Of a stretch of 63,289 bases of DNA, positions 1 through 63,289 are shown piece by piece. The notes under the pieces are model-generated. The model ran no database searches and was not told the origin of the DNA. It saw only the letters and a list, made by a program, of their open reading frames with translations. The number at the start of each line of letters is the position of its first letter. Position 1 is the first letter of the stretch. A program made the translations under genes and the position numbers. Origin of the DNA: Leptospirales bacterium. Its GTDB lineage: Bacteria; Spirochaetota; Leptospiria; Turneriellales; JAOUFE01. The stretch lies in assembly GCA_040326155.1 (NCBI GenBank), contig JBEQLE010000017.1, forward strand, positions 1 to 63,289. The letters run 5' to 3'.

Positions 1-67
1 TTGTGAAACTAGACACCTTTTAGAAATTCTTTGTTGCCGGGATATCAGGTCAAAATAGAAATATCTA

Positions 68-718
68 ATGGGATTTCTGGATAAAATATTAAAGAAAACT
101 GGCCTGCGCAAAAAGCGAGACTGGGACGGAGCGTATCGATCGGGTAAAGCATTGTGGGACTCGGGTGTTCCTTCAGCTGAATTGGTAAAGGCGCTTTCAG
201 CCGGGGATATAAAACCAGGAAGAGCGCTTGAGTTAGGCTGTGGAACCGGAACAAATTCAATTTTTCTGGCGGAACGCGGTTTTGAAGTAACCGGGGTTGA
301 TAATTCTGACGAAGCTCTGGCCACCGGTAGAGAAAAGCTCACGAAGTATTATGAAAAAAAATCTCGAATACTTTCGGTTCAATTTGATAAAGTAAAAATA
401 CCAGATTTCAAATCTAATGTAAAGTATAATTTCGTTTTCGACCGAGGTTGTTTTCATACTTTCCCAAAACGCTCTTGGCAACCGTATGCGCAAATGGTTG
501 CAAATTTATTGCAGTCCGGATCTTACTACCTGTTACTGACGGGAAATGATAAAGAGCCTCGCGATCCGGGGCCGCCCGTTTTATCAGAAAAGCAGATTCG
601 AGATGTTTTTCTGCCCGATTTTAATATTATTAGAATTAAAGATTTCAGGTTTAATTTAAAAAAGAAAAATGCAGACGACGGGGCGCTTGGTCACTCCTGC
701 CTGATGACACGAAAATAA
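68..718 (+). CDS. Class I SAM-dependent methyltransferase (TPMT/TehB-like)
   Basis: Motif I 'ALELGCGTG', 'VTGVD', 'FDRGCFH', N-terminal 'WD..Y.....WD' pattern. Confidence 0.85.
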   Translation: MGFLDKILKKTGLRKKRDWDGAYRSGKALWDSGVPSAELVKALSAGDIKPGRALELGCGTGTNSIFLAERGFEVTGVDNSDEALATGREKLTKYYEKKSRILSVQFDKVKIPDFKSNVKYNFVFDRGCFHTFPKRSWQPYAQMVANLLQSGSYYLLLTGNDKEPRDPGPPVLSEKQIRDVFLPDFNIIRIKDFRFNLKKKNADDGALGHSCLMTRK

Positions 719-742
719 CCTGTTTCTTCGTATACAATTTTC

Positions 743-2035
743 CTACATTGTAAGATAGATGTTGCGGCTTGCGCGGTTAAACAAAAACAGAATAATGTTT
801 CGCGAGAGTTGAACTGAATAATAACCCTCTTTAGACTTAAAGAAATTTATATATTCTTGCAGCTCAGTATCGGTTAAGTTGCGGTAAGCAAATATGTATT
901 CATTTAGTAGTTCCTTGTTGTACCGGGTCAGAACTTTTTTTCTCTGAGAAATAAGTTTGGAACGAATATTGGCGCTATTGTATTCTTGCCTGTTTTTATC
1001 GAGGTAGGAGTAGACAACTAGCTCCATAACGCCCATGGTTATATCGGACTTTTGCCCGGCGTGCCCGTTTGTTTTTATTATGTTCTGGATTAAGTATTTC
1101 CTTTTTTTTGCTGACGAGTTATCACTCTTTAATTCATTTTTTAAATCTTCGTTAAATTTATGAATAAATTTTTCTTTTTCCTGATTGTCGCGGCTGGAAA
1201 AAACTTTTTGCTCTGAGACTTTTATTTTTTGAAAAAGAGCGCTTGCATAAAAGTCATTTACTTTTTTGAGTATTCTATGGTTTGCTGTTTTTGCAATGTA
1301 TAATGCAACTTCACTTTTCATCTGTTTTTCAGGAAAGGCGGTAGAGCCAAGGTTTTCCAGTACGGGTGATTTACCGAATGTTGCAACCATCATTTTATTA
1401 AAAGTCTTCGGTAATGTTTTCATGATTTGCGACACACCAATGTGCTTGATGTAATTCCAGGTTTCGGACGTAACTGCGTGTTCTGGAAGCTCCACAAAAC
1501 TTTCGATAATCTGCATCTGGGTTTCAAATCGATCGGCGTACAGATTGGCATCGGTCCAGTAATGAATCTGGTATATACCGTTATTCCCTTTTATATGGGC
1601 CAGGGTATAAGAGATACCTACCATGGTTCCGTCATCATCCATAAAGTTTGCTCTGACTTGTTGCATAACACAATTAAAATTGTTCACTTTGAGTTTTTCT
1701 ACCGCCGAAATAACAGGTTTAATGAGGTTGGTCGCGATGCCTTCGGCTGTTGCCTGAGAGTACTGTTCCATCGGTTTATTATGTAACACGGAAAGGTCAT
1801 TTGCAATAACCATAATATATTCATCTTGTTTTGGACCGGTTAAATTCAGTACCGATTTTTTATTCAAATTCGCATGGCGCCAGCCATATGGAGTTTGCAA
1901 TTTAAATAGAAAATCATTTGAAATAAAAGATTTTTCATGAAATAAAAAGACGTTTTGCAGGCTTTGCAGATTTGTTCCGGCCATCAACAGTAAAATCGTA
2001 ACGATAAATAATAGTCTGGTTTTTTTGTAGTGCAT
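743..2035 (-). CDS. Exported hypothetical protein, C-terminal DUF2059-like helix
   Basis: 430-aa ORF with signal-peptide-like N-terminus; 'YRNLTDTELQEYINFFKSKEG' resembles DUF2059. Confidence 0.55.
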   Translation of the reverse strand: MHYKKTRLLFIVTILLLMAGTNLQSLQNVFLFHEKSFISNDFLFKLQTPYGWRHANLNKKSVLNLTGPKQDEYIMVIANDLSVLHNKPMEQYSQATAEGIATNLIKPVISAVEKLKVNNFNCVMQQVRANFMDDDGTMVGISYTLAHIKGNNGIYQIHYWTDANLYADRFETQMQIIESFVELPEHAVTSETWNYIKHIGVSQIMKTLPKTFNKMMVATFGKSPVLENLGSTAFPEKQMKSEVALYIAKTANHRILKKVNDFYASALFQKIKVSEQKVFSSRDNQEKEKFIHKFNEDLKNELKSDNSSAKKRKYLIQNIIKTNGHAGQKSDITMGVMELVVYSYLDKNRQEYNSANIRSKLISQRKKVLTRYNKELLNEYIFAYRNLTDTELQEYINFFKSKEGYYSVQLSRNIILFLFNRASRNIYLTM

Positions 2036-2223
2036 ATTTTGTATCCTTAAGAACTCCGTTTAAATATCGATAGATTACACTAAATGGAGTATCGTATTTT
2101 CCTGTCAATTGAATATACTGTTTTACGCTGTTTCTAAATAAACGAATTACAAAAATATAATATTGACTACTTGATGATTAAATATATTATCGTACCGAAT
2201 GTAGTCTTTTTGTTACATGTAAG

Positions 2224-4317
2224 GTGAAAAATTTGAAATTAAAACGTACATTACTTAAATCTTTGGCAATAGGTCTAATTTTAATGAGCAATGGATTATA
2301 CGCTCAAAACGATTCGAACGGTGAATCTGAAGCGAGCCTTACACGAGTGGTTGCGTTGCCATTTGAGAATAAAACCGGTAATTCTGATATTGACTGGTTG
2401 GGGCAGTCGCTACCCGGCGTTATTACCCAATATGTAAATGGTCAATTTGTAATTGAAAACGCTTCGGGACCAAAGCTTGAAAAAGCTAAAAGAGTAATTG
2501 GACGAAAAAGTTCTTATTCAAGAAATGCACTGGGTACGGTCGCCACTTTGACAAAATCTCAAGTCGCTATTTCAGGGTTTTACACCTGGGATGAAGAGAC
2601 ACAAAAAGTAATTATTACTTCGTATTTATACATTATTCCGCTTAAGCTGTTTGTAAAATTGCCTCCGGTTGAATCGACTTTAGAAGGGTCTGAACTTTTT
2701 GGTGTTATGAATAAAACCGCCGAATTGATTACCGTTGAAGTCAGCAAGATTGGACAAAATTCCTATGGTAAAAATTCAAACAAGTTGGCGTTTAATGATA
2801 AACCTTTTATAGTCTTTCTTGCCTGTACCAACCCCGAAAAAGACGCCGCGACGGATATCGTTGAATTTCAAAAACTCGACTTGCCTGTTGCCATGCGACA
2901 GCTTTTAAATGGTATTGAACGTAAATTTTCAAGGAAAATAGTTTATAGACAATCGAAACAACAATACCTGCAAGGCAATTGCAGTGCTTTATTAAAGAAT
3001 CCTTTGGAACAAATTGAGAGTCAATTCGGGAGTTTACCACCCAATGCATTTGTATATACCGGTTTTTTGCAAAAAAACAAAACGGGTATAGAGTACAAAG
3101 CTTCCTTATACTCCGTAGATTCAAAAAAAAGGGAGTTTAACGACTCGATTAAAAGCGAAACGGAAGGGGACACGATTGAAAGTATACCCGAAACAGTAAC
3201 CAATGATGCGGCAACAAACCTTATAACTTTCTTTAAAACAAAGAAGCATAAAATTGGTGTCTCTGTCAATGGTCTAAATGGGACCGGTTTAGAAATCATT
3301 TTAAATGAGAATGAATCGCTGAAAATACAATCTGACGGACATGTTAAATTCAGAACTGCAGTATATACTGCCACGCCATACAAAGTTACAATAAAAAATA
3401 TACCAGAAACTCCCCGGCAAAAATGCTATGTATCAAATGGCGAAGGGGTCGTGTCTGTATCGGATGTAGACAATGTTGAAATTTTTTGTGTAAAAGAGCG
3501 TTTTGCAGTTCTTTACGAGGTAAACGGACTAAATGGAACAGTCGACATATCCTTGAATGGGAATGAAATCCAAAATGTGTTAGAAAATGGTAAATATGAA
3601 TTTAAAGACACTGTTGCCGATCAAGAATCATATGATATTAAAATTAAAAACTCACCGACAAACCAAAAGTGTAAAGCCTCGAATGGCACAGGCAAAATAA
3701 ATGGAAAAGCTGAAACCATTCAAATCGATTGTCGTTTTTTACCGACCTTTTTACTCTACGCTTTGGCCGGCTATCCTTTATGGGTAGGCAATTCAGATAC
3801 AACAAACGGTTCTTTACAAGTAGGGGGCGATTTGCCACTCTCCACTTTACAAGGCACTTTTAATGTTCACATTGGGCTAAAAGCCGAAAGACTGCTTCCC
3901 TGGAATATAGGGCTACTATTGGATATAGGCTTCAACGCTTTTTCAGGCAGCACAAAACTACTCGACTCAACCGGGGCTACAGTGGAAGACCCAGTCGATG
4001 TAACCGGGTTCAGCATCGATATTTTACCGCTTCTCAGTATGGATCTTTTGCCCGGCAAACATGCATTAATGCCGTTGCTTGGTTTCGGAGCCAGTTATCA
4101 GAGCTGGGATGCCAACTTTGGACAACTGTTTACGGGTTTTCTTCCGATGGCGGGTGTGGGAGTGCGCTATGAATTACCCCTTGGCGCAAAATATAATTTG
4201 ATCGCCCAGGTTTTAACCAGACTCTATTTTTTGCCAACAGATCAAATTAGAGTCGATACTTCTCTATCTGTCGGTGTAACTATGTTTTTATTCATGGGCC
4301 GGGGCAAACGAAAGTAA
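2224..4317 (+). CDS. Exported multidomain protein (TolB_N/CsgG-like N-terminus, two Ig-like repeats, C-terminal beta-barrel-like region)
   Basis: Signal peptide; 'VVALPFENKTG...WLG'; two 'VNGLNGT...LN.NE...C..SNG.G...C' repeats; amphipathic beta strands at the C-terminus. Confidence 0.6.
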   Translation: MKNLKLKRTLLKSLAIGLILMSNGLYAQNDSNGESEASLTRVVALPFENKTGNSDIDWLGQSLPGVITQYVNGQFVIENASGPKLEKAKRVIGRKSSYSRNALGTVATLTKSQVAISGFYTWDEETQKVIITSYLYIIPLKLFVKLPPVESTLEGSELFGVMNKTAELITVEVSKIGQNSYGKNSNKLAFNDKPFIVFLACTNPEKDAATDIVEFQKLDLPVAMRQLLNGIERKFSRKIVYRQSKQQYLQGNCSALLKNPLEQIESQFGSLPPNAFVYTGFLQKNKTGIEYKASLYSVDSKKREFNDSIKSETEGDTIESIPETVTNDAATNLITFFKTKKHKIGVSVNGLNGTGLEIILNENESLKIQSDGHVKFRTAVYTATPYKVTIKNIPETPRQKCYVSNGEGVVSVSDVDNVEIFCVKERFAVLYEVNGLNGTVDISLNGNEIQNVLENGKYEFKDTVADQESYDIKIKNSPTNQKCKASNGTGKINGKAETIQIDCRFLPTFLLYALAGYPLWVGNSDTTNGSLQVGGDLPLSTLQGTFNVHIGLKAERLLPWNIGLLLDIGFNAFSGSTKLLDSTGATVEDPVDVTGFSIDILPLLSMDLLPGKHALMPLLGFGASYQSWDANFGQLFTGFLPMAGVGVRYELPLGAKYNLIAQVLTRLYFLPTDQIRVDTSLSVGVTMFLFMGRGKRK

Positions 4318-4351
4318 ACTATTTCATATATGTAAGTCTTTATCTACAAAT

Positions 4352-4427
4352 GGCAGGCTAACTTCTCTGTTTTTTAGAGGTGTAAAGGGTTAACAGTTCC
4401 TATGTAATAAAGTGCGGAATGCTACCG
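4352..4427. repeat. Intergenic motif copy A (GGCAGGC..GTAAAGG..TGCGGAATGCTACCG)
   Basis: Three blocks shared with 18641-18731, including an exact 15-mer. Confidence 0.55.
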
Positions 4428-4669
4428 GCCTTGCTCTTTTTAGATTATTTTGTGAAGATATTGGAGACCACCAGTCCATGGCAATAATATTGAAAAATAG
4501 TTATTTACATACCGGCTAAAATACCATGTAATGAAGAAACAAATGGTTCTTCATAAAAATACCCCCCCATTGCGATTTCCATCTTTTGTTTATTACATTT
4601 CTCTGAGATGGCTTATCTTTTTACCGATAATACAATAGCTATTTAAACGCATTAAACAGGAATTTCAAA

Positions 4670-5103
<434 letters not shown>

Positions 5104-5107
<4 letters not shown>

Positions 5108-6120
5108 CCGGTGACAAGAGAGAGCAACAAGTTCTAATATATAAAGATGACAATCAGCGTGTGCGTGTTGAAGCGCGTTTTGAAGATGAAAACGTGTGGC
5201 TGACACAACGCCAGATAGTCGCGCTTTTTCAAACGGCCAAATCAACGGTTAGCGAGCATATTAAAAATATTTATACTGAAACTGAACTGCTCCCAGAAGC
5301 AACTGTTCGGAAAATCCGAACAGTTCAAAAAGAGGGCCCGCGCGAGGTCTCACGTGAGTTAGATTATTACAATCTGGATATGATCATATCACTTGGCTAT
5401 CGGATTAACTCAAAAGTTGCCACACAATTCCGTATTTGGGCGACCAACCTGCTAAAGGAGTACCTGAAAAAAGGCTTTCTGCTCAATGATGAGCGTTTAA
5501 AAACCCTGGGTGGCGGTAACTACTGGAAAGAACTACTCGATCGCATTCGCGACATCCGATCCAGCGAAAAAGTCATGTATCGCCAGGTGCTGGATTTATA
5601 CGCCACAGCAACAGACTACGACCCTAAAAGTGAAGATAGCCAGACTTTTTTTAAAATTATACAGAACAAGCTGCACTACGCCGCCCATGGTCATACCGCC
5701 AGCGAAGTCATTTATCTGCGTGTTGATAGCGATAAACCCTTTGCTGGCTTAAGCAGTTTTAAGGGTAGCCAGCCCACACAAGCCGAAGCCATGATTGCCA
5801 AAAACTACCTCAGCGAGCAAGAGCTACGGGTGTTGAATAACCTCGTTTCTGCCTATTTTGACCTGGCAGAGTTAAACGCCATTGAAGAGCGCGAGATGCG
5901 CATGGCGGATTATTTGCATGAACTCGACAATATTCTCTCATCTACGGGGCGAAAATTAATCGATAACGCAGGGAGCACTTCACACTACAATGCCAAAGAT
6001 AAAGCCAAACTGGAATACAAAAAATACAAAGCCAAAACCCTGGAAAACGTGGAAGTGGAGTACCTGAAAACCATCAATGCCCTGGAAAAAAAAGCCAAGA
6101 AAGAGAGCCGTAAAAAATGA
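5104..6120 (+). CDS. Virulence RhuM family DNA-binding protein
   Basis: '[10 protein letters not shown]', '[23 protein letters not shown]', '[13 protein letters not shown]', '[17 protein letters not shown]'. Confidence 0.9.
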
Positions 6121-6410
6121 GTGATGTGAGTTATATGGAGAAGCTACTTGATGGCGTCGAGGTGGAGTGGAAGCCGTTGGGGGAGGCGGCTGAGCTCATT
6201 AATGCTGAGAACCTGAATGCAGAAGCTGCCAGGCGTTATATTACAACCTCGTTAAAGCGAGAATTTGCTAGTGACAATGGCACTGAGCTCAATACCATTT
6301 TGCCGAAAATGAGCCCGTTAAACCCACAATACCTGACAAAAAAACAGAGTGTCTTCCAAAAAATAACTGCGTTTGTTGAGAAGTTCAAAGGCGTGGGTGG
6401 GCAGGTCTAA
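6117..6410 (+). pseudogene. hsdS N-terminus fused to hsdR C-terminus (EcoR124I-like) by deletion
   Basis: '[23 protein letters not shown]' (HsdS start) fused in frame to 'ENLN..AARRYI.TSLKRE...[30 protein letters not shown]' (HsdR end). Confidence 0.88.
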
Positions 6411-6491
6411 TCTACGTAGTTCAGGAAAAATGCATAGCAATAGCGCTCCTTATAGCGGCGCGGTCTATATTTTTAAAGGCGAATAATTGCG

Positions 6492-6527
6492 GTTTGTACG
6501 GGTCGGTCGCGACCGACCCGTACAAAC
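6492..6527. repeat. Perfect 36-bp palindrome, REP-like
   Basis: GTTTGTACGGGTCGGTCG|CGACCGACCCGTACAAAC is its own reverse complement. Confidence 0.85.
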
Positions 6528-6611
6528 ACATGCAAAAACACCTTTACATTTTACTACGTAGAGAATATATGAAATTTCTTACTAGTATTAAAGGCAAAAA
6601 AACTATAATCC

Positions 6612-8447
6612 ATGAAATCTATATCCATAAATTCTTTCATAAACCCCCGGCGCTTTTTTTACTTTTTAGCGTTCTCCTTTGTCTTGGCGCTTTTCTTTGG
6701 CTGTTCGCCCGGTGCGGCCACGCGTTTTTCAATTCCTTCTGTTTTGGTTGCTTTGAGTTTCTTATATGGTTGCGCAAACCGTAAAGATCTCGATACAGCT
6801 TTGCAGGCCAGAATCGATGAACTCAACACTGGCTGCGGAAATGACTGCACCTGGAGCCAGGACGCATATATAAAAGCGTCGAATTCAGAGGCGTACGATC
6901 ATTTTGGCAAATCGGTTTCCATTTCCGGCGACTACATGGTCGTGGGCGCTTTCTTTGAAGATTATCAGGCCACTACCACTCCTATAATAAATACGGATAA
7001 TACAAGCCCGACAGCCGCAGATGACGGCAGCGCAAATTACAGCGGCGCGGTCTATGTTTTTAAACGCAATACAACGACCGGTGATTGGTCACAGGACGCC
7101 TATTTAAAAGCTTCGAATCCGCAAGTAAACGATCGGTTTGGGTATTCGGTTTCGATTTCAGGCGATTATATCGTAGTCGGAGCTGCCTTTGAAGATTATC
7201 AGGCTACTACTACTCAGATAATAAATACGGACAACACAAGTCCGGGAACCGCTGATGGTGGTTCGACAAACGGTAGCGGCGCGGTGTATGTTTTTAAGCG
7301 CAATACAAGCACAGGTAACTGGAGCCAGGACGCTTATATAAAACCGTCCAATACAGGGGCAGACGACCGCTTTGGTTGGTCTGTATCTATTTCCGGTGAT
7401 TACATGGCTGTGGGCGCCGTAACTGAAGATTATCAGGGCACAACTCCTATAATCAATACGGACAACACAAGCCCGGGAACCGCTGATAATGGTTCGGCAA
7501 ACAATAGCGGCGCGGTCTATATTTTTAAAAGAGACACGAGTACTGGCCTCTGGAACCAGGATGCTTATTTGAAAGCTTCCAATGCCGAGGTTATTGATAA
7601 TTTCGGGTATTCAGTGTCGCTCTCAGGCAATTATATTTCTGTCGGAGCGCCTTATGAAGATAACTCTATTGCAACTACTACAATTGAAAATAGCGATGGC
7701 ATAAATCCTGCGGATGATAATGTTAATACTGAAAGCGGAGCTGTGTATGTATTTAAAAGAGACACAAGCACGGGCAACTGGAGCCAGGATGCTTATTTAA
7801 AAGCATCTAACGCAGGCAATTATGATTATTTTGGCAGGAACATTTGCATATCAGGCGATTTTATCGTTGTGGGCGCGAGGCAAGAAAGTAATTCCTTTAC
7901 ACAGATACAAAATGGCAATAATCATATTTTTACGAATGTTATAGATGATAATTCCGCAGCGAAATACAGCGGAGCCGTGTATGTATACAAACGGGATACC
8001 AATACTGCCGGTGATTGGTTCCAGGACGCTTATTTAAAAGCTTCCAACGCGTATGATCTCGATTATTTCGGATCTTCTGTTACGATTTCAGGCGATTATA
8101 TCGTCGTCGGAGCGCCTTATGAAGATAACTCCAGTACCGCCATACAAAATTCAGATGACACGGATCCCTTAACCGATGATGCTTTAGAGCAAAAAAGTGG
8201 AGCGGTGTATGTATTTAAAAGAGACACAACAACCGGCAACTGGAGCCAGGACGCTTATATAAAAGCTTCCAACGCCGGGGCGAACGATCATTTAGGTTGG
8301 TCTGTATCTATTTCCGGGACCACTATCGTCGTTGGCGCAAGAAAGGAACGTAGCAACCAGAAAGGCATTACCAATACGGATGGCGCAGCCTCGGCAGATG
8401 ACTCTTATGCTTCGAGCGGCGCGGTGTATATTTTCAAGGGCGAGTAA
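6612..8447 (+). CDS. FG-GAP repeat (beta-propeller) surface protein, probable lipoprotein
   Basis: Seven repeats 'WSQDAY.KASN....D.FG.SVSISGDY.VVGA...SGAVYVFKR'; lipobox-like FFGC/LYGC. Confidence 0.88.
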   Translation: MKSISINSFINPRRFFYFLAFSFVLALFFGCSPGAATRFSIPSVLVALSFLYGCANRKDLDTALQARIDELNTGCGNDCTWSQDAYIKASNSEAYDHFGKSVSISGDYMVVGAFFEDYQATTTPIINTDNTSPTAADDGSANYSGAVYVFKRNTTTGDWSQDAYLKASNPQVNDRFGYSVSISGDYIVVGAAFEDYQATTTQIINTDNTSPGTADGGSTNGSGAVYVFKRNTSTGNWSQDAYIKPSNTGADDRFGWSVSISGDYMAVGAVTEDYQGTTPIINTDNTSPGTADNGSANNSGAVYIFKRDTSTGLWNQDAYLKASNAEVIDNFGYSVSLSGNYISVGAPYEDNSIATTTIENSDGINPADDNVNTESGAVYVFKRDTSTGNWSQDAYLKASNAGNYDYFGRNICISGDFIVVGARQESNSFTQIQNGNNHIFTNVIDDNSAAKYSGAVYVYKRDTNTAGDWFQDAYLKASNAYDLDYFGSSVTISGDYIVVGAPYEDNSSTAIQNSDDTDPLTDDALEQKSGAVYVFKRDTTTGNWSQDAYIKASNAGANDHLGWSVSISGTTIVVGARKERSNQKGITNTDGAASADDSYASSGAVYIFKGE

Positions 8448-8523
8448 TGAAATTAGAATATATGCAATGTAAATGCACCTTATCTAGTTTACAAAGCATT
8501 TAAATAAAATAGTTAGTGTTCCT

Positions 8524-9651
8524 ATGTCATTATCCCAGTCCGACGGAATTAAAGACGACAATAAGCCAGCTTCAGAAGCCACGGCAGAAAATGAGTTTCG
8601 GGTTCATTTTTCGCGCGGATTTCCGACATGGCTTTTAGAAGAAAAAATTTCGCTAGCGATCAGCACCTATCAGGCCGGTAAAATTATATTGGTTGGGTTT
8701 AACACCAAGGGCGAGGTGAGTATTGTAGAACGATCCATTTCCAGGTGTATGGGTATTGCCGCCGACAAGGACGCACAAAATTTGTATGTGGCCGGTATAT
8801 CCAATATTTCTCGTTTTGTAAATGCCATTCAAGCGGGCCAGCAAAACCCCGACCACGACCGTATTTATATTCCCCAGGCTACCTACACAACCGGCGACAT
8901 CGACACGCACGACATGGCTGTTGACAAAGATGGTCGGCTTATATTTACCAATACGTTGTTTAGTTGCCTTTGTACGCTATCTGCTACACATAGTTTTGTA
9001 CCCATCTGGCAGCCGCCATTTATTACCGATTTGTTGCCTGAAGACAGGTGCCATATGAACGGCTTTTGTCTGAACGAGAAGGGCGAGCCGGGCTATGTTA
9101 CGGCTGTGGCAGAAACCAATTTAAGCGGAGCCTGGCGCGACAATCGCAGAGACGGCGGTATTGTCATCGATGTGCAAAAAAATAAAATTATAACAACCGG
9201 TCTTTCTATGCCGCATTCCCCTCGCATGCACAATGGAAAACTTTACATTCAAAACGCGGGTACGGGGCATCTTGGAACGGTTGATCTGAAAAGCGGCAAA
9301 TTTAAAGAACTGGTTTTTCTACCGGGTTTTTTGCGCGGCCTCTCTTTTTCCGGAAATTTTGCCATTTGCGGGGTTTCAAAAAAACGAAAAGACCGTAGTT
9401 TTCAAGGTCTCGAACTGGATGAAAATCTTCAAAAGCATAAAGTGAGTGCGAAATGCGGTATTTATATTATTGATCTTAAGACCGGTGCAAATATGCATCA
9501 CATAGAATTCGAGGGTCTACTCGAAGAACTGTACGATGTGCAAGTGTTGTCCGGTGTGCAGCGTCCCAATATTATTGGTTTTATGAAAGACGAAATTAAA
9601 AGAATGTATGTTGTGGGAGAAAACCAGGACAACTTAAAAACGTCTGAATAG
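8524..9651 (+). CDS. TIGR03032 (DUF4915) family protein
   Basis: 'SLAISTYQAGK', 'TGDIDTHDM', 'NTLFSCL', 'WQPPFI..L.PEDRCHMNG', 'GLSMPHSPR', 'LPGFLRGL'. Confidence 0.9.
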   Translation: MSLSQSDGIKDDNKPASEATAENEFRVHFSRGFPTWLLEEKISLAISTYQAGKIILVGFNTKGEVSIVERSISRCMGIAADKDAQNLYVAGISNISRFVNAIQAGQQNPDHDRIYIPQATYTTGDIDTHDMAVDKDGRLIFTNTLFSCLCTLSATHSFVPIWQPPFITDLLPEDRCHMNGFCLNEKGEPGYVTAVAETNLSGAWRDNRRDGGIVIDVQKNKIITTGLSMPHSPRMHNGKLYIQNAGTGHLGTVDLKSGKFKELVFLPGFLRGLSFSGNFAICGVSKKRKDRSFQGLELDENLQKHKVSAKCGIYIIDLKTGANMHHIEFEGLLEELYDVQVLSGVQRPNIIGFMKDEIKRMYVVGENQDNLKTSE

Positions 9652-9699
9652 GCGTGGAACAATATCAAAAGAATCAATCTTAAATTCAACGAGGGAAAC

Positions 9700-10149
9700 A
9701 TGAACAAGGAAAATCTAAAAAACTATGTACTGATGATCGCGGCGCTTGTAATCGGGGCGCTGGGTTACAAAATCTTGTTTGAACAAAAACCGGTAAACCC
9801 GACCTATCGACAAGGCGGCGGCAAGAATGGAAAAATGGTTTCTCCGTATCATGACAAACAGGTTAAAAACACGATACTGAAAAACCGAAGTGATATGATC
9901 ACTTGTTATAATGCTTACATAGAAACGGACCCAAAAATAACAGACGGACCTTTAAAAGTTGATTTTGAAATTGATGACGACGGCGATGTTATCAATGCAG
10001 AAAAAATAATTGGTCCGTTTGTCGACGAAACCTTTCTTACGTGTGTAATCGATAGTGTTCATAAATGGAAATTTCCAGAGCCGAATATTGCGACTCCTGT
10101 TTATGTGGAACATACTTTTACCTTTAAAAAAAGAGTGACCGCGAAATAA
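9700..10149 (+). CDS. Membrane-anchored TonB-C/AgmX-PglI C-terminal domain protein
   Basis: N-terminal TM helix; 'CY...G.L.V.F.I...G.V...C.....WKFPEP...V...F.F' pattern. Confidence 0.7.
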   Translation: MNKENLKNYVLMIAALVIGALGYKILFEQKPVNPTYRQGGGKNGKMVSPYHDKQVKNTILKNRSDMITCYNAYIETDPKITDGPLKVDFEIDDDGDVINAEKIIGPFVDETFLTCVIDSVHKWKFPEPNIATPVYVEHTFTFKKRVTAK

Positions 10150-10394
10150 TTTATCTTTCAGAAGTTACAAGATTTTTCTACTTGAAGAGTCTATCGCCAC
10201 ATTAAATATTTCGTTCATAATAAGATGCCAATAAGCAATTCCTGATGAAGTGGCAACTTTTTGCCGGTTTCAGGTCGTTATGCGAAATTATTTTGTCGTT
10301 GACGTTATACATAGATATCGATAACCAATATGCATTCAATAACGGGTGTGCTTGTTATTGGTAAATAGAGATAAAAATAGAGAAGGAAGATTAT

Positions 10395-11516
10395 ATGAGT
10401 GAAGTAAGTGAAGTGAGCGAAGTAAGTGAAGTGAGCGAAGTACGGCATCGGGCCAAATTCGATGGCGAGGGTAATGAATTTTTTAAGGTATTTTTAATAA
10501 ACGCTTTGTTAACACTGGTAACTTTCGGGGTTTATTTTTTCTGGGCAAAAGTCAGAATTAAAAAATTTATGTTTCAGCACACCGAGATTGCCGGGGGACG
10601 GTTCGATTACCATGTTACCGGTAAGGAAAAGTTTCTAGCATTTTTAAAGGCAATGTTAGTCGTCGGCGTAGTGGTTGCCATCTATATGGGAATTCTATAT
10701 CTAATGGCTATGAGTTTTTCATATACAGTCGCCACTATTATTACAACGCTGGTATTTTACCTGCTTATGTTATTTGTATATCCATTAATTTTTGTCGCCG
10801 TTCGTCGGTTTAACATGAGTAGAACTTCATGGAATAGCGTTCATTTTCGTTTTACCGGACGACCCAAAAAGTTATTTTTTATAGCAATCAAAGGTTTTAT
10901 TCTTTCCATAATTACGTTAGGGTTTTACACTCCCTGGTTTATTGTAAGTATGCAAAAATTTAATATTGATGGTACGTATGCTGGGAATAAAAAATTCTCG
11001 TTCAGCGGAAAAGGAAAAGACTTGATGATTCCCCATTTAGTAATAGTAGGGTCGTTCGTTGTAGCCTTTCTTGTAATGATGTTTATCATTTTTATGGCGA
11101 TGCTAGACGGTTCAGGAGGTACTCGTCCCCCGGCTGCTATAATGCTTCTATCTACTTCCTTGACGATGGTAATAATATATGGCGCTATTTTCTGGTCCTA
11201 TGTTTGGCTTATGCGTTACACATGGAATCATACTAAACTTGGCGACGATATTAAATTTAGCAGTGATATCACCAGCTGGAAATTTTTTGGTTACATATTA
11301 TTAGCAAGTTTAATCTCAGTTGCATCACTTGGTTTAGCTATGCCATGGGTAATCGTTATGATGACCAGATATATGGTTCAAACCGTATCGGTTCACGGAG
11401 ATTTGAACCCTGCAGACTTACAAGGTGACCCTGACTCCTCAGAGACTTCGGCTTTTGCTGAAGGACTTGGCGAAGCCGGTGATTTCTTCGATATAATTGC
11501 AGATTTTCTAACTTGA
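10395..11516 (+). CDS. YjgN (DUF898) family inner membrane protein
   Basis: 'FDGEGNEFF....NALLTLVTFGVYFFWAKVR', 'SIITLGFYTPW'; adjacent M48 peptidase as usual for this family. Confidence 0.88.
   Translation: MSEVSEVSEVSEVSEVRHRAKFDGEGNEFFKVFLINALLTLVTFGVYFFWAKVRIKKFMFQHTEIAGGRFDYHVTGKEKFLAFLKAMLVVGVVVAIYMGILYLMAMSFSYTVATIITTLVFYLLMLFVYPLIFVAVRRFNMSRTSWNSVHFRFTGRPKKLFFIAIKGFILSIITLGFYTPWFIVSMQKFNIDGTYAGNKKFSFSGKGKDLMIPHLVIVGSFVVAFLVMMFIIFMAMLDGSGGTRPPAAIMLLSTSLTMVIIYGAIFWSYVWLMRYTWNHTKLGDDIKFSSDITSWKFFGYILLASLISVASLGLAMPWVIVMMTRYMVQTVSVHGDLNPADLQGDPDSSETSAFAEGLGEAGDFFDIIADFLT
10398..10442 (+). repeat. 9-bp tandem repeat x5 encoding (SEV)5
   Basis: AGYGAAGTR x5 immediately after the start codon. 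Confidence 0.9.
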
Positions 11517-11538
11517 TCGTAGATATAATTGTCACCTG

Positions 11539-12723
11539 ATGATGGAAGAGCAAAAGTCAAAATATTTTACCGGGGAAAACGGACTGCCTCACGAAGGTAG
11601 TTTACATGTTTTCCCTGAGTATTTACTTTTTAAAACCAATAGCGGCGAAGAGATACAAATTGACTACAAGCGTATTGTTCATGTCTCTAAAATTTCCAAT
11701 GAGTTGCATATAGAAATCTCTATTGAGAATGTAAAAAACAACTCTGAAAAAATAATAGTTGAAGGAATCGAGCTTCACGATTCTATATTGAAATACTGGT
11801 CGCACTTTCATTCCGGAATTATAAAGAAAATAGACCATTATATGCATGGTTTATCTCTAAAAAAAGTTGGTATTATTTTTGGTGTCGTTTTTCCGATGGC
11901 GGTTGCTATTTACCTAACTGCTTTTTTTAACTCATATTACTTAATTCCGTTATCATTTGAAAATTCTTTTGGAGATTCCGCGTATCGACAATTGACGGAA
12001 AATTTTGGAGTATGTGAAGATAAAAAGCTCAATAAAGCGGTTGATAAAATATTGCAATCCATACCGGTGGGTAACGAATATGAATACTCGGTAACCATTC
12101 TTGACGTTGACATGGTAAACGCTCTTGCTTTGCCTGGCGGTAGAATTCTAATTTTTCGAAAATTGATTGAAGTCTCAGATACCCCGGAGGAGTTAGCGGC
12201 TGTTCTGGCTCATGAGATCGGTCATATTGAGAAACGCCATACAATGCAGCAACTTGTTAGAACAGCCGGGTTGCATATTGTTATTTCTACTACCATTGGC
12301 GGGTTTGGTGAAACTTTAGAAGTCATTGAGACTGCTACTGAAATCGCGAATTTAATACTGATTTTGAATTTTTCACGTGCTTTTGAATCAGAGGCAGATG
12401 AGGTTGCACTTAATAAACTTGCCGAAGCTGGTTTAGATCCGGCTAATTTTACAATTTTCTTTGAGCGTATGAAACAGCTGGAAGAGGAGATGTATGAAGA
12501 GGCCGAAATTGAAGAAGACAGCTTTTTAAATCAGCTGACTTTTTTAAGTACACACCCTCCGACTAAAAACCGTATAAGTTTAACCCGACAATTTGCTGAA
12601 GATTACAAAGGTAAAAAGTGGGGTCATATTAGAGGAATTCGTCATTGGAAATCTTTGAGCCAACAGTGTGGTTCAAATAAACCGAAAGAAGATAAAGATG
12701 ATGATGACGATTCTTGGTTTTAA
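11539..12723 (+). CDS. M48 family Zn metallopeptidase
   Basis: 'NALALPGG', 'ELAAVLAHEIGH', 'FSRAFESEAD', 'LSTHP'. Confidence 0.92.
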   Translation: MMEEQKSKYFTGENGLPHEGSLHVFPEYLLFKTNSGEEIQIDYKRIVHVSKISNELHIEISIENVKNNSEKIIVEGIELHDSILKYWSHFHSGIIKKIDHYMHGLSLKKVGIIFGVVFPMAVAIYLTAFFNSYYLIPLSFENSFGDSAYRQLTENFGVCEDKKLNKAVDKILQSIPVGNEYEYSVTILDVDMVNALALPGGRILIFRKLIEVSDTPEELAAVLAHEIGHIEKRHTMQQLVRTAGLHIVISTTIGGFGETLEVIETATEIANLILILNFSRAFESEADEVALNKLAEAGLDPANFTIFFERMKQLEEEMYEEAEIEEDSFLNQLTFLSTHPPTKNRISLTRQFAEDYKGKKWGHIRGIRHWKSLSQQCGSNKPKEDKDDDDDSWF

Positions 12724-13490
12724 CTATCTGCATTTAACGTTTCAATGATAAGATCATGAAGGTTGCTGGCTGAAGCGACAATACTGTCCCCTGCTATCGG
12801 GTCTTCCCCGTAATAATCCGTAATAACGCCACCGGCTCCGCGAATAATCGGTATTAGAGCCAGTTTGTCCCAGACAGACATCGCAGGGTCAATCATCACC
12901 TGGGCCTTGTTTATACATAGAAGATAATATCCGTAACAATCTCCCCAGGTTCGTGTAAGGCGGCATCTTTCGACAAGCCGGTCAAAACCTGCACGCGATT
13001 TATACATACTGAAGTCGCGATAATCTGTTGTTAAAATAGTAGCTTCATTCAGACTTACATTTTGGTTTATTTCAATTTTGTTACCATTCAAAAAAGTATT
13101 TTTGTTATCGCCGATTATCATTTCATCCTGGACAGGTAAATAAAGGGCGCCTAAAATCGGTTCGTCGTTTTCGAGCAGGGCGAGCAAAGAACCGAACAGG
13201 GGAGTTTTCGAAATAAAACTTTTCGTCCCGTCAATGGGGTCGATGACCCACTTAAAACGGGCCTTCGGGTTAACATCTTCAAACTCTTCCCCGATAATTC
13301 CGTGATCTGGAAAAACATTATGAATTTGCTCTCGAATAAACATCTCCGTTTGACGGTCGGCGAGCGTAACCGGACTGTCATCTTCTTTACGCTGCACATC
13401 AATGTCTGTATAATAGTGTTCTAAAATAATTTTTCTTGCATCGCGTAACACCGTCTGCGCAAACTCTCCCACATTTCCCAGATCTGCCAT
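12720..13490 (-). CDS. hisN: Inositol monophosphatase family protein, probable histidinol-phosphatase
   Basis: 'SPVT.AD', 'GIIGEE', 'WVIDPIDGTKSF', 'GDCYGY', 'WD..A..PII.GAGG.ITD'. Confidence 0.75.
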   Translation of the reverse strand: MADLGNVGEFAQTVLRDARKIILEHYYTDIDVQRKEDDSPVTLADRQTEMFIREQIHNVFPDHGIIGEEFEDVNPKARFKWVIDPIDGTKSFISKTPLFGSLLALLENDEPILGALYLPVQDEMIIGDNKNTFLNGNKIEINQNVSLNEATILTTDYRDFSMYKSRAGFDRLVERCRLTRTWGDCYGYYLLCINKAQVMIDPAMSVWDKLALIPIIRGAGGVITDYYGEDPIAGDSIVASASNLHDLIIETLNADS

Positions 13491-13700
13491 GTATACAAAT
13501 TGAAAAAACGAGCTACCTTGTCACTTACAATCAAACAATTAAATATTGATATTTCAGGACGAAAAATTTCAGAAAAACTATTATGTCTAAAATTTATTGT
13601 TGTCATAACAAATAAAATTAATAAAATGCCTCAAGAATAAATGACGTTTCCCGGCTTATTTGTCATACTAGAAACTCAAAATGGATGGAATTTAATTATT

Positions 13701-14516
13701 ATGCAAAATGAATCTTTAATCTCTATTATAGCCCCTGTTGTCGAATCTGTCGACAATATGAATCTTAAAAAAGTACTGAAGGATAGCCTGACAAAGTCTA
13801 AAAAGTCACTTACTAATATTGACAATTGTTTTCATCGTCTGTCATCTGGTCCATGGGATGTGGAGACAATGCGTAAGTTTTTTCACGTCTGGAAGTTAAC
13901 ACATTTAAAGATGTTGCCTATATATGGACTCTCCTGTCGTATTTTAAAAATGGCTACGGACTCTCCAAATGGCAGTCGCAATGACTATTTTATGGCTGCA
14001 ACAAAAAATGCCGAAACAAGTTACCAGGACTTGAATATCGATGGGCATGAAATTGATGGTGACATGAAAACTCATTCAGATCTATACAATGATCTGGCCA
14101 ATGAAATCTGTGACGGTGACTCTTGGCAACTAAAACAGTATTCTACCAAACCGGCATTGGCATTCTCAAAGTGGATATATGGAAACATGGTATACCAGGA
14201 TGTCGAAATCGGGTTGTTTACAAACCTTTTTTCAGAAATTTTTAACCATGGAGAATACACTATTGCCTTACATTCGTTTCGCACCTTTTTGCAGGAGCAA
14301 AAGGGGTATGACAAACAAAAGAGTGACCAACTTGCATTGTATATAAAATGTCATGTGACCAGCGGCGTTGAAGTCGATCATTTTCACTGCGTGGCAAGTT
14401 CATTAGTGCATATCGAAAACGCGAAAAAAAGCAAAATGGATTATTCAAAAGCAGAAGATATTTTTTGTAATTATCTTAATAAAATAGGGGCCGTTTTAGA
14501 TCCCCTTTTCAGATAA
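13701..14516 (+). CDS. Putative heme-oxygenase-like diiron oxidase (HDO fold)
   Basis: Helical protein with spaced metal-ligand candidates 'ETSYQD...THSDLY', 'FSE', 'HVTSGVEVDH'; start uncertain (13641, 13701 or 13758). Confidence 0.55.
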   Translation: MQNESLISIIAPVVESVDNMNLKKVLKDSLTKSKKSLTNIDNCFHRLSSGPWDVETMRKFFHVWKLTHLKMLPIYGLSCRILKMATDSPNGSRNDYFMAATKNAETSYQDLNIDGHEIDGDMKTHSDLYNDLANEICDGDSWQLKQYSTKPALAFSKWIYGNMVYQDVEIGLFTNLFSEIFNHGEYTIALHSFRTFLQEQKGYDKQKSDQLALYIKCHVTSGVEVDHFHCVASSLVHIENAKKSKMDYSKAEDIFCNYLNKIGAVLDPLFR

Positions 14517-15544
14517 TGGTTTCTGGCGCAAGGACAACCATCCTGAAACTCCAATATATGAATAGAAAGTTTAAGCATTATCAATACGCTATGGCGTACG
14601 CCGTTCAGTATCAAAAAGAGTTGTTTGCTTATGCCAGAGACCGGCAAAAGAAGAATCTTCCCGTATCTGATCAAGATTACCCAAATGTGGTAATCCACTT
14701 ATCGGTTACGAACCCAACAATGGCCCCACTGCTGATGATCGGTGGAATGGGCCCCTTAGCCGGTATTCAAGGTTTTAAAAAGGCTTGCAGCAGGTTTAAA
14801 AACTCACGAGATATTATATTATATCAGATATGCAATACGCCTTGTCGAACAAAAGCGATTGAAGAAAGCATAAAATCGAACGATGTTCTTTTTTTCAACA
14901 AAAACATGGTAGTTCAAGCACTGGTAAATGCCATCGTAAAAGGCCAGACATTTTTTACAAACGATTTACTACCGGTTGATGTTATGGTATTATGCAATAC
15001 CGCTCATCATTTTTTGAAAGAAGTAAAAACAGTTTTAAAGAAGAATCATTTTCCCGTTTATCGCAAAATAAAAATTCAATCTTTAATCGATTCTGCCATA
15101 AACAAAACAATCGCTACTTCCGAAAGAGATGTTCTAATTTTATCTTCCAATGGAACCCGGCAAAGTAAATTATACACAAAAAGGTTGCAACAAAACAGTA
15201 TAAAATTTCATGAACCTGACGAAATTTTGCAACAGCATCTGGGAAAAACAATTTCTCGCGGCATGAAAGGTTTTGAAAATAATTATGCTTTGCATCAAGG
15301 TGAAAAATTTTTTGGAATAATAAAAGCTCAGTATCCGGGTATAAACACGCTATTGGCAGGTTGTACGGAGATACCTCTGATTATGAATTTGCTCAAACAA
15401 AACGGAAGACACGATACGCGAGAATTTCTTACAGGTATTGAGGTTATCGACCCTGTTACCGAAGCTCTGGAAGACACCAGTTATTTTCAACAAAAAAATT
15501 GTAAAAGCTATAAAAAATATGGAAACTATCGTAGATTATATTGA
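14516..15544 (+). CDS. Aspartate/glutamate racemase family protein
   Basis: 'IGGMGPLAG', 'LCNTAH', 'AGCTEIPL' (both catalytic Cys), 'IDP'; start overlaps the upstream stop (TAATG). Confidence 0.85.
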   Translation: MVSGARTTILKLQYMNRKFKHYQYAMAYAVQYQKELFAYARDRQKKNLPVSDQDYPNVVIHLSVTNPTMAPLLMIGGMGPLAGIQGFKKACSRFKNSRDIILYQICNTPCRTKAIEESIKSNDVLFFNKNMVVQALVNAIVKGQTFFTNDLLPVDVMVLCNTAHHFLKEVKTVLKKNHFPVYRKIKIQSLIDSAINKTIATSERDVLILSSNGTRQSKLYTKRLQQNSIKFHEPDEILQQHLGKTISRGMKGFENNYALHQGEKFFGIIKAQYPGINTLLAGCTEIPLIMNLLKQNGRHDTREFLTGIEVIDPVTEALEDTSYFQQKNCKSYKKYGNYRRLY

Positions 15545-16979
15545 AAAACAATCCCGATTGTTTCCACGTAAAATTTTTATTACAGAAAACAATGTATCTA
15601 TTCGTTTCTCGGAATTTTCTTCTCTTGTAAAAAAGGTCTGCTTTTTCTTTCAACAAAAGGGGGTAAAAAAAGGGCAGAGAATTATTCTCTATATACATAA
15701 TCGTACAAACCACACTTTGAGTTATTTTGCCGCAATGTCGATGGGCGCGATACCGGTCCATGTTTATCCGGAAAAACACTGGGACTACATTGAATATGCG
15801 TCAAACCAAACCGGGGCGTCGATGGTTATTACTGACCGGGGGTTTCCCGATAAAAGTTTTAACCTGCCCGATATTTACCAATGTCCCGAGCTCGATAAAA
15901 ATTCGCCGGAATATTCCAGTAAAGAACGCTCCGAAATAGCGTACATGATGTTCACAAGCGGCACAACAGGCAAACCCAAAGCCGTTATGACCACACACGA
16001 GAATATTTTATTTGTAACAAAAACAATCATTAAAATTGCTGGTATGAATTCCAATGAAAAAGAGATAATTTTTTTACCATTAGGTTCTACCGGGGGTCTG
16101 GGGCACCTTCATTGTTGTCTTTTTTTAGGCAATCACGCATTATTTCTTTCAAAGTTTTTCATGTCCTTGAATGACGAAGACCTAAACGAGATGCTTACTA
16201 TAATCGATTCTGAAAAAGTTACCGGTTTTCTGGCCACTCCCATGATTATACAAAAACTGGTTCAAAATCATAAAACCAAATTTATACGTGTCGCAAAAAA
16301 TTTGAAATATCTTCTGGCTAATATTCATCCAATGAAAGAAGATCGTATTATAGAGCTTCTTAAACTGCTTCCCCATACACGTTTTGCCATGTATTATGGA
16401 TTAACCGAAGCAAGTCGTAGTGTTTATAATATATATAATCAGACAAAGAAATATTCAAAAACAGGTCACGCCGCAGAAGGTGTCTCTTTAAAAATAGCAA
16501 ACCCTGACTTCAAAACCGGTTTTGGCGAAGTTTTAATAAAGGGCGGCAACGTCGCAAAAGGGTATTGGGGAAAAACGAACAGTATGCTAAATGAACAAGG
16601 GTGGTTTGCTTCGGGGGACATTGGCTCTATTGACACCGATGGGTTTCTTACGATACATGGAAGGGTGCGAGAAATGATAAATGTGGCCGGCATGAAGGTC
16701 ACCCCTTCTGAAATTGAAACGGTTCTAAATGCATGTGCGGGAGTTGCCGAGTCGGCCGTCGTCGGGGTGGAGGATAATTTAACATATCATAAAATCTGCG
16801 CAGCAATTGTTATAAAAGACAACGTACATAAAGAAAGTTTTGCAAAAGAACTGGATGGGTACCTGAACGAAAAACTGGAATATTATAAAAAGCCGGTCCA
16901 AATAATATACGTCGAACAATTACCAAAAACAGAACTCGGTAAAACCCTGCGCGCAAAAGTAAAAGAGTATTTCATTTAA
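15519..16979 (+). CDS. Class I adenylate-forming enzyme (acyl-CoA/AMP ligase)
   Basis: 'MFTSGTTGKPK', 'YGLTEA', 'GWFASGDIG', 'GR...MINVAG.KV.P.EIE', 'LPKTELGK'. Confidence 0.92.
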   Translation: METIVDYIEKQSRLFPRKIFITENNVSIRFSEFSSLVKKVCFFFQQKGVKKGQRIILYIHNRTNHTLSYFAAMSMGAIPVHVYPEKHWDYIEYASNQTGASMVITDRGFPDKSFNLPDIYQCPELDKNSPEYSSKERSEIAYMMFTSGTTGKPKAVMTTHENILFVTKTIIKIAGMNSNEKEIIFLPLGSTGGLGHLHCCLFLGNHALFLSKFFMSLNDEDLNEMLTIIDSEKVTGFLATPMIIQKLVQNHKTKFIRVAKNLKYLLANIHPMKEDRIIELLKLLPHTRFAMYYGLTEASRSVYNIYNQTKKYSKTGHAAEGVSLKIANPDFKTGFGEVLIKGGNVAKGYWGKTNSMLNEQGWFASGDIGSIDTDGFLTIHGRVREMINVAGMKVTPSEIETVLNACAGVAESAVVGVEDNLTYHKICAAIVIKDNVHKESFAKELDGYLNEKLEYYKKPVQIIYVEQLPKTELGKTLRAKVKEYFI

Positions 16980-17063
16980 ACTGTTTTTTTTCCTTCTTGC
17001 GCATCTGATACGGTATAGTAGTCGTGTCATGCATATCAACAATGAAAACCGATAGGAAACAGA

Positions 17064-17675
17064 ATGCCCAGTGTGTATGAATTAAAATCAAAATTCCAGA
17101 ACCTCTTGCGACCCCTCGTTCGCATGTTACACAGTATTGGAATTACTGCAAACCAGGTAACCATATTTGCCATTTTCATCTCTTTAGCGACCGGACTGGC
17201 TTTGTATTTTATAGATTCCGTACTTATATATTCAATAGTACCGGTGGCACTGTTTATCCGTATGGCGCTAAATGCTATCGATGGAATGCTCGCGCGAGAG
17301 TTTAAGCAAGCATCGAAAACCGGGGCCATACTAAACGAACTCGGGGATGTCTTTTCCGATATATTTATCTATTTTCCGTTTGCCTATATACCCGGAGCCG
17401 AACCGTCTTTAGTCGCCCTGTTTTTATTCACAGCTATTATCGGCGAAATGACCGGAGTCATCTCAGTTCAGATTGGAGCGTCACGACGTTATGACGGCCC
17501 AATGGGTAAAAGTGACCGAGCCTTTGTTTTTTCCATCTTGTCTATTGTGCTGGCTTTTGGAATTTCTCCGCAACGGTGGTTCGACTTAACTTTTTTAGTT
17601 TTACTTGTTTTATCGTTGTACACCATATTGAACCGAGCTGTAAAAGCTTTAAAAGAAGTTAAAGAAGGAAGTTAA
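17064..17675 (+). CDS. CDP-alcohol phosphatidyltransferase (YnbA-like)
   Basis: 'RMALNAIDGMLARE...GAILNELGDVFSD', 'RRYDGPMGKSDRA'. Confidence 0.9.
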   Translation: MPSVYELKSKFQNLLRPLVRMLHSIGITANQVTIFAIFISLATGLALYFIDSVLIYSIVPVALFIRMALNAIDGMLAREFKQASKTGAILNELGDVFSDIFIYFPFAYIPGAEPSLVALFLFTAIIGEMTGVISVQIGASRRYDGPMGKSDRAFVFSILSIVLAFGISPQRWFDLTFLVLLVLSLYTILNRAVKALKEVKEGS

Positions 17676-18623
17676 ATGAGCAATATTATATCAGGTCTGC
17701 CGATCAATGTATTTTACACAATTATTGGGATTTTTGCATTCTTAATATTGGCTACCATAATTACTTTTATTTTACCAGTCCTAAAACCCGATGGTAATTT
17801 TAAGGAGCTGAAACAGCGAATTAAATCGTGGTGGGTAATGATCATTGTGTTTTCCATTGCCATCGCCATCTCTCGAAAAATATCTTTTGCTTTTATGGGT
17901 TTGGTCAGCTTTCTGGCGCTCAAAGAGTATTTAACCATTATACCCACCCGTATGGCCGATCGCAGGGTTTTACTTTTTGCCTATCTTTCTATTCCGATAC
18001 AGTTTTACTGGATAGCTACCGGCTGGTATGGAATGTTTATTATTTTTATTCCGGTCTATGTCTTTCTTTTTTTGCCAATCGTTATGGTCATTATCGGAGA
18101 AACGGAGGGTTTTTTAAAAGCGGTTGGTAGCATCCAGTGGGGTCTAATGACAATGGTTTTTAGTTTAAGCCATATGAGTTATTTGCTGGTGTTGCCGCCC
18201 GAAAATAATCCAAATGGGGGCAGCGTCGGACTACTGCTTTTTCTTGTTTTACTGACCCAGTCGAACGATATTTTTCAATACATTTCGGGTAAGCTTTTTG
18301 GCAAAAGAAAAATTATTCCAAAGGTAAGCCCGAACAAAACCTGGGAAGGGTTCCTGGGAGCCCTGGCAATTACCATGTTAAACTCATATTTGCTTTCGCC
18401 GGTTTTGACCCCATTCAATGTGTATGAATCACTTCTTCTTGGGGCGTTACTCGCCACCATGGGATTTTTTGGCGACTTGGTTGTATCAGCAATAAAACGT
18501 GACTTACATATTAAAGACACGGGAGATATAATTCCGGGACATGGAGGGGTGCTTGATCGCATCGACAGTTTAATTTATACCGCTCCGGTTTTTCTCCATT
18601 TTACAAGGTATTTTTATTATTAA
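17676..18623 (+). CDS. Phosphatidate cytidylyltransferase (CdsA/YnbB-like)
   Basis: 'SPNKTWEG', 'SAIKRDL.IKD.G.IIPGHGGVLDRIDS'. Confidence 0.92.
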   Translation: MSNIISGLPINVFYTIIGIFAFLILATIITFILPVLKPDGNFKELKQRIKSWWVMIIVFSIAIAISRKISFAFMGLVSFLALKEYLTIIPTRMADRRVLLFAYLSIPIQFYWIATGWYGMFIIFIPVYVFLFLPIVMVIIGETEGFLKAVGSIQWGLMTMVFSLSHMSYLLVLPPENNPNGGSVGLLLFLVLLTQSNDIFQYISGKLFGKRKIIPKVSPNKTWEGFLGALAITMLNSYLLSPVLTPFNVYESLLLGALLATMGFFGDLVVSAIKRDLHIKDTGDIIPGHGGVLDRIDSLIYTAPVFLHFTRYFYY

Positions 18624-18640
18624 ATTCACTATTAAATTTA

Positions 18641-18731
18641 GGCAGGCGACGTCTCGTGATTTCAAGTAGAGTAAAGGTTTTTGGCCGAGGCCAAAAAATA
18701 GTCAAAAGGTTCGTCCTGCGGAATGCTACCG
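18641..18731. repeat. Intergenic motif copy B with internal hairpin
   Basis: Shares blocks with 4352-4427; contains TTTTTGGCC-GA-GGCCAAAAA. Confidence 0.55.
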
Positions 18732-18786
18732 AAATATTTCTAAGTATGAATTGTATAAAGTTTAACGATAAAGAAAGAGGGAATAT

Positions 18787-19425
18787 ATGGCTGGAATAAT
18801 TAAAATAGTGTTTTTTCTTTTGTTTGTAAAGCCGCTGGCGTTAATTGTCATTGGGCTGAGTATTCGTAATAAAGAACTTTTGCCTGTAAAGGGTCCGGCT
18901 ATTATTGCGGCGAACCACAACAGCCATTTAGATACGCTGGTTTTGCTCTCTTTATACCCGCTGTCTAAAATTTCCAGGGTTCGTCCGGTAGCAGCGCAAG
19001 ATTACTTTTTTCAAAATCGGGCGTTGAAATGGTTTGCATTATACATTATGGGCATTTTGCCTATCGCGCGAAAAGTGGAAAGGGGTGGCCCCGACCCGTT
19101 GGAGATCTGCGACAAAGCTTTAGCAAATGACCAGATCTTAATTATATTCCCGGAGGGCTCGAGGGGCAAACCTGAGAAAATCTCGGAATTTAAAAATGGT
19201 CTGGCAAAACTTGTACATCGCAATCCAAATGCGTCGGTTACACCTGTATTTCTCGATGGGCTTGGAAAAAGTCTTCCGAAAGGGGCTTTCTTGCCGGTTC
19301 CTTTCTTTTGCCATGTCAACGTCGGTGAAAAAATACATTGGGAAGGGCACCGTAAAAAATTTACAGATAAAGTTTTTACCAGTATCACAAATATGGCTAA
19401 GGAACGTTCGCTGCCAGTTTGGTAG
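18787..19425 (+). CDS. Lysophospholipid acyltransferase (PlsC family)
   Basis: 'ANHNSHLD' (HxxxxD), 'IFPEGSRG'. Confidence 0.92.
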   Translation: MAGIIKIVFFLLFVKPLALIVIGLSIRNKELLPVKGPAIIAANHNSHLDTLVLLSLYPLSKISRVRPVAAQDYFFQNRALKWFALYIMGILPIARKVERGGPDPLEICDKALANDQILIIFPEGSRGKPEKISEFKNGLAKLVHRNPNASVTPVFLDGLGKSLPKGAFLPVPFFCHVNVGEKIHWEGHRKKFTDKVFTSITNMAKERSLPVW

Positions 19426-19434
19426 AAACGATTT

Positions 19435-19548
19435 GTAATACCATGAAACGAGCCCCCTGAAAACGACGTTTTTTGGGGGGCTATTAAACTTTAAACGAAA
19501 GTCGAACGAAGCGGCACAAAAAAACCATAGGATTTTTTTGTGAACTAA
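19435..19548 (-). repeat. ~112-bp two-hairpin repeat, copy 1
   Basis: Reverse complement matches 47859-47969 and 47970-48079. Confidence 0.85.
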
Positions 19549-19619
19549 CAAAAGAAGTGTTTACCAGTATTACAGACATGGCCAATGAACGCTCCTTACC
19601 AGTCTGGTAGAAACGATTT

Positions 19620-19732
19620 GCAATACCATGAAACGAGCCCCATAAAAACGACGTTTTTTTGGGGCTATTAAACTTTAAACAACAATCGAACGAAGCGACA
19701 CAAAATAACCGAAGGATTATTTTGTGCACTAA
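19620..19732 (-). repeat. ~112-bp two-hairpin repeat, copy 2
   Basis: Same family as copy 1, with a compensatory change in hairpin 1. Confidence 0.85.
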
Positions 19733-19830
19733 CGAAACGACGTTTTTTTTTGTGCAACGAATACAGTCAAAAAGTATTTGTCATAGTAGCCATATCTTAT
19801 AAATTGCAACCGAATTCAGTGTAATTCAAT

Positions 19831-20796
19831 ATGAAATTCGTTTCGGAGAAAAATATGTATATTCGATTAAAAAAATGGACAGCAATTATTATATTTTCAG
19901 CTTCAGCAGTATTAACCCCGCTTACTGCCGAACAGAGTGAACAACCAATGAGTGAGCAAGAGTGGAACCAGATGAATGCGGCTATGGAAAAGAAAATTGC
20001 CAGGTTTAAGTATAAAACCGGTACAATTCAAATCGGGGACAATCTGGCTACGGTTCATATTCCAAAAGGGTATAAGTATTTAGGAGCAGCTGATAGTCGA
20101 TATATTATCGAAGATTACTGGGGAAATTATCCAGATGAGAGTGTTTTAGGTATGTTGTTTTTAGACAACGAATCGCCTTTGAATGGCAAAAATAGTTACT
20201 CGGTAGTGTTGGCTTTCACGGAAGAAGGTTACATTGACGATGAAGATGCCCAAGATCTCGATTACGATGAATTACTAGAACAGATGCAAGAAGATTCCGC
20301 AGAGTTTAATAAGCAATTAGTGGAAGAGGGTTATGCTAAAACGTATTTAATTGGTTGGGCTCAAAAACCTTATTATGACTCGGTAAATAAAAAACTGCAC
20401 TGGGCTAAAGAGGTTGCTTTTGAGGGACAACCGACAAATACATTGAATTACGATATTCGAATTCTCGGTCGTCACGGGGTTCTTAGTCTAGTCATTATAA
20501 GTGATATTGGCTCACTTGCCACGGTAAAATCGGACATTAATATTATATTAGAATCGACAGACTTTAATGAAGGTCAACGGTATGAAGATTATGAAGAAGG
20601 TGTGGACAGTGTCGCAGCTTACGGCTTAGGAGCATTGGTCGCCGGTAAGGTGTTGTCGAAAGTGGGGCTTTTTGCTCTTCTTGGAAAATTTGGTAAAATT
20701 ATTATTGCTGGTTTAATTGCCGCAGGTATAATGATTAAAAAATTCTTTTTCGGAAGCAAAGAAGAGAAAGTGAAATCCATTGAGAAAGCGGATTAA
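19831..20796 (+). CDS. DUF2167 family membrane-anchored protein
   Basis: 'GYIDDEDA..LDYDELL', 'IGWAQKPYYD...KLHWAKE', 'LNYDIRILGR.GV', 'VAAYGLGALVAG'. Confidence 0.9.
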   Translation: MKFVSEKNMYIRLKKWTAIIIFSASAVLTPLTAEQSEQPMSEQEWNQMNAAMEKKIARFKYKTGTIQIGDNLATVHIPKGYKYLGAADSRYIIEDYWGNYPDESVLGMLFLDNESPLNGKNSYSVVLAFTEEGYIDDEDAQDLDYDELLEQMQEDSAEFNKQLVEEGYAKTYLIGWAQKPYYDSVNKKLHWAKEVAFEGQPTNTLNYDIRILGRHGVLSLVIISDIGSLATVKSDINIILESTDFNEGQRYEDYEEGVDSVAAYGLGALVAGKVLSKVGLFALLGKFGKIIIAGLIAAGIMIKKFFFGSKEEKVKSIEKAD

Positions 20797-20822
20797 GAAC
20801 AAAACATATATCACGGGATTGT

Positions 20823-22213
20823 ATATGAATACAAACAAAATTAGAAACTTGAGTCTTTCGTTACTTGGTTTGGTTTTCATTTCGGGTATAATTGGTTTAT
20901 ATGGCGAAGGCGAAGAAAAACCGAAAATTACACTTGGTAAAAAAGTGGAAGGCTGCCAGAGGTTTGAAACAATTCGAATAAGTGGGAACGACTACATATT
21001 GACGAAATCTTATAATTATAAACCCCTTGTTTATAATTATAAAGAAGGTAAACTTCTGACGCTGCCGACTATTGAGCAGATTGATGGAATCGCGAAGCCG
21101 ATAAATATTACTTCGTCGGGCGCCCAACGGCAGGCTGATTATTCGGGGGCAAAACTTCGCGGCGAGCATTTTTCGTATTATCAAAAAAACCCGGTATATT
21201 ACGATGGGGAAAATAGTGTCGCTGGAATTCTACTCAACAAGAAAGGGTATGAAAAAGTTTCGGAACCGAAGTGCTCTTGTGAAGACACCGCAAAATTTAT
21301 TGAAAAGTATCAGAGGTATTATTGCTATACATGCAAGGAATATGTGGCTGAGAAAACCTATATTGAGGAATCTTTTACACAGTATTATGTACATATTGAT
21401 TTAAAAACAAAAAAAGTTCTGTGGCAGGCCAAATTAGGCAATGAAGATAAATACCTGGGAATGTTAGGGGTAGACCCTCAGAGAGAATATCTTTATTATA
21501 CAACGCAGTTGTACATCAGCTCCAAAGAAGTGAAGAGTTCGGGAAAAACTGAACTGCGAAGATTGAACTTAAAAACGCATAAGGTTGAACTTGTAACCAA
21601 AATTAGCTTTCCCATTCGAGAGAAAGGAAAGGTTCCACCATCATATGGAACTCACTATTATATTTCGCCAGATTTTAAATTTGCAATTTTCTGGGAATAC
21701 GATGAGCTTCACGATATAAAAAACCGAAAAGGGTATTTAAATGCACCGGGGGCGCAGGCTGTAGCGGTTGACTTAAAAAACAACACTCAGTTTAGTTTTG
21801 ATTATACTCCCGTTGCTTATGGACGTTTTTACAATGAAGAAACCGGTGAGTTTTTTGTTGAAAATTACCAGACTGGTGAGTTTTTCAAGGTCGATATGGC
21901 CGAGAAAAAGTTAAAGTTGATTAAAAACCTGGGTAAAGGGCATTTTACCTTTGTGCTGAGTCCGAAGAAAAAATTCGTATATGCATTTTCTAAATCGATT
22001 ATCGATGTGTACTCCTGGCCTTCCATGGACAGGGTTGAGCAGATTAAATACGATTCACTTTTTCCAGGTGTGAACATACTGTTAGTTGTTGAAAAGATGT
22101 TTGTCTCATCGAATGGCGAGTTTGCCCTTATGGGAATATTTAAGAATGACGGGGCGAAGTGGTCTTCTACCGACTTGGATGGCGGTTTTCAAATTTTACA
22201 TTTTGGCGGGTAG
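20823..22213 (+). CDS. Exported hypothetical protein, probable beta-propeller with small Cys-rich insert
   Basis: Long ORF, signal peptide after ATG 20823, beta-rich, 'CSC...YYCYTC'. Confidence 0.55.
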
Positions 22214-22219
22214 GCGTAT

Positions 22220-22270
22220 AAAATTCGGCGATGTGTAAAATACAACATCAGTTACACTTCGCCGAATTTT
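22220..22270. terminator. Bidirectional terminator-like hairpin
   Basis: AAAATTCGGCGA..TCGCCGAATTTT between convergent stop codons. Confidence 0.65.
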
Positions 22271-22285
22271 CAATCGCGGTTTTAA

Positions 22286-22759
22286 TTATAACCAGAGAGG
22301 TTTGTTTTTCGGGCCACGTATTGCAAGTTCGTTAGAGCCTTTTGTTATTTTTTGAACTAAAATCAAACTCATTTTATTTTTGTTAGCGCCCGGACGCTTT
22401 TTAGTCGAAAGTTTACCTTTTTGTTTTTCACTGGTTGTACCAACAACTGAAATTTCATCACCTTCTTGTAAAACCATATCGTTTGATGAAAGATACTGTT
22501 CAGGGGCCAATACAGCTCTATAAACTTTTCCATTCGATTTTATAATGACCGAAACCATCACGTTGTTGTTTTTCTTGGAAGTTCGTTTGTTTACTTTAGA
22601 AACAGTGCCTGAAACATTCACTACTTTGCCGATCTTGTTATGCCTCTTGTTGTTTTTGGTTTTCTTTGAACCACCGAGGGTTGCTGCGCCTGCACCGGCT
22701 ATAAGAAAGGCCAGAAAATAGATACCGCCTGATGTTAATCTTTTTTTGTTTGTTGTCAT
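22286..22759 (-). CDS. Exported OB-fold protein (MamS/MamX-domain-like)
   Basis: 'VSGTV', 'LAPEQYL....LQEGDEISVVG', 'IRGPKNKPLW' pattern. Confidence 0.55.
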   Translation of the reverse strand: MTTNKKRLTSGGIYFLAFLIAGAGAATLGGSKKTKNNKRHNKIGKVVNVSGTVSKVNKRTSKKNNNVMVSVIIKSNGKVYRAVLAPEQYLSSNDMVLQEGDEISVVGTTSEKQKGKLSTKKRPGANKNKMSLILVQKITKGSNELAIRGPKNKPLWL

Positions 22760-22921
22760 GTTTTCTCCTTGAGAATTTACTCGTAGTGTACGTTATACGA
22801 TAGAAATTTGTCCTGACAAGTAAAATATCTTGACAGTCTCAAAATAACATATACTCTGTAATCGTTGCAGGGGCTTGAATTCCTTCAATAATATAGACAG
22901 ATTTGAAGAGGCAATAAATCC

Positions 22922-24652
22922 ATGAAAAGTAAGAGTTGTTTTATAGTATTTCTTTGCATTCAGGTGTTCGTTCTTGTCGGATGTAAAAATTCGTTAAATA
23001 TTGTGTATAATGGTGGTGAGGTCACTCCAGAAGAGCTGATTCAATTCTGCGATACAATAAATGTGGCATATGACCCGGATAAAACTAAAATTGATATCAC
23101 CCGTTATTTTGCAAAACAGTTGGTGGCAAATCGAATTCTAAGCGAAAAGATGAGAGTCGAGCTGGCCTCTAATCGTGAAGATCTCTCTTATTATGAACAA
23201 CTTGCAAAATGGAGAGCTGCAATACAGTATATTGAAAAAGTTGATTTTTTGAAAATTTCAGAAGAGAAGAAAAAAGTGTATAAGCTGAAAGTTTTGACGC
23301 TTAATTTTACAAAAACGGTCTCCTCTGAGCGAGAAGACGGAGTACATGATAAAAGAGCTCTTACCTCCGAAGAGCTTGTACAAAAAAAAGAGATCTTAGC
23401 GTCCATTTTAACGTCGGCCGGTTCGGAACTTTTTGAGAAAGACAAAGGTGATCTTATTGAAGTTGTGGGAAGAATACGGGCAAAAATACGCCAGTCAGAA
23501 AAAGCGGGCAAGGGACCGGGCAGCCTCGAAAGTGAAATTAGAGTCGTCGATCAATATATTTTGCAGGGTAGTGCAACCGGCGGCGCTCGAAAAGCGAATA
23601 TTATTCACGAGTTATTGAAACAAAACAAGGACTATTTTCCGGCAAGAGTGAATAAGGCAGATTTGAATATATATGCAGGTTTTGACCTGTCGCAAGAACC
23701 TCAAAGGTACTCTAAAACTCCGACAACCAATACTGTTTTGGTGATACAAAAAACCGAAAATTCAGAGTGGTATAGAGTTGTCCAACGACAAGACTTCATC
23801 AAAGAAGATTCTAGCACAGATGGCACATTAAAGGATAATGCGGACTCTGTAAAGAATGCAAAACCGAAATATATTTTGGCAAAAGATGTGGAACTGTTAA
23901 AAAGAGGCGATGAGTTTTCCAATTTTATTGTGAATAAAAATACTTTTACCATTGTGCAGTATGAAGATGAGTTGCAGGTTGATCGGGAAAAATATGTTAA
24001 ACTTGTGAGTAAACTTCAGCCTTCGACAAATGATGCCATCGATCAATGGAGCCGTTTCAGCACAAAACAATTTAAAAAACAACAATCTACTCTTCTTCAA
24101 AAAAGGTTTGGTAAGAATTTTCGGAAAATTCGTCTTGCCTCTGGGTGGGAGAAAAAAGAGTACCTGGTTCAAAATAAAAAAATGAAGATTTCAACGAAAG
24201 ATTTTATGGACCATTTAGCGTCTCCTGAATTTGGACCTGAAATTAACAATGGCAAAATTGACATCCGAAAGATGGATAAGAAAAAAATTCAAAAATCGTT
24301 TCGTCAATACCTGAAAATGCAAGCGTATTTTGTTTTACTGAAAGACCGGGAACTGCTGGAAAACACAGAGTACCAACAACGGTCGAAGTTGACCTTGATG
24401 AAACTTCTTGCCCACTTGTACCGCAAGAAACATTGGCGTAGCGGTTTAACTGTATCGGATGTCGAGTTATCTGAAGCCCGAACGATGATTGAAAAAAGCA
24501 GAGCTTTTAAAAAATCAAAAAAACGAAACAAGTCTGAAATTACCGACAATGATATAAGACAGAGGTTGCTGGTCGAAAAGTGGAAAGACAATGTGAATAA
24601 ACAGACAGAAATTCTATTAAAAAAGAACCAGTTTCGTGTCATTGTTAACTGA
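22922..24652 (+). CDS. Hypothetical lipoprotein
   Basis: 576-aa ORF, lipobox 'LVGC'. Confidence 0.6.
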   Translation: MKSKSCFIVFLCIQVFVLVGCKNSLNIVYNGGEVTPEELIQFCDTINVAYDPDKTKIDITRYFAKQLVANRILSEKMRVELASNREDLSYYEQLAKWRAAIQYIEKVDFLKISEEKKKVYKLKVLTLNFTKTVSSEREDGVHDKRALTSEELVQKKEILASILTSAGSELFEKDKGDLIEVVGRIRAKIRQSEKAGKGPGSLESEIRVVDQYILQGSATGGARKANIIHELLKQNKDYFPARVNKADLNIYAGFDLSQEPQRYSKTPTTNTVLVIQKTENSEWYRVVQRQDFIKEDSSTDGTLKDNADSVKNAKPKYILAKDVELLKRGDEFSNFIVNKNTFTIVQYEDELQVDREKYVKLVSKLQPSTNDAIDQWSRFSTKQFKKQQSTLLQKRFGKNFRKIRLASGWEKKEYLVQNKKMKISTKDFMDHLASPEFGPEINNGKIDIRKMDKKKIQKSFRQYLKMQAYFVLLKDRELLENTEYQQRSKLTLMKLLAHLYRKKHWRSGLTVSDVELSEARTMIEKSRAFKKSKKRNKSEITDNDIRQRLLVEKWKDNVNKQTEILLKKNQFRVIVN

Positions 24653-24679
24653 TCTTGCTGACAACTAAACGAGCTTGTT

Positions 24680-26884
24680 ATGACTTCAACATATAAAGAA
24701 ATATTTAAAAAAGTAAACCACCTGTTGTGGGGACCGACCGCATATATTATTGTTCTGTCTTACCTGGAAGCGTCCATGCACCGTTTTACGGATGCGCAGC
24801 TTGAAAACCTGTGGCCTATCACCACATTTTCAATACTGTTGTATCTTTATTATTTTGTGTTTTTGTTACCCGTCTTTGTGGTTTCAGCGGTTTTATATCT
24901 ACGTTATCGAGAACGGGTGGGAACTTTTTTATCGGCCCGTTTCCGAAAGAAAAAGGATAATTTGTCTCGTTTCAAGAGACTCTTGTCAGGCACGCTTGAG
25001 TTCATAAAAAAACGACTGGTTATGTCTTCGGTTTTTATTGTTTTTGCCTGCTATCTGTTTATCAGCGAAAAAGCGAACGTATCGCCAGATGGCGTGGCCA
25101 GACTAACGATGTTTTCTGCCGCTCTGGTCTACTTTATTTTATCGCGGCCTATTGTCTTTGGTGTTGTGACTTCTGTCATCTGGGCCGTTTTTTTGGTCTC
25201 CGGTTTTATGCACTACTCCTATTACTGGACATCCACAGGAACAGCTGACGGAAAAAGCCCCAATATTTTACTGATCGTTTCGGATACTACTCGAAGAGAC
25301 CATATGAGCTTTTACGGGTATGAACGCGATACGACACGCAATATGAAAAAACTGGCCGATTCGGGTACGGTATTTAACGATGCGCACTCCACATCGAGTT
25401 GGACCAAACCGGCCACTGCGTCTCTGGTGACATCGAAGCATCTGACTTCAGATCCGGTTCATCATGGAGCTCCTTCAATAGGTTACCAGGGAACTCATAT
25501 GGCCGAATTTTTTCGCGCCCGGGGTTACGATACAGCCATGATTTCGGCAAATTCAAACGCCAGCTCGTTTTATGGAACTGCAAAAGGGTACAAGTACCGC
25601 GTTCACTCCCTGGCGCCTGAGCACTCTGCTTTGCAAAAATTCACCATCATCCGGTTTTACCAACGCTACTTTGAGGCCAAAACTTCACTCAACCTGAAAA
25701 ATCAACAGCAGGCTCTGGGGGACTATTTAACCTTTCTGGGTATAACTCCCGAAGAGGTAGACGGATTTTTAAAAGGTACTGTTGAGCCAAAAGTGGATAT
25801 TTCCGAAAAGGAGAAAGAGCGTTATCGTAAATTTATTGAAAAGTATATAAATAATAAAGCCGCAGCCGACCTTTTGAAAATGCCATACATTAATAAAAAG
25901 CAAGATACTCAACTATTTGGTTATTTAAAAGCTGCGTATACATTTACAATGGAGTTTTTCTACCTCAATCTTGAAAATGCAGATGGTAACATTGTGGATT
26001 ACTGGATTCAAGATCATCAGGCCATCGATTTAACCACCGGCTGGTTGCAAGATAAAAGAGAAAAAGACCGTCCGTTTTTTATCCATCTACAGATGATGGG
26101 GCCGCACACTCCGTATGTAACCCAGTTGCCCGACTTGTTACCGCATTTTGATCCTGATTATGGTTCGCCTACGTTGTCTCCCTCGACGCAGCATACTCCG
26201 CCGTCGATACCCGCTCCCGCTATGCCCGCTCGTAAACTGCAAAACATGATAGCCAGCTATGACGACTCTCTTCGAAATACCGATGCAAATTTGCAGAGAT
26301 TAATTGAACACCTGGAAAAAAGCGGAGAGATCAACAATACTCTGATCGTATTTATCGCCGATCACGGGGAGTCTTTTTATGAGCATAATATTTACGGGCA
26401 CATGAATTCACTACATTCTGAGCTTGTGGATATACCCATGTTTTTTTACTGGAAAAATAAACTTCCCACCCGACGAGTTGACACGATGGTATCTATTGTA
26501 GATGTTTTTCCCTCTCTCGTTATGCTTTCGGGGTATGGAGACTACCTGAGAGATCTTTCGCTGGTCGGTTACCCGCTATTTACCTTTGACAAAACTCTAA
26601 ACCCCGATATACCCGTTGGTCGAAGTTTACCTATGGCAACACTTGTCGGCAGCGCTTGGAAGATGAAAAGAACAACACCTATGCCATTTGGAATTCACAC
26701 AGCGGTTGTCAATCAGTATGGCAAAATAATTCGAGAAATGGAGGAGGTCGGCACCAGGTTGTTGTATTTTCCGCCAAAAGACAGGGTGGAACAGCGCATT
26801 GTCCTTCAACCAGATACGATCTCTTTTAGTCCGATGTTGCAAGAGTTGTTGCAATTCTTACCGACTGGTCCCGTGTTTAACTGA
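24680..26884 (+). CDS. Membrane-anchored sulfatase-like hydrolase/transferase (alkaline phosphatase superfamily)
   Basis: N-terminal TM helices; 'PNILLIVSDTTRRDH', 'SWTKPA', 'PHTPY', 'ADHGE'; Thr rather than Cys/Ser at the nucleophile position. Confidence 0.85.
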   Translation: MTSTYKEIFKKVNHLLWGPTAYIIVLSYLEASMHRFTDAQLENLWPITTFSILLYLYYFVFLLPVFVVSAVLYLRYRERVGTFLSARFRKKKDNLSRFKRLLSGTLEFIKKRLVMSSVFIVFACYLFISEKANVSPDGVARLTMFSAALVYFILSRPIVFGVVTSVIWAVFLVSGFMHYSYYWTSTGTADGKSPNILLIVSDTTRRDHMSFYGYERDTTRNMKKLADSGTVFNDAHSTSSWTKPATASLVTSKHLTSDPVHHGAPSIGYQGTHMAEFFRARGYDTAMISANSNASSFYGTAKGYKYRVHSLAPEHSALQKFTIIRFYQRYFEAKTSLNLKNQQQALGDYLTFLGITPEEVDGFLKGTVEPKVDISEKEKERYRKFIEKYINNKAAADLLKMPYINKKQDTQLFGYLKAAYTFTMEFFYLNLENADGNIVDYWIQDHQAIDLTTGWLQDKREKDRPFFIHLQMMGPHTPYVTQLPDLLPHFDPDYGSPTLSPSTQHTPPSIPAPAMPARKLQNMIASYDDSLRNTDANLQRLIEHLEKSGEINNTLIVFIADHGESFYEHNIYGHMNSLHSELVDIPMFFYWKNKLPTRRVDTMVSIVDVFPSLVMLSGYGDYLRDLSLVGYPLFTFDKTLNPDIPVGRSLPMATLVGSAWKMKRTTPMPFGIHTAVVNQYGKIIREMEEVGTRLLYFPPKDRVEQRIVLQPDTISFSPMLQELLQFLPTGPVFN

Positions 26885-27131
26885 GGTCGGCGCGTTAAAT
26901 CTGTTTTACACCTTTTTTTAAATTGAAGTACTTACAGAAAAAAGTAAATCATGAAAACCTTTCTTATTTTTTTTTGCAATACTGCATAACGCGCATACGT
27001 TAAAGTTACAAAATCAATAAAATCATTGACGTCATCACGCCATATGGTATTCTATCTTTCCAAACTATCGCACAACGCTATGTAAATTTAAAAAATAAAA
27101 AAGTTAGTAAAACCTGACCAGGGAGAGAGAA

Positions 27132-29783
27132 ATGACAAACAAAAAACACATTTTCAACAAGAGTATATTTTCATTATTTTTAGTGGCTATATTCTTTATG
27201 GGTTGCAAAGCATCAGTTACGATCAACGAATCAACGAATTCGGATGCAGATGATGTTGCCACCGATAAATCGTCTTTATCTATTACTTACGGAGGCGCTG
27301 ATACCGCCTCAAGCGTAACACAAGATGTCGGCTTAGACACAAGCGGCGCAAACGCCACAACCATTACATGGGTGTCGAGTGACACCGCAGTTATTCAAAT
27401 CGATGGAATCGTCATCCGGGCGGCCGGACCCGGAGATACCGCGATTACATTGACCGCGACCATATCTAAAGGAAGTCAGTCAGCCATCAAAATATTCAAT
27501 GTTACTGTAATCCAAGTTCCGGCAACTGACGACCTGTCTATTGTTGACGATGTTGCCGCACTGGTGATTCAGTACGGCGCGGGCGATAACATAAACAGTG
27601 TAACGCAAGATGTTGGCTTATCAGTGGCCGGTTCCAGCGGAACCACAATTTCATGGTCTTCGAATAACGCCGCAATTGCTACTAACGGAACGGTAACCCG
27701 GCCTGTTTTTGGCTCGGGCGACGCTGTAGTTCACCTGATCGCGACCGTCTCCAAAGGCGGCGGCGCGCCCGTACCCGTAGCATTTGATCTGACAGTTATA
27801 GAAACCCCACAGACAAACGCAGAGGCTGTAGCCGCCGATAAAGCGGCGCTGGTCATTACCTATGGCGGAGCCGACTCGGCCGGTAGCGTAACGCTAGGTG
27901 TGGGCCTGTCAACTTCCGGCACAGCTGGTAGCGGGATTAGCTGGGCCTCCACGAACAACGGCGTTATCGCAACAAACGGTACGGTAAACCGACCGGTTTT
28001 TGGCTCGGGCGACGCTGTCGTAACACTCACAGCTACGATTACTAAAGGCGGGACCAGCGATACACAAGCATTTGTGTTAACCGTAATTGAAGTACCGGCG
28101 ACTGACGCAGAGGCCGCAGCAGCCGACAAAGCATGGGTTGACATTGCCTACTCCGGGGCAGACACAGCCGCTAGCGTTTTGCTCGACGTTGGCTTTCCCA
28201 CACTTGGACCAAACAATTCCATTATCAGCTGGGCATCTGACGACGTAGCTATAAACGACATAACTGGAGTGGTAACCAGACCGGCTTTTGCATCAGGAAA
28301 TTCCACCGTTACCTTGACGGCTACGATTGATAAAAACGGAACCATAGTTACGAAAGTAATCATTTTAACGGTTATAAAGCTTCCTGCGACCGATACAGAT
28401 GCGGTAATAATCGACGCAGCAGCGCTAACCATAACATATACCGGCACCGATTCGGCAGCCAGCGTAACGCTTGATGTTGGACTGGATATAGCTGGACCAA
28501 ACACAACCACAATCAGCTGGGCATCTGACGACGCAGCCATCGCAACCGATGGAACAGTAACCAGACCTGCGACAGGCTCGGGCAATGTAGTAGTTCATCT
28601 GATCGCAACGGTCTCCAAAGGCGGCGCTACACCCATTGACGTACCATTCGATTTGACCGTTTTTGAAGTGTTACCTTGTGCTGGCGCAGGAGTCCCTCCA
28701 GATCATTACATTCAGGTAACGGTAAATAGCGCAGGCGCAGCAACGGACCTTTGGGCTGTCAGTACAAAGTATGAATCGACCGTACCTGCCGATACTTGCG
28801 AAAGAGTGCAGTTAACCACCGCCGACGGCGGGGTAACATACACCGGTAACTTGCCCGTATATGACGCAAATACACGAGATGTAATTATCTTTGATGACAC
28901 AGTAATTTTACCTCACCCGACCGGGGGAACGAGTGTCGGGGGAACCACAACCTATAGCTCAGCTGAAATGGTACCCACCGATGACTACTTTTCACCCTGC
29001 CAGGGATCGCAGTATTTTGACCCTGCAGCGTATACTACCTCTTACGTCGCTGCTTATAACAACGGAAACCCGGTTGTTGATAAGGCTTTAGCGGGAACGA
29101 CTATGGGTACGACCGAGAAATTCATATTGTCCACAGCGGTAGGCGGCGGTCCTCTGGCTGTTACCTATGGAAGCTTTGCTGCCGCCGGTAATGGCAGCGC
29201 ATACTGTGATTGTTTACAACCGGTAAAGTCAGCGAAAGCATTAACGACATATACAAATCTTTGGGCTTCTTCGCTTTCCTACTACGGCACACCCACAGCA
29301 TTGACTGCCTGGTATTCATACCAGCTGACAGATTGGCACTATCAGTTTATGACAGCCAGTACCAGCCAATTTGTATACAACGGTTTCACATGGACAACGG
29401 TACCTACAGGCACTGGTACGTCCAGTTATTACTGGACGACCACACCGTATACCTACACGTATACATACACTAACAATCCGGTAACGTGGAACGGCGCAAA
29501 TACGTATAGAGCATCGGGGTCTTATGGTTACGGTTATGGCACCGTGTTTGTGCCTTGGACGTCGTATTTCCCGGTAACCGGTTCAAGTACGCTGTATACG
29601 TCTTCGTGGTGGACTTCTGTGTATCCTTATACCACCAGTTATCCGACTACGTCTAAGTTGTATCGTTTCAAAGCCGACCTGGGAATAGATTTAAAAGTGA
29701 ACGTTCTCGGGCGATTTACAGATACAAATCTGAATGTTGCGTCGGTTTCGGGAAACCAAAAGTGCCCGGCCAGGTTTCAGTAA
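27132..29783 (+). CDS. Surface lipoprotein with five bacterial Ig-like repeats and a Tyr/Thr/Trp-rich C-terminal region
   Basis: Lipobox 'FMGC'; five ~95-aa repeats 'I.Y...D.A.SVT.DVGL...ISW.S....I...G.VTRP......V.L.AT..K'. Confidence 0.85.
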   Translation: MTNKKHIFNKSIFSLFLVAIFFMGCKASVTINESTNSDADDVATDKSSLSITYGGADTASSVTQDVGLDTSGANATTITWVSSDTAVIQIDGIVIRAAGPGDTAITLTATISKGSQSAIKIFNVTVIQVPATDDLSIVDDVAALVIQYGAGDNINSVTQDVGLSVAGSSGTTISWSSNNAAIATNGTVTRPVFGSGDAVVHLIATVSKGGGAPVPVAFDLTVIETPQTNAEAVAADKAALVITYGGADSAGSVTLGVGLSTSGTAGSGISWASTNNGVIATNGTVNRPVFGSGDAVVTLTATITKGGTSDTQAFVLTVIEVPATDAEAAAADKAWVDIAYSGADTAASVLLDVGFPTLGPNNSIISWASDDVAINDITGVVTRPAFASGNSTVTLTATIDKNGTIVTKVIILTVIKLPATDTDAVIIDAAALTITYTGTDSAASVTLDVGLDIAGPNTTTISWASDDAAIATDGTVTRPATGSGNVVVHLIATVSKGGATPIDVPFDLTVFEVLPCAGAGVPPDHYIQVTVNSAGAATDLWAVSTKYESTVPADTCERVQLTTADGGVTYTGNLPVYDANTRDVIIFDDTVILPHPTGGTSVGGTTTYSSAEMVPTDDYFSPCQGSQYFDPAAYTTSYVAAYNNGNPVVDKALAGTTMGTTEKFILSTAVGGGPLAVTYGSFAAAGNGSAYCDCLQPVKSAKALTTYTNLWASSLSYYGTPTALTAWYSYQLTDWHYQFMTASTSQFVYNGFTWTTVPTGTGTSSYYWTTTPYTYTYTYTNNPVTWNGANTYRASGSYGYGYGTVFVPWTSYFPVTGSSTLYTSSWWTSVYPYTTSYPTTSKLYRFKADLGIDLKVNVLGRFTDTNLNVASVSGNQKCPARFQ

Positions 29784-29813
29784 AACCGAAAAATTTAAAA
29801 TATTTTTTTTTAA

Positions 29814-29855
29814 AAACTCGGGCGGAGAAAAAAGGTAAATTCTCCGCCTGAGTTT
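29814..29855 (+). terminator. Terminator-like hairpin
   Basis: AAACTCGGGCGGAGAA..TTCTCCGCCTGAGTTT about 30 bp after the stop. Confidence 0.65.
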
Positions 29856-30102
29856 ATCGATTTATACAATCATTCCTGAGAGTAGTCCGGTTGCATTTCG
29901 CAGAACAAACTGATTGGCTATTTTTTTCCGTTAGCCAAAAAGCTTTACCCCGCATAAATACACGAGACTTCACCTGCCTGATTCTTTATTATGTTGCACG
30001 GTTGCGCCGAAAATGGTTGACACCGGGTAAAACATTTTAAAAGTTCCTTAAATTGCAGCAACTCCCGTGCGTCTTTGGCGAAACAGGAAATGTAGCAACC
30101 CT

Positions 30103-30187
30103 GGAGGAGTGGCTGAGTGGCCGAAAGCGGCGGTCTTGAAAACCGTTGACTCGAGAGGGTCCGTGGGTTCGAATCCTACCTCCTCCG
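30103..30187 (+). tRNA. tRNA-Ser(TGA)
   Basis: Cloverleaf, long variable arm, anticodon loop CTTGAAA, GTTCGAATC. Confidence 0.95.
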
Positions 30188-30238
30188 AAGTACTTTATTG
30201 GCGGCAAATGTGTAAAAGCCTTTGTTGGCAGTTAAAAT

Positions 30239-30325
30239 GGAGAGGTGCCTGAGAGGCCGAAAGGAACGGTTTGCTAAACCGTGGTCTGAGCAATTGGACC
30301 GAGGGTTCGAATCCCTCCCTCTCCG
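30239..30325 (+). tRNA. tRNA-Ser(GCT)
   Basis: Cloverleaf, long variable arm, anticodon loop TTGCTAA. Confidence 0.95.
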
Positions 30326-30363
30326 ATAGCTTTAGTCGCGGGTGCGGCTTAAGAAAATGAAAC

Positions 30364-30436
30364 GCCCACATAGCTCAGTCGGTAGAGCATTTCCATGGTA
30401 AGGAAAAGGTCACCAGTTCGACTCTGGTTGTGGGCT
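30364..30436 (+). tRNA. tRNA-Thr(GGT)
   Basis: GCCCACA/TGTGGGC acceptor stem, anticodon loop ATGGTAA. Confidence 0.95.
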
Positions 30437-30445
30437 CAAAAAATT

Positions 30446-30516
30446 AGGGCGGTAGTTTAATGGTAGAACAGCGGTCTCCAAAACCTCTGGTGAGGGTTCA
30501 ATTCCTTCCCGCCCTG
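30446..30516 (+). tRNA. tRNA-Trp(CCA)
   Basis: AGGGCGG/CCGCCCT acceptor stem, loop CTCCAAA, canonical position before secE. Confidence 0.93.
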
Positions 30517-30536
30517 AATTTTTTAAAGGTTGAAAT

Positions 30537-30719
30537 ATGACAAGGATATTACGGTTTTTAAGAGAAGCTCGAACAGAATTAAAAAAGGTGAGCTGGCCTT
30601 CAACGGAAGACGTTAGTCGTTCTACCGTTGTTGTTGTCATCACTGTCATCTTTTTTACATTCTTTGTTTACTTTGCTGATAAAGTTATCAACTTTATATT
30701 GCAAAAGGTTCTGGGCTAA
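30537..30719 (+). CDS. secE: Preprotein translocase subunit SecE
   Basis: 'ELKKVSWPS' plus one TM helix; lies before nusG. Confidence 0.95.
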   Translation: MTRILRFLREARTELKKVSWPSTEDVSRSTVVVVITVIFFTFFVYFADKVINFILQKVLG

Positions 30720-31264
30720 TGGCGATGCAGTGGTACGTTCTTCACACTCTCTCATCACATGAGAATAAAGTGAAGAAAATGATTGAGAATCAAAAGACGA
30801 AGTGGCCCGATGGCGCGAATGTCGGTCAGATTAAGATTCCTACCCTGGACATGGCGGAGCTACATAATGGTAAAAAGCGGATCGTGAAAAAGAAATTCAT
30901 GCCTGGGTATGTGTTTATTGAACTTGATCTTACCGACGAGCTTCTGAGGCGCGTTCGAAATATCGCCGGCATTATGGGCTTTGTCGGTACCGAAACCACA
31001 CCACAGGTTTTAACGGAAGAAGAGATGCAAAGCTTGTTTGCAGAAATGGGTGAAGCGGTCAGCAATGCCCCCGAAGAGCGTGTTGCTCCGAAAATTCTCT
31101 TTTCAGAAGGTGAAACTGTTAAAATTATCGATGGGCCTTTTGCTAACTTTCAAGGCGTTATTGATGATGTGAATGCCGAGAAAGGGAAAGTAAGGGTCCG
31201 CGTTGAAATTTTTGGACGCTCGACTCCTGTAGAACTTGACTATTTACAGGTTGGTAAGCTTTAA
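30719..31264 (+). CDS. nusG: Transcription termination/antitermination factor NusG
   Basis: 'WYVLHT', 'PGYVFI', KOW motif 'GPFANFQG', 'IFGRSTPVEL'. Confidence 0.97.
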   Translation: MAMQWYVLHTLSSHENKVKKMIENQKTKWPDGANVGQIKIPTLDMAELHNGKKRIVKKKFMPGYVFIELDLTDELLRRVRNIAGIMGFVGTETTPQVLTEEEMQSLFAEMGEAVSNAPEERVAPKILFSEGETVKIIDGPFANFQGVIDDVNAEKGKVRVRVEIFGRSTPVELDYLQVGKL

Positions 31265-31359
31265 AACGATTAAGGCAAAAAGAAGTTGCCGGGGTATCTA
31301 CAATTTAAGATACGGTAATCTACTCAGTAAGGGAAATACTACAAGTAATAAATAATATT

Positions 31360-31785
31360 ATGGCTGCAAAAAAAATAATAACTCAAATTAAACTCCAAAT
31401 TCCCGCAGGGAAGGCGAATCCAGCCCCTCCTGTTGGTACGGCTTTAGGCCCGCATGGCTTGAACATTATGGAGTTTTGTAAAGCATTTAATGCAAAAACC
31501 CAATCTCAAGCTGGCAATATTATTCCAGCGGTGATTACGGTCTTTGCTGATCGTTCTTTTACATTTATAACAAAAGTCCCTCCGGTGAGTGACTTAATTA
31601 AAAAATCCATTAAATTGGAGAAAGGGTCCGCTCTTCCGCATAAGGAAAAAGTCGGAGAGTTGAGTCAAGAACAACTGGAAGCTATTGCAAAACAAAAAAT
31701 GCCAGACCTTAACGCTAACGATATTGAAGCGGCTAAGAAAATTGTCGCCGGTACAGCCAGGTCAATGGGCATCACAGTAGCTTAA
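31360..31785 (+). CDS. rplK: 50S ribosomal protein L11
   Basis: '[15 protein letters not shown]', 'GTARSMG'. Confidence 0.98.
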
Positions 31786-31810
31786 AGAAGGAATCGGTAA
31801 GGTAATTAAC

Positions 31811-32497
31811 ATGGGGAAACACGGGAAACAATTCAAATCTGCGCAAGAGAAAATCGAGCCGGGTCAAGAGTATACGCTTGCTGAAGCGATAGATTTAATT
31901 CAATCGGTTAAATACACCAAGTTTGATTCTACAATCGAAGGTCATTTTAATATTAAATATAAAAGCATGCAGAATGTTCGCGGCAGTATGAACCTGCCTC
32001 ACGGTACCGGTAAAGTTGTAAAAATACTGGTTTTTGCTAAAGGTGATAAAGCCGAAGAAGCAAAAAAAGCCGGAGCCGATTACGTTGGCGATAGCGAATT
32101 GATTGAAAAAGTTAAGGGCGGTTGGGTCGATTTCGACTTTGTCGTTGCAACTCCGGACTTGATGAAAGATGTTGGTAAACTTGGACCCGTTTTAGGTAAA
32201 AAAGGTTTAATGCCAAAACCTAAGTCAGGAACCGTTACGAACGATGTTGCCGGCATTGTAACTCAGCTAAAAGCAGGTCGTGTGGAATACCGCGCCGATA
32301 AAACCGGTGTAGTTCATTTAGGCCTTGGAAAACTTTCCTTTGGTAAAGAGCAGTTGGTCGAAAATATTAGTTTAGCTTTTCAATCCATATTCAGAGATAA
32401 GCCTTCCGACGCGAAAGGTGATTATGTTGTTTCCGTCTATCTGGCTGGAACCATGACTCCTTCTGTTAAACTTAACATAAAGGAGTTACGTTCGTAA
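31811..32497 (+). CDS. rplA: 50S ribosomal protein L1
   Basis: 'LPHGTGK', 'LG.VLG.KGLMP.PKSGTVT'. Confidence 0.98.
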   Translation: MGKHGKQFKSAQEKIEPGQEYTLAEAIDLIQSVKYTKFDSTIEGHFNIKYKSMQNVRGSMNLPHGTGKVVKILVFAKGDKAEEAKKAGADYVGDSELIEKVKGGWVDFDFVVATPDLMKDVGKLGPVLGKKGLMPKPKSGTVTNDVAGIVTQLKAGRVEYRADKTGVVHLGLGKLSFGKEQLVENISLAFQSIFRDKPSDAKGDYVVSVYLAGTMTPSVKLNIKELRS

Positions 32498-32516
32498 CTG
32501 AACAAGGTACAACATT

Positions 32517-33041
32517 ATGCCGTCACAAAAAAAGATATCATTAAAAGAAGAGTATACGCAACTACTTCAAGAGAATTCCGACTTTATACTTACCCGTTAC
32601 TCAGGCCTGAATGTTAAAGAAATATCAGAATTGAGAAAACAGATTTTTGAAAAAGGGGCCAAGTATAGAGTTATTAAAAACAATATCTTCAAACTGGCAT
32701 TAGAAAGCCGGGATGATCTTAAAGATTTTCCGGTAGATGAAACCATGGAAGGGCCTTTTGGCGTCGCTTTAATTCAAAGCGATACACCTTCCGTTGCTAA
32801 AGTCTTACGAGATTTTGCAAAAGATAATGAACCGTTCTCGGTAGTTTCCGGGGTTATGGAATCTAACTACTATGATGAAGCAGGTATTAATGGTATCGCT
32901 TCGTTGCCAAGCAGGGAAGATTCTCTGGCGATGTTTGCTTCACAGCTTAATTCGCCGGCAACCAAGACTGCCGGTTTAATCAACCAAATTATGAGTTCGC
33001 TTGCGCGGGCAATTAAAGCGGTTGGCGAAAAGAACGGCTAA
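32517..33041 (+). CDS. rplJ: 50S ribosomal protein L10
   Basis: 'YSGLNV....LR', 'VIKN', 'ASLPSRE'; synteny. Confidence 0.95.
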   Translation: MPSQKKISLKEEYTQLLQENSDFILTRYSGLNVKEISELRKQIFEKGAKYRVIKNNIFKLALESRDDLKDFPVDETMEGPFGVALIQSDTPSVAKVLRDFAKDNEPFSVVSGVMESNYYDEAGINGIASLPSREDSLAMFASQLNSPATKTAGLINQIMSSLARAIKAVGEKNG

Positions 33042-33086
33042 CACCGTAATAAGATATAACAAAATTAAAAATAGGCGAGGGTAAAA

Positions 33087-33458
33087 ATGTCCGTAGATAA
33101 ACTTTTAGATGAAATAGGAAATTTGACTTTGGTACAAGCTGCTGAGCTTGTAACTAAAATGGAAGATAAATTCGGTATCTCGGCTGCGGCTCCAGTTGCA
33201 GTTGCTGCTGCCGGTGCAGATGCAGGCCCAGTTGTTGAAGAGCAGTCTGAATTCACCATTATTTTCGAGTCTTTTTCTGGCGACAAGAAAGTTGACGCTA
33301 TTAAAAAAGTGCGTGAGATCACAAGCCTTCCGCTGATGGATGCCAAAAAAATGGTTGAAGGCAGCGACGGAACATTAAAAGAAAATGTTCCTAAAGAGGA
33401 AGCAAACAAGATCAAGTCTGAGTTAGAAGCTTTAGGCGCCAAAATTGCATTAAAATAA
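33087..33458 (+). CDS. rplL: 50S ribosomal protein L7/L12
   Basis: 'EDKFGISAAA', 'AIKKVREIT', 'AKKMVE'. Confidence 0.97.
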   Translation: MSVDKLLDEIGNLTLVQAAELVTKMEDKFGISAAAPVAVAAAGADAGPVVEEQSEFTIIFESFSGDKKVDAIKKVREITSLPLMDAKKMVEGSDGTLKENVPKEEANKIKSELEALGAKIALK

Positions 33459-33505
33459 AATCAGGTAATCAGAATTGCATTACCTTTCATTTCTTTTGAA
33501 AAAGA

Positions 33506-33557
33506 AAAGTTTATCTCTCGGGGGCTTTTTTCAGCTTGTACGAGAGGTAAACTTTTT
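33506..33557 (+). terminator. rplL-rpoB intergenic attenuator-like hairpin
   Basis: AAAAGTTTATCTCTCG..CGAGAGGTAAACTTTT followed by T-rich sequence. Confidence 0.55.
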
Positions 33558-33608
33558 GTATTTAAAGAATTACTTTTTGGTTAAACAACAATACAGGTGA
33601 GGTCGCCC

Positions 33609-36600
33609 ATGGATAATGAAGCAGTTATAAATATTTCTACAGCGAATCCCGAATACTCATTGGTTAATTTCGGAGCCATTACTAAAATATTGGAAATCCC
33701 GTCATTAATTCAAATACAAGTGGATTCGTACAAAGAGTTTTTACAACATAATGTTAAAGCTGAAAAACGGGGTCCTTCGGGGCTTCAATCCGTGTTTGAA
33801 GAGTCCTTTCCCATTGAGAGCTCAAACGGTGATGTCGTTTTAGAATTTGTCGGGTATGAACTTGGCAAGCCAAAAAACAGCGTCTGGGATTGTAAAATAA
33901 ACGGAACTTCTTATTCGGCCCCTTTAAAGGCTGTTATTCGTTTAATCGCAATGGAAACCGGCGAGGTTCGAGAGCAAGAAGTCTACATGGGTGATCTTCC
34001 GTTTATGACCGAAAACGGAACCTTTGTTATAAATGGCGCTGAAAGGGTTGTTGTAAACCAGCTTCACCGCTCACCAGGTATTTTTATTTTTTATGATGGC
34101 GGAAAAGATTTATACTCTGCTCGTATTATTCCTGACCATAAAGGTTCCTGGCTGGAATTTGAAATGGACACAAAGGGTGTTTTAATAGCTCGAATTGACC
34201 GTCGGAAAAAATTCCCCTTTACTTTATTGGTAAAAGCCCTCGGAGCTAATTCTAACGAAGATGTTTTACGGCTTTTTTATGAGGCTGAAAAAATTTCCTT
34301 TAAGGGAAGCCAAATGAAAAACCTTCTGAAACATGCAGGAAGAAGGGTTCTAGCCGATATTGTCCATCCAGAAACCGGTGAAATTGTTTTAGAAGCCGGT
34401 GGAACTTTAAACGATGATAATATAGATATAACTAAAGAAGCAAAAATTGATTTTATTGAGGTTTATGCAAACCAGGATTTAATCGACGATGCTTTGATTA
34501 TTCGAAGTCTTGAAAAAGACGGTGTGAACACAACAGAAGAAGCGCTTGTCGAATTTTTGAAAATTCAACGACCTCTTGAATATTCCGCTGAGCATGGCGA
34601 CCCTGAAAAACGGGCAAAAAATGTGGAACGCGCACAGGCTGAACTTGAACGCTTGTTTTTTGAACGCAAAACATACAATATGGGAATGGTGGGTCGTTAT
34701 AAAGTTAATGCCAAGTTTCAACACCTTAATCCAAAAGAGTTTAGTGATAAAGTCACCGACAAAACTCTAAGACCCATTGATATTATAGAAACCCTGAAAT
34801 ACCTTGTGAATGTTATTAACGAAGTTTCAGGTTACCAGGCTGATGATATTGACCACCTTGGTAATCGACGGGTTCGTACGGTAGGCGAGTTGTTAACCTT
34901 ACAGTTAAAAACAGGTTTTACCCGTATGGAACGTGTGGTTAAAGAGCGTATGAGCATGAACGATGTTGATGTGATGACTCCGCAACTGCTTATTTCGATT
35001 AAACCGATTACGGCTGTTGTTAACGAATTTTTCGGTACCAGTCAACTTTCTCAATTTATGGACCAGACCAACCCGCTTGCTGAATTGACTCATAAGCGAC
35101 GTCTAAATGCGCTAGGGCCCGGTGGATTAACCAGAGAGAGAGCCGGTTTCGAAGTTCGCGACGTTCACTATACTCACTATGGCCGTCTTTGTCCCATTGA
35201 AACCCCTGAGGGACCGAATATTGGACTTATAACTTCAATGGCTTCCTATGCCAGACTAAATCCATATGGATTTTTAGAAACTCCTTATCGTTTAATTAAA
35301 GCCGGTAAAGATACCGGAAAACATGTGTATATTTCTGCTAACGAAGAAGATCATAATGTCGTAGCTGAAGCCAATGCGAAACTCGATGAAAACGGGAAGT
35401 TTGTAGATAAACTTGTCAGTTGTCGTTATCGTGGAGACTTTCCATTAAAAGACCCCGAAGAAATTCAGTTGATGGATGTTGACCCTATGCAGGTAATTTC
35501 TCTTTCAGCCGGGTTAATTCCTTTTCTGGAGCATGATGATGCGAACAGGGCTCTAATGGGTTCGAACATGCAGAGACAGGCTGTTCCTCTTTTGAATCCT
35601 GATATGCCTTATGTCGGCACCGGCCTGGAAAGGCCGATTGCGTATGACTCAGGTGTTTGTGTTATTGCTGATAAAAGCGGTGTTGTTATAAAAGTGGATG
35701 GTGACGAGATTATTGTAAGAAATGACGATAAAACTGAATCTGTCTATATGCTCGCAAAATATAAAAGAACAAACCAGAGCACATGTTTAAACCATATTCC
35801 GATTGTAGATGTTCACCAGGCTCCAGAAACCGGAGTAGTGGGGAAAATTACACCGGATGAATTAGAGTTTGTTGGCGAAAGTGGTAAAAAGTATTTATAT
35901 TCTTTAAAAACAGACCAAGGCGTACTGAGGCCATTGGTTAAAACAAAAGATACGGTGCAACCTGGAGAGCTTCTTGCAGGAGAAGTTGTTATAGGTCGTG
36001 ATGCTGACAAAACCGGAAGTAAAAGAAACGCAACTGTACTTGCCGATGGTCTTGCAACGAATAAAGGTCGCTTAAGTCTCGGGAAAAATATTCTCGTTAC
36101 CTTTATGCCTTTTGACGGTTACAATTTTGAGGATGCGATTGTTATATCCGAGAAACTTGTAAAAGAAGAAGCATATACTTCTATTCATATTGAAGAGTTT
36201 GAAATTCAAGCCAGAGAAACCAAGCTTGGACGAGAAATTATTACTAGAGATATACCAAATATCAGCGAAAGAGCGTTTCGTGACCTGGATGACGAAGGAA
36301 TTATTCGTATTGGCGCTGAAGTAAAAGCGGGCGATATTTTAGTTGGTATGGTAACGCCGAAAGGTGAAACCGACCTGACTCCGGAGTACAGACTTCTTCA
36401 CAGTATATTTGGTGAAAAAGCCAAAGAGGTTCGTGACAGTTCTCTGCGCGTACCAAATGGTCATAGTGGAATTGTCATAGACTTGAAAAAATTTACACGC
36501 GAAGCCGGTGACGATCTGCCTCCGGGAATTAGCGAATCTGTAAAAGTATATGTTTCCAGTAAACGTAAAATTCAAGTTGGCGATAAAATGGCGGGACGTC

Positions 36601-37346
36601 ATGGTAACAAAGGTGTAATTTCCGTAATTTTACCGGAAGAAGACATGCCATTTTTACCCGATGGAAACCCGATTGATATTATTTTAAATCCCCTGGGCGT
36701 ACCCTCCCGGATGAACCTGGGACAGATTTTTGAAACCCAGCTTGCCTGGGCCGGACGTTCGCTGGGACTTCATTTTGAAACTCCTGTTTTCGATGGAGCA
36801 AAATGGGAAGATGTTACCGACTATATGAAAAAAGCTGGTCTTCCAGAAGATTCGAAAATTGCTCTACGCGATGGAAGAACCGGAGAATACTTTTTACAAT
36901 CAGCCTTTGTCGGTGTTATTTATATGCTGAAACTTCACCATATGGTAGAAGACAAAATGCATGCTCGCTCGACGGGACCATATTCTCTTGTTACCCAGCA
37001 ACCTCTTGGCGGTAAAGCCCAGTTTGGTGGACAAAGACTTGGAGAAATGGAGGTCTGGGCACTTGAAGCTTATGGCGCAGCCCATACTCTGCAAGAACTC
37101 TTGACCGTTAAATCGGATGATATGCAAGGACGTGCGCGAGTGTATGAATCGATTGTGAAAGGAATTCATACCATTAAGCCCGGTATTCCCGAGTCTTTTA
37201 ATGTTCTCATTCGTGAAATTCGTTCGCTTGGTATCGATATTACCGTGGTTGATTCGGATGAAAATGACATTGAGATTACTGATTTTGAAGATGAGTTTAC
37301 TAAAGCTCGTAAAAAGATTCGCATTGACTCATTGCATAATGCATAA
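33609..37346 (+). CDS. rpoB: DNA-directed RNA polymerase subunit beta
   Basis: '[13 protein letters not shown]', '[12 protein letters not shown]', '[18 protein letters not shown]'; start 33597 (GTG) or 33609 (ATG). Confidence 0.99.
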
Positions 37347-37368
37347 GTATTAAGGATAGGAGCCCTTT

Positions 37369-40300
37369 ATGAAAGATTTCTACGATTTCAATAAAATCAA
37401 AGTAAGGTTGGCTTCACCCGATAGAATCCGGGAGTGGTCGTTTGGCGAGGTTAAAAAACCGGAGACGATTAATTATCGAACGTTGAAGCCCGAACGTGAT
37501 GGCCTATTCTGTGAGAAAATTTTTGGAACCACAAAAGAGTGGGAATGTTATTGCGGTAAATTTAAATCTATTCGATACAAAGGCGTTGTTTGTGATAAAT
37601 GTGGCGTCGAAGTAACCCACTATAAAGTTCGTCGCGAACGTATGGGACACGTTGAACTCTCTTACCCTGTTGCTCATATCTGGTATTATAGAACCGTTCC
37701 AAGTCGAATTGCTTTGCTTCTCGACATGTCGGCTAACGATATTAAAAGTATATTATATTTTGAAAGATACGTAGTTGTTGAGCCTGGTGATTCCGGGCTT
37801 GAATTTAAACAACTTATATCGCAAGATGAGTTTGATCAAATTATGGAGCAACATGGCGATAAGCTGTATGCTTCTATTGGCGCAGATGCGGTAAAAGAAC
37901 TACTTACTATATTAAACACAGAAGAAGAAATTCGAACACTTCGAGCGAAAATCGAAGAGAAAAAGAAAATTACGGATAAACGTCTTTTAAAGCGCCTAGA
38001 ACTTTTAGAAAGTTTTCGCGACAGTAGTAATCGTCCTGAGTGGATGATTATGGATGTTATACCGGTCCTACCACCGGAACTTCGTCCTATGGTTCAGCTT
38101 GAAGGCGGTCGTTTTGCGACTTCCGACTTGAACGACTTGTATCGCCGGGTGATCAACCGAAACAACCGACTAAAACGACTATTGGCTCTTAAAGCTCCCG
38201 ATATTATTGTAAGTAACGAAAAGAGAATGCTGCAAGAAGCAGTTGACGCACTTTTTGATAACTCTAGACGTAAAAAAGCAATTAAAGGAAAGGGCAATCG
38301 TCCTTTAAAATCGCTTTCAGATATGTTGAAAGGAAAACAAGGACGTTTTCGACAAAACCTTCTTGGTAAACGTGTCGACTATTCTGGACGTACTGTAATT
38401 GTAGTTGGTCCTGAATTGAAAATTTTTCAATGTGGACTACCAAAGAAAATGGCCTTAGAGCTGTTTAAACCTTTTATTATGAAATGGCTCGTAGAACACG
38501 AGTATACCCAGAATATTAAATCTGCAAAACGGATGATTGAAAACGAAGAGCGAGAAGTCTTCGCCGGTCTCGAAGAGGTCATTCATGAGCATCCAGTTTT
38601 ATTGAATCGTGCTCCAACTCTGCACAGACTTGGTATTCAAGCTTTTTTACCGGTATTGGTAGAAGGTAAAGCGATTCAACTTCACCCACTGGTTTGTCAC
38701 GCTTTTAATGCTGACTTTGATGGCGACCAGATGGCAATTCACGTTCCATTATCTCCGAGAGCGCAGCTTGAATCGTGGCTGTTGATTATGTCTGCCCATA
38801 ACCTGCTGAATCCGGCAAATGGACACCCCATTGTTGGACCTACCCAGGATATGACTCTTGGTCTATACTATTTGACCACAGAGCTTGTCGGAGCTCCTGG
38901 TGAAGGCAAACTTTACGACGATATCGATGAAGTTATGTATGCTTTGGATAAAGGTATTCTTGATATTCGTACTAAAATTCAGTTTCTTCATAAAGACAGG
39001 TTAATTGAGACCACTCCAGGTAAGTTGATCTTTAACGAACTACTTCCGACGGATTATCCGTTTATTAACCGTCCTTTGACGAATAAAACGGTAAATGATA
39101 TTATAACCGATCTCTTTAAAACAAGAGGAGCCGGGACTACAGTAAAATTTCTGGACGCTATTAAAAAACTCGGCTTTACGTATGCGACGAAGTTTGCGCC
39201 AACAATATCACTTGGCGATATTAAAATTCCAGAATCAAAACCTAAATTGATTGCAGCAGCAATGAAAGAGGTTGAGCGAGTGGAACAAGAGCACCGAAGA
39301 GGTGTAATTACAAACGACGAGCGTTATAAAAAAGTAATCGAAATCTGGACGAATACAAACGACCAGATTACGGAAAGTCTTTTCGAAATTTTGAAAAATG
39401 ACCAGAAAGGATTTAACCCGGTTTATACAATGGCGACATCCGGTGCCCGGGGTTCAAAATCGCAGATTCGTCAGCTTGCCGGTATGCGTGGTTTAATGGC
39501 AAAACCTTCGGGAGATATTATTGAGCTTCCGATTAAGTCGAACTTTAAAGAGGGTCTGGGTATTCTTGAATTTTTTATCTCTACCCACGGGGCTCGAAAA
39601 GGTCTGGCAGATACCGCCTTGAAAACAGCGGATGCGGGTTACCTGACTCGTCGACTTGTCGATGTTTCTCAGGATGTTATTATTCACGATCCAGACTGTG
39701 GAACTGTAGAAGGTATTTTTATAACAGCCGATAAAGAAGGCGATAAAACGATAGTCAGTCTGCGCGATAAAATTGTCGGGCGTTATTTGGCTCAAGATAT
39801 TAAAGATCCGAATACGGACGATATAATAATTGAAAGAAATACTTTAGTCGACGAAGAGATCTCCCAGAATATTGAAAGTATGGGTTATGAAGAGATTAGA
39901 GTTCGTTCTGCGCTTACATGTGAAGCTGAGATGGGACTTTGTACCAGCTGTTATGGTTTAGACCTTTCAACGTTGAGAATTGTAGAAAAAGGGGAAGCGG
40001 TTGGAATTATCGCAGCCCAGTCCATTGGGCAACCCGGTACGCAGCTTACAATGCGGACCTTTCACATTGGTGGAACAGCTACGACGAAATCAGTTCAAAA
40101 TTCAATTAAAGCTCCCTACGATGCAATTGTAAAACAAATTCAGGGTAAATTGATTAAAAATCGTGACGATAAAATGATAATGGCGCGTCGCGGTAGTGTT
40201 ATGCTTGCCCAGATTTTAACCGTTCACGATAAATCTGATATTTCGGATTACTCACTTAAAGACGGTATGAGAGTTATTCGTGGTGAGGTTATTGGTAAAG

Positions 40301-41649
40301 TTAAAGATGACGAAGGTAAACTCGTTCAGATTTATACGAAAGCCCCCGGTATTATTTATGAAGACGATAAACATATTTATGTTCTCGGTCAAGATTATAC
40401 TGCGGCGTTGCAAAGTGGCGCGGTAATTCACGTCAATGAAGGTGTTATGGTCAAAGACGGAACCCTGATTTGTGAATATGACCCGTTTAATACTCTACTT
40501 ATTAACTCAATGGCGGGACGTGTCGAGTACGCTGATATTGAAGAAGGTAAAAACTTAAAACAGGAAGAGAGTGAAACTTCTGACGTTGTAATGAAAAAAA
40601 TTGTACCTTATCGTGGTAAAAAACTGGCTCCCGTTATTCAGGTTTATGATAAAGGTAAACTGGTGGAAGCAATTTCTTTACCATCTGGGGCGATTATTAA
40701 TGTTGAAAATGGCGCTACCGTAAAAATTGGTGATATAATCGCTAAACTAGAAACCAAGGCTGAGAAAACTCGTGATATTACGGGTGGTCTGCCTCGTGTG
40801 GATGAACTTTTTGAAGCGCGTCACCCTAAAGACCCTTGCTATCTTGCAGATATTGATGGAGTAATTGTCGATAATGGGACAATCGTGCGGGAAAAAAAGG
40901 TCCTGAATATATTCCCCGAAGGTTTAACCGAGGATGAAGCGGAAGACCAAAAAGCTTCGATTGCTATTCCTTTAAATAAACAAATACTTGTACAAGACGG
41001 AGAAAGAGTCGAGAAAGGGGATATCCTTTCCGATGGAGTTCTTGACCCGCATGAAATTTTACGAGTACAAGGCGAAAATGCTCTGCAAAAATTCCTAATT
41101 CGTGAAATTCAAGAAGTATATCGTTTGCAAGGGGTTTTTATTCACGATAAACATATCGAGATTATTATCCGCCAAATGATGAGAAAACTTGAAATTTCCG
41201 ATGCGGGCGATACGCAGTTTGTCCCTTTAAGTAATGTCGATAAAATTATCTTTAAAAAAGAGAATGAGCGCGTTATTGAAGAGGGTGGAGCTGCTGCTGA
41301 AGCAGTACCGGTACTTATGGGGCTTACCAAAGCATCTTTGAATTCAGAGAGCTTTTTATCTGCCGCCTCTTTCCAGGAAACAACCAGGGTATTGACCGAT
41401 GCAGCCATTAAAGGCAAGGTTGACCCGTTAAAAGGATTAAAAGAAAATATTATTATCGGTCATCTTATTCCAGCCGGAACAGGGATGCGTGAATATCTAG
41501 AAGTTAAAGCGTATAAGAATGTCGTCGGAGACCTTTATTATACTAACCAGGAAATTGAAGAGATGAATTCACCAGAAGGGAAAAAAGACGAACTGCAAGA
41601 GCTGATTGTCTCTGGTCCCACCCCACCAGCTAAGGAAGAAGAGGAGTAA
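37369..41649 (+). CDS. rpoC: DNA-directed RNA polymerase subunit beta'
   Basis: 'NADFDGDQM', 'GKRVDYSGR', 'TQLTMRTFH'. Confidence 0.99.
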
Positions 41650-41695
41650 GAGATAAAGGCTTGACACCTTACCTCAAATAGGAGCTAACCTCATT

Positions 41696-41863
41696 ATGAA
41701 ACGAACATTTCAACCGTCTAACATAAAACGCAATAGAAAACACGGTTTTTTCAAAAGAATGTCTACAAAACAAGGACGAGCAGTCCTGAAAAGAAGACGT
41801 CAAAAAGGAAGACAAAAGTTAACCGTATCTGATGAACGGCGCCGTTTTCACATTGTGAAATAA
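41696..41863 (+). CDS. rpmH: 50S ribosomal protein L34 (55 aa; absent from the ORF track)
   Basis: Hand translation [55 protein letters not shown]. Confidence 0.97.
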
Positions 41864-41872
41864 TTCCAGCAT

Positions 41873-42241
41873 TTGAAACAAAGAGAATTTTTCGCTTCCC
41901 TGAAAGATAAAAAACACATCGATTTGGTGTTTAAAAAAGGGCTAAAGCTCTACTCTAAAAACCTGCTGGCACGTTATATTGAAGTTCCATCGAATCGGTT
42001 TTTTCCATTAGGCGTTTTGTGGGCCGTTCCCAAAAAAACACGAACCGCCGTTGAAAGAAACCGATTAAAACGAGTCATGCGCTCGGCTATGTTTTTAGCC
42101 GCAGGCAATATGGACAATCTGGAAAGATCTACTTCATTTTATTTGGCAATTATACCTCGCATCGAGTTTGAAAAACTGCCCGAAAAAGAGAGGGTAGCCG
42201 AGATGAAATTTATTCTGGCCGATCTAATGAAAAATGGATAA
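41873..42241 (+). CDS. rnpA: Ribonuclease P protein component
   Basis: 'KK..TAVERNRLKRVMR' RNR motif; follows rpmH. Confidence 0.9.
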   Translation: MKQREFFASLKDKKHIDLVFKKGLKLYSKNLLARYIEVPSNRFFPLGVLWAVPKKTRTAVERNRLKRVMRSAMFLAAGNMDNLERSTSFYLAIIPRIEFEKLPEKERVAEMKFILADLMKNG

Positions 42242-42542
42242 TAAACAACCTTCGCAATATCGTTATAATAAACAGCGCTGGGGCATTCTGCGGTATTTTT
42301 TTTTAATGGTTATACGACTCTATAAGAAAATTCTTAGCCCCACGTTTGGCTCACAGTGTCGCTTTTATCCGACTTGCTCCTCTTACGCCCATCTTGTTTT
42401 TACCTATTACCCGATGTGGCGCGCGATACCTGCTGCGACTCTACGTATTTTTCGATGTAATCCATACCATGAGGGAGGAAACGATTTTCCGCCCGGCATT
42501 TCTAAAGAAGAGGCTAAAAGACACCTCAATGAAATCTCATAA
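42234..42542 (+). CDS. yidD: Membrane protein insertion efficiency factor YidD
   Basis: 'LSP....CRFYPTCSSYA', 'RIFRCNPY..GG.D'. Confidence 0.93.
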   Translation: MDNKQPSQYRYNKQRWGILRYFFLMVIRLYKKILSPTFGSQCRFYPTCSSYAHLVFTYYPMWRAIPAATLRIFRCNPYHEGGNDFPPGISKEEAKRHLNEIS

Positions 42543-42651
42543 CGATTGACACGCCCGGTTTAAGAAAATTTCTGGATGAATCTAGGTACTATATAATATT
42601 ATCAAGAATATTTGTAATTGATCCAGGGTAGGAAAATAGAGAGGATATACT

Positions 42652-42743
42652 AAGGAAAGCAGGAAAGTAGGAATGCATGAAAAGATAAGGAAAAGAGAAA
42701 ATTATTTTTAACTTCCTTACTTCCTTCTTTCATGCCTTCCTTG
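42652..42743. repeat. Purine-rich/pyrimidine-rich imperfect inverted repeat
   Basis: AGGAATGCATGAAAAGATAAGGAA versus TTCCTTCTTTTCATGCCTTCCT. Confidence 0.6.
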
Positions 42744-42860
42744 TTTAGATTTTTTATAAAGAAATTCAGGCTGAGAGAGTGTGAACTTCAGACATCTATG
42801 TTTGGTTGTTATGCCTGACCTTGTCAGTTGCAAATAAAATGAAAATTAACGGAGAAAAAT

Positions 42861-43277
42861 ATGAAAGAATATACATTTATAATGATTAAACCCGACGGTG
42901 TGGCTGATGGTCATACTGGAGCAATTTTAGAAAGAATTGAAAAAGAGGGCTTTAAGATTAAAGCTTTAAAGATGCTAAATTTGAGTTTAAAGCAAGCTCA
43001 AAAATTTTACGAGGTTCACAACGAACGTCCTTTTTACGGCGAACTTACTGAATTTATCGCGTCTGGACCAGTTGTTGCGGCATGTATCGAGCGAGATAAT
43101 GCAGTTGCACATTGGAGAGAAGTTATCGGCGCAACCGACCCGGCTGAAGCAGCGGACAATACAATTCGAAAACTCTATGCCAGGTCGAAAGGTGAAAATG
43201 CAGTACATGGCTCAGACTCCGTAGAAAATTCTGCAATTGAAGCTGGCTTCTTTTTCAACGGGTTAGAACTAAATTAA
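42861..43277 (+). CDS. ndk: Nucleoside-diphosphate kinase
   Basis: 'MIKPDGV', 'GATDP', 'NAVHGSDS'. Confidence 0.97.
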
Positions 43278-43286
43278 AATCGTTTT

Positions 43287-44171
43287 GTGATTTCAACTAT
43301 TCTCGAAGATTTTCACAAACAATACCGTATATTACGGGATAACTGGGAGAGTCGGTTTATTTCCTGTCTGGAAGAAACCGGCTTTTCTCAAACGCCGCCC
43401 ATACTTCGTGAGGCGATAGAGTACTCTTTACATGCAGGTGGTAAAAGGTTGCGGCCTGTAATTTGCCTGGGTGTCTGCGAACATATAAAGTTACCCGAAC
43501 AATCGGCAATGTACATGGCCACGGCTCTTGAATGTCTTCACACCTACTCTCTGGTTCATGACGATCTGCCAGCCATCGACAATGACGATTTTCGCAGGGG
43601 AAAACCAGCAAGCCATAAAAAGTTTGGCGAAGACACAGCCATTCTGGTCGGCGACGCGCTGCAAAGCTTGAGTTTTGAGCTACTTGCAAAAGCCGGCTCC
43701 GGACCAAAGGTAATTGAATATTTCAGTCGAGCTGTGGGACCATCCGGTATGGTCGGAGGTCAGTTTCTGGACATTCACTCCAGTGGGCAAACGGAAGAGG
43801 ACTACCTTATTCAAATGCACAAAGGTAAAACCGGGCGTCTGTTTTGTACATCGGTAATTTTACCTTATTTATATAATGACCCTGATGTTACCATTGAACC
43901 GATGGAAGAGTGGACTCTGGAGTTGGGCCTTCTCTTTCAAGTGATCGACGACATACTCGACGCAACTTCTTCCTCTGAGAAATTAGGTAAAACCGCAGGT
44001 AAAGATAACCATCAAAGTAAACTGACTTTTGTCTCCGTTTACGGAGTAGAAAAAGCAAGAGAAATTGCCAGGAACATGAAAGAGTCTCTGCAGGAAAAAT
44101 CGTCTCAATTATTTCCCGGTTCCACTTTGCTGCAAAGCATTGCGGGGTACTTTTATTCACGAACCAGTTAA
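43287..44171 (+). CDS. ispA: Polyprenyl (farnesyl) diphosphate synthase
   Basis: 'GGKRLRP', 'SLVHDDLPAIDNDDFRRGKP', 'FQVIDDILD', 'GKTAGKD'. Confidence 0.92.
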   Translation: MISTILEDFHKQYRILRDNWESRFISCLEETGFSQTPPILREAIEYSLHAGGKRLRPVICLGVCEHIKLPEQSAMYMATALECLHTYSLVHDDLPAIDNDDFRRGKPASHKKFGEDTAILVGDALQSLSFELLAKAGSGPKVIEYFSRAVGPSGMVGGQFLDIHSSGQTEEDYLIQMHKGKTGRLFCTSVILPYLYNDPDVTIEPMEEWTLELGLLFQVIDDILDATSSSEKLGKTAGKDNHQSKLTFVSVYGVEKAREIARNMKESLQEKSSQLFPGSTLLQSIAGYFYSRTS

Positions 44172-44172
44172 G

Positions 44173-44898
44173 ATGCGTTTAGACGAATGGCTTATTGAAC
44201 ATGGTTTAGCTCCCGATCAATTTACGGCTCGCGGTCTTGTGCTTTCCGCCAAAGTTCTTGTGAACGACGAACCCATTACAAAAACAGGACACCAGGTCGA
44301 GGAACAAGATGTTGTCAGGGTTCGAGCAGAAAAAGAGTGGGTTTCCAGGGCGGGCAATAAACTTCGTCCGGCACTCGATCAATTTAATTTCTCGGTTAAA
44401 AATTCAACTTTTGTAGATTTCGGGGCTTCTCATGGTGGTTTTACCGAAGCACTTTTACAATATGGCGCCAAAAGAGTCGCCGCTGTTGACGTAAGTTATG
44501 GTATATTGGTCCCCAAACTTCGTAACAACGATCATGTTCAAGTTATTGAACGCACCCATGTTTGCGAGTTAACACCCGAAAAGCTCGACTTTACCGCAGA
44601 TTATTTTGTAGCTGATCTCTCTTTTATTTCACTTCGCAAAGTCTTAAAATGTGTCAAAACCAATTTTCCAGTCTGGGAGGGTATAGCCCTTTTTAAACCC
44701 CAGTTTGAAGTTCCCCGCGAAGAACTTCTGAAAGGTATCGTTAAGAACGAAACATATCGGGTTAACGCTATTTCAGACTTTAAGAATTTTTTAATACGTT
44801 CTCAAATCTCCGAAATTGCTTCCATCGATTCATCGATAAAAGGTTCAAGCGGAAACCTCGAAGTTTTGTTTCATCTGAAATGGGGTGACATAAAGTAA
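44173..44898 (+). CDS. tlyA: TlyA family rRNA methyltransferase
   Basis: S4 domain 'RLDEWL', 'VSRAG.KL', 'DFGASHGGFT', 'DLSFISL', 'KPQFE'. Confidence 0.92.
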   Translation: MRLDEWLIEHGLAPDQFTARGLVLSAKVLVNDEPITKTGHQVEEQDVVRVRAEKEWVSRAGNKLRPALDQFNFSVKNSTFVDFGASHGGFTEALLQYGAKRVAAVDVSYGILVPKLRNNDHVQVIERTHVCELTPEKLDFTADYFVADLSFISLRKVLKCVKTNFPVWEGIALFKPQFEVPREELLKGIVKNETYRVNAISDFKNFLIRSQISEIASIDSSIKGSSGNLEVLFHLKWGDIK

Positions 44899-44906
44899 AA
44901 CCTTGC

Positions 44907-46592
44907 CTAAAAAACCAGATAAACTCCAAACAATAAACCATAGAAAGGTGCGTGACCAGCGGGCAGATGAGTGTACTTTTTATATTGTAAAAATTCCTCT
45001 GGAAAAAATATTCCCCCCGCCAGAGTTATAAACAGGTTTTTATTTAAAGCCACCGAAATTAGAACGTTACTTTCAAGTCCGATAGGAACATTGTAATCAA
45101 TTGTGGGTTCCACCGAATAAAAAGAATTCGTAACATCGATAAAATAGTGATTCGATACTTTTAACAGAATATTTTTCCACTCCATTTCGAAGTTTTGCTT
45201 CACATAAAAGACACCCGACGCCCGGTCCGGCTCATATGGATTATGGTGAAACCCTTCTCGACCTGCGATGGTTCCAGCATGGTACCCTTTGAACCTTCCC
45301 GTTAGTATGCCCCCGATCGGCTCAGCGACCCCCGAAGTGAAACCGTAAGATCTTTTATTTCCATATCGATCGATCTCTGCACCAGAGGCGTATAAAAACG
45401 TCAGCCCCCAGATAGAACGTGGTACTGCTTTAAAAAAGAGCGGAGACCCGACATCTAGCATCAGTAGATAACCGTTCGCATAGACTTCATTTGTGAATCC
45501 TGCAAAACCATATATTTTTCTATCGAGTCCGGTAGAACCTGCCCCTTCGAGAATAAGAGAGAGCTTCCCCAGAAGTACCTTTTGGCGTGTCCCGAAAAAA
45601 AAGAGATAATCGCCATCGGACTGGTTTCCAAAGGCCCCCAGTCCCGAACGTTCGGTTCCTCCAATTACCGCGCCATACTTTATAAAGAAACCATAGACGG
45701 AGAAAAGCCAGGGAACTTTATAGTTACTATTTATCGAAGTGGAGTCGAAAACACCGCCCATTCGTATCGCTTTTGTATCTCCCTTAAAATTGCCCATAAG
45801 TGTAGAGGAGGGAACCGGTAACAAATAGGCAGGGCTTTGCCCATATGCTGTTTCAGAACTCAAAATATCAAATAAAAGCAAACGTAACCGTAATTTGGGC
45901 AGTGGGTATAAAAGTAGAGAAACACCATTGCAAAAATCCGAAAAAACATAGTTGGAACCGTCTTCCTGAATTTTATAATAAAACCGCCCGAGCAAAATTG
46001 CAAATGTTTTCGAAGGCTGGTACTCAACAGAAATTTCTTCCAGCATAATGAGTACATTACGATCTGGCAAGGTTTGGTTCGTCGCCCCGAAAAAAAGTAT
46101 GTTTGAAAAGGATGTCCTAAAAAATGTACTTTTATTGGGTTTGGCATACAGGTCAAAGCGTAAAAGCGACGCGGCAAAATATTGCAGGTCATCTGTTCTT
46201 TGAATTTGTGCGGAAGTATTACCGATGTAAGTACGATAATCGGAGTTTTCGTAAAAAGCAAACTCTGTAAAAAATCGAGTCGAAGAATGAAATCCAGAAA
46301 ATGGTTCTATATTCCATTTTGCAGAATATTGAAACACGGGTGGCCCAAAACGGTTCGAACTGTACAACGATACAATCTCCCCAAAAACAGGATTATTGTA
46401 ACTGTTTACCTTTTTTAGAAGATTTTCCGGTTTTTTATCATCCTGAGTACTCTTTTTTCGGATTTTTTTATGGTTCAGAGCAAGGTATGGTTGTTCAAAT
46501 TGGCTCAAGATAAGGAAAACCAAGAAAAGAGTCGAACAACGAACCAGATTATTTTTTATATACATACACGTCCTCGTATATGTAATAGGCAA
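44907..46592 (-). CDS. Putative outer-membrane beta-barrel protein
   Basis: Signal peptide, amphipathic aromatic beta strands, terminal Phe; true start uncertain. Confidence 0.55.
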   Translation of the reverse strand: MPITYTRTCMYIKNNLVRCSTLFLVFLILSQFEQPYLALNHKKIRKKSTQDDKKPENLLKKVNSYNNPVFGEIVSLYSSNRFGPPVFQYSAKWNIEPFSGFHSSTRFFTEFAFYENSDYRTYIGNTSAQIQRTDDLQYFAASLLRFDLYAKPNKSTFFRTSFSNILFFGATNQTLPDRNVLIMLEEISVEYQPSKTFAILLGRFYYKIQEDGSNYVFSDFCNGVSLLLYPLPKLRLRLLLFDILSSETAYGQSPAYLLPVPSSTLMGNFKGDTKAIRMGGVFDSTSINSNYKVPWLFSVYGFFIKYGAVIGGTERSGLGAFGNQSDGDYLFFFGTRQKVLLGKLSLILEGAGSTGLDRKIYGFAGFTNEVYANGYLLMLDVGSPLFFKAVPRSIWGLTFLYASGAEIDRYGNKRSYGFTSGVAEPIGGILTGRFKGYHAGTIAGREGFHHNPYEPDRASGVFYVKQNFEMEWKNILLKVSNHYFIDVTNSFYSVEPTIDYNVPIGLESNVLISVALNKNLFITLAGGIFFPEEFLQYKKYTHLPAGHAPFYGLLFGVYLVF

Positions 46593-46612
46593 AAATTGGA
46601 TTTTATTTCAGT

Positions 46613-47521
46613 TTATGCGGGTTTTATATATTTTTTTCGTTCTGTGAACATAAAAGTTTTCTCCAGAAAGCGTATGCACTCACCGGCAATATTTTTCTCA
46701 GTAACCGTCTCAATACCTTCGAGACCCGGCGAGGGGTTCACTTCCAGTATCAGGGGTCCTCTCTTGCTTTCAATTAAATCAACGCCGGCAAATTGTACTC
46801 CGAGAGAGCGCACAGCTAGTTTAGCCATTTGTTCTGCCTCTATAGAGAGTTGCATTTGCGATTGCTTGCCTCCCCGGTGTATATTTGACCTGAACTCGTC
46901 ACCTAAAGAAGAACGCCGCATAGAAGCAATAACACGATCACCAAGCACAATAGCGCGAATGTCGTTACCTTTAGATTCCTGAATAAATTCCTGTAAAAGA
47001 ACATGCTGACCCTGGTTTAAGACACTTTCAAGTATAGAACGAGCAGAACGTTTAGATTCAGCCAGCATAACACCCATCCCCTGCGTTCCTTCGGTCAACT
47101 TAATAATAATCGGAGCCCCCCCGATTCGTTCAATAGCGTCATCAATATCCTGGTTCTGATCGATAAAAACAGTTCTCGGAACGGGAATTCCTTTCTGGGC
47201 AAGCACTTGTAAAGATCGTAACTTGTCTCTTGCCCTGAGAATACCCTGAGTTTTATTCAATGAAATGGCATGGTTTATTTCAAAGTGCTTTATGACAGCC
47301 ATAGTATAGTTCGTTTTGCGCTGACCAACGCGCGGTATAATAACATCAGGAAAAGGGATGCGCTGGCCATCGTAGTAGACCTCACAACGATTTTTTTCAA
47401 TGCTCAGGCTCAAACCCACCGGAGGATAAACCTTAGCATCGTGTCCACTTTTTACTGCCTCTTCAAAAAACCTCCGCGTCGAATACAGACTACGAGAGTT
47501 CGAAAGTATATAAATATTCAT
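46613..47521 (-). CDS. rimK: RimK family ATP-grasp alpha-L-glutamate ligase
   Basis: 'LYSTRR', 'ARDKLRSLQ.L', 'GTQGMGV.LAE', 'FRSNIHRGG', 'EVN.SPGLEGIE'. Confidence 0.9.
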   Translation of the reverse strand: MNIYILSNSRSLYSTRRFFEEAVKSGHDAKVYPPVGLSLSIEKNRCEVYYDGQRIPFPDVIIPRVGQRKTNYTMAVIKHFEINHAISLNKTQGILRARDKLRSLQVLAQKGIPVPRTVFIDQNQDIDDAIERIGGAPIIIKLTEGTQGMGVMLAESKRSARSILESVLNQGQHVLLQEFIQESKGNDIRAIVLGDRVIASMRRSSLGDEFRSNIHRGGKQSQMQLSIEAEQMAKLAVRSLGVQFAGVDLIESKRGPLILEVNPSPGLEGIETVTEKNIAGECIRFLEKTFMFTERKKYIKPA

Positions 47522-47654
47522 GGAGTCTTTATGTTTTGGAGCCGGTATAATCATTACAATTCTCATAGAAAGAATCTATGCGCTCTGTAAAGTTTTTTTA
47601 TGTATAACCAAGAAAAAATTAAGTTTTAAAAGGGGGCAAAGAATTTTTTTCTTT

Positions 47655-47703
47655 TTAGTACACAAAAAAATCCTTTGGTTTTTTTGTGCAGCTTCGTTCG
47701 ATT
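47655..47703 (+). repeat. ~112-bp two-hairpin repeat, partial copy 3 (hairpin 1 only)
   Basis: TTAGTACACAAAAAAATCC..GGTTTTTTTGTGCAGCTTCGTTCGAT. Confidence 0.8.
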
Positions 47704-47776
47704 TGACAGCGTCTTCGGATTTTGGTTGAAAAAGGCTTGTCACCTCATCTATTATTTCTTTTTCTTCTGAATACAC

Positions 47777-47849
<73 letters not shown>

Positions 47850-47858
47850 ACTTCTTCT

Positions 47859-48079
47859 TTAGTCCACAAAAAAATCCTGCGGCTTTTTTGTGCTGCTTCA
47901 TTCGATTACAGTTTAAAGTTTTTTTCGGAAAAAAAGCGTCGTTTTTTTCCGACCGTTCCATGGTATTACTAGTTCACAAAAAAATCCTGCGGCATTTTTG
48001 TGCCGCTTCGTTCGATTATAGTTTAAAGTTTTTTTGCAGCCAAAAAGCGTGGTTTTTGGCTGCTTGCTCCGTGGTATTG
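47859..48079 (+). repeat. ~112-bp two-hairpin repeat, tandem copies 4 (47859-47969) and 5 (47970-48079)
   Basis: Direct tandem units that differ mainly in the hairpin-2 stem. Confidence 0.88.
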
Positions 48080-48090
48080 TTCAGTTCATT

Positions 48091-48380
48091 AAAAGGTATT
48101 TAATTAAAAAGTCAGAGATACTTCTGATGTAATTTGCTCGCTCTGAGCTTGCATCGCTTTAAACTCTACATCAAAGTTACCCATGGTTTGCTGGATTCTG
48201 TTCATGGATGGTTGAACTTCTTTTGGTGGTATGCTTTCAACAAGGCCTTCAGCCTCCATTTTATCCATAGTTGATGTTAATTCGATTTCCATTGATTCCA
48301 TTCTCCCTTTAAGTTATTCTTGTATAGAGGCATTGGATCAGAATATTCTTTCACGATCTTTAAGCTACCAGAAGTTCTGT
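48091..48380. repeat. 290-bp direct repeat, copy A
   Basis: Colinear with 51557-51846, scattered substitutions. Confidence 0.92.
48104..48301 (-). CDS. Small acidic hypothetical protein (paralog of 51570-51767)
   Basis: 65 aa, frame conserved in both copies, AAGGGAG RBS. Confidence 0.65.
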   Translation of the reverse strand: MESMEIELTSTMDKMEAEGLVESIPPKEVQPSMNRIQQTMGNFDVEFKAMQAQSEQITSEVSLTF

Positions 48381-48467
48381 TAATAATAAAACTTGACATT
48401 TTGTTCATGTTTAATATTTTATAATGGATATACTGATTTTAGGCTCATATTTTTCCAGGAGGATTCA

Positions 48468-49499
48468 ATGACTACAAAAACTAAATCCCCCATAGAAGCC
48501 CTTTACCTGCGCCTCAAAAATGAAGTCGGCTTATCGAAAATCTTTATAAAAGCAAAAATACTCCCCGAATGGTGGGATGATGAAATCGCCGATAATCAAA
48601 CGGGTTATGCCGAGGCGGTGGGTTATATCGCAAAACATACCGGGATTATTTTTGATTCCCTCATGGATGTAAACTATCCGATTACCTTTCCAAATATCGC
48701 TACAAGGTTTTATAAATCAAATGAGTTATCAGAAGCAGATATTGACCTTGCAAAAAAAATTGCGATAGGCGTTGCAGATTTGATCGCATCAGCTATAAAA
48801 AAACCATATCTACCTATTCCAAAGAATTATATAGAAATTAGAGAATCTGTATTAAAAAGTGAACATTCTGTTTTTTTTCAATCTCTATTAAACTGGTGTT
48901 GGTCACATGGAATCGCGGTGATCTCGATCAGGAATTTTCCAAAGGGTGCAAAAAAAATGAAGGCGATGATTTCATTTACCAAAGAAAATCCTGTCATTGT
49001 TCTTTGTGATGGTCACCAGTATAACGCTTGGCTGCTTTTTCACTTAGTGCATGAAATAGGTCATCTTGCTTTGGGTCATGTCGAAGTTGGGCGTGAACTC
49101 ATAGATACAGATATAAAAAATCCTTTGCATGAATATGTGATAGAACAAAATAACAATAATACACTCCTGATGCAAGAAGAAAAAGAAGCAACACTATTCG
49201 GTACCGGGATCATAACCGGCGATCCCGATATGGTTTACCAATCTAATTCTCACCTATCCTCAAAACAATTGGCTGAGCGCGCTATAAAAATTGCCAAAGA
49301 ACAGCTCACCGACCCTGGCTTTATTGCCTTGAATTATGCCTGGCACAAAAATTTCATCCCTGTTGGAATGGGGGCACTTCGAATTATAGAAACCGATCCC
49401 GATGCGCATGGTTTAATTAAAAAAACATTCTTACAAAATATTGATACTGACCGATTGCCAGATGAATCTCTTTCTTATATTCAGCGAATTATAGGATAG
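48468..49499 (+). CDS. ImmA/IrrE-like metallo-endopeptidase domain protein
   Basis: 'FHLVHEIGHLALGH' (HExxH) plus downstream 'EKEA'; RBS GGAGG before ATG 48468. Confidence 0.75.
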   Translation: MTTKTKSPIEALYLRLKNEVGLSKIFIKAKILPEWWDDEIADNQTGYAEAVGYIAKHTGIIFDSLMDVNYPITFPNIATRFYKSNELSEADIDLAKKIAIGVADLIASAIKKPYLPIPKNYIEIRESVLKSEHSVFFQSLLNWCWSHGIAVISIRNFPKGAKKMKAMISFTKENPVIVLCDGHQYNAWLLFHLVHEIGHLALGHVEVGRELIDTDIKNPLHEYVIEQNNNNTLLMQEEKEATLFGTGIITGDPDMVYQSNSHLSSKQLAERAIKIAKEQLTDPGFIALNYAWHKNFIPVGMGALRIIETDPDAHGLIKKTFLQNIDTDRLPDESLSYIQRIIG

Positions 49500-49840
49500 A
49501 TGGTTGGAGTACTTTTGATTGCTCTGATTTTAATATCATAACCGGAGATAAAAGATGTCTTGCAGAACTGGCCAATGCCCAACTGCCGGATGATTTTGTT
49601 ACACATCACAAAGGGCGAGTCATTTGTTTTGAACAAATCATTTTAACGATCTTTCAAACAAACAACGAACAGAATATATTTAAAAAAATTCATGAAAATA
49701 GACATTGTGATAAAACCATGGAATATATATTTAACAACTCCATATTGGTAGCAGAAAATATTTCAGGGGGTTTACAATCTTACATAAAAAGTTTACAAAA
49801 TGACGCAAACCCCTATCTTTCAAACAAGGCAATACTTTAA
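49500..49840 (+). pseudogene. Internally deleted, frameshifted partner gene (PIN-like)
   Basis: ATG directly after the upstream stop gives 'MVGVLLI' then an early stop; another frame gives ~105 aa 'IITGDKRCLAEL...GRVICFEQII...GLQSYI' with no start codon near its 5' end. Confidence 0.6.
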
Positions 49841-49859
49841 ACATCACAACACAGAAATT

Positions 49860-50516
49860 CTATTTCCTCACCAGCTTATAAATAACTTCTTTCAACCCGC
49901 TCAACCCTCGGTCTCGAAACTGGGGATACTCATTTAGTATATCTTTCGTGTCGATTATTTCTACATCGAAATCATTTTCATATAACGAATCAACCTCTTT
50001 GGAGTGGACGGCAAACGGAGGCCCGCTCATTTCACTCTGGTTATACTCTATAGATACAAGAAGAATTGGCGTGCCCGGTAGAACCAGTTCCCCCATATGT
50101 TTAGCATAGCTAACCCTCATCTCCGGGGGCATGGCAATTAAAGAAGCCCTGTCATAAACCGCGTGTATAGGTTCCATCATGTCAGAACTCAAAGAGTAAT
50201 AATCACCGCATATTAGAGAGAGCTCTTTACAGTTAAAATAATTCATCCCTTCGCTATTATGCTCTAAGGCCTGCAAATTATTCTCTTCAAAAAAAGAGTT
50301 CACAGCAATTTCACTAATCTCAATACCCGTGACAGCAAACCCCTTTTCCAGAAACCACAAAAGATCAAGACTCTTTCCGCACAAAGGAACAAACACCCGT
50401 TGCCCTGGTTTCAAACCCATCGAACTCCAGAAAGTTTGTAAGTGCAAATTAATCTCAGACTGATGAAAACCCGTTTGACCCTTTTCCCATCTCTCCTTCC
50501 AAAACTTTATATCCAT
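49860..50516 (-). CDS. tpm: Thiopurine S-methyltransferase
   Basis: 'FWKERW...GFHQ', 'RVFVPLCGKSLD', 'YDRASLIA', 'GPPF'. Confidence 0.92.
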   Translation of the reverse strand: MDIKFWKERWEKGQTGFHQSEINLHLQTFWSSMGLKPGQRVFVPLCGKSLDLLWFLEKGFAVTGIEISEIAVNSFFEENNLQALEHNSEGMNYFNCKELSLICGDYYSLSSDMMEPIHAVYDRASLIAMPPEMRVSYAKHMGELVLPGTPILLVSIEYNQSEMSGPPFAVHSKEVDSLYENDFDVEIIDTKDILNEYPQFRDRGLSGLKEVIYKLVRK

Positions 50517-50518
50517 AA

Positions 50519-51265
50519 CTACCTCGGTGGCTCCGCGTTCATGAGCCTTAAATAATCTTTTTGAGTTTCAATTACCGCTCGACCAATATATTTCATATGC
50601 TCGTTATCATTTGTATGTGCTGCCTCAAGAGACGCAATGTAATCGGAACGTAGAACAGGCGATATGAGAGCAATATTATAACCCTCCTGCAAAAGTACAA
50701 GGTTCAATAGCAACCGACCGACCCTGCCATTACCGTCTATAAAAGGATGAATAAAAACAAAATCCAGGTGGGCTTTGGCGGCAGCAATCACCGGATGCAA
50801 ATTTTTTCGGTTGTCCCGAATAGCAGGAATTAAATTTTTCATTAAATCCTGAATTTTTTCAGGCAGTGGCAAAGGGTAGTGGGAACCGGAAATGAAAACT
50901 TTTTGCTGTCGGTATCTGCCCGCATTGGATTCGTCAATTTTTACATAAAAAATTCGATGTAGATCTAAAATATCTTTTTCTGTAATATCAACCTTCTGTG
51001 CAAGATCAGACATCCAATCAAATGCTTCGGCATGCCCCAGGGCCTCAATATGATCATGAAGCGGTTTGCCGCCAATGGTCAAGCCATCTTCGATGACAAC
51101 CTTGGTTTCAGATTCAGTCAAGCAGTTGCCTTCAATCGCGTTGCTAGACCACGTCAGTCCAATTTTATAATACTGTTTCAGGGAAAGTATAGTCTCCCTA
51201 TCTAACGGCCGAAATTCGTTAATTTGTTTTTGCAGCTCATCAATTTTTTGAAGAATGTCTTTCAT
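50519..51265 (-). CDS. Fic family protein (class II, N-terminal inhibitory helix)
   Basis: 'HPFIDGNGRVGR' and 'SNAIEGN'. Confidence 0.93.
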   Translation of the reverse strand: MKDILQKIDELQKQINEFRPLDRETILSLKQYYKIGLTWSSNAIEGNCLTESETKVVIEDGLTIGGKPLHDHIEALGHAEAFDWMSDLAQKVDITEKDILDLHRIFYVKIDESNAGRYRQQKVFISGSHYPLPLPEKIQDLMKNLIPAIRDNRKNLHPVIAAAKAHLDFVFIHPFIDGNGRVGRLLLNLVLLQEGYNIALISPVLRSDYIASLEAAHTNDNEHMKYIGRAVIETQKDYLRLMNAEPPR

Positions 51266-51363
51266 ACTGTTTCCCGTGTGCTTTTTCTACCCGCTAGAAG
51301 GTTCATGGATGAAAACGATACAAGCTCCCGATTAACTCTGTCAATACCTTTTCACTGGCTGAG

Positions 51364-51535
51364 GCAGGGGCAAGTTTGCCCCTTCGCTTTGGCTTTTAAA
51401 GGGTCACAATGTGACCCCATAAAGAGCCGCCGCTATCCCCGACGTTTTATTCTGGGGGTGAATGTTTGTTGGGGTTATTAACGATATAATTTCGGATGCG
51501 GTTTAGGGATTTTAAAGAATCTTTTTGCTTGTCGA
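51364..51535 (-). mobile_element. Degenerate remnant of a REP-associated tyrosine transposase (RAYT) 3' end with REP-like palindromes
   Basis: Minus strand reads 'KSLNRIRNYIVNNPNKH'; palindromes AGGGGCAA..TTGCCCCT and GGGTCACA.TGTGACCC; related copy at 56208-56292. Confidence 0.5.
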
Positions 51536-51556
51536 GAGGGCTTTTTTTGTGCAAGA

Positions 51557-51846
51557 AAAAGGTATTTAATCAAAAAGTCAGATATACTTCGGATGCAATT
51601 TGCTCGCTCTGAGCTTGCATCGCTTTAAATTCTACATCAAAGTTAGCCATGGTTTGCTGGATTCTGTTCATGGATGCTTGAACTTCTTCTGGTGGTATGC
51701 TTTCAACAAGGCCTTCAGCCTCCATTTCATCCATCGTTGATGTTAATTCGATTTCCATTGATTCCATTCTCCCTTTAAGTTATTCTTGTATAGAGGCATC
51801 GGATCAGAATATTCTTTCACAAGTTTTAAGCTACCAGAAGTTCTGT
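51557..51846. repeat. 290-bp direct repeat, copy B
   Basis: Colinear with 48091-48380. Confidence 0.92.
51570..51767 (-). CDS. Small acidic hypothetical protein
   Basis: 65 aa; overlaps the end of the upstream gene; paralog at 48104-48301. Confidence 0.65.
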   Translation of the reverse strand: MESMEIELTSTMDEMEAEGLVESIPPEEVQASMNRIQQTMANFDVEFKAMQAQSEQIASEVYLTF

Positions 51847-52928
51847 CAATCACAAAATATCGATCAGGATAACGAGCAAACAGTAGAGCATCCTGATTAT
51901 CCATACCCGTAGCATCTAATATTAGCATTGCACTTGATTTCTCATCTCTATAATCGACTGATCTTGAATATTCGGCAATCCAAATAAATTTAGGCAATTC
52001 GGTTTCAAGAATTGATTTTTGAAAATTGATGGTTATTCCACTTTGGTTCTTAACCCATCTTTTAAAAGACCGACTTGAAGTTAAAAATCGCCGTACCAAC
52101 CATTTCTCTTTTTCATAACCTGGCAGACCTAAAGTTTCATCAGTAAAAAATGTTTCCGAAAGTTTCTTTGCAGTCGGAGCCTCTAAATACATTTTAGGAT
52201 ACATGGGTACAATTACAGATATAATTTTACCTTCATGATATTTAGGGTCAGCATATGAAGCCAGAGGTTCGTATAGAGATAAGCTTTGGTAAGGACCTTT
52301 GATAATAGGTTGATTTTAATAAGGAGTGTATTTTGTTTGGTAAAACCAGCCCATATTCTGGATATTTAGTGCCAAAATACTCCGTTATTGCCCAAATCGA
52401 AGTCTCTGCACAAGAAATCATTTTAGTATCCTGCGTAGAATATGGGAACCCATGCACTTCTAAAGGTATGCCAAATAGGGTACTTTTATGATGCGATAAG
52501 CAACAAACAAAATTATATGTTTGTAATACGTTTGGTGAGATAATACTACGACCCAGAAAGTTACCATTGAGTGGCCGCAATACAAAAAAACCAACATAGC
52601 TAAATTGAACTAATTCTTGCTTTTCTTGATCGAATAAATCGTCCTTTGATATTTCCGTTGTAAACAAAGAAACCCTGATTGTATCTCTCTTGGTTTGTTT
52701 ATGAGCAGAAGAGTAGTAATTATAATAACTATCTCTAAATAACTTGTCTACATACGGAAATTCAATAACCAGGCAAGTTGAATCTTTCAGTTCTTTAAGG
52801 AGATTTTCCAATTTTTGATCATCGCTTATGGATGGCAAAGAAAACCATTTACTTAAATGTTTTTTATAATTGGATAAAAGATATTTTACAGTTGTGATGC
52901 CTGAAGTAACCATAGATTATAAAGACAT
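51743..52928 (-). pseudogene. Disrupted large gene, possible papain/C39-like Cys protease
   Basis: Two ORFs in different frames joined near 52290; 'QD....SCAETSIW' motif; in-frame TAA at codon 4 after the RBS-preceded ATG 52928. Confidence 0.6.
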
Positions 52929-52990
52929 ATATATCACCTTAGTTGTTTTGTAAATACATTGAAGAAATCGTTCTCAGTGAATAAAGACCA

Positions 52991-53122
52991 TCACCCCACA
53001 CTCGCCACAGCATCAGCCAACTTCACCTGTGTCGCCTGCGCTTCGGAAATTCGCTCTTTCAATCCATCGCAAATCGCCATCAGCTCATCGACCTTTTGTA
53101 CAATTCATTTTTGTTCAATGAG
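52991..53122 (-). pseudogene. hsdS C-terminal tail repeat, copy 1
   Basis: 'LIEQK*IVQKVDELMAICDGLKERISEAQATQVKLADAVASVG*'. Confidence 0.85.
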
Positions 53123-53223
53123 CTCACCACAAGTCCTTGGTTGCTGAAGATCGTTGCATATTTAATTTAGATTACAATAAAAAGTTCTTGATCACAGAAT
53201 GTGACATAATAAACTCATGAAAC

Positions 53224-53919
53224 ATGAAAGAGTCAGACTTATATGTGGTTCTGGAGTCGTACTATCGTGATCAGGGATTTGAGGTCAAGGGCGAGGTCTG
53301 TGGCTGTGACCTGGTCGCCCTGAAAAAAAAGAAAGGTGATGAACAACTGATCATCATTGAACTGAAAAAATCATTCAATGTAAAACTTTTGTATCAGGCC
53401 GTTCGGCGCCTGGCGATAACAGACCAGGTCTATGTGGCTTTTTTGAAACCCGAAGCCCGTCAAAAAATGTCATTTTGGACTATGGTCAAAAGCTTGTGCA
53501 GACGATTACATATTGGGGCCATTATCATTGAGGCAAAAAATATTCGATTTTTGGCCGAGCCGTCGGACTTTCAGGGCAGAAAATCTTCTGCAATGAAACA
53601 CAAACTGATGAAAGAATTCATGGGGCGTGAGGTCTCCGAAAACATCGGGGGGGTTAACCGTCAGAAAATTCAGACAGCCTATCTTGAAAGTGCCATTTAT
53701 ATTGCCGCCTTACTGAATGGACATGAAACCCTTTCGGCCAAAGCACTGCAGGAAATGGGCGCCCCTGAAAACACATACGCGATATTATACAAAAATCATT
53801 ACGGCTGGTTTTCCCGAAAAGCCAAGGGACTGTATTCCTTGAAAAAAGGAACACTAACAAAAATACAAAAAGAATACTCTACAATATGGGAGCACTACAG
53901 ATTAAAGGTGGATGGTTAA
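53224..53919 (+). CDS. DUF2161 family putative PD-(D/E)XK phosphodiesterase
   Basis: 'KESDLY.......QGFEVKGEV.GCDLVA...IIELK', 'TAY', 'NHYGWF'. Confidence 0.85.
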   Translation: MKESDLYVVLESYYRDQGFEVKGEVCGCDLVALKKKKGDEQLIIIELKKSFNVKLLYQAVRRLAITDQVYVAFLKPEARQKMSFWTMVKSLCRRLHIGAIIIEAKNIRFLAEPSDFQGRKSSAMKHKLMKEFMGREVSENIGGVNRQKIQTAYLESAIYIAALLNGHETLSAKALQEMGAPENTYAILYKNHYGWFSRKAKGLYSLKKGTLTKIQKEYSTIWEHYRLKVDG

Positions 53920-53965
53920 GAGAAGGAGGGGGCCAGAGAATTTGTTGTACATCACCATATACTTC

Positions 53966-54313
53966 TCAATATTCGACAATAAGCTGCAAGTCACAATCTG
54001 CACAAATTTTAGCATTAAACCCATTGTCAAAACCACAAGCAGGGCACTTCCCTTGTTCTTCAAGCTCTTTAGATATTTGAAATTCTGGATGAAGTTCCAT
54101 ATAGTAGTTTTCAATGACCAGAAGACCACGTTTGTCTTGTTCTTCAGGAACGGATAAAGTATACTTTAAGGCACAAGATCCATTACTACAACCAGGGGCC
54201 AGGTTCACTTGATGTGGAATATCTTCGACAGTTAGCATATCACCTATTTCTCGAATAGTCTTCAGACTATCTTCTTTAATCACAACCCATTTTATCTTGA
54301 CATTTTCGTTCAT
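53966..54313 (-). CDS. DUF2007-like small protein with C-terminal zinc ribbon
   Basis: 'CPACG......CADC'; ATG 54313 preferred because the upstream part is repeat-like. Confidence 0.6.
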   Translation of the reverse strand: MNENVKIKWVVIKEDSLKTIREIGDMLTVEDIPHQVNLAPGCSNGSCALKYTLSVPEEQDKRGLLVIENYYMELHPEFQISKELEEQGKCPACGFDNGFNAKICADCDLQLIVEY

Positions 54314-54450
54314 TGTATTAATGTTCATTTTTCTTGACGCCAAGAAAAACGAACCAAAAAGAAGCGCCAGACCGGCCACAATCCTCCTGATTGTGGGGGT
54401 CTGGGTTTAAGAGCGCAAACCTCATGTTTGCTTAAGATCGTCATTCGTAT

Positions 54451-54562
54451 TTACACTCGGTTGCTGAGCGCAGTCGAAGTAACAGCATCAGCCAACTTCA
54501 CCTGCGTCGCCTGCGCTTCGGAAATTTGTTCTTTCAAGACATCGCAGATTGCTATGAGTTCA
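54451..54562 (-). pseudogene. hsdS C-terminal tail repeat, copy 2, with REP-like insertion
   Basis: 'ELIAICDVLKEQISEAQATQVKLADAV' followed by inserted TTCGACTGCGCTCAGCAAC. Confidence 0.85.
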
Positions 54563-54848
54563 ATTTCAAAACCATCAGGATAGGGCAGCTTGTAAACTAA
54601 TTTTGAGATTTAGCGCTTGCTGTGTTCGGTGTGTTGGGCAGGTCTCATGGGTAAATTTTGCCATTTTTTGGCTATGGTGCGCTTCTGGAGTTGGGGGAAA
54701 TTTTATCATTGACTTCTCGTCATTTCAAAACGCTATTGTATATAGTAAACCCGCCAGGCCTCTGCTGCAAACCCAAATGTGGCGGGTCTTTCTTTTTTAT
54801 AGGACTGTGAATGTCCTTTATAACAATTCGGTGTTCACGGGAAGTTCG

Positions 54849-55754
54849 ATGGCAGACAAAAAGAAAAAAGAACCAAAATATTTCAGGCAAAAGTTTTTGC
54901 TGGCTTTGCTTCAGAAATTTGGTGGAAAATTACACAAGACCGACCTTCAGAAATATCTTTTTTTATACAATCAAGAATTTACAGATAAACCTCACTATTA
55001 TTTTCTGCCCTATAAATTTGGTCCTTTTTCTTTTCAGGCATACGCCGATGTACGCAGGTTGAATGATCTGGGCCATCTTGCCAACGAAGACCATATTGAA
55101 AAAGTAGATACTTATGATTATACTGCCTCTTTGCATGAGAAAGATCAAAAAGCACTTATTCCTTTTTTTGAAAAGTACTGCCTACTAAAAGGCAATGCTT
55201 TGATAAAATATATTTATGAACGTTATCCCTACTATTCGATTAAAAGTGAAATTAAAGAACGCATTCTTGGCGAAAAGTCATCAGGTATGATGCCAAAAGA
55301 AAGCCCGGCAAAAACAAACGCCGAATTTTTCACCATGGGTTATGAAGGTATAACCGTTGATCAGTATTTGAATAATATTGTTCAACAAGAAATCTCTGCC
55401 GTGATCGATGTACGAAAAAACCCGATCAGCATGAAGTATGGTTTTTCTAAAACACAGTTAAGTAAAATGCTTGGCAATATTGGCGTAAACTACCAACATA
55501 TGCCCGACCTGGGCATTGAGTCTGCTTCGAGACAAGACCTTTCTTCTTTTGGAAAATATCAACAATTGTTTGATGAGTATGAACAATCGACTTTAAATTA
55601 TCAACACAAGGCGATAAATGCCATTGCTGAAAGTTATTATGAAAATAAAAGGGTGATGTTAACCTGCTTTGAAAAAGATTATAACTATTGCCACCGCTCC
55701 AGGGTTAGTAATGCGATTGAAAAAAAACTGGGCATTGAAACAAAGCATCTATGA
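54849..55754 (+). CDS. DUF488 family protein with N-terminal SocA-like helical domain
   Basis: 'FTMGYEG', 'IDVRKNPISMKYGFSK', 'H..DLGI', 'LTCFEKD...CHR'; N-terminal 'LQKYLFL...PYKFGPFS'. Confidence 0.85.
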   Translation: MADKKKKEPKYFRQKFLLALLQKFGGKLHKTDLQKYLFLYNQEFTDKPHYYFLPYKFGPFSFQAYADVRRLNDLGHLANEDHIEKVDTYDYTASLHEKDQKALIPFFEKYCLLKGNALIKYIYERYPYYSIKSEIKERILGEKSSGMMPKESPAKTNAEFFTMGYEGITVDQYLNNIVQQEISAVIDVRKNPISMKYGFSKTQLSKMLGNIGVNYQHMPDLGIESASRQDLSSFGKYQQLFDEYEQSTLNYQHKAINAIAESYYENKRVMLTCFEKDYNYCHRSRVSNAIEKKLGIETKHL

Positions 55755-55963
55755 TATTAGAAAACGCTAAGATATTAATTCTTGTTAAAACTTACCCGGT
55801 TCTTTCCAAAAAATACTCGGATGAATTTATGGAAAAAGATATTTATCTGTTTCTGGGAACCACCCGTCAATACCACGGCTGGGCTAAAAATCCATTTGTA
55901 ATTATTGGTGTATTTTATCCACCTAAAAGCGAAAGCGTGTCAGATCTTTTTTCGCAGGAATAA
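55751..55963 (+). pseudogene. DUF488-partner gene with in-frame internal deletion
   Basis: N-terminal 'ILVKTYPVLSKKY' joined directly to C-terminal 'DEF..KDIYLFLGTT...NPFVIIGVFYPP'; recalled homologs are several times longer. Confidence 0.65.
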
Positions 55964-56207
55964 TCACCATAACGAAACAACATGAATATGTTGATATAGT
56001 GCATTACATTGAAAAATGTGATATATTATTGCCAGTGTATTGCATTATTATAGAATATGCGATACATGACTTGGTTTCTAAAGAAAACCGTTATAATTTT
56101 AAAAGTAGCATACACCGTTTTAGCGGCCTTATACTTTTGTGCAGCAAAAGGGGAAAAGTCTTTCCCCTGGTTCCGACCGCCACGGCGTTCTCCACCACCC
56201 CATACGG

Positions 56208-56292
56208 TTTATTCTGGTTATTGAATTTTTGTTGGGGTTATTACCATCGATTCCGCTATGCGATAATTTTAAAGAATCTTTTTGCTTGTCGA
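56208..56292 (-). repeat. Second copy of the RAYT-tail-like segment
   Basis: Exact 27-mer ATTTTAAAGAATCTTTTTGCTTGTCGA and 16-mer TTTGTTGGGGTTATTA shared with 51465-51535. Confidence 0.7.
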
Positions 56293-56367
56293 AAGATCTT
56301 CTGTTTAAGAACATGATTGAAGTCTGTAAAAAATAACCAAGCAATGTTTAAAACAAAGGAAAGGAAA

Positions 56368-56733
56368 ATGGGAAACACAGAAGAAACCGATTTATTAAAA
56401 GCTAAAGATGAAATTAAAGATATCTTAAAACAGAACGCTTCGAAAAGAGCGATGATACCCTATTCAGACTTAGTTGCTAACCTACAATCGATGCGGCTTG
56501 AAGCGCACGATACTCGTTTATTCAGATTGCTGGGTGATATCTCGGTTGAGGAAAATGAAGAAGGGCGTGGCATGCTTAGTGTTATTGTGGTTCATAAACA
56601 CGGAGATGTGCAACCTGGTCCCGGCTTTTTTGAGCTGGCAAAACAACTGGGAAGAGATACTTCAGATATTTTGCAGTGTTGGGTGGATGAATTGAAAAAG
56701 GTTCATTACTATTGGAGTACGCTGGAAAAGTAA
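56368..56733 (+). CDS. Hypothetical protein (possible winged helix)
   Basis: 'IPYSDLV', 'LLGDIS..E...GRGMLSVIVVHK...PGPGFF.LA'; AAGGAAAGG RBS. Confidence 0.7.
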   Translation: MGNTEETDLLKAKDEIKDILKQNASKRAMIPYSDLVANLQSMRLEAHDTRLFRLLGDISVEENEEGRGMLSVIVVHKHGDVQPGPGFFELAKQLGRDTSDILQCWVDELKKVHYYWSTLEK

Positions 56734-56790
56734 ATTATCTTTATTCGCTGTCAATTATTTTAGAGTATTGTCAGCTGACTTTGCTTTGTG

Positions 56791-56875
56791 TCAACTATCG
56801 AGATGCACTGTCGCTTGGCCATTCATCAGCGTCGGCAAAAGCCAGTAGCGCTGTGTAGTAAGCGATTGATTTCCC
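56791..56875 (-). pseudogene. hsdS C-terminal tail of a second family
   Basis: 'NQSLTTQRYWLLPTLMNGQATV' matches the 'LRD.LLP.LM.G' HsdS end. Confidence 0.7.
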
Positions 56876-56946
56876 TGTTTGTCATGTTAAGAAAAACGCA
56901 TTTCGTTAACATGTGGTCATGACCGTGTTAACAAAACTTCCTTTTT

Positions 56947-57194
56947 TACTCAGACGTTTTTGGTATAAATAGGTTAAATAAGGGTTCATTGATATAAAAG
57001 CTATGTTTACCAAGCTTTTCTTTTTTTAATAAGCCATCGGAAGCAAGTTCGTCAAGGTCACAGATTGTGACCTTGAAAAACTTGACTCAGCATCAGTTAA
57101 TTGAAACATAAAGTCTTCTGGAAACCTTTTTATATTACGCTTCACCTGTTCATTTAAACGTGTTCGGAGTTTACGTGTTGGATTACCAGGCAAT
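56947..57194 (-). pseudogene. Chimeric remnant: ORF6N fragment + Fic-type C-terminal tail
   Basis: 'RLNEQVKRNIKRFPEDFMFQLT...RSQSVTL' followed in another frame by 'LDELASDGLLKKEKLGKHSFYINEPLFNL'. Confidence 0.7.
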
Positions 57195-57395
57195 TCTCTG
57201 ATCTTTTAGAATTTCTTCTTTTGTTTTCTCGTAGTTAGATATTTTTTTTAGAAGTCTTTTATGACCATTTTTTGTTTGGTACAAAATGCCATTATCAAAC
57301 TGAATAAAATTATAGTTGTGTCGTTTAGCCCTTTTTCTGGCTTTTGATGCCGCGCTTTCAGGGGCTTTAATTAATTGTTGTGTTTCTTTACTCAT
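57183..57395 (-). CDS. Small basic hypothetical protein
   Basis: 70-aa ORF starting MSKETQQ; no family recognised with confidence. Confidence 0.45.
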   Translation of the reverse strand: MSKETQQLIKAPESAASKARKRAKRHNYNFIQFDNGILYQTKNGHKRLLKKISNYEKTKEEILKDQRIAW

Positions 57396-57604
57396 AGCAA
57401 CTACTCTAATTATCAATAGACAAAAAACCAACCTGACAGCAAGTATATTTTTCAAAAGCTTTGTACACATCATCTTGGCTCAAAGTCAGAATTGAGGGTA
57501 GAGGTCATTGCAAAAGACTAGCGGTTATAATTGTAATTGGATGACGCCGTCGAAGAAGTTCTTCATGCGAATTTCTATGGGGGGTGTGGTATTTTATCCC
57601 CCAC

Positions 57605-57820
57605 CTACAGCTCCCCCCGAAACGCCCGTTGGCTCAACGACCCATACAGATTTTCCAGCTCGCTCAAGCTCTCATTGTATCTACCTTTCATCGCTTCGAT
57701 TTTTTCAGCAACGGCGGCGAATTTGTTTTGTAGGGGGAGGGGTGGAACTTCTATTTTATGCTCTAGTAGTTTAGTTTTTGAAATATTTGGCATAGAACCA
57801 GCTGCACCGCCAACCATCAT
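57605..57820 (-). pseudogene. hsdS: hsdS of a third family, internally deleted
   Basis: Coupled start 'MMVG' joined to 'GSMPNISK..L....I.VPPLPLQNKFA...LYGSLSQRAFRGEL'. Confidence 0.85.
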
Positions 57821-58635
57821 TTCTTTCCGCCCATTTTTTTCACGGCATGATCGGCATACAAAAGTTTCATCTGCTGAATCGCGATTAGATTTAATTTCTG
57901 TAATCGTTCACTTTGTTTTATACCGTCATGTATAAAATGTGCGTTTAAATTTTCGAGGTTGGAAAGGCAGACAAGTTGCGAGACATCTGCATGGTCGCGG
58001 ATATTTCCTTTGTCTTTGGGGTGTTCCTCTCTCCATTGGCGCGCGGTTTTACCAAACAGGGCCATGTTGAGAACATCAGCTTCTGATGCGTATATATTAC
58101 TTATCTGGATTTTGGATAATGCAGATGGAACCAGGTTGTTCTTAATGGCGTCTGTGTGAATGCGGTAATTGATTTTGGCAAGGTTTCTGCGAATGTCCCA
58201 GCCGAGTTGTTTGCGTTCACCTTCCTTGAGACGTTGAAATTCCTTAATGAGGTAGAGTTTAAATTCAACGGAAATCCACGACGCGAACTCAAATGCAATA
58301 TCTTTATGCGCGTAGGTCCCGCCATAACGACCCGCCTTTGATTTCAAACCTATAGCGCCTGTCTTTTTGATCCACTGCTTAGGAGTAAGCGTAAAGCTGT
58401 TTAAACCAGCTTGTTTTTTAAACCCGTCGAATTCCACGGGTTTAAAATCGGGGTTGTTTAATTGCTCCCATATTCCGAGAAATTCTATTGTATTTCGATT
58501 TCGGAGCCAGTTCCGAATCAGGTCATCCGTTCGCTCCGCATTTTTATATTTCGCAATATCAGTTATACAAATATAATCCCCATCATTTTGAGTGTATACA
58601 ACGACGTCTTTATCTAATACGGTTATTTTAGCCAT
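57817..58635 (-). CDS. KilA-N domain-containing protein
   Basis: 'DYICITDIAK', 'NWLRNRNTIEFLGIWE', 'GRYGGTYAHKDIAFEFASWIS'. Confidence 0.92.
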   Translation of the reverse strand: MAKITVLDKDVVVYTQNDGDYICITDIAKYKNAERTDDLIRNWLRNRNTIEFLGIWEQLNNPDFKPVEFDGFKKQAGLNSFTLTPKQWIKKTGAIGLKSKAGRYGGTYAHKDIAFEFASWISVEFKLYLIKEFQRLKEGERKQLGWDIRRNLAKINYRIHTDAIKNNLVPSALSKIQISNIYASEADVLNMALFGKTARQWREEHPKDKGNIRDHADVSQLVCLSNLENLNAHFIHDGIKQSERLQKLNLIAIQQMKLLYADHAVKKMGGKK

Positions 58636-58659
58636 CCCAACAATCCCCTACTCATTTTC

Positions 58660-58740
58660 TCACCTCCGTGCCCTTTGCGCATCGGCAATTCGCTCTTTCA
58701 AGGCGTCGCAGATCGGCACCAGCGAATCGACCTATTGCAA
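58660..58740 (-). pseudogene. hsdS C-terminal tail repeat, diverged copy 3
   Basis: 'Q*VDSLVPICDALKERIADAQ'. Confidence 0.75.
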
Positions 58741-58751
58741 AAGACTAGCGA

Positions 58752-59030
58752 TTAGTGAGATTTACCCATTGGTGGATATTTTATTATAGCGCCTGCACGA
58801 ATTTTTTTACGTACTTCCGTATCAAAATGTCCGTTGTTTATGTTAGAAACACGAACCCAATACTTTTCATTTGATAGGGTTATTGCTTCTGGTTCGACAT
58901 CTTCTATTTTGTAGTTTAATAATTGTGTTGAAGTCATACGTAATTAAAATAACTAAATCTTAATACTTTGGCATAAATTAATGAACAACATAACCTGGTT
59001 CTGAGGTTCTTTTAAAATAAATTTATCCAT
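58752..59030 (-). pseudogene. Probable disrupted cargo gene of unknown family
   Basis: ATG just after the hsdR stop, early stops, then a 61-aa open tail. Confidence 0.3.
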
Positions 59031-59043
59031 TGTAAATTCTACC

Positions 59044-59655
59044 CTATCCCGTCATCCCCGTAACAAACACTTCTACAAATTCTTTCATCTTCGCGAGAAT
59101 TTTTTCACCGATGGAGGCTGCCTCTAATACACTCGGACGATTATCGAGGCATTTGTAAATGTCTTCGCGAAGGGGTTCTTGTTCACTATAGATATACGCG
59201 TCGATCAATGATTGAAATTGTTTCCGGTCGAGTTTTTCGTCTTCGCAGATTTTGCCCAGGGCCAGAACTTTTTGGTCTTGCCAGTATTTTTCAAACTTAT
59301 CTGCGATGGCATCGGTATTATCTATGTGCGGAAGGTGTTCTTCAATAAATTTTTCGATGAGTTCACGTTTACTGCGTAAGTCGATATCACCGGCAAGCAT
59401 ATCCATAATCGCCTTTTTCTGTTTTACGGTTTCTTCTTCATCTGCGTTTTTGAGTTTTCCCAGTAATTTTAAAATATACACTCGGTCAATAACGTCGCGG
59501 TGAATAAGTTCGACCTCAAAATCAACATCGTCTAATATCGATGTTTTCTTTTTGGAATGATCGCTCTTTACTTTTTGCCGTAAGTCAAGATACTTTCCCT
59601 TGTAGTCTGAAAAGCTCTGCTCGTCCATGGGTAAGTCGTCCCAGGTGAAATCGGC
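59044..59655 (-). pseudogene. hsdR: Type I restriction subunit R C-terminal fragment (EcoR124_C-like)
   Basis: 'DFTWDDL.MDEQSFSDYKGKYLDL', 'DDVDFEVELIHRDVI...YIL.LL', 'LRSKRELIEKFI'; no helicase or nuclease part. Confidence 0.85.
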
Positions 59656-59897
59656 TCATTACCCGTTTTCGATTTCAATAAAAACAGACCGCGACCAGCC
59701 CTTTCAAAAATAGAACTCGAGTTATACTTTGTATCCTGGTAAAGCTGGGCGCCCATGGTCGCCGAAGGCGTTTGACCGTCGGTAATTAATATCCCTTTTT
59801 CCAGTGCCAACTCTGTAATTTCATTCGTATGCATCGCCCGGTTGTTCTCTTCTAAAATATACTTGGCGGCGTCTTTAAAGGTTCGAGTTGTTTTCAT
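59568..59897 (-). pseudogene. HARE-HTH (HB1/ASXL/restriction endonuclease wHTH) N-terminus running out of frame into the hsdR remnant
   Basis: 'TFKDAA..IL.....MH..EI...AL..G.....GQTP.ATM.AQLY...F...GRGLF.L'. Confidence 0.75.
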
Positions 59898-59913
59898 ATT
59901 ATGGGTTCCTTAT

Positions 59914-61152
59914 TTAGTGCTCTCGGAAGGCATCCTGAATTTTACGCATCGTGTTCGGGGTAGTCGGCAGGTTATTGTATTTGTTGTAAAATAAATAAAC
60001 AGATTCACTACAATGTAATGAAGTGTTTTGGGAATAAAATCGATGCTCACCTTTGTAAGTAGTGCTAGTATCTGGCTCATTCCAACCCGAACTAACAATA
60101 GCTAAAAACAATAAGTTATCGTACTTATACACTTCTTCTTCCAGTTTAGCAACAACATCTGCCATATTCCAGCCAAAGGTAGAATGAGGATATATAATCA
60201 GTATTGATTGTACATTTTTGGGAAGTTGTTTTTGTTTTTCTTTCATTTTTCTTTTTATACGATAAATTTCATTAACATCCCCAAGTGGTGAACTGAAAGA
60301 ACCTGTCCGTAATGAGTTCATTCTCATCCACTCTTCATATTCTTTTTCGCCATGCATTGACATGCCTATAGTGATCTCTTCATTATCAATACATTGAAAA
60401 ATTTCACTGGATTTTAATTTTTCTATTTTCTCTTCAAGCACCTTTATTATTTCATTCGTTGTATTTTCGGATAAGACTTTATTAAGACGACCTCCATAGT
60501 GCAATGGATAAACATCGAGGTTTCTCATAATAAAATCCATAATAGTGTCAGAAGGTTTCTGGGCTTCTTTTTGCTGATCGGCGACAGCCACTTCGGAAAT
60601 TTCGATGACAATCTCATCGTCGTTATCATTATTACGAAGACGCAAATCGGGTTTTTTCATTGTCCCTTCTATCTCAATTTCCGGTTCGATTGTAACATTA
60701 AAACCCGCCTTGATAAATCGGTGGGTATTACGAATTACCTCAAATTTTTCTTTTGCATTTGCAGGGTTTTTATACTCTATAAAAATATTAGTATCGTCAA
60801 TTTTTGAACGAATATTTTTGATCATTTCGCTGAACCAGATAAACCAATGCCTTGTCCATGCTGCTCTGTTGATGAGATACTGACTTAGTCGATGTTCGTT
60901 CTTCATCACTTCTATTGGAAATTCGCTTCCAAAAACATCTTCCATTACCTTAAAAGCATGTTTGATTTTACGTTTGTCGAGATCAGTATACTTGACACTC
61001 TCTTGTACTTCTTTGACGAGAGATACCCAACTGTATTTTTCTTGCAGGTATAGGAGTCTGCTTTCTTCGGTTTCACCTGGGAATAAATGCATAATCATAC
61101 CCATATTTATTTTGCTGCATAAATTGTCATACAGAAATTCATCATCCAACAC
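59914..61152 (-). CDS. Hypothetical protein with restriction-endonuclease-like motif
   Basis: 412-aa intact ORF; 'EP......KKPDLRL.......IVIEIS'. Confidence 0.55.
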   Translation of the reverse strand: MLDDEFLYDNLCSKINMGMIMHLFPGETEESRLLYLQEKYSWVSLVKEVQESVKYTDLDKRKIKHAFKVMEDVFGSEFPIEVMKNEHRLSQYLINRAAWTRHWFIWFSEMIKNIRSKIDDTNIFIEYKNPANAKEKFEVIRNTHRFIKAGFNVTIEPEIEIEGTMKKPDLRLRNNDNDDEIVIEISEVAVADQQKEAQKPSDTIMDFIMRNLDVYPLHYGGRLNKVLSENTTNEIIKVLEEKIEKLKSSEIFQCIDNEEITIGMSMHGEKEYEEWMRMNSLRTGSFSSPLGDVNEIYRIKRKMKEKQKQLPKNVQSILIIYPHSTFGWNMADVVAKLEEEVYKYDNLLFLAIVSSGWNEPDTSTTYKGEHRFYSQNTSLHCSESVYLFYNKYNNLPTTPNTMRKIQDAFREH

Positions 61153-61265
61153 CCAACCACAGCATCAGCCAACTTCACCTGCGTCGCCTGCACTTCGGAA
61201 ATTCGTTCTTTCAAGACATCGCAGATCGCCATGAGTTCATCGACTTTTTGGAAAATTCGTTTTTG
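61153..61265 (-). pseudogene. hsdS C-terminal tail repeat, copy 4
   Basis: 'QKRIFQKVDELMAICDVLKERISEVQATQVKLADAVVG'. Confidence 0.88.
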
Positions 61266-61325
61266 CAGTGTTGGGTGGATGAATTGAAAAAGGTTCATTA
61301 CTATTGGAGTACGGTGGATAAGTAG
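61261..61325 (+). repeat. 65-bp duplicate of the 3' end of gene 56368-56733
   Basis: 62/65 identical to 56669-56733 by eye, ending at the stop codon. Confidence 0.9.
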
Positions 61326-61374
61326 TCTATCCAGGCTATTAATATCCACGCTAGTATAGTGCATGCATAGAAGA

Positions 61375-62508
61375 TTAAACTAATAGTTCCGACGCTTTTC
61401 TGTATTTCAATTCACTTTTTGCCAGATTTAGCATTCTTTCAACATATTCAAAGCGATTTTTTTCAAACCAAATCCCGGTAATGCCAAGTTTTACTAAATA
61501 TTCATTACGTTCAACCAACTTCTTTTCATTTTCAGGTGCCTGCTCAATTGCAAAATGGTTTAAACGACCAACATCACCTATATCCTCCTGTATCGAGCGA
61601 AACACTTGAACTGTTCGATCATTATTCAAGCCGCAGCCTAAGAATAAAAGGCTACTGTTTTTATAATAATAGTCCAGTAATTTTGGAATAGGGAGCTTCA
61701 AGTCGACTATACCCATGCCATATGCATGGTCATATTGCTTTTTGCTGAAAATGCATTTCTCTGGCTCGCTTACACCACCATGCAACTTAATGATTGTAAC
61801 ACGATCACTGGCCAGCTTTTCCATTGCATTTAGACCATTGATAACCTGATAGGGCTTATCCTTGCCTGTCTCAAATGTTTGTTCTATCACCCTGTCATAA
61901 TTTGTAGTAATAACTGTATCAGTAAATAATTCAGCAATTAACCAATTTGCCTTTGCTTTTATTAATGCGCCAGATACACTAAAGACATCTATAATTTCTT
62001 GAGTAAAAACATTGCGGCCACGCGTGTTCTCAATTTCTTCAACAACTTCTTCATATTTACCTGATTCTAATAATGCTTCAACATGCTTTGGATCAAGCCC
62101 TGCCGTTCTGCCTTGTTGTTTTAAGTGCTCTTGCCAAGTAGGAAAATCGGCATCTTGCGATATACCGGCCCCAACAAAAGGGATAACAGTGCCGGAATCA
62201 ATTTTTTCTAACAATTGATCAAAACGGCTAAGGTTTCTACTAAACCAATGCTCATCACTAAATTTAATGTTAAAAAATGACTCATTTAGTGTTTTATGAC
62301 GTTGCTCTATTCTATACTCTTGATAAGCTTGAACATATGCAAGTCTATCACTGACATAAAAAACTTTACTAGCCTGCGCTAAACCGTCCAAGCCTGCTTC
62401 TATACGTATATTAGCACCTTCATCACTTTCAAGCCATTGATTAAAATCTAAATAATAATCATAAATATTATGACCGTCTTTTTCACACCATGTTTTTGAA
62501 GCATTCAT
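61375..62508 (-). CDS. SIR2-like domain protein
   Basis: 'PFVGAGIS....PTW', 'ITTNYD', 'IKLHG', 'LLFLGCGL.ND'. Confidence 0.88.
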   Translation of the reverse strand: MNASKTWCEKDGHNIYDYYLDFNQWLESDEGANIRIEAGLDGLAQASKVFYVSDRLAYVQAYQEYRIEQRHKTLNESFFNIKFSDEHWFSRNLSRFDQLLEKIDSGTVIPFVGAGISQDADFPTWQEHLKQQGRTAGLDPKHVEALLESGKYEEVVEEIENTRGRNVFTQEIIDVFSVSGALIKAKANWLIAELFTDTVITTNYDRVIEQTFETGKDKPYQVINGLNAMEKLASDRVTIIKLHGGVSEPEKCIFSKKQYDHAYGMGIVDLKLPIPKLLDYYYKNSSLLFLGCGLNNDRTVQVFRSIQEDIGDVGRLNHFAIEQAPENEKKLVERNEYLVKLGITGIWFEKNRFEYVERMLNLAKSELKYRKASELLV

Positions 62509-62592
62509 ATCTATTTTTATATATTCCTTTTACGTAACGGCTCCCCTAGGCATTAGTTAGGTTCAGCATCTCGATGTTCTCAAAGCACCACA

Positions 62593-63246
62593 TCAATATC
62601 CATGGGGGCAATATTGAAAATATAGAAACAGCCCGCCTATCAAGGATATTGATATAAGTAACAACCAATTCATCTTGTCGCTTTCAACACGTTTCCAAAT
62701 AGCGCTTTTATTTTCTTTTCGGAAATCTTTCAAATTGAAATCTGTTATATAAAGTGTTTTTGCAGCTTCTGATAAATAATCAGGCGTACCGGTAATCTTA
62801 TATAATAACTTTTTATATTCAATGACTTTCTTCTCAGTTCTAAAAGAAAAATATATACAAGCAAGTAAGGCAGCAGCAAGAAGTAAAAAGCCCGTAAATT
62901 TAAAAAATTCATGTAAACCCGGTTTTTCGAAATAAGTAGCAAAGCAACCCAGCGCCACAGTAATTAAAAAAGTAGTGAGCGCCGACCTTACATTGCTGTA
63001 ATGACGAATTTCATTACCTGCTTCTATGTATAGGGTTCTAATATTTTCTTCCATATTCATTTCTTCCTTTTTTGCTTTATCTATTTTAGTCGACAACTTA
63101 CCCTTCGTATCATTAGGAACTCTTGTTTTTTCTCCAGACTTTTCCCCAAAAAACCAATTCTTGGCTGTCAGCAATAATGATTTAGATTTCGCATATCCGG
63201 GTTTTAAGTAATTTATTATAACTGTAAATTTTTCACCCATATTCAC
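62593..63246 (-). CDS. Hypothetical membrane protein (about 3 TM helices)
   Basis: Intact ORF with three hydrophobic segments; GTG overlaps the hsdS-tail stop (GTGA), though a later start is possible. Confidence 0.6.
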   Translation of the reverse strand: MNMGEKFTVIINYLKPGYAKSKSLLLTAKNWFFGEKSGEKTRVPNDTKGKLSTKIDKAKKEEMNMEENIRTLYIEAGNEIRHYSNVRSALTTFLITVALGCFATYFEKPGLHEFFKFTGFLLLAAALLACIYFSFRTEKKVIEYKKLLYKITGTPDYLSEAAKTLYITDFNLKDFRKENKSAIWKRVESDKMNWLLLISISLIGGLFLYFQYCPHGY

Positions 63247-63289
63247 CGCACACTCGCCACAGCATCAGCCAACTTCACCTGCGTCGCCT
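63243..63289 (-). repeat. hsdS C-terminal tail repeat, copy 5 (cut by window end)
   Basis: 'ATQVKLADAVASVR*'; near-identical to copy 1. Confidence 0.85.

Follow-up and report, generated by a model that had tools for sequence, protein, structure and literature searches.

Among described systems, the closest to the locus reported here are the Rhs C-terminal displacement arrays, with which the CDI/MafB orphan modules are grouped as related known systems. Jackson et al. (2009, PMC2935791) propose that homologous single crossover of a circle shunts the old Rhs unit downstream. In both cases a live gene comes first, and behind it stand co-oriented pieces of its conserved part, variable in length and from the same clade; neither arrangement has an integrase. 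The two differ in what is exchanged: in Rhs it is the variable tip of the protein itself, whereas at our locus the last 43 codons of hsdS, which are conserved, form the anchor, HsdS is left unaltered, and separate downstream genes make up the unit. They also differ in frequency, as arrays are the norm in the Rhs family and hsdS tail arrays are very rare.

A second precedent comes from E. coli conjugation experiments, in which part of the homology anchor was duplicated in 56 of 60 clones, over 109-950 bp in the 14 that were sequenced; the duplications were ascribed to DNA that is cut, trimmed and recircularised before a single crossover (PMC3240628). Partial anchor duplication with one new junction is what single-crossover integration and homology-facilitated illegitimate recombination (HFIR), whose joints form at 3-10-bp microhomologies, have in common with our locus. 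That system, however, is a plasmid construct in laboratory E. coli with a frequency of 10^-9 to 10^-10, its available text describes no natural serial array, and classic HFIR deletes where the scars here duplicate (PMC3240628). Defence genes in or beside type I restriction-modification (R-M) operons are also known (PrrC; Payne et al. 2024, bioRxiv 10.1101/2024.01.29.577857), and the cargos here include the PADLOC candidates PDC-S22 and PDC-M19 and a SIR2 protein; in the accessible part of Payne et al., the strings 'recombination', 'hsdS' and 'truncat' occur 0 times, and neither tail scars nor a stacking route appear. The E. coli immigration control region (ICR; PMC12707154) is likewise a variable defence island that lacks an integrase and is flanked by fixed anchor genes, often with a type IB hsdRMS, but it varies by replacement, and in our survey its type IB tail was single in essentially all of 979 genomes (980 tail places, one extra).

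Systems with dedicated machinery resemble the locus less. An integron has an IntI tyrosine recombinase beside its array and mostly single-gene, co-oriented cassettes, both absent here, and a tRNA-targeted integrative island has an integrase and a duplicated tRNA 3' end, neither of which was found. In hsdS shufflons and other phase-variable type I loci, silent hsdS copies carry alternative target-recognition domains (TRDs); no TRD lies upstream of the four dead copies at our locus. The locus bears on how integrase-free defence islands grow: on our best reading, four successive additions at the end of a conserved restriction gene can still be read from it, and they suggest a route open to test, in which a single crossover duplicates part of the anchor. 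Its weight is limited by the rarity of the pattern in the EcoAI hsdS family and by the precedents for the mechanism.

Five hsdS tails and a live type IB operon

The window, the whole 63,289-nt stretch analysed, contains five hsdS 3' tails, all co-oriented on the minus strand, and blastn recovered every copy that an initial sequence-only reading had listed. Copy 1 (c1; 52991-53122) is a full 43-codon tail with one TGA, the nonsense codon noted in that reading. Copy 2 (c2; 54482-54562) starts about 35 nt into the conserved region and lacks its stop, c3 (~58660-58750) is degenerate and truncated at both ends, and c4 (~61143-61265) starts about 9 nt into the terminal conserved region. Copy 5 (c5; 63243-63289), cut by the contig end, holds the last codons and stop of the live EcoAI-family hsdS. 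The earlier assignment of the tail peptide to the HsdS C-terminus is borne out by a match to PADLOC Specificity_I model PDLC03179 at positions 546-584 of 589 (E 1e-10). With c1 as blastn query, identity is 86.5% over 126 nt to c4 (E 3e-36), 87.7% over 81 nt to c2, 95.7% over 47 nt to c5 (45/47 nt in common) and 82% over 62 nt to c3, values far above chance. Over tail positions 35-85, c1, c2 and c4 are mutually 82-92% alike, and in the same comparison c1 and c4 reach at most 69% with any of 153 family tails, which shows the tails to be of one lineage. All are coding-derived direct repeats that end at or before the hsdS stop, and the dead copies, 80-130 bases long, stand between blocks of accessory genes.

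The remainder of the live gene lies on contig C33, which terminates inside an EcoAI-family hsdR-hsdM-hsdS just before the tail. The first 546 codons of this hsdS occupy 70028-71666, and the frame is open at the contig end with a PxPP motif last; the gene breaks exactly where the terminal conserved region begins, with about 84 nt unassembled between C33 and the window contig (C80). In most family members 42-46 residues follow PxPP, and the C33 end scores 53 bits with the TRD2 profile. Type IB identity is given by model NF046051 (1109.9 bits against a cut-off of 550), and the R-M-S gene order and lengths fit the EcoAI/FtnUII family with its ~585-aa two-TRD hsdS. In a relative (G001), rimK, tRNA-Ala and fbaB are adjacent, forming an empty site, and this adjacency places C33 beside the window. 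Given that synteny, c5 is the end of the live hsdS and c1-c4 are scars, and the intact hsdM-hsdS predicted to end in c5 is that of the hsdRMS on C33.

Layout and cargo of the island

Headed by this intact type IB hsdRMS, the island spans about 22 kb between tRNA-Ala and fbaB. Its distal boundary is tRNA-Ala(GGC) (47777..47849, plus strand); neither a second copy of the tRNA 3' end nor an att duplication was found at the far border. Inside it, Fic, TPMT-like and weak IrrE/M78-like genes (48393..51265) are bracketed by a 300-bp direct repeat, in which a 94% second copy (48091..48390, minus strand) of a protease 3' end and its neighbouring 65-aa gene (51557-51856) forms a scar of the same form as the tails in sequence other than hsdS. 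The protease locus (51570..52913, minus strand), first read as a Cys-protease-like pair, is a single broken gene of ~500 aa with an internal deletion and a frameshift, plus its 65-aa partner.

Between c1 and c2 lie a DUF2161 putative PD-(D/E)xK protein (53224..53919, plus strand, opposite to the tails) and a zinc-ribbon-like protein of ~122-137 aa (53966..54379, minus strand) with profile matches below cut-offs; as a 137-aa gene it gave weak zinc-ribbon matches alone and no DUF2007 match, and its former DUF2007-like label is withdrawn. Beyond c2 come a DUF488 protein (PDC-M19A) with a truncated PDC-M19B partner (54852..55963, plus strand, again opposite to the tails), the full allele of a 138-aa gene with no family assigned (56317..56733, plus strand; 3' end duplicated at 61261-61331), a remnant of a different hsdS type (57605..57820, minus strand; 81% over 135 nt to the hsdS on C19) and a KilA-N protein (PDC-S22, E 1e-134; 57817..58635, minus strand). 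The start of the hsdS remnant overlaps the KilA-N stop, which suggests an internal deletion. Since c3 breaks off before the tail end, it is not the native head of the KilA-N gene, as had been supposed.

On the other side of c3, a segment (58735..59034) matches, at 86% identity, the DNA that immediately follows hsdR on C131, another contig of this genome; next comes, at 59044..59897 (minus strand), an hsdR C-terminal fragment (EcoR124_C, 59044-59628) overlapping a HARE-HTH ORF (59568-59897), the two evidently debris of another type I system. A nuclease-like protein of 392 aa with a PD-(D/E)xK fold, from a family without a name (59914..61092, minus strand), lies behind c4. Upstream, c4 meets, through a 5-6-nt microhomology, the 3'-terminal 71 nt from another allele of the 138-aa gene (61261..61331, plus strand; 93% to 56669-56739). 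A SIR2-like protein (61375..62508, minus strand; PF13289, with weak ThsA/LmuA/Dsr matches), missed in the first cargo list, stands next to the newest-position cargo, a 215-217-aa protein with hydrophobic segments and no family above cut-off (62593..63246, minus strand). The start of this membrane-protein gene overlaps the hsdS stop, as had been described for c5; the same had been said of c4, but there the nuclease probably starts at 61092, about 50-65 nt past the tail.

Across the island, the blocks between tails are multi-gene (1.5-4.2 kb), include three genes on the opposite strand, and have no common genes except two short duplicated ends; the first picture of single-gene, integron-like cassettes does not fit these blocks of mixed orientation. 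Nor is there a gradient of decay toward the older, downstream end, as c3 is the most degenerate copy and the most distal, c1, is nearly identical to c5 over the shared segment. The statement that no TRD, intact hsd gene or integrase lies between the tails was right as far as it went, but an hsdS remnant and the EcoR124_C fragment are there. Profile searches found no Methylase_S/TRD match on the window contig, and the TRD2 profile had no match in register upstream of c1-c4. A promoter scan was at chance level (38 versus 37.7).

Proposed additive recombination at a conserved gene end

We propose, with a probability of roughly 0.55, that the array grew, much as Rhs tips are displaced, through a series of additive insertions: each time, same-lineage DNA joined at a microhomology would have entered by a single crossover at the conserved tail. 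The donor would be the same locus of a close relative, supplying the conserved hsdS 3' region with its downstream genes; this DNA would be broken or trimmed, then closed or joined at a short microhomology, and one crossover by host RecA at the conserved tail would insert it. The live hsdS end would stay complete with the incoming block right behind it, and the older block would be shifted downstream behind a partial tail copy. Other locally shared sequences, such as the 3' ends of the protease and 138-aa genes, may have served as anchors likewise, and later deletions would have eroded many captured genes. Both this route and the order of events are what we infer from the junctions. In its favour stand the lack of an integrase or att repeat, the one-lineage tails, the second place of SIR2, and tail-only duplicates at two other loci (L041 and L147); counting against it are the island's plentiful deletion debris (remnants of hsdR and hsdS, the broken protease), solitary orphan tails that arise ahead of cargo without any array, and the absence of KilA-N (0/9) and protease (0/5) homologs directly behind hsdS. 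Serial capture at the hsdS end, as first suggested, is still the best reading, but it is neither specific to the tail nor general in the family.

No scar starts more than ~35 nt into the conserved region (the four starts are at about 0, +9, +20-28 and +35 nt), and none carries a TRD remnant, as expected if homology sets the duplicated part; their ends vary too. Our main rival explanation, which we regard as a real but clearly less probable possibility, is that whole hsdRMS-plus-cargo islands were added in tandem and redundant hsd genes then deleted, leaving gene ends beside useful cargo. It agrees with the internal deletions in the island and the large pieces left there by other type I systems, and also with solitary orphan tails before cargo elsewhere with no live hsdS nearby (for example L171 and L173). 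It requires, however, that every one of the four deletions ended no more than ~35 nt from the TRD/tail border, for which uniform ends over TRD2 and tail give about 0.16 each on a rough estimate, and the region yielded no EcoAI-type hsdM or TRD remnant.

A site-specific recombinase acting in trans could instead recognise the hsdS tail and insert or excise cassettes, in the manner of an integron or shufflon. Scar starts that cluster near one point, and co-oriented repeats punctuating defence-like genes behind a live gene, are what such a system would produce, but the starts and ends differ between scars, the blocks are multi-gene and of mixed orientation, other sequences are duplicated the same way, scars almost never occur at other family loci, and the island holds no recombinase, which together make this explanation very improbable. 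No tyrosine integrase was found on C80 or C33; PF00589 matched four times, on C106, C12, C141 and C83. Three direct-repeat scars besides the hsdS tails occur in the island, which shows that the process is not specific to the tail. Overall, the locus looks like the scars of ordinary recombination adding blocks in series and not like a dedicated cassette system.

The junctions agree with joining at short homologies. The DNA upstream of c3 and of c4 can be recognised as donor sequence, and the joints lie at microhomologies or near-microhomologies of 5-9 nt. The 5' junction of c3 overlaps a 17-nt exact repeat also present at 57507-57523, but this alone is weak evidence, since dispersed exact repeats of at least 17 nt occur in 61 of 197 genome windows. 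Serial stitching of cargo alleles from coexisting strains through the tail repeat would yield an assembly chimera, and the assembly is indeed fragmented (171 contigs) and breaks inside the tail repeat itself. We nonetheless think a chimera quite unlikely: 77-nt contig-end overlaps suggest k up to 77, the longest exact match is 33 nt between tail copies and 64 nt between any repeats in the region, and the copies differ in their 5' junctions and carry private mutations, not expected from joining through an intact repeat. The same-lineage tails could also reflect local tandem amplification of the hsdS end followed by downstream replacement or loss, or a duplicated tail carried by a selfish nuclease gene such as the PD-(D/E)xK nuclease behind c4; we consider this similarly doubtful, given how little the blocks have in common and that only one block begins with a nuclease.

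A speculative extension, to which we assign a low but not negligible probability, is that in this lineage the conserved hsdS end acts as a reversible integrase-free cassette joint, at which RecA would loop out tail-bounded circles that then recombine back in at the live hsdS, whether in the cell they came from or in a different one, making the block first in the hsd operon, with ends supplied by the resident restriction enzyme cutting incoming DNA. ComEC is present in the genome; it is also present in 10 of 14 control genomes, so its presence here says little.

Rarity of stacked tails

Stacked tails are not general in the EcoAI hsdS family, and the pattern is rare. Among 153 family loci (160 surveyed, seven with a single profile hit removed), two had one scar and none had two or more. 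A downstream hsdS duplicate occurred only in L041 and L147, or 2 of the 109 loci with at least 2 kb of flank, and both duplicates were again tail-only. Weak candidates at L029 and L141 lay inside opposite-strand ORFs and were attributed to chance. Tail DNA was found in 0 of 40 relatives; the tail profile matched 31 of 301 genomes from the island's own phylum, 23 of 351 from that of G333 and, in the order to which G336 belongs, 73 of 251, and in those surveys three or more clustered tails were seen only in G000. As scars are nearly absent elsewhere in the family, the proposed route needs some lineage-specific factor. Our literature searches, with thin coverage of subscription papers, found no description of hsdS tail arrays among the papers listed.

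Short open frames were the main criterion for choosing 20 regions to inspect, several of which turned out to be hsdS genes that are frameshifted or run into a contig end. Twelve solitary orphan tails before cargo showed clear TRD remnants in four cases, short ones in four and none in four. The gene behind the L171 orphan tail is one that we take to be DarT-like.

Cargo families

SIR2 is the habitual first cargo of the EcoAI family, since in 18 of 153 loci a homolog comes immediately after hsdS; here it stands second, with no tail ahead of it. Among the three cargo families with readable neighbours, SIR2 alone normally follows hsdS, and the expectation that cargo homologs sit behind hsdS held for it but not for KilA-N or the protease. 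The protease gave no viral loci and two plasmid matches, of which the one inspected had no annotated hsd gene nearby.

A defence function of the cargos would fit their setting, and we flag as candidates the 392-aa PD-(D/E)xK-fold family, the hsdS-linked SIR2 family and the membrane protein. The nuclease was absent from plasmid matches (0) and from the 251 genomes searched (0/251), and Foldseek returned no match at E<=0.001. It has 415 relatives at E<=0.001. Its probable start at 61092 is drawn from the homolog P0121, which is 392 aa long; the Atlas record begins at residue 21. Its predicted structure (pLDDT 94.7) is closest to AF1548 (best Z 8.6) and resembles many restriction-nuclease folds at Z 5-7.5.

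Results and Discussion

The window is the whole of contig C80 in a 4.26-Mb assembly of 171 contigs (genome G000), and the tail array in it is real. As the sequence-only reading had described, five co-oriented hsdS 3' ends lie on its minus strand: copies 1, 2 and 4 at 52991-53122, 54482-54562 and ~61143-61265; a truncated copy 3 at ~58660-58750; and copy 5 at the contig end (63243-63289). Tail-to-tail matches reach E 1e-36, and against a type I specificity model of 589 positions the tail peptide aligns with the final 40. A profile search upstream of copies 1-4 found no target-recognition domain (TRD), confirming that none lies between the tails. Measured from the beginning of the terminal conserved region, these four scars have offsets of about 0, +9, +20-28 and +35 nt. 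At tail positions 35-85, copies 1, 2 and 4 are mutually 82-92% alike and copy 3 reaches 72-80%; at positions 85-118, copies 1, 2 and 4 match copy 5 at 91-100%. The junction of copy 4 with the end of a 138-aa gene has 5-6 bases in common, and that of copy 3 with a segment resembling contig C131 shows a 7-of-9 match. A chimeric assembly, misjoined through the repeats, is improbable because the longest exact tail-tail match is 33 nt, against a k of 77 suggested by four contig-end overlaps of 77 nt.

Copy 5 had been predicted to end an intact hsdM-hsdS, and contig C33 terminates inside an hsdR-hsdM-hsdS locus that bears this out. Against the EcoAI/FtnUII model, which has a cut-off of 550 bits, its HsdR reaches 1110 bits. 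Its HsdS runs for 546 codons up to the contig end and breaks off at PxPP, the motif with which the terminal conserved region begins. Most HsdS relatives have 42-46 further residues after PxPP, and the copy 5 tail type supplies 43 codons, leaving by our count a C33-C80 gap of about 84 nt. Since no contig end in G000 overlaps either end, the join rests on this length fit and on synteny: in G001, from another genus of the same family, rimK, tRNA-Ala(GGC) and a class I aldolase gene (presumably fbaB, from our reading of its sequence) adjoin, while G000 has rimK-tRNA-Ala on C80 and the aldolase gene (79% identical) on C33 in matching orientation. The rimK neighbours differ in the remaining three relatives examined. 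Fit and synteny together thus assign the array to a ~22-kb island. This island contains no tyrosine integrase, in keeping with the earlier claim of an integrase-free array, and no duplicated tRNA end was found in it; that a dedicated recombinase built the stack is most improbable. Beside tRNA-Ala, at 47650-48080, a ~110-bp REP/MITE-like repeat occurs three times, and is also present on dozens of G000 contigs.

Read away from hsdS, tail 5 is followed by a membrane protein gene, SIR2 and the 3' 71 nt of the 138-aa gene; tail 4 by a nuclease-like gene (392 aa), an ORF with HARE-HTH, a C-terminal piece of hsdR and a segment resembling DNA behind the C131 hsdR; and truncated tail 3 by KilA-N, what remains of an hsdS of different type, small fragments and, on the other strand, the full 138-aa gene and PDC-M19A/B. 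Tail 2 precedes a zinc-ribbon-like gene, with DUF2161 on the other strand, and tail 1 a protease-like gene, now broken, and its partner of 65 aa, then Fic, TPMT and an IrrE-like gene; towards the distal end, the protease end and partner recur (300 bp, 94%), followed by repeats and tRNA-Ala. With blocks that are multi-gene and of mixed orientation, the idea of single-gene, integron-like cassettes does not stand. Three direct-repeat scars (300, 71 and 17 nt) are of non-tail sequence. Local amplification, or a selfish nuclease, is an improbable source of the array.

We favor additive insertion (probability about 0.55), by a route whose every step we infer: a circle would enter by single crossover at the hsdS tail, and the insertion would shunt the old cargo unit downstream. 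The stack has the same form as in the Rhs displacement model of PMC2935791, where a circle integrates by one crossover and the older unit is pushed downstream. An E. coli experiment, according to PMC3240628, gave partial duplication of the homology anchor in 56 of 60 clones, by cutting, trimming and recircularisation followed by single crossover. Units may instead have stacked and then eroded, a less probable origin. Tail decay is not ordered by position, contrary to the gradient with distance proposed earlier. Literature searches, which reached the level of listings, returned no account of hsdS tail arrays. The portions available of a preprint on embedded defence (bioRxiv 10.1101/2024.01.29.577857) and of an EcoSal review (PMC12707154) cover cargo and integrase-free islands but, unlike the present case, no hsdS tail scars were found in them.

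The four-scar stack is an extreme case and not a trait of the hsdS family, as the rarity of scars elsewhere indicates. Our survey took the 80 top-ranking loci from each of two scans, 160 in all; a terminal tail is present in 153, and their downstream flanks total 914 kb, reaching at least 5 kb in 87. Two of the 153 carry a downstream co-oriented scar, one each (L041, 61 nt, 79%; L147, 44 nt, 100%), and none carries two; among the 109 loci where hsdS is full and the flank is 2 kb or longer, these pieces are the sole duplicates from the hsdS coding part. In E. coli, the type IB tail occurs in 979 of 5426 genomes, at 980 places, and with a more distant query it is single in 867/867. None of the 153 family tails is more than 69% like copy 1 or copy 4, so these copies come from the G000 lineage itself. 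Between E. coli type IB alleles, DNA-level similarity is confined to the final ~60 nt of the tail, which begin at about the point where the L041, L147 and C19 scars start. Genome-wide profile searches also found solitary orphan hsdS ends; of 12 examined, four retain clear TRD remnants, four short ones and four none. One of the 12, L172, has a transposase-like ORF next to it and is 11 kb away from the intact operon that it follows. At L171 (G690:C1, 6276-8159), a putative DarT-DarG-like gene pair comes directly after a solitary hsdS remnant that consists of the tail alone.

Within G000, contig C19 (2313-2375) carries a 63-nt scar of the window's hsdS tail type, where a further R-M locus ends that comprises hsdM, hsdS, a restriction-associated AAA ATPase and a 333-aa gene. 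In turn, a remnant of the C19 hsdS type is present in the window: each of the two islands carries an end from the other. The type I set of G000 is unusually rich, and its six hsdS genes with Methylase_S matches lie on C19, C33, C83, C131 (two) and C152.

The expected linkage of cargo homologs to hsdS held for SIR2 and failed for KilA-N and the protease. SIR2 homologs occur at 19/153 family loci of the best-80-per-scan sample, 18 of them at most 150 nt from the hsdS stop; this family (window 61375-62508; L009, L019, L047, L092, L136 and others), some members of which have ~615 aa, takes first place after type IB hsdS in 18/153. It falls below every NCBIfam cut-off, and its PADLOC matches are partial. 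KilA-N homologs, present in 9/151 genomes, lie by ORF reading between hsdM and hsdS in three, behind hsdM in one more and directly behind hsdS in none of the nine. The ~500-aa protease-like protein and its 61-71-aa partner form a conserved pair, broken in the window (51570-52913); homologs were found in 5/301 genomes of another phylum (L197-L201), with the small partner in all five and an hsdS tail in none. The 392-aa protein (59914-61092) has invariant D149 and E164 and belongs to an unnamed family (415 relatives) with no Pfam, PADLOC or NCBIfam match. Its predicted fold (pLDDT 94.7) best matches AF1548 (Z 8.6, rmsd 3.3, 112 aligned); many restriction-type folds rank behind it. This confident PD-(D/E)xK-like model suggests a putative nuclease and a candidate for defence.
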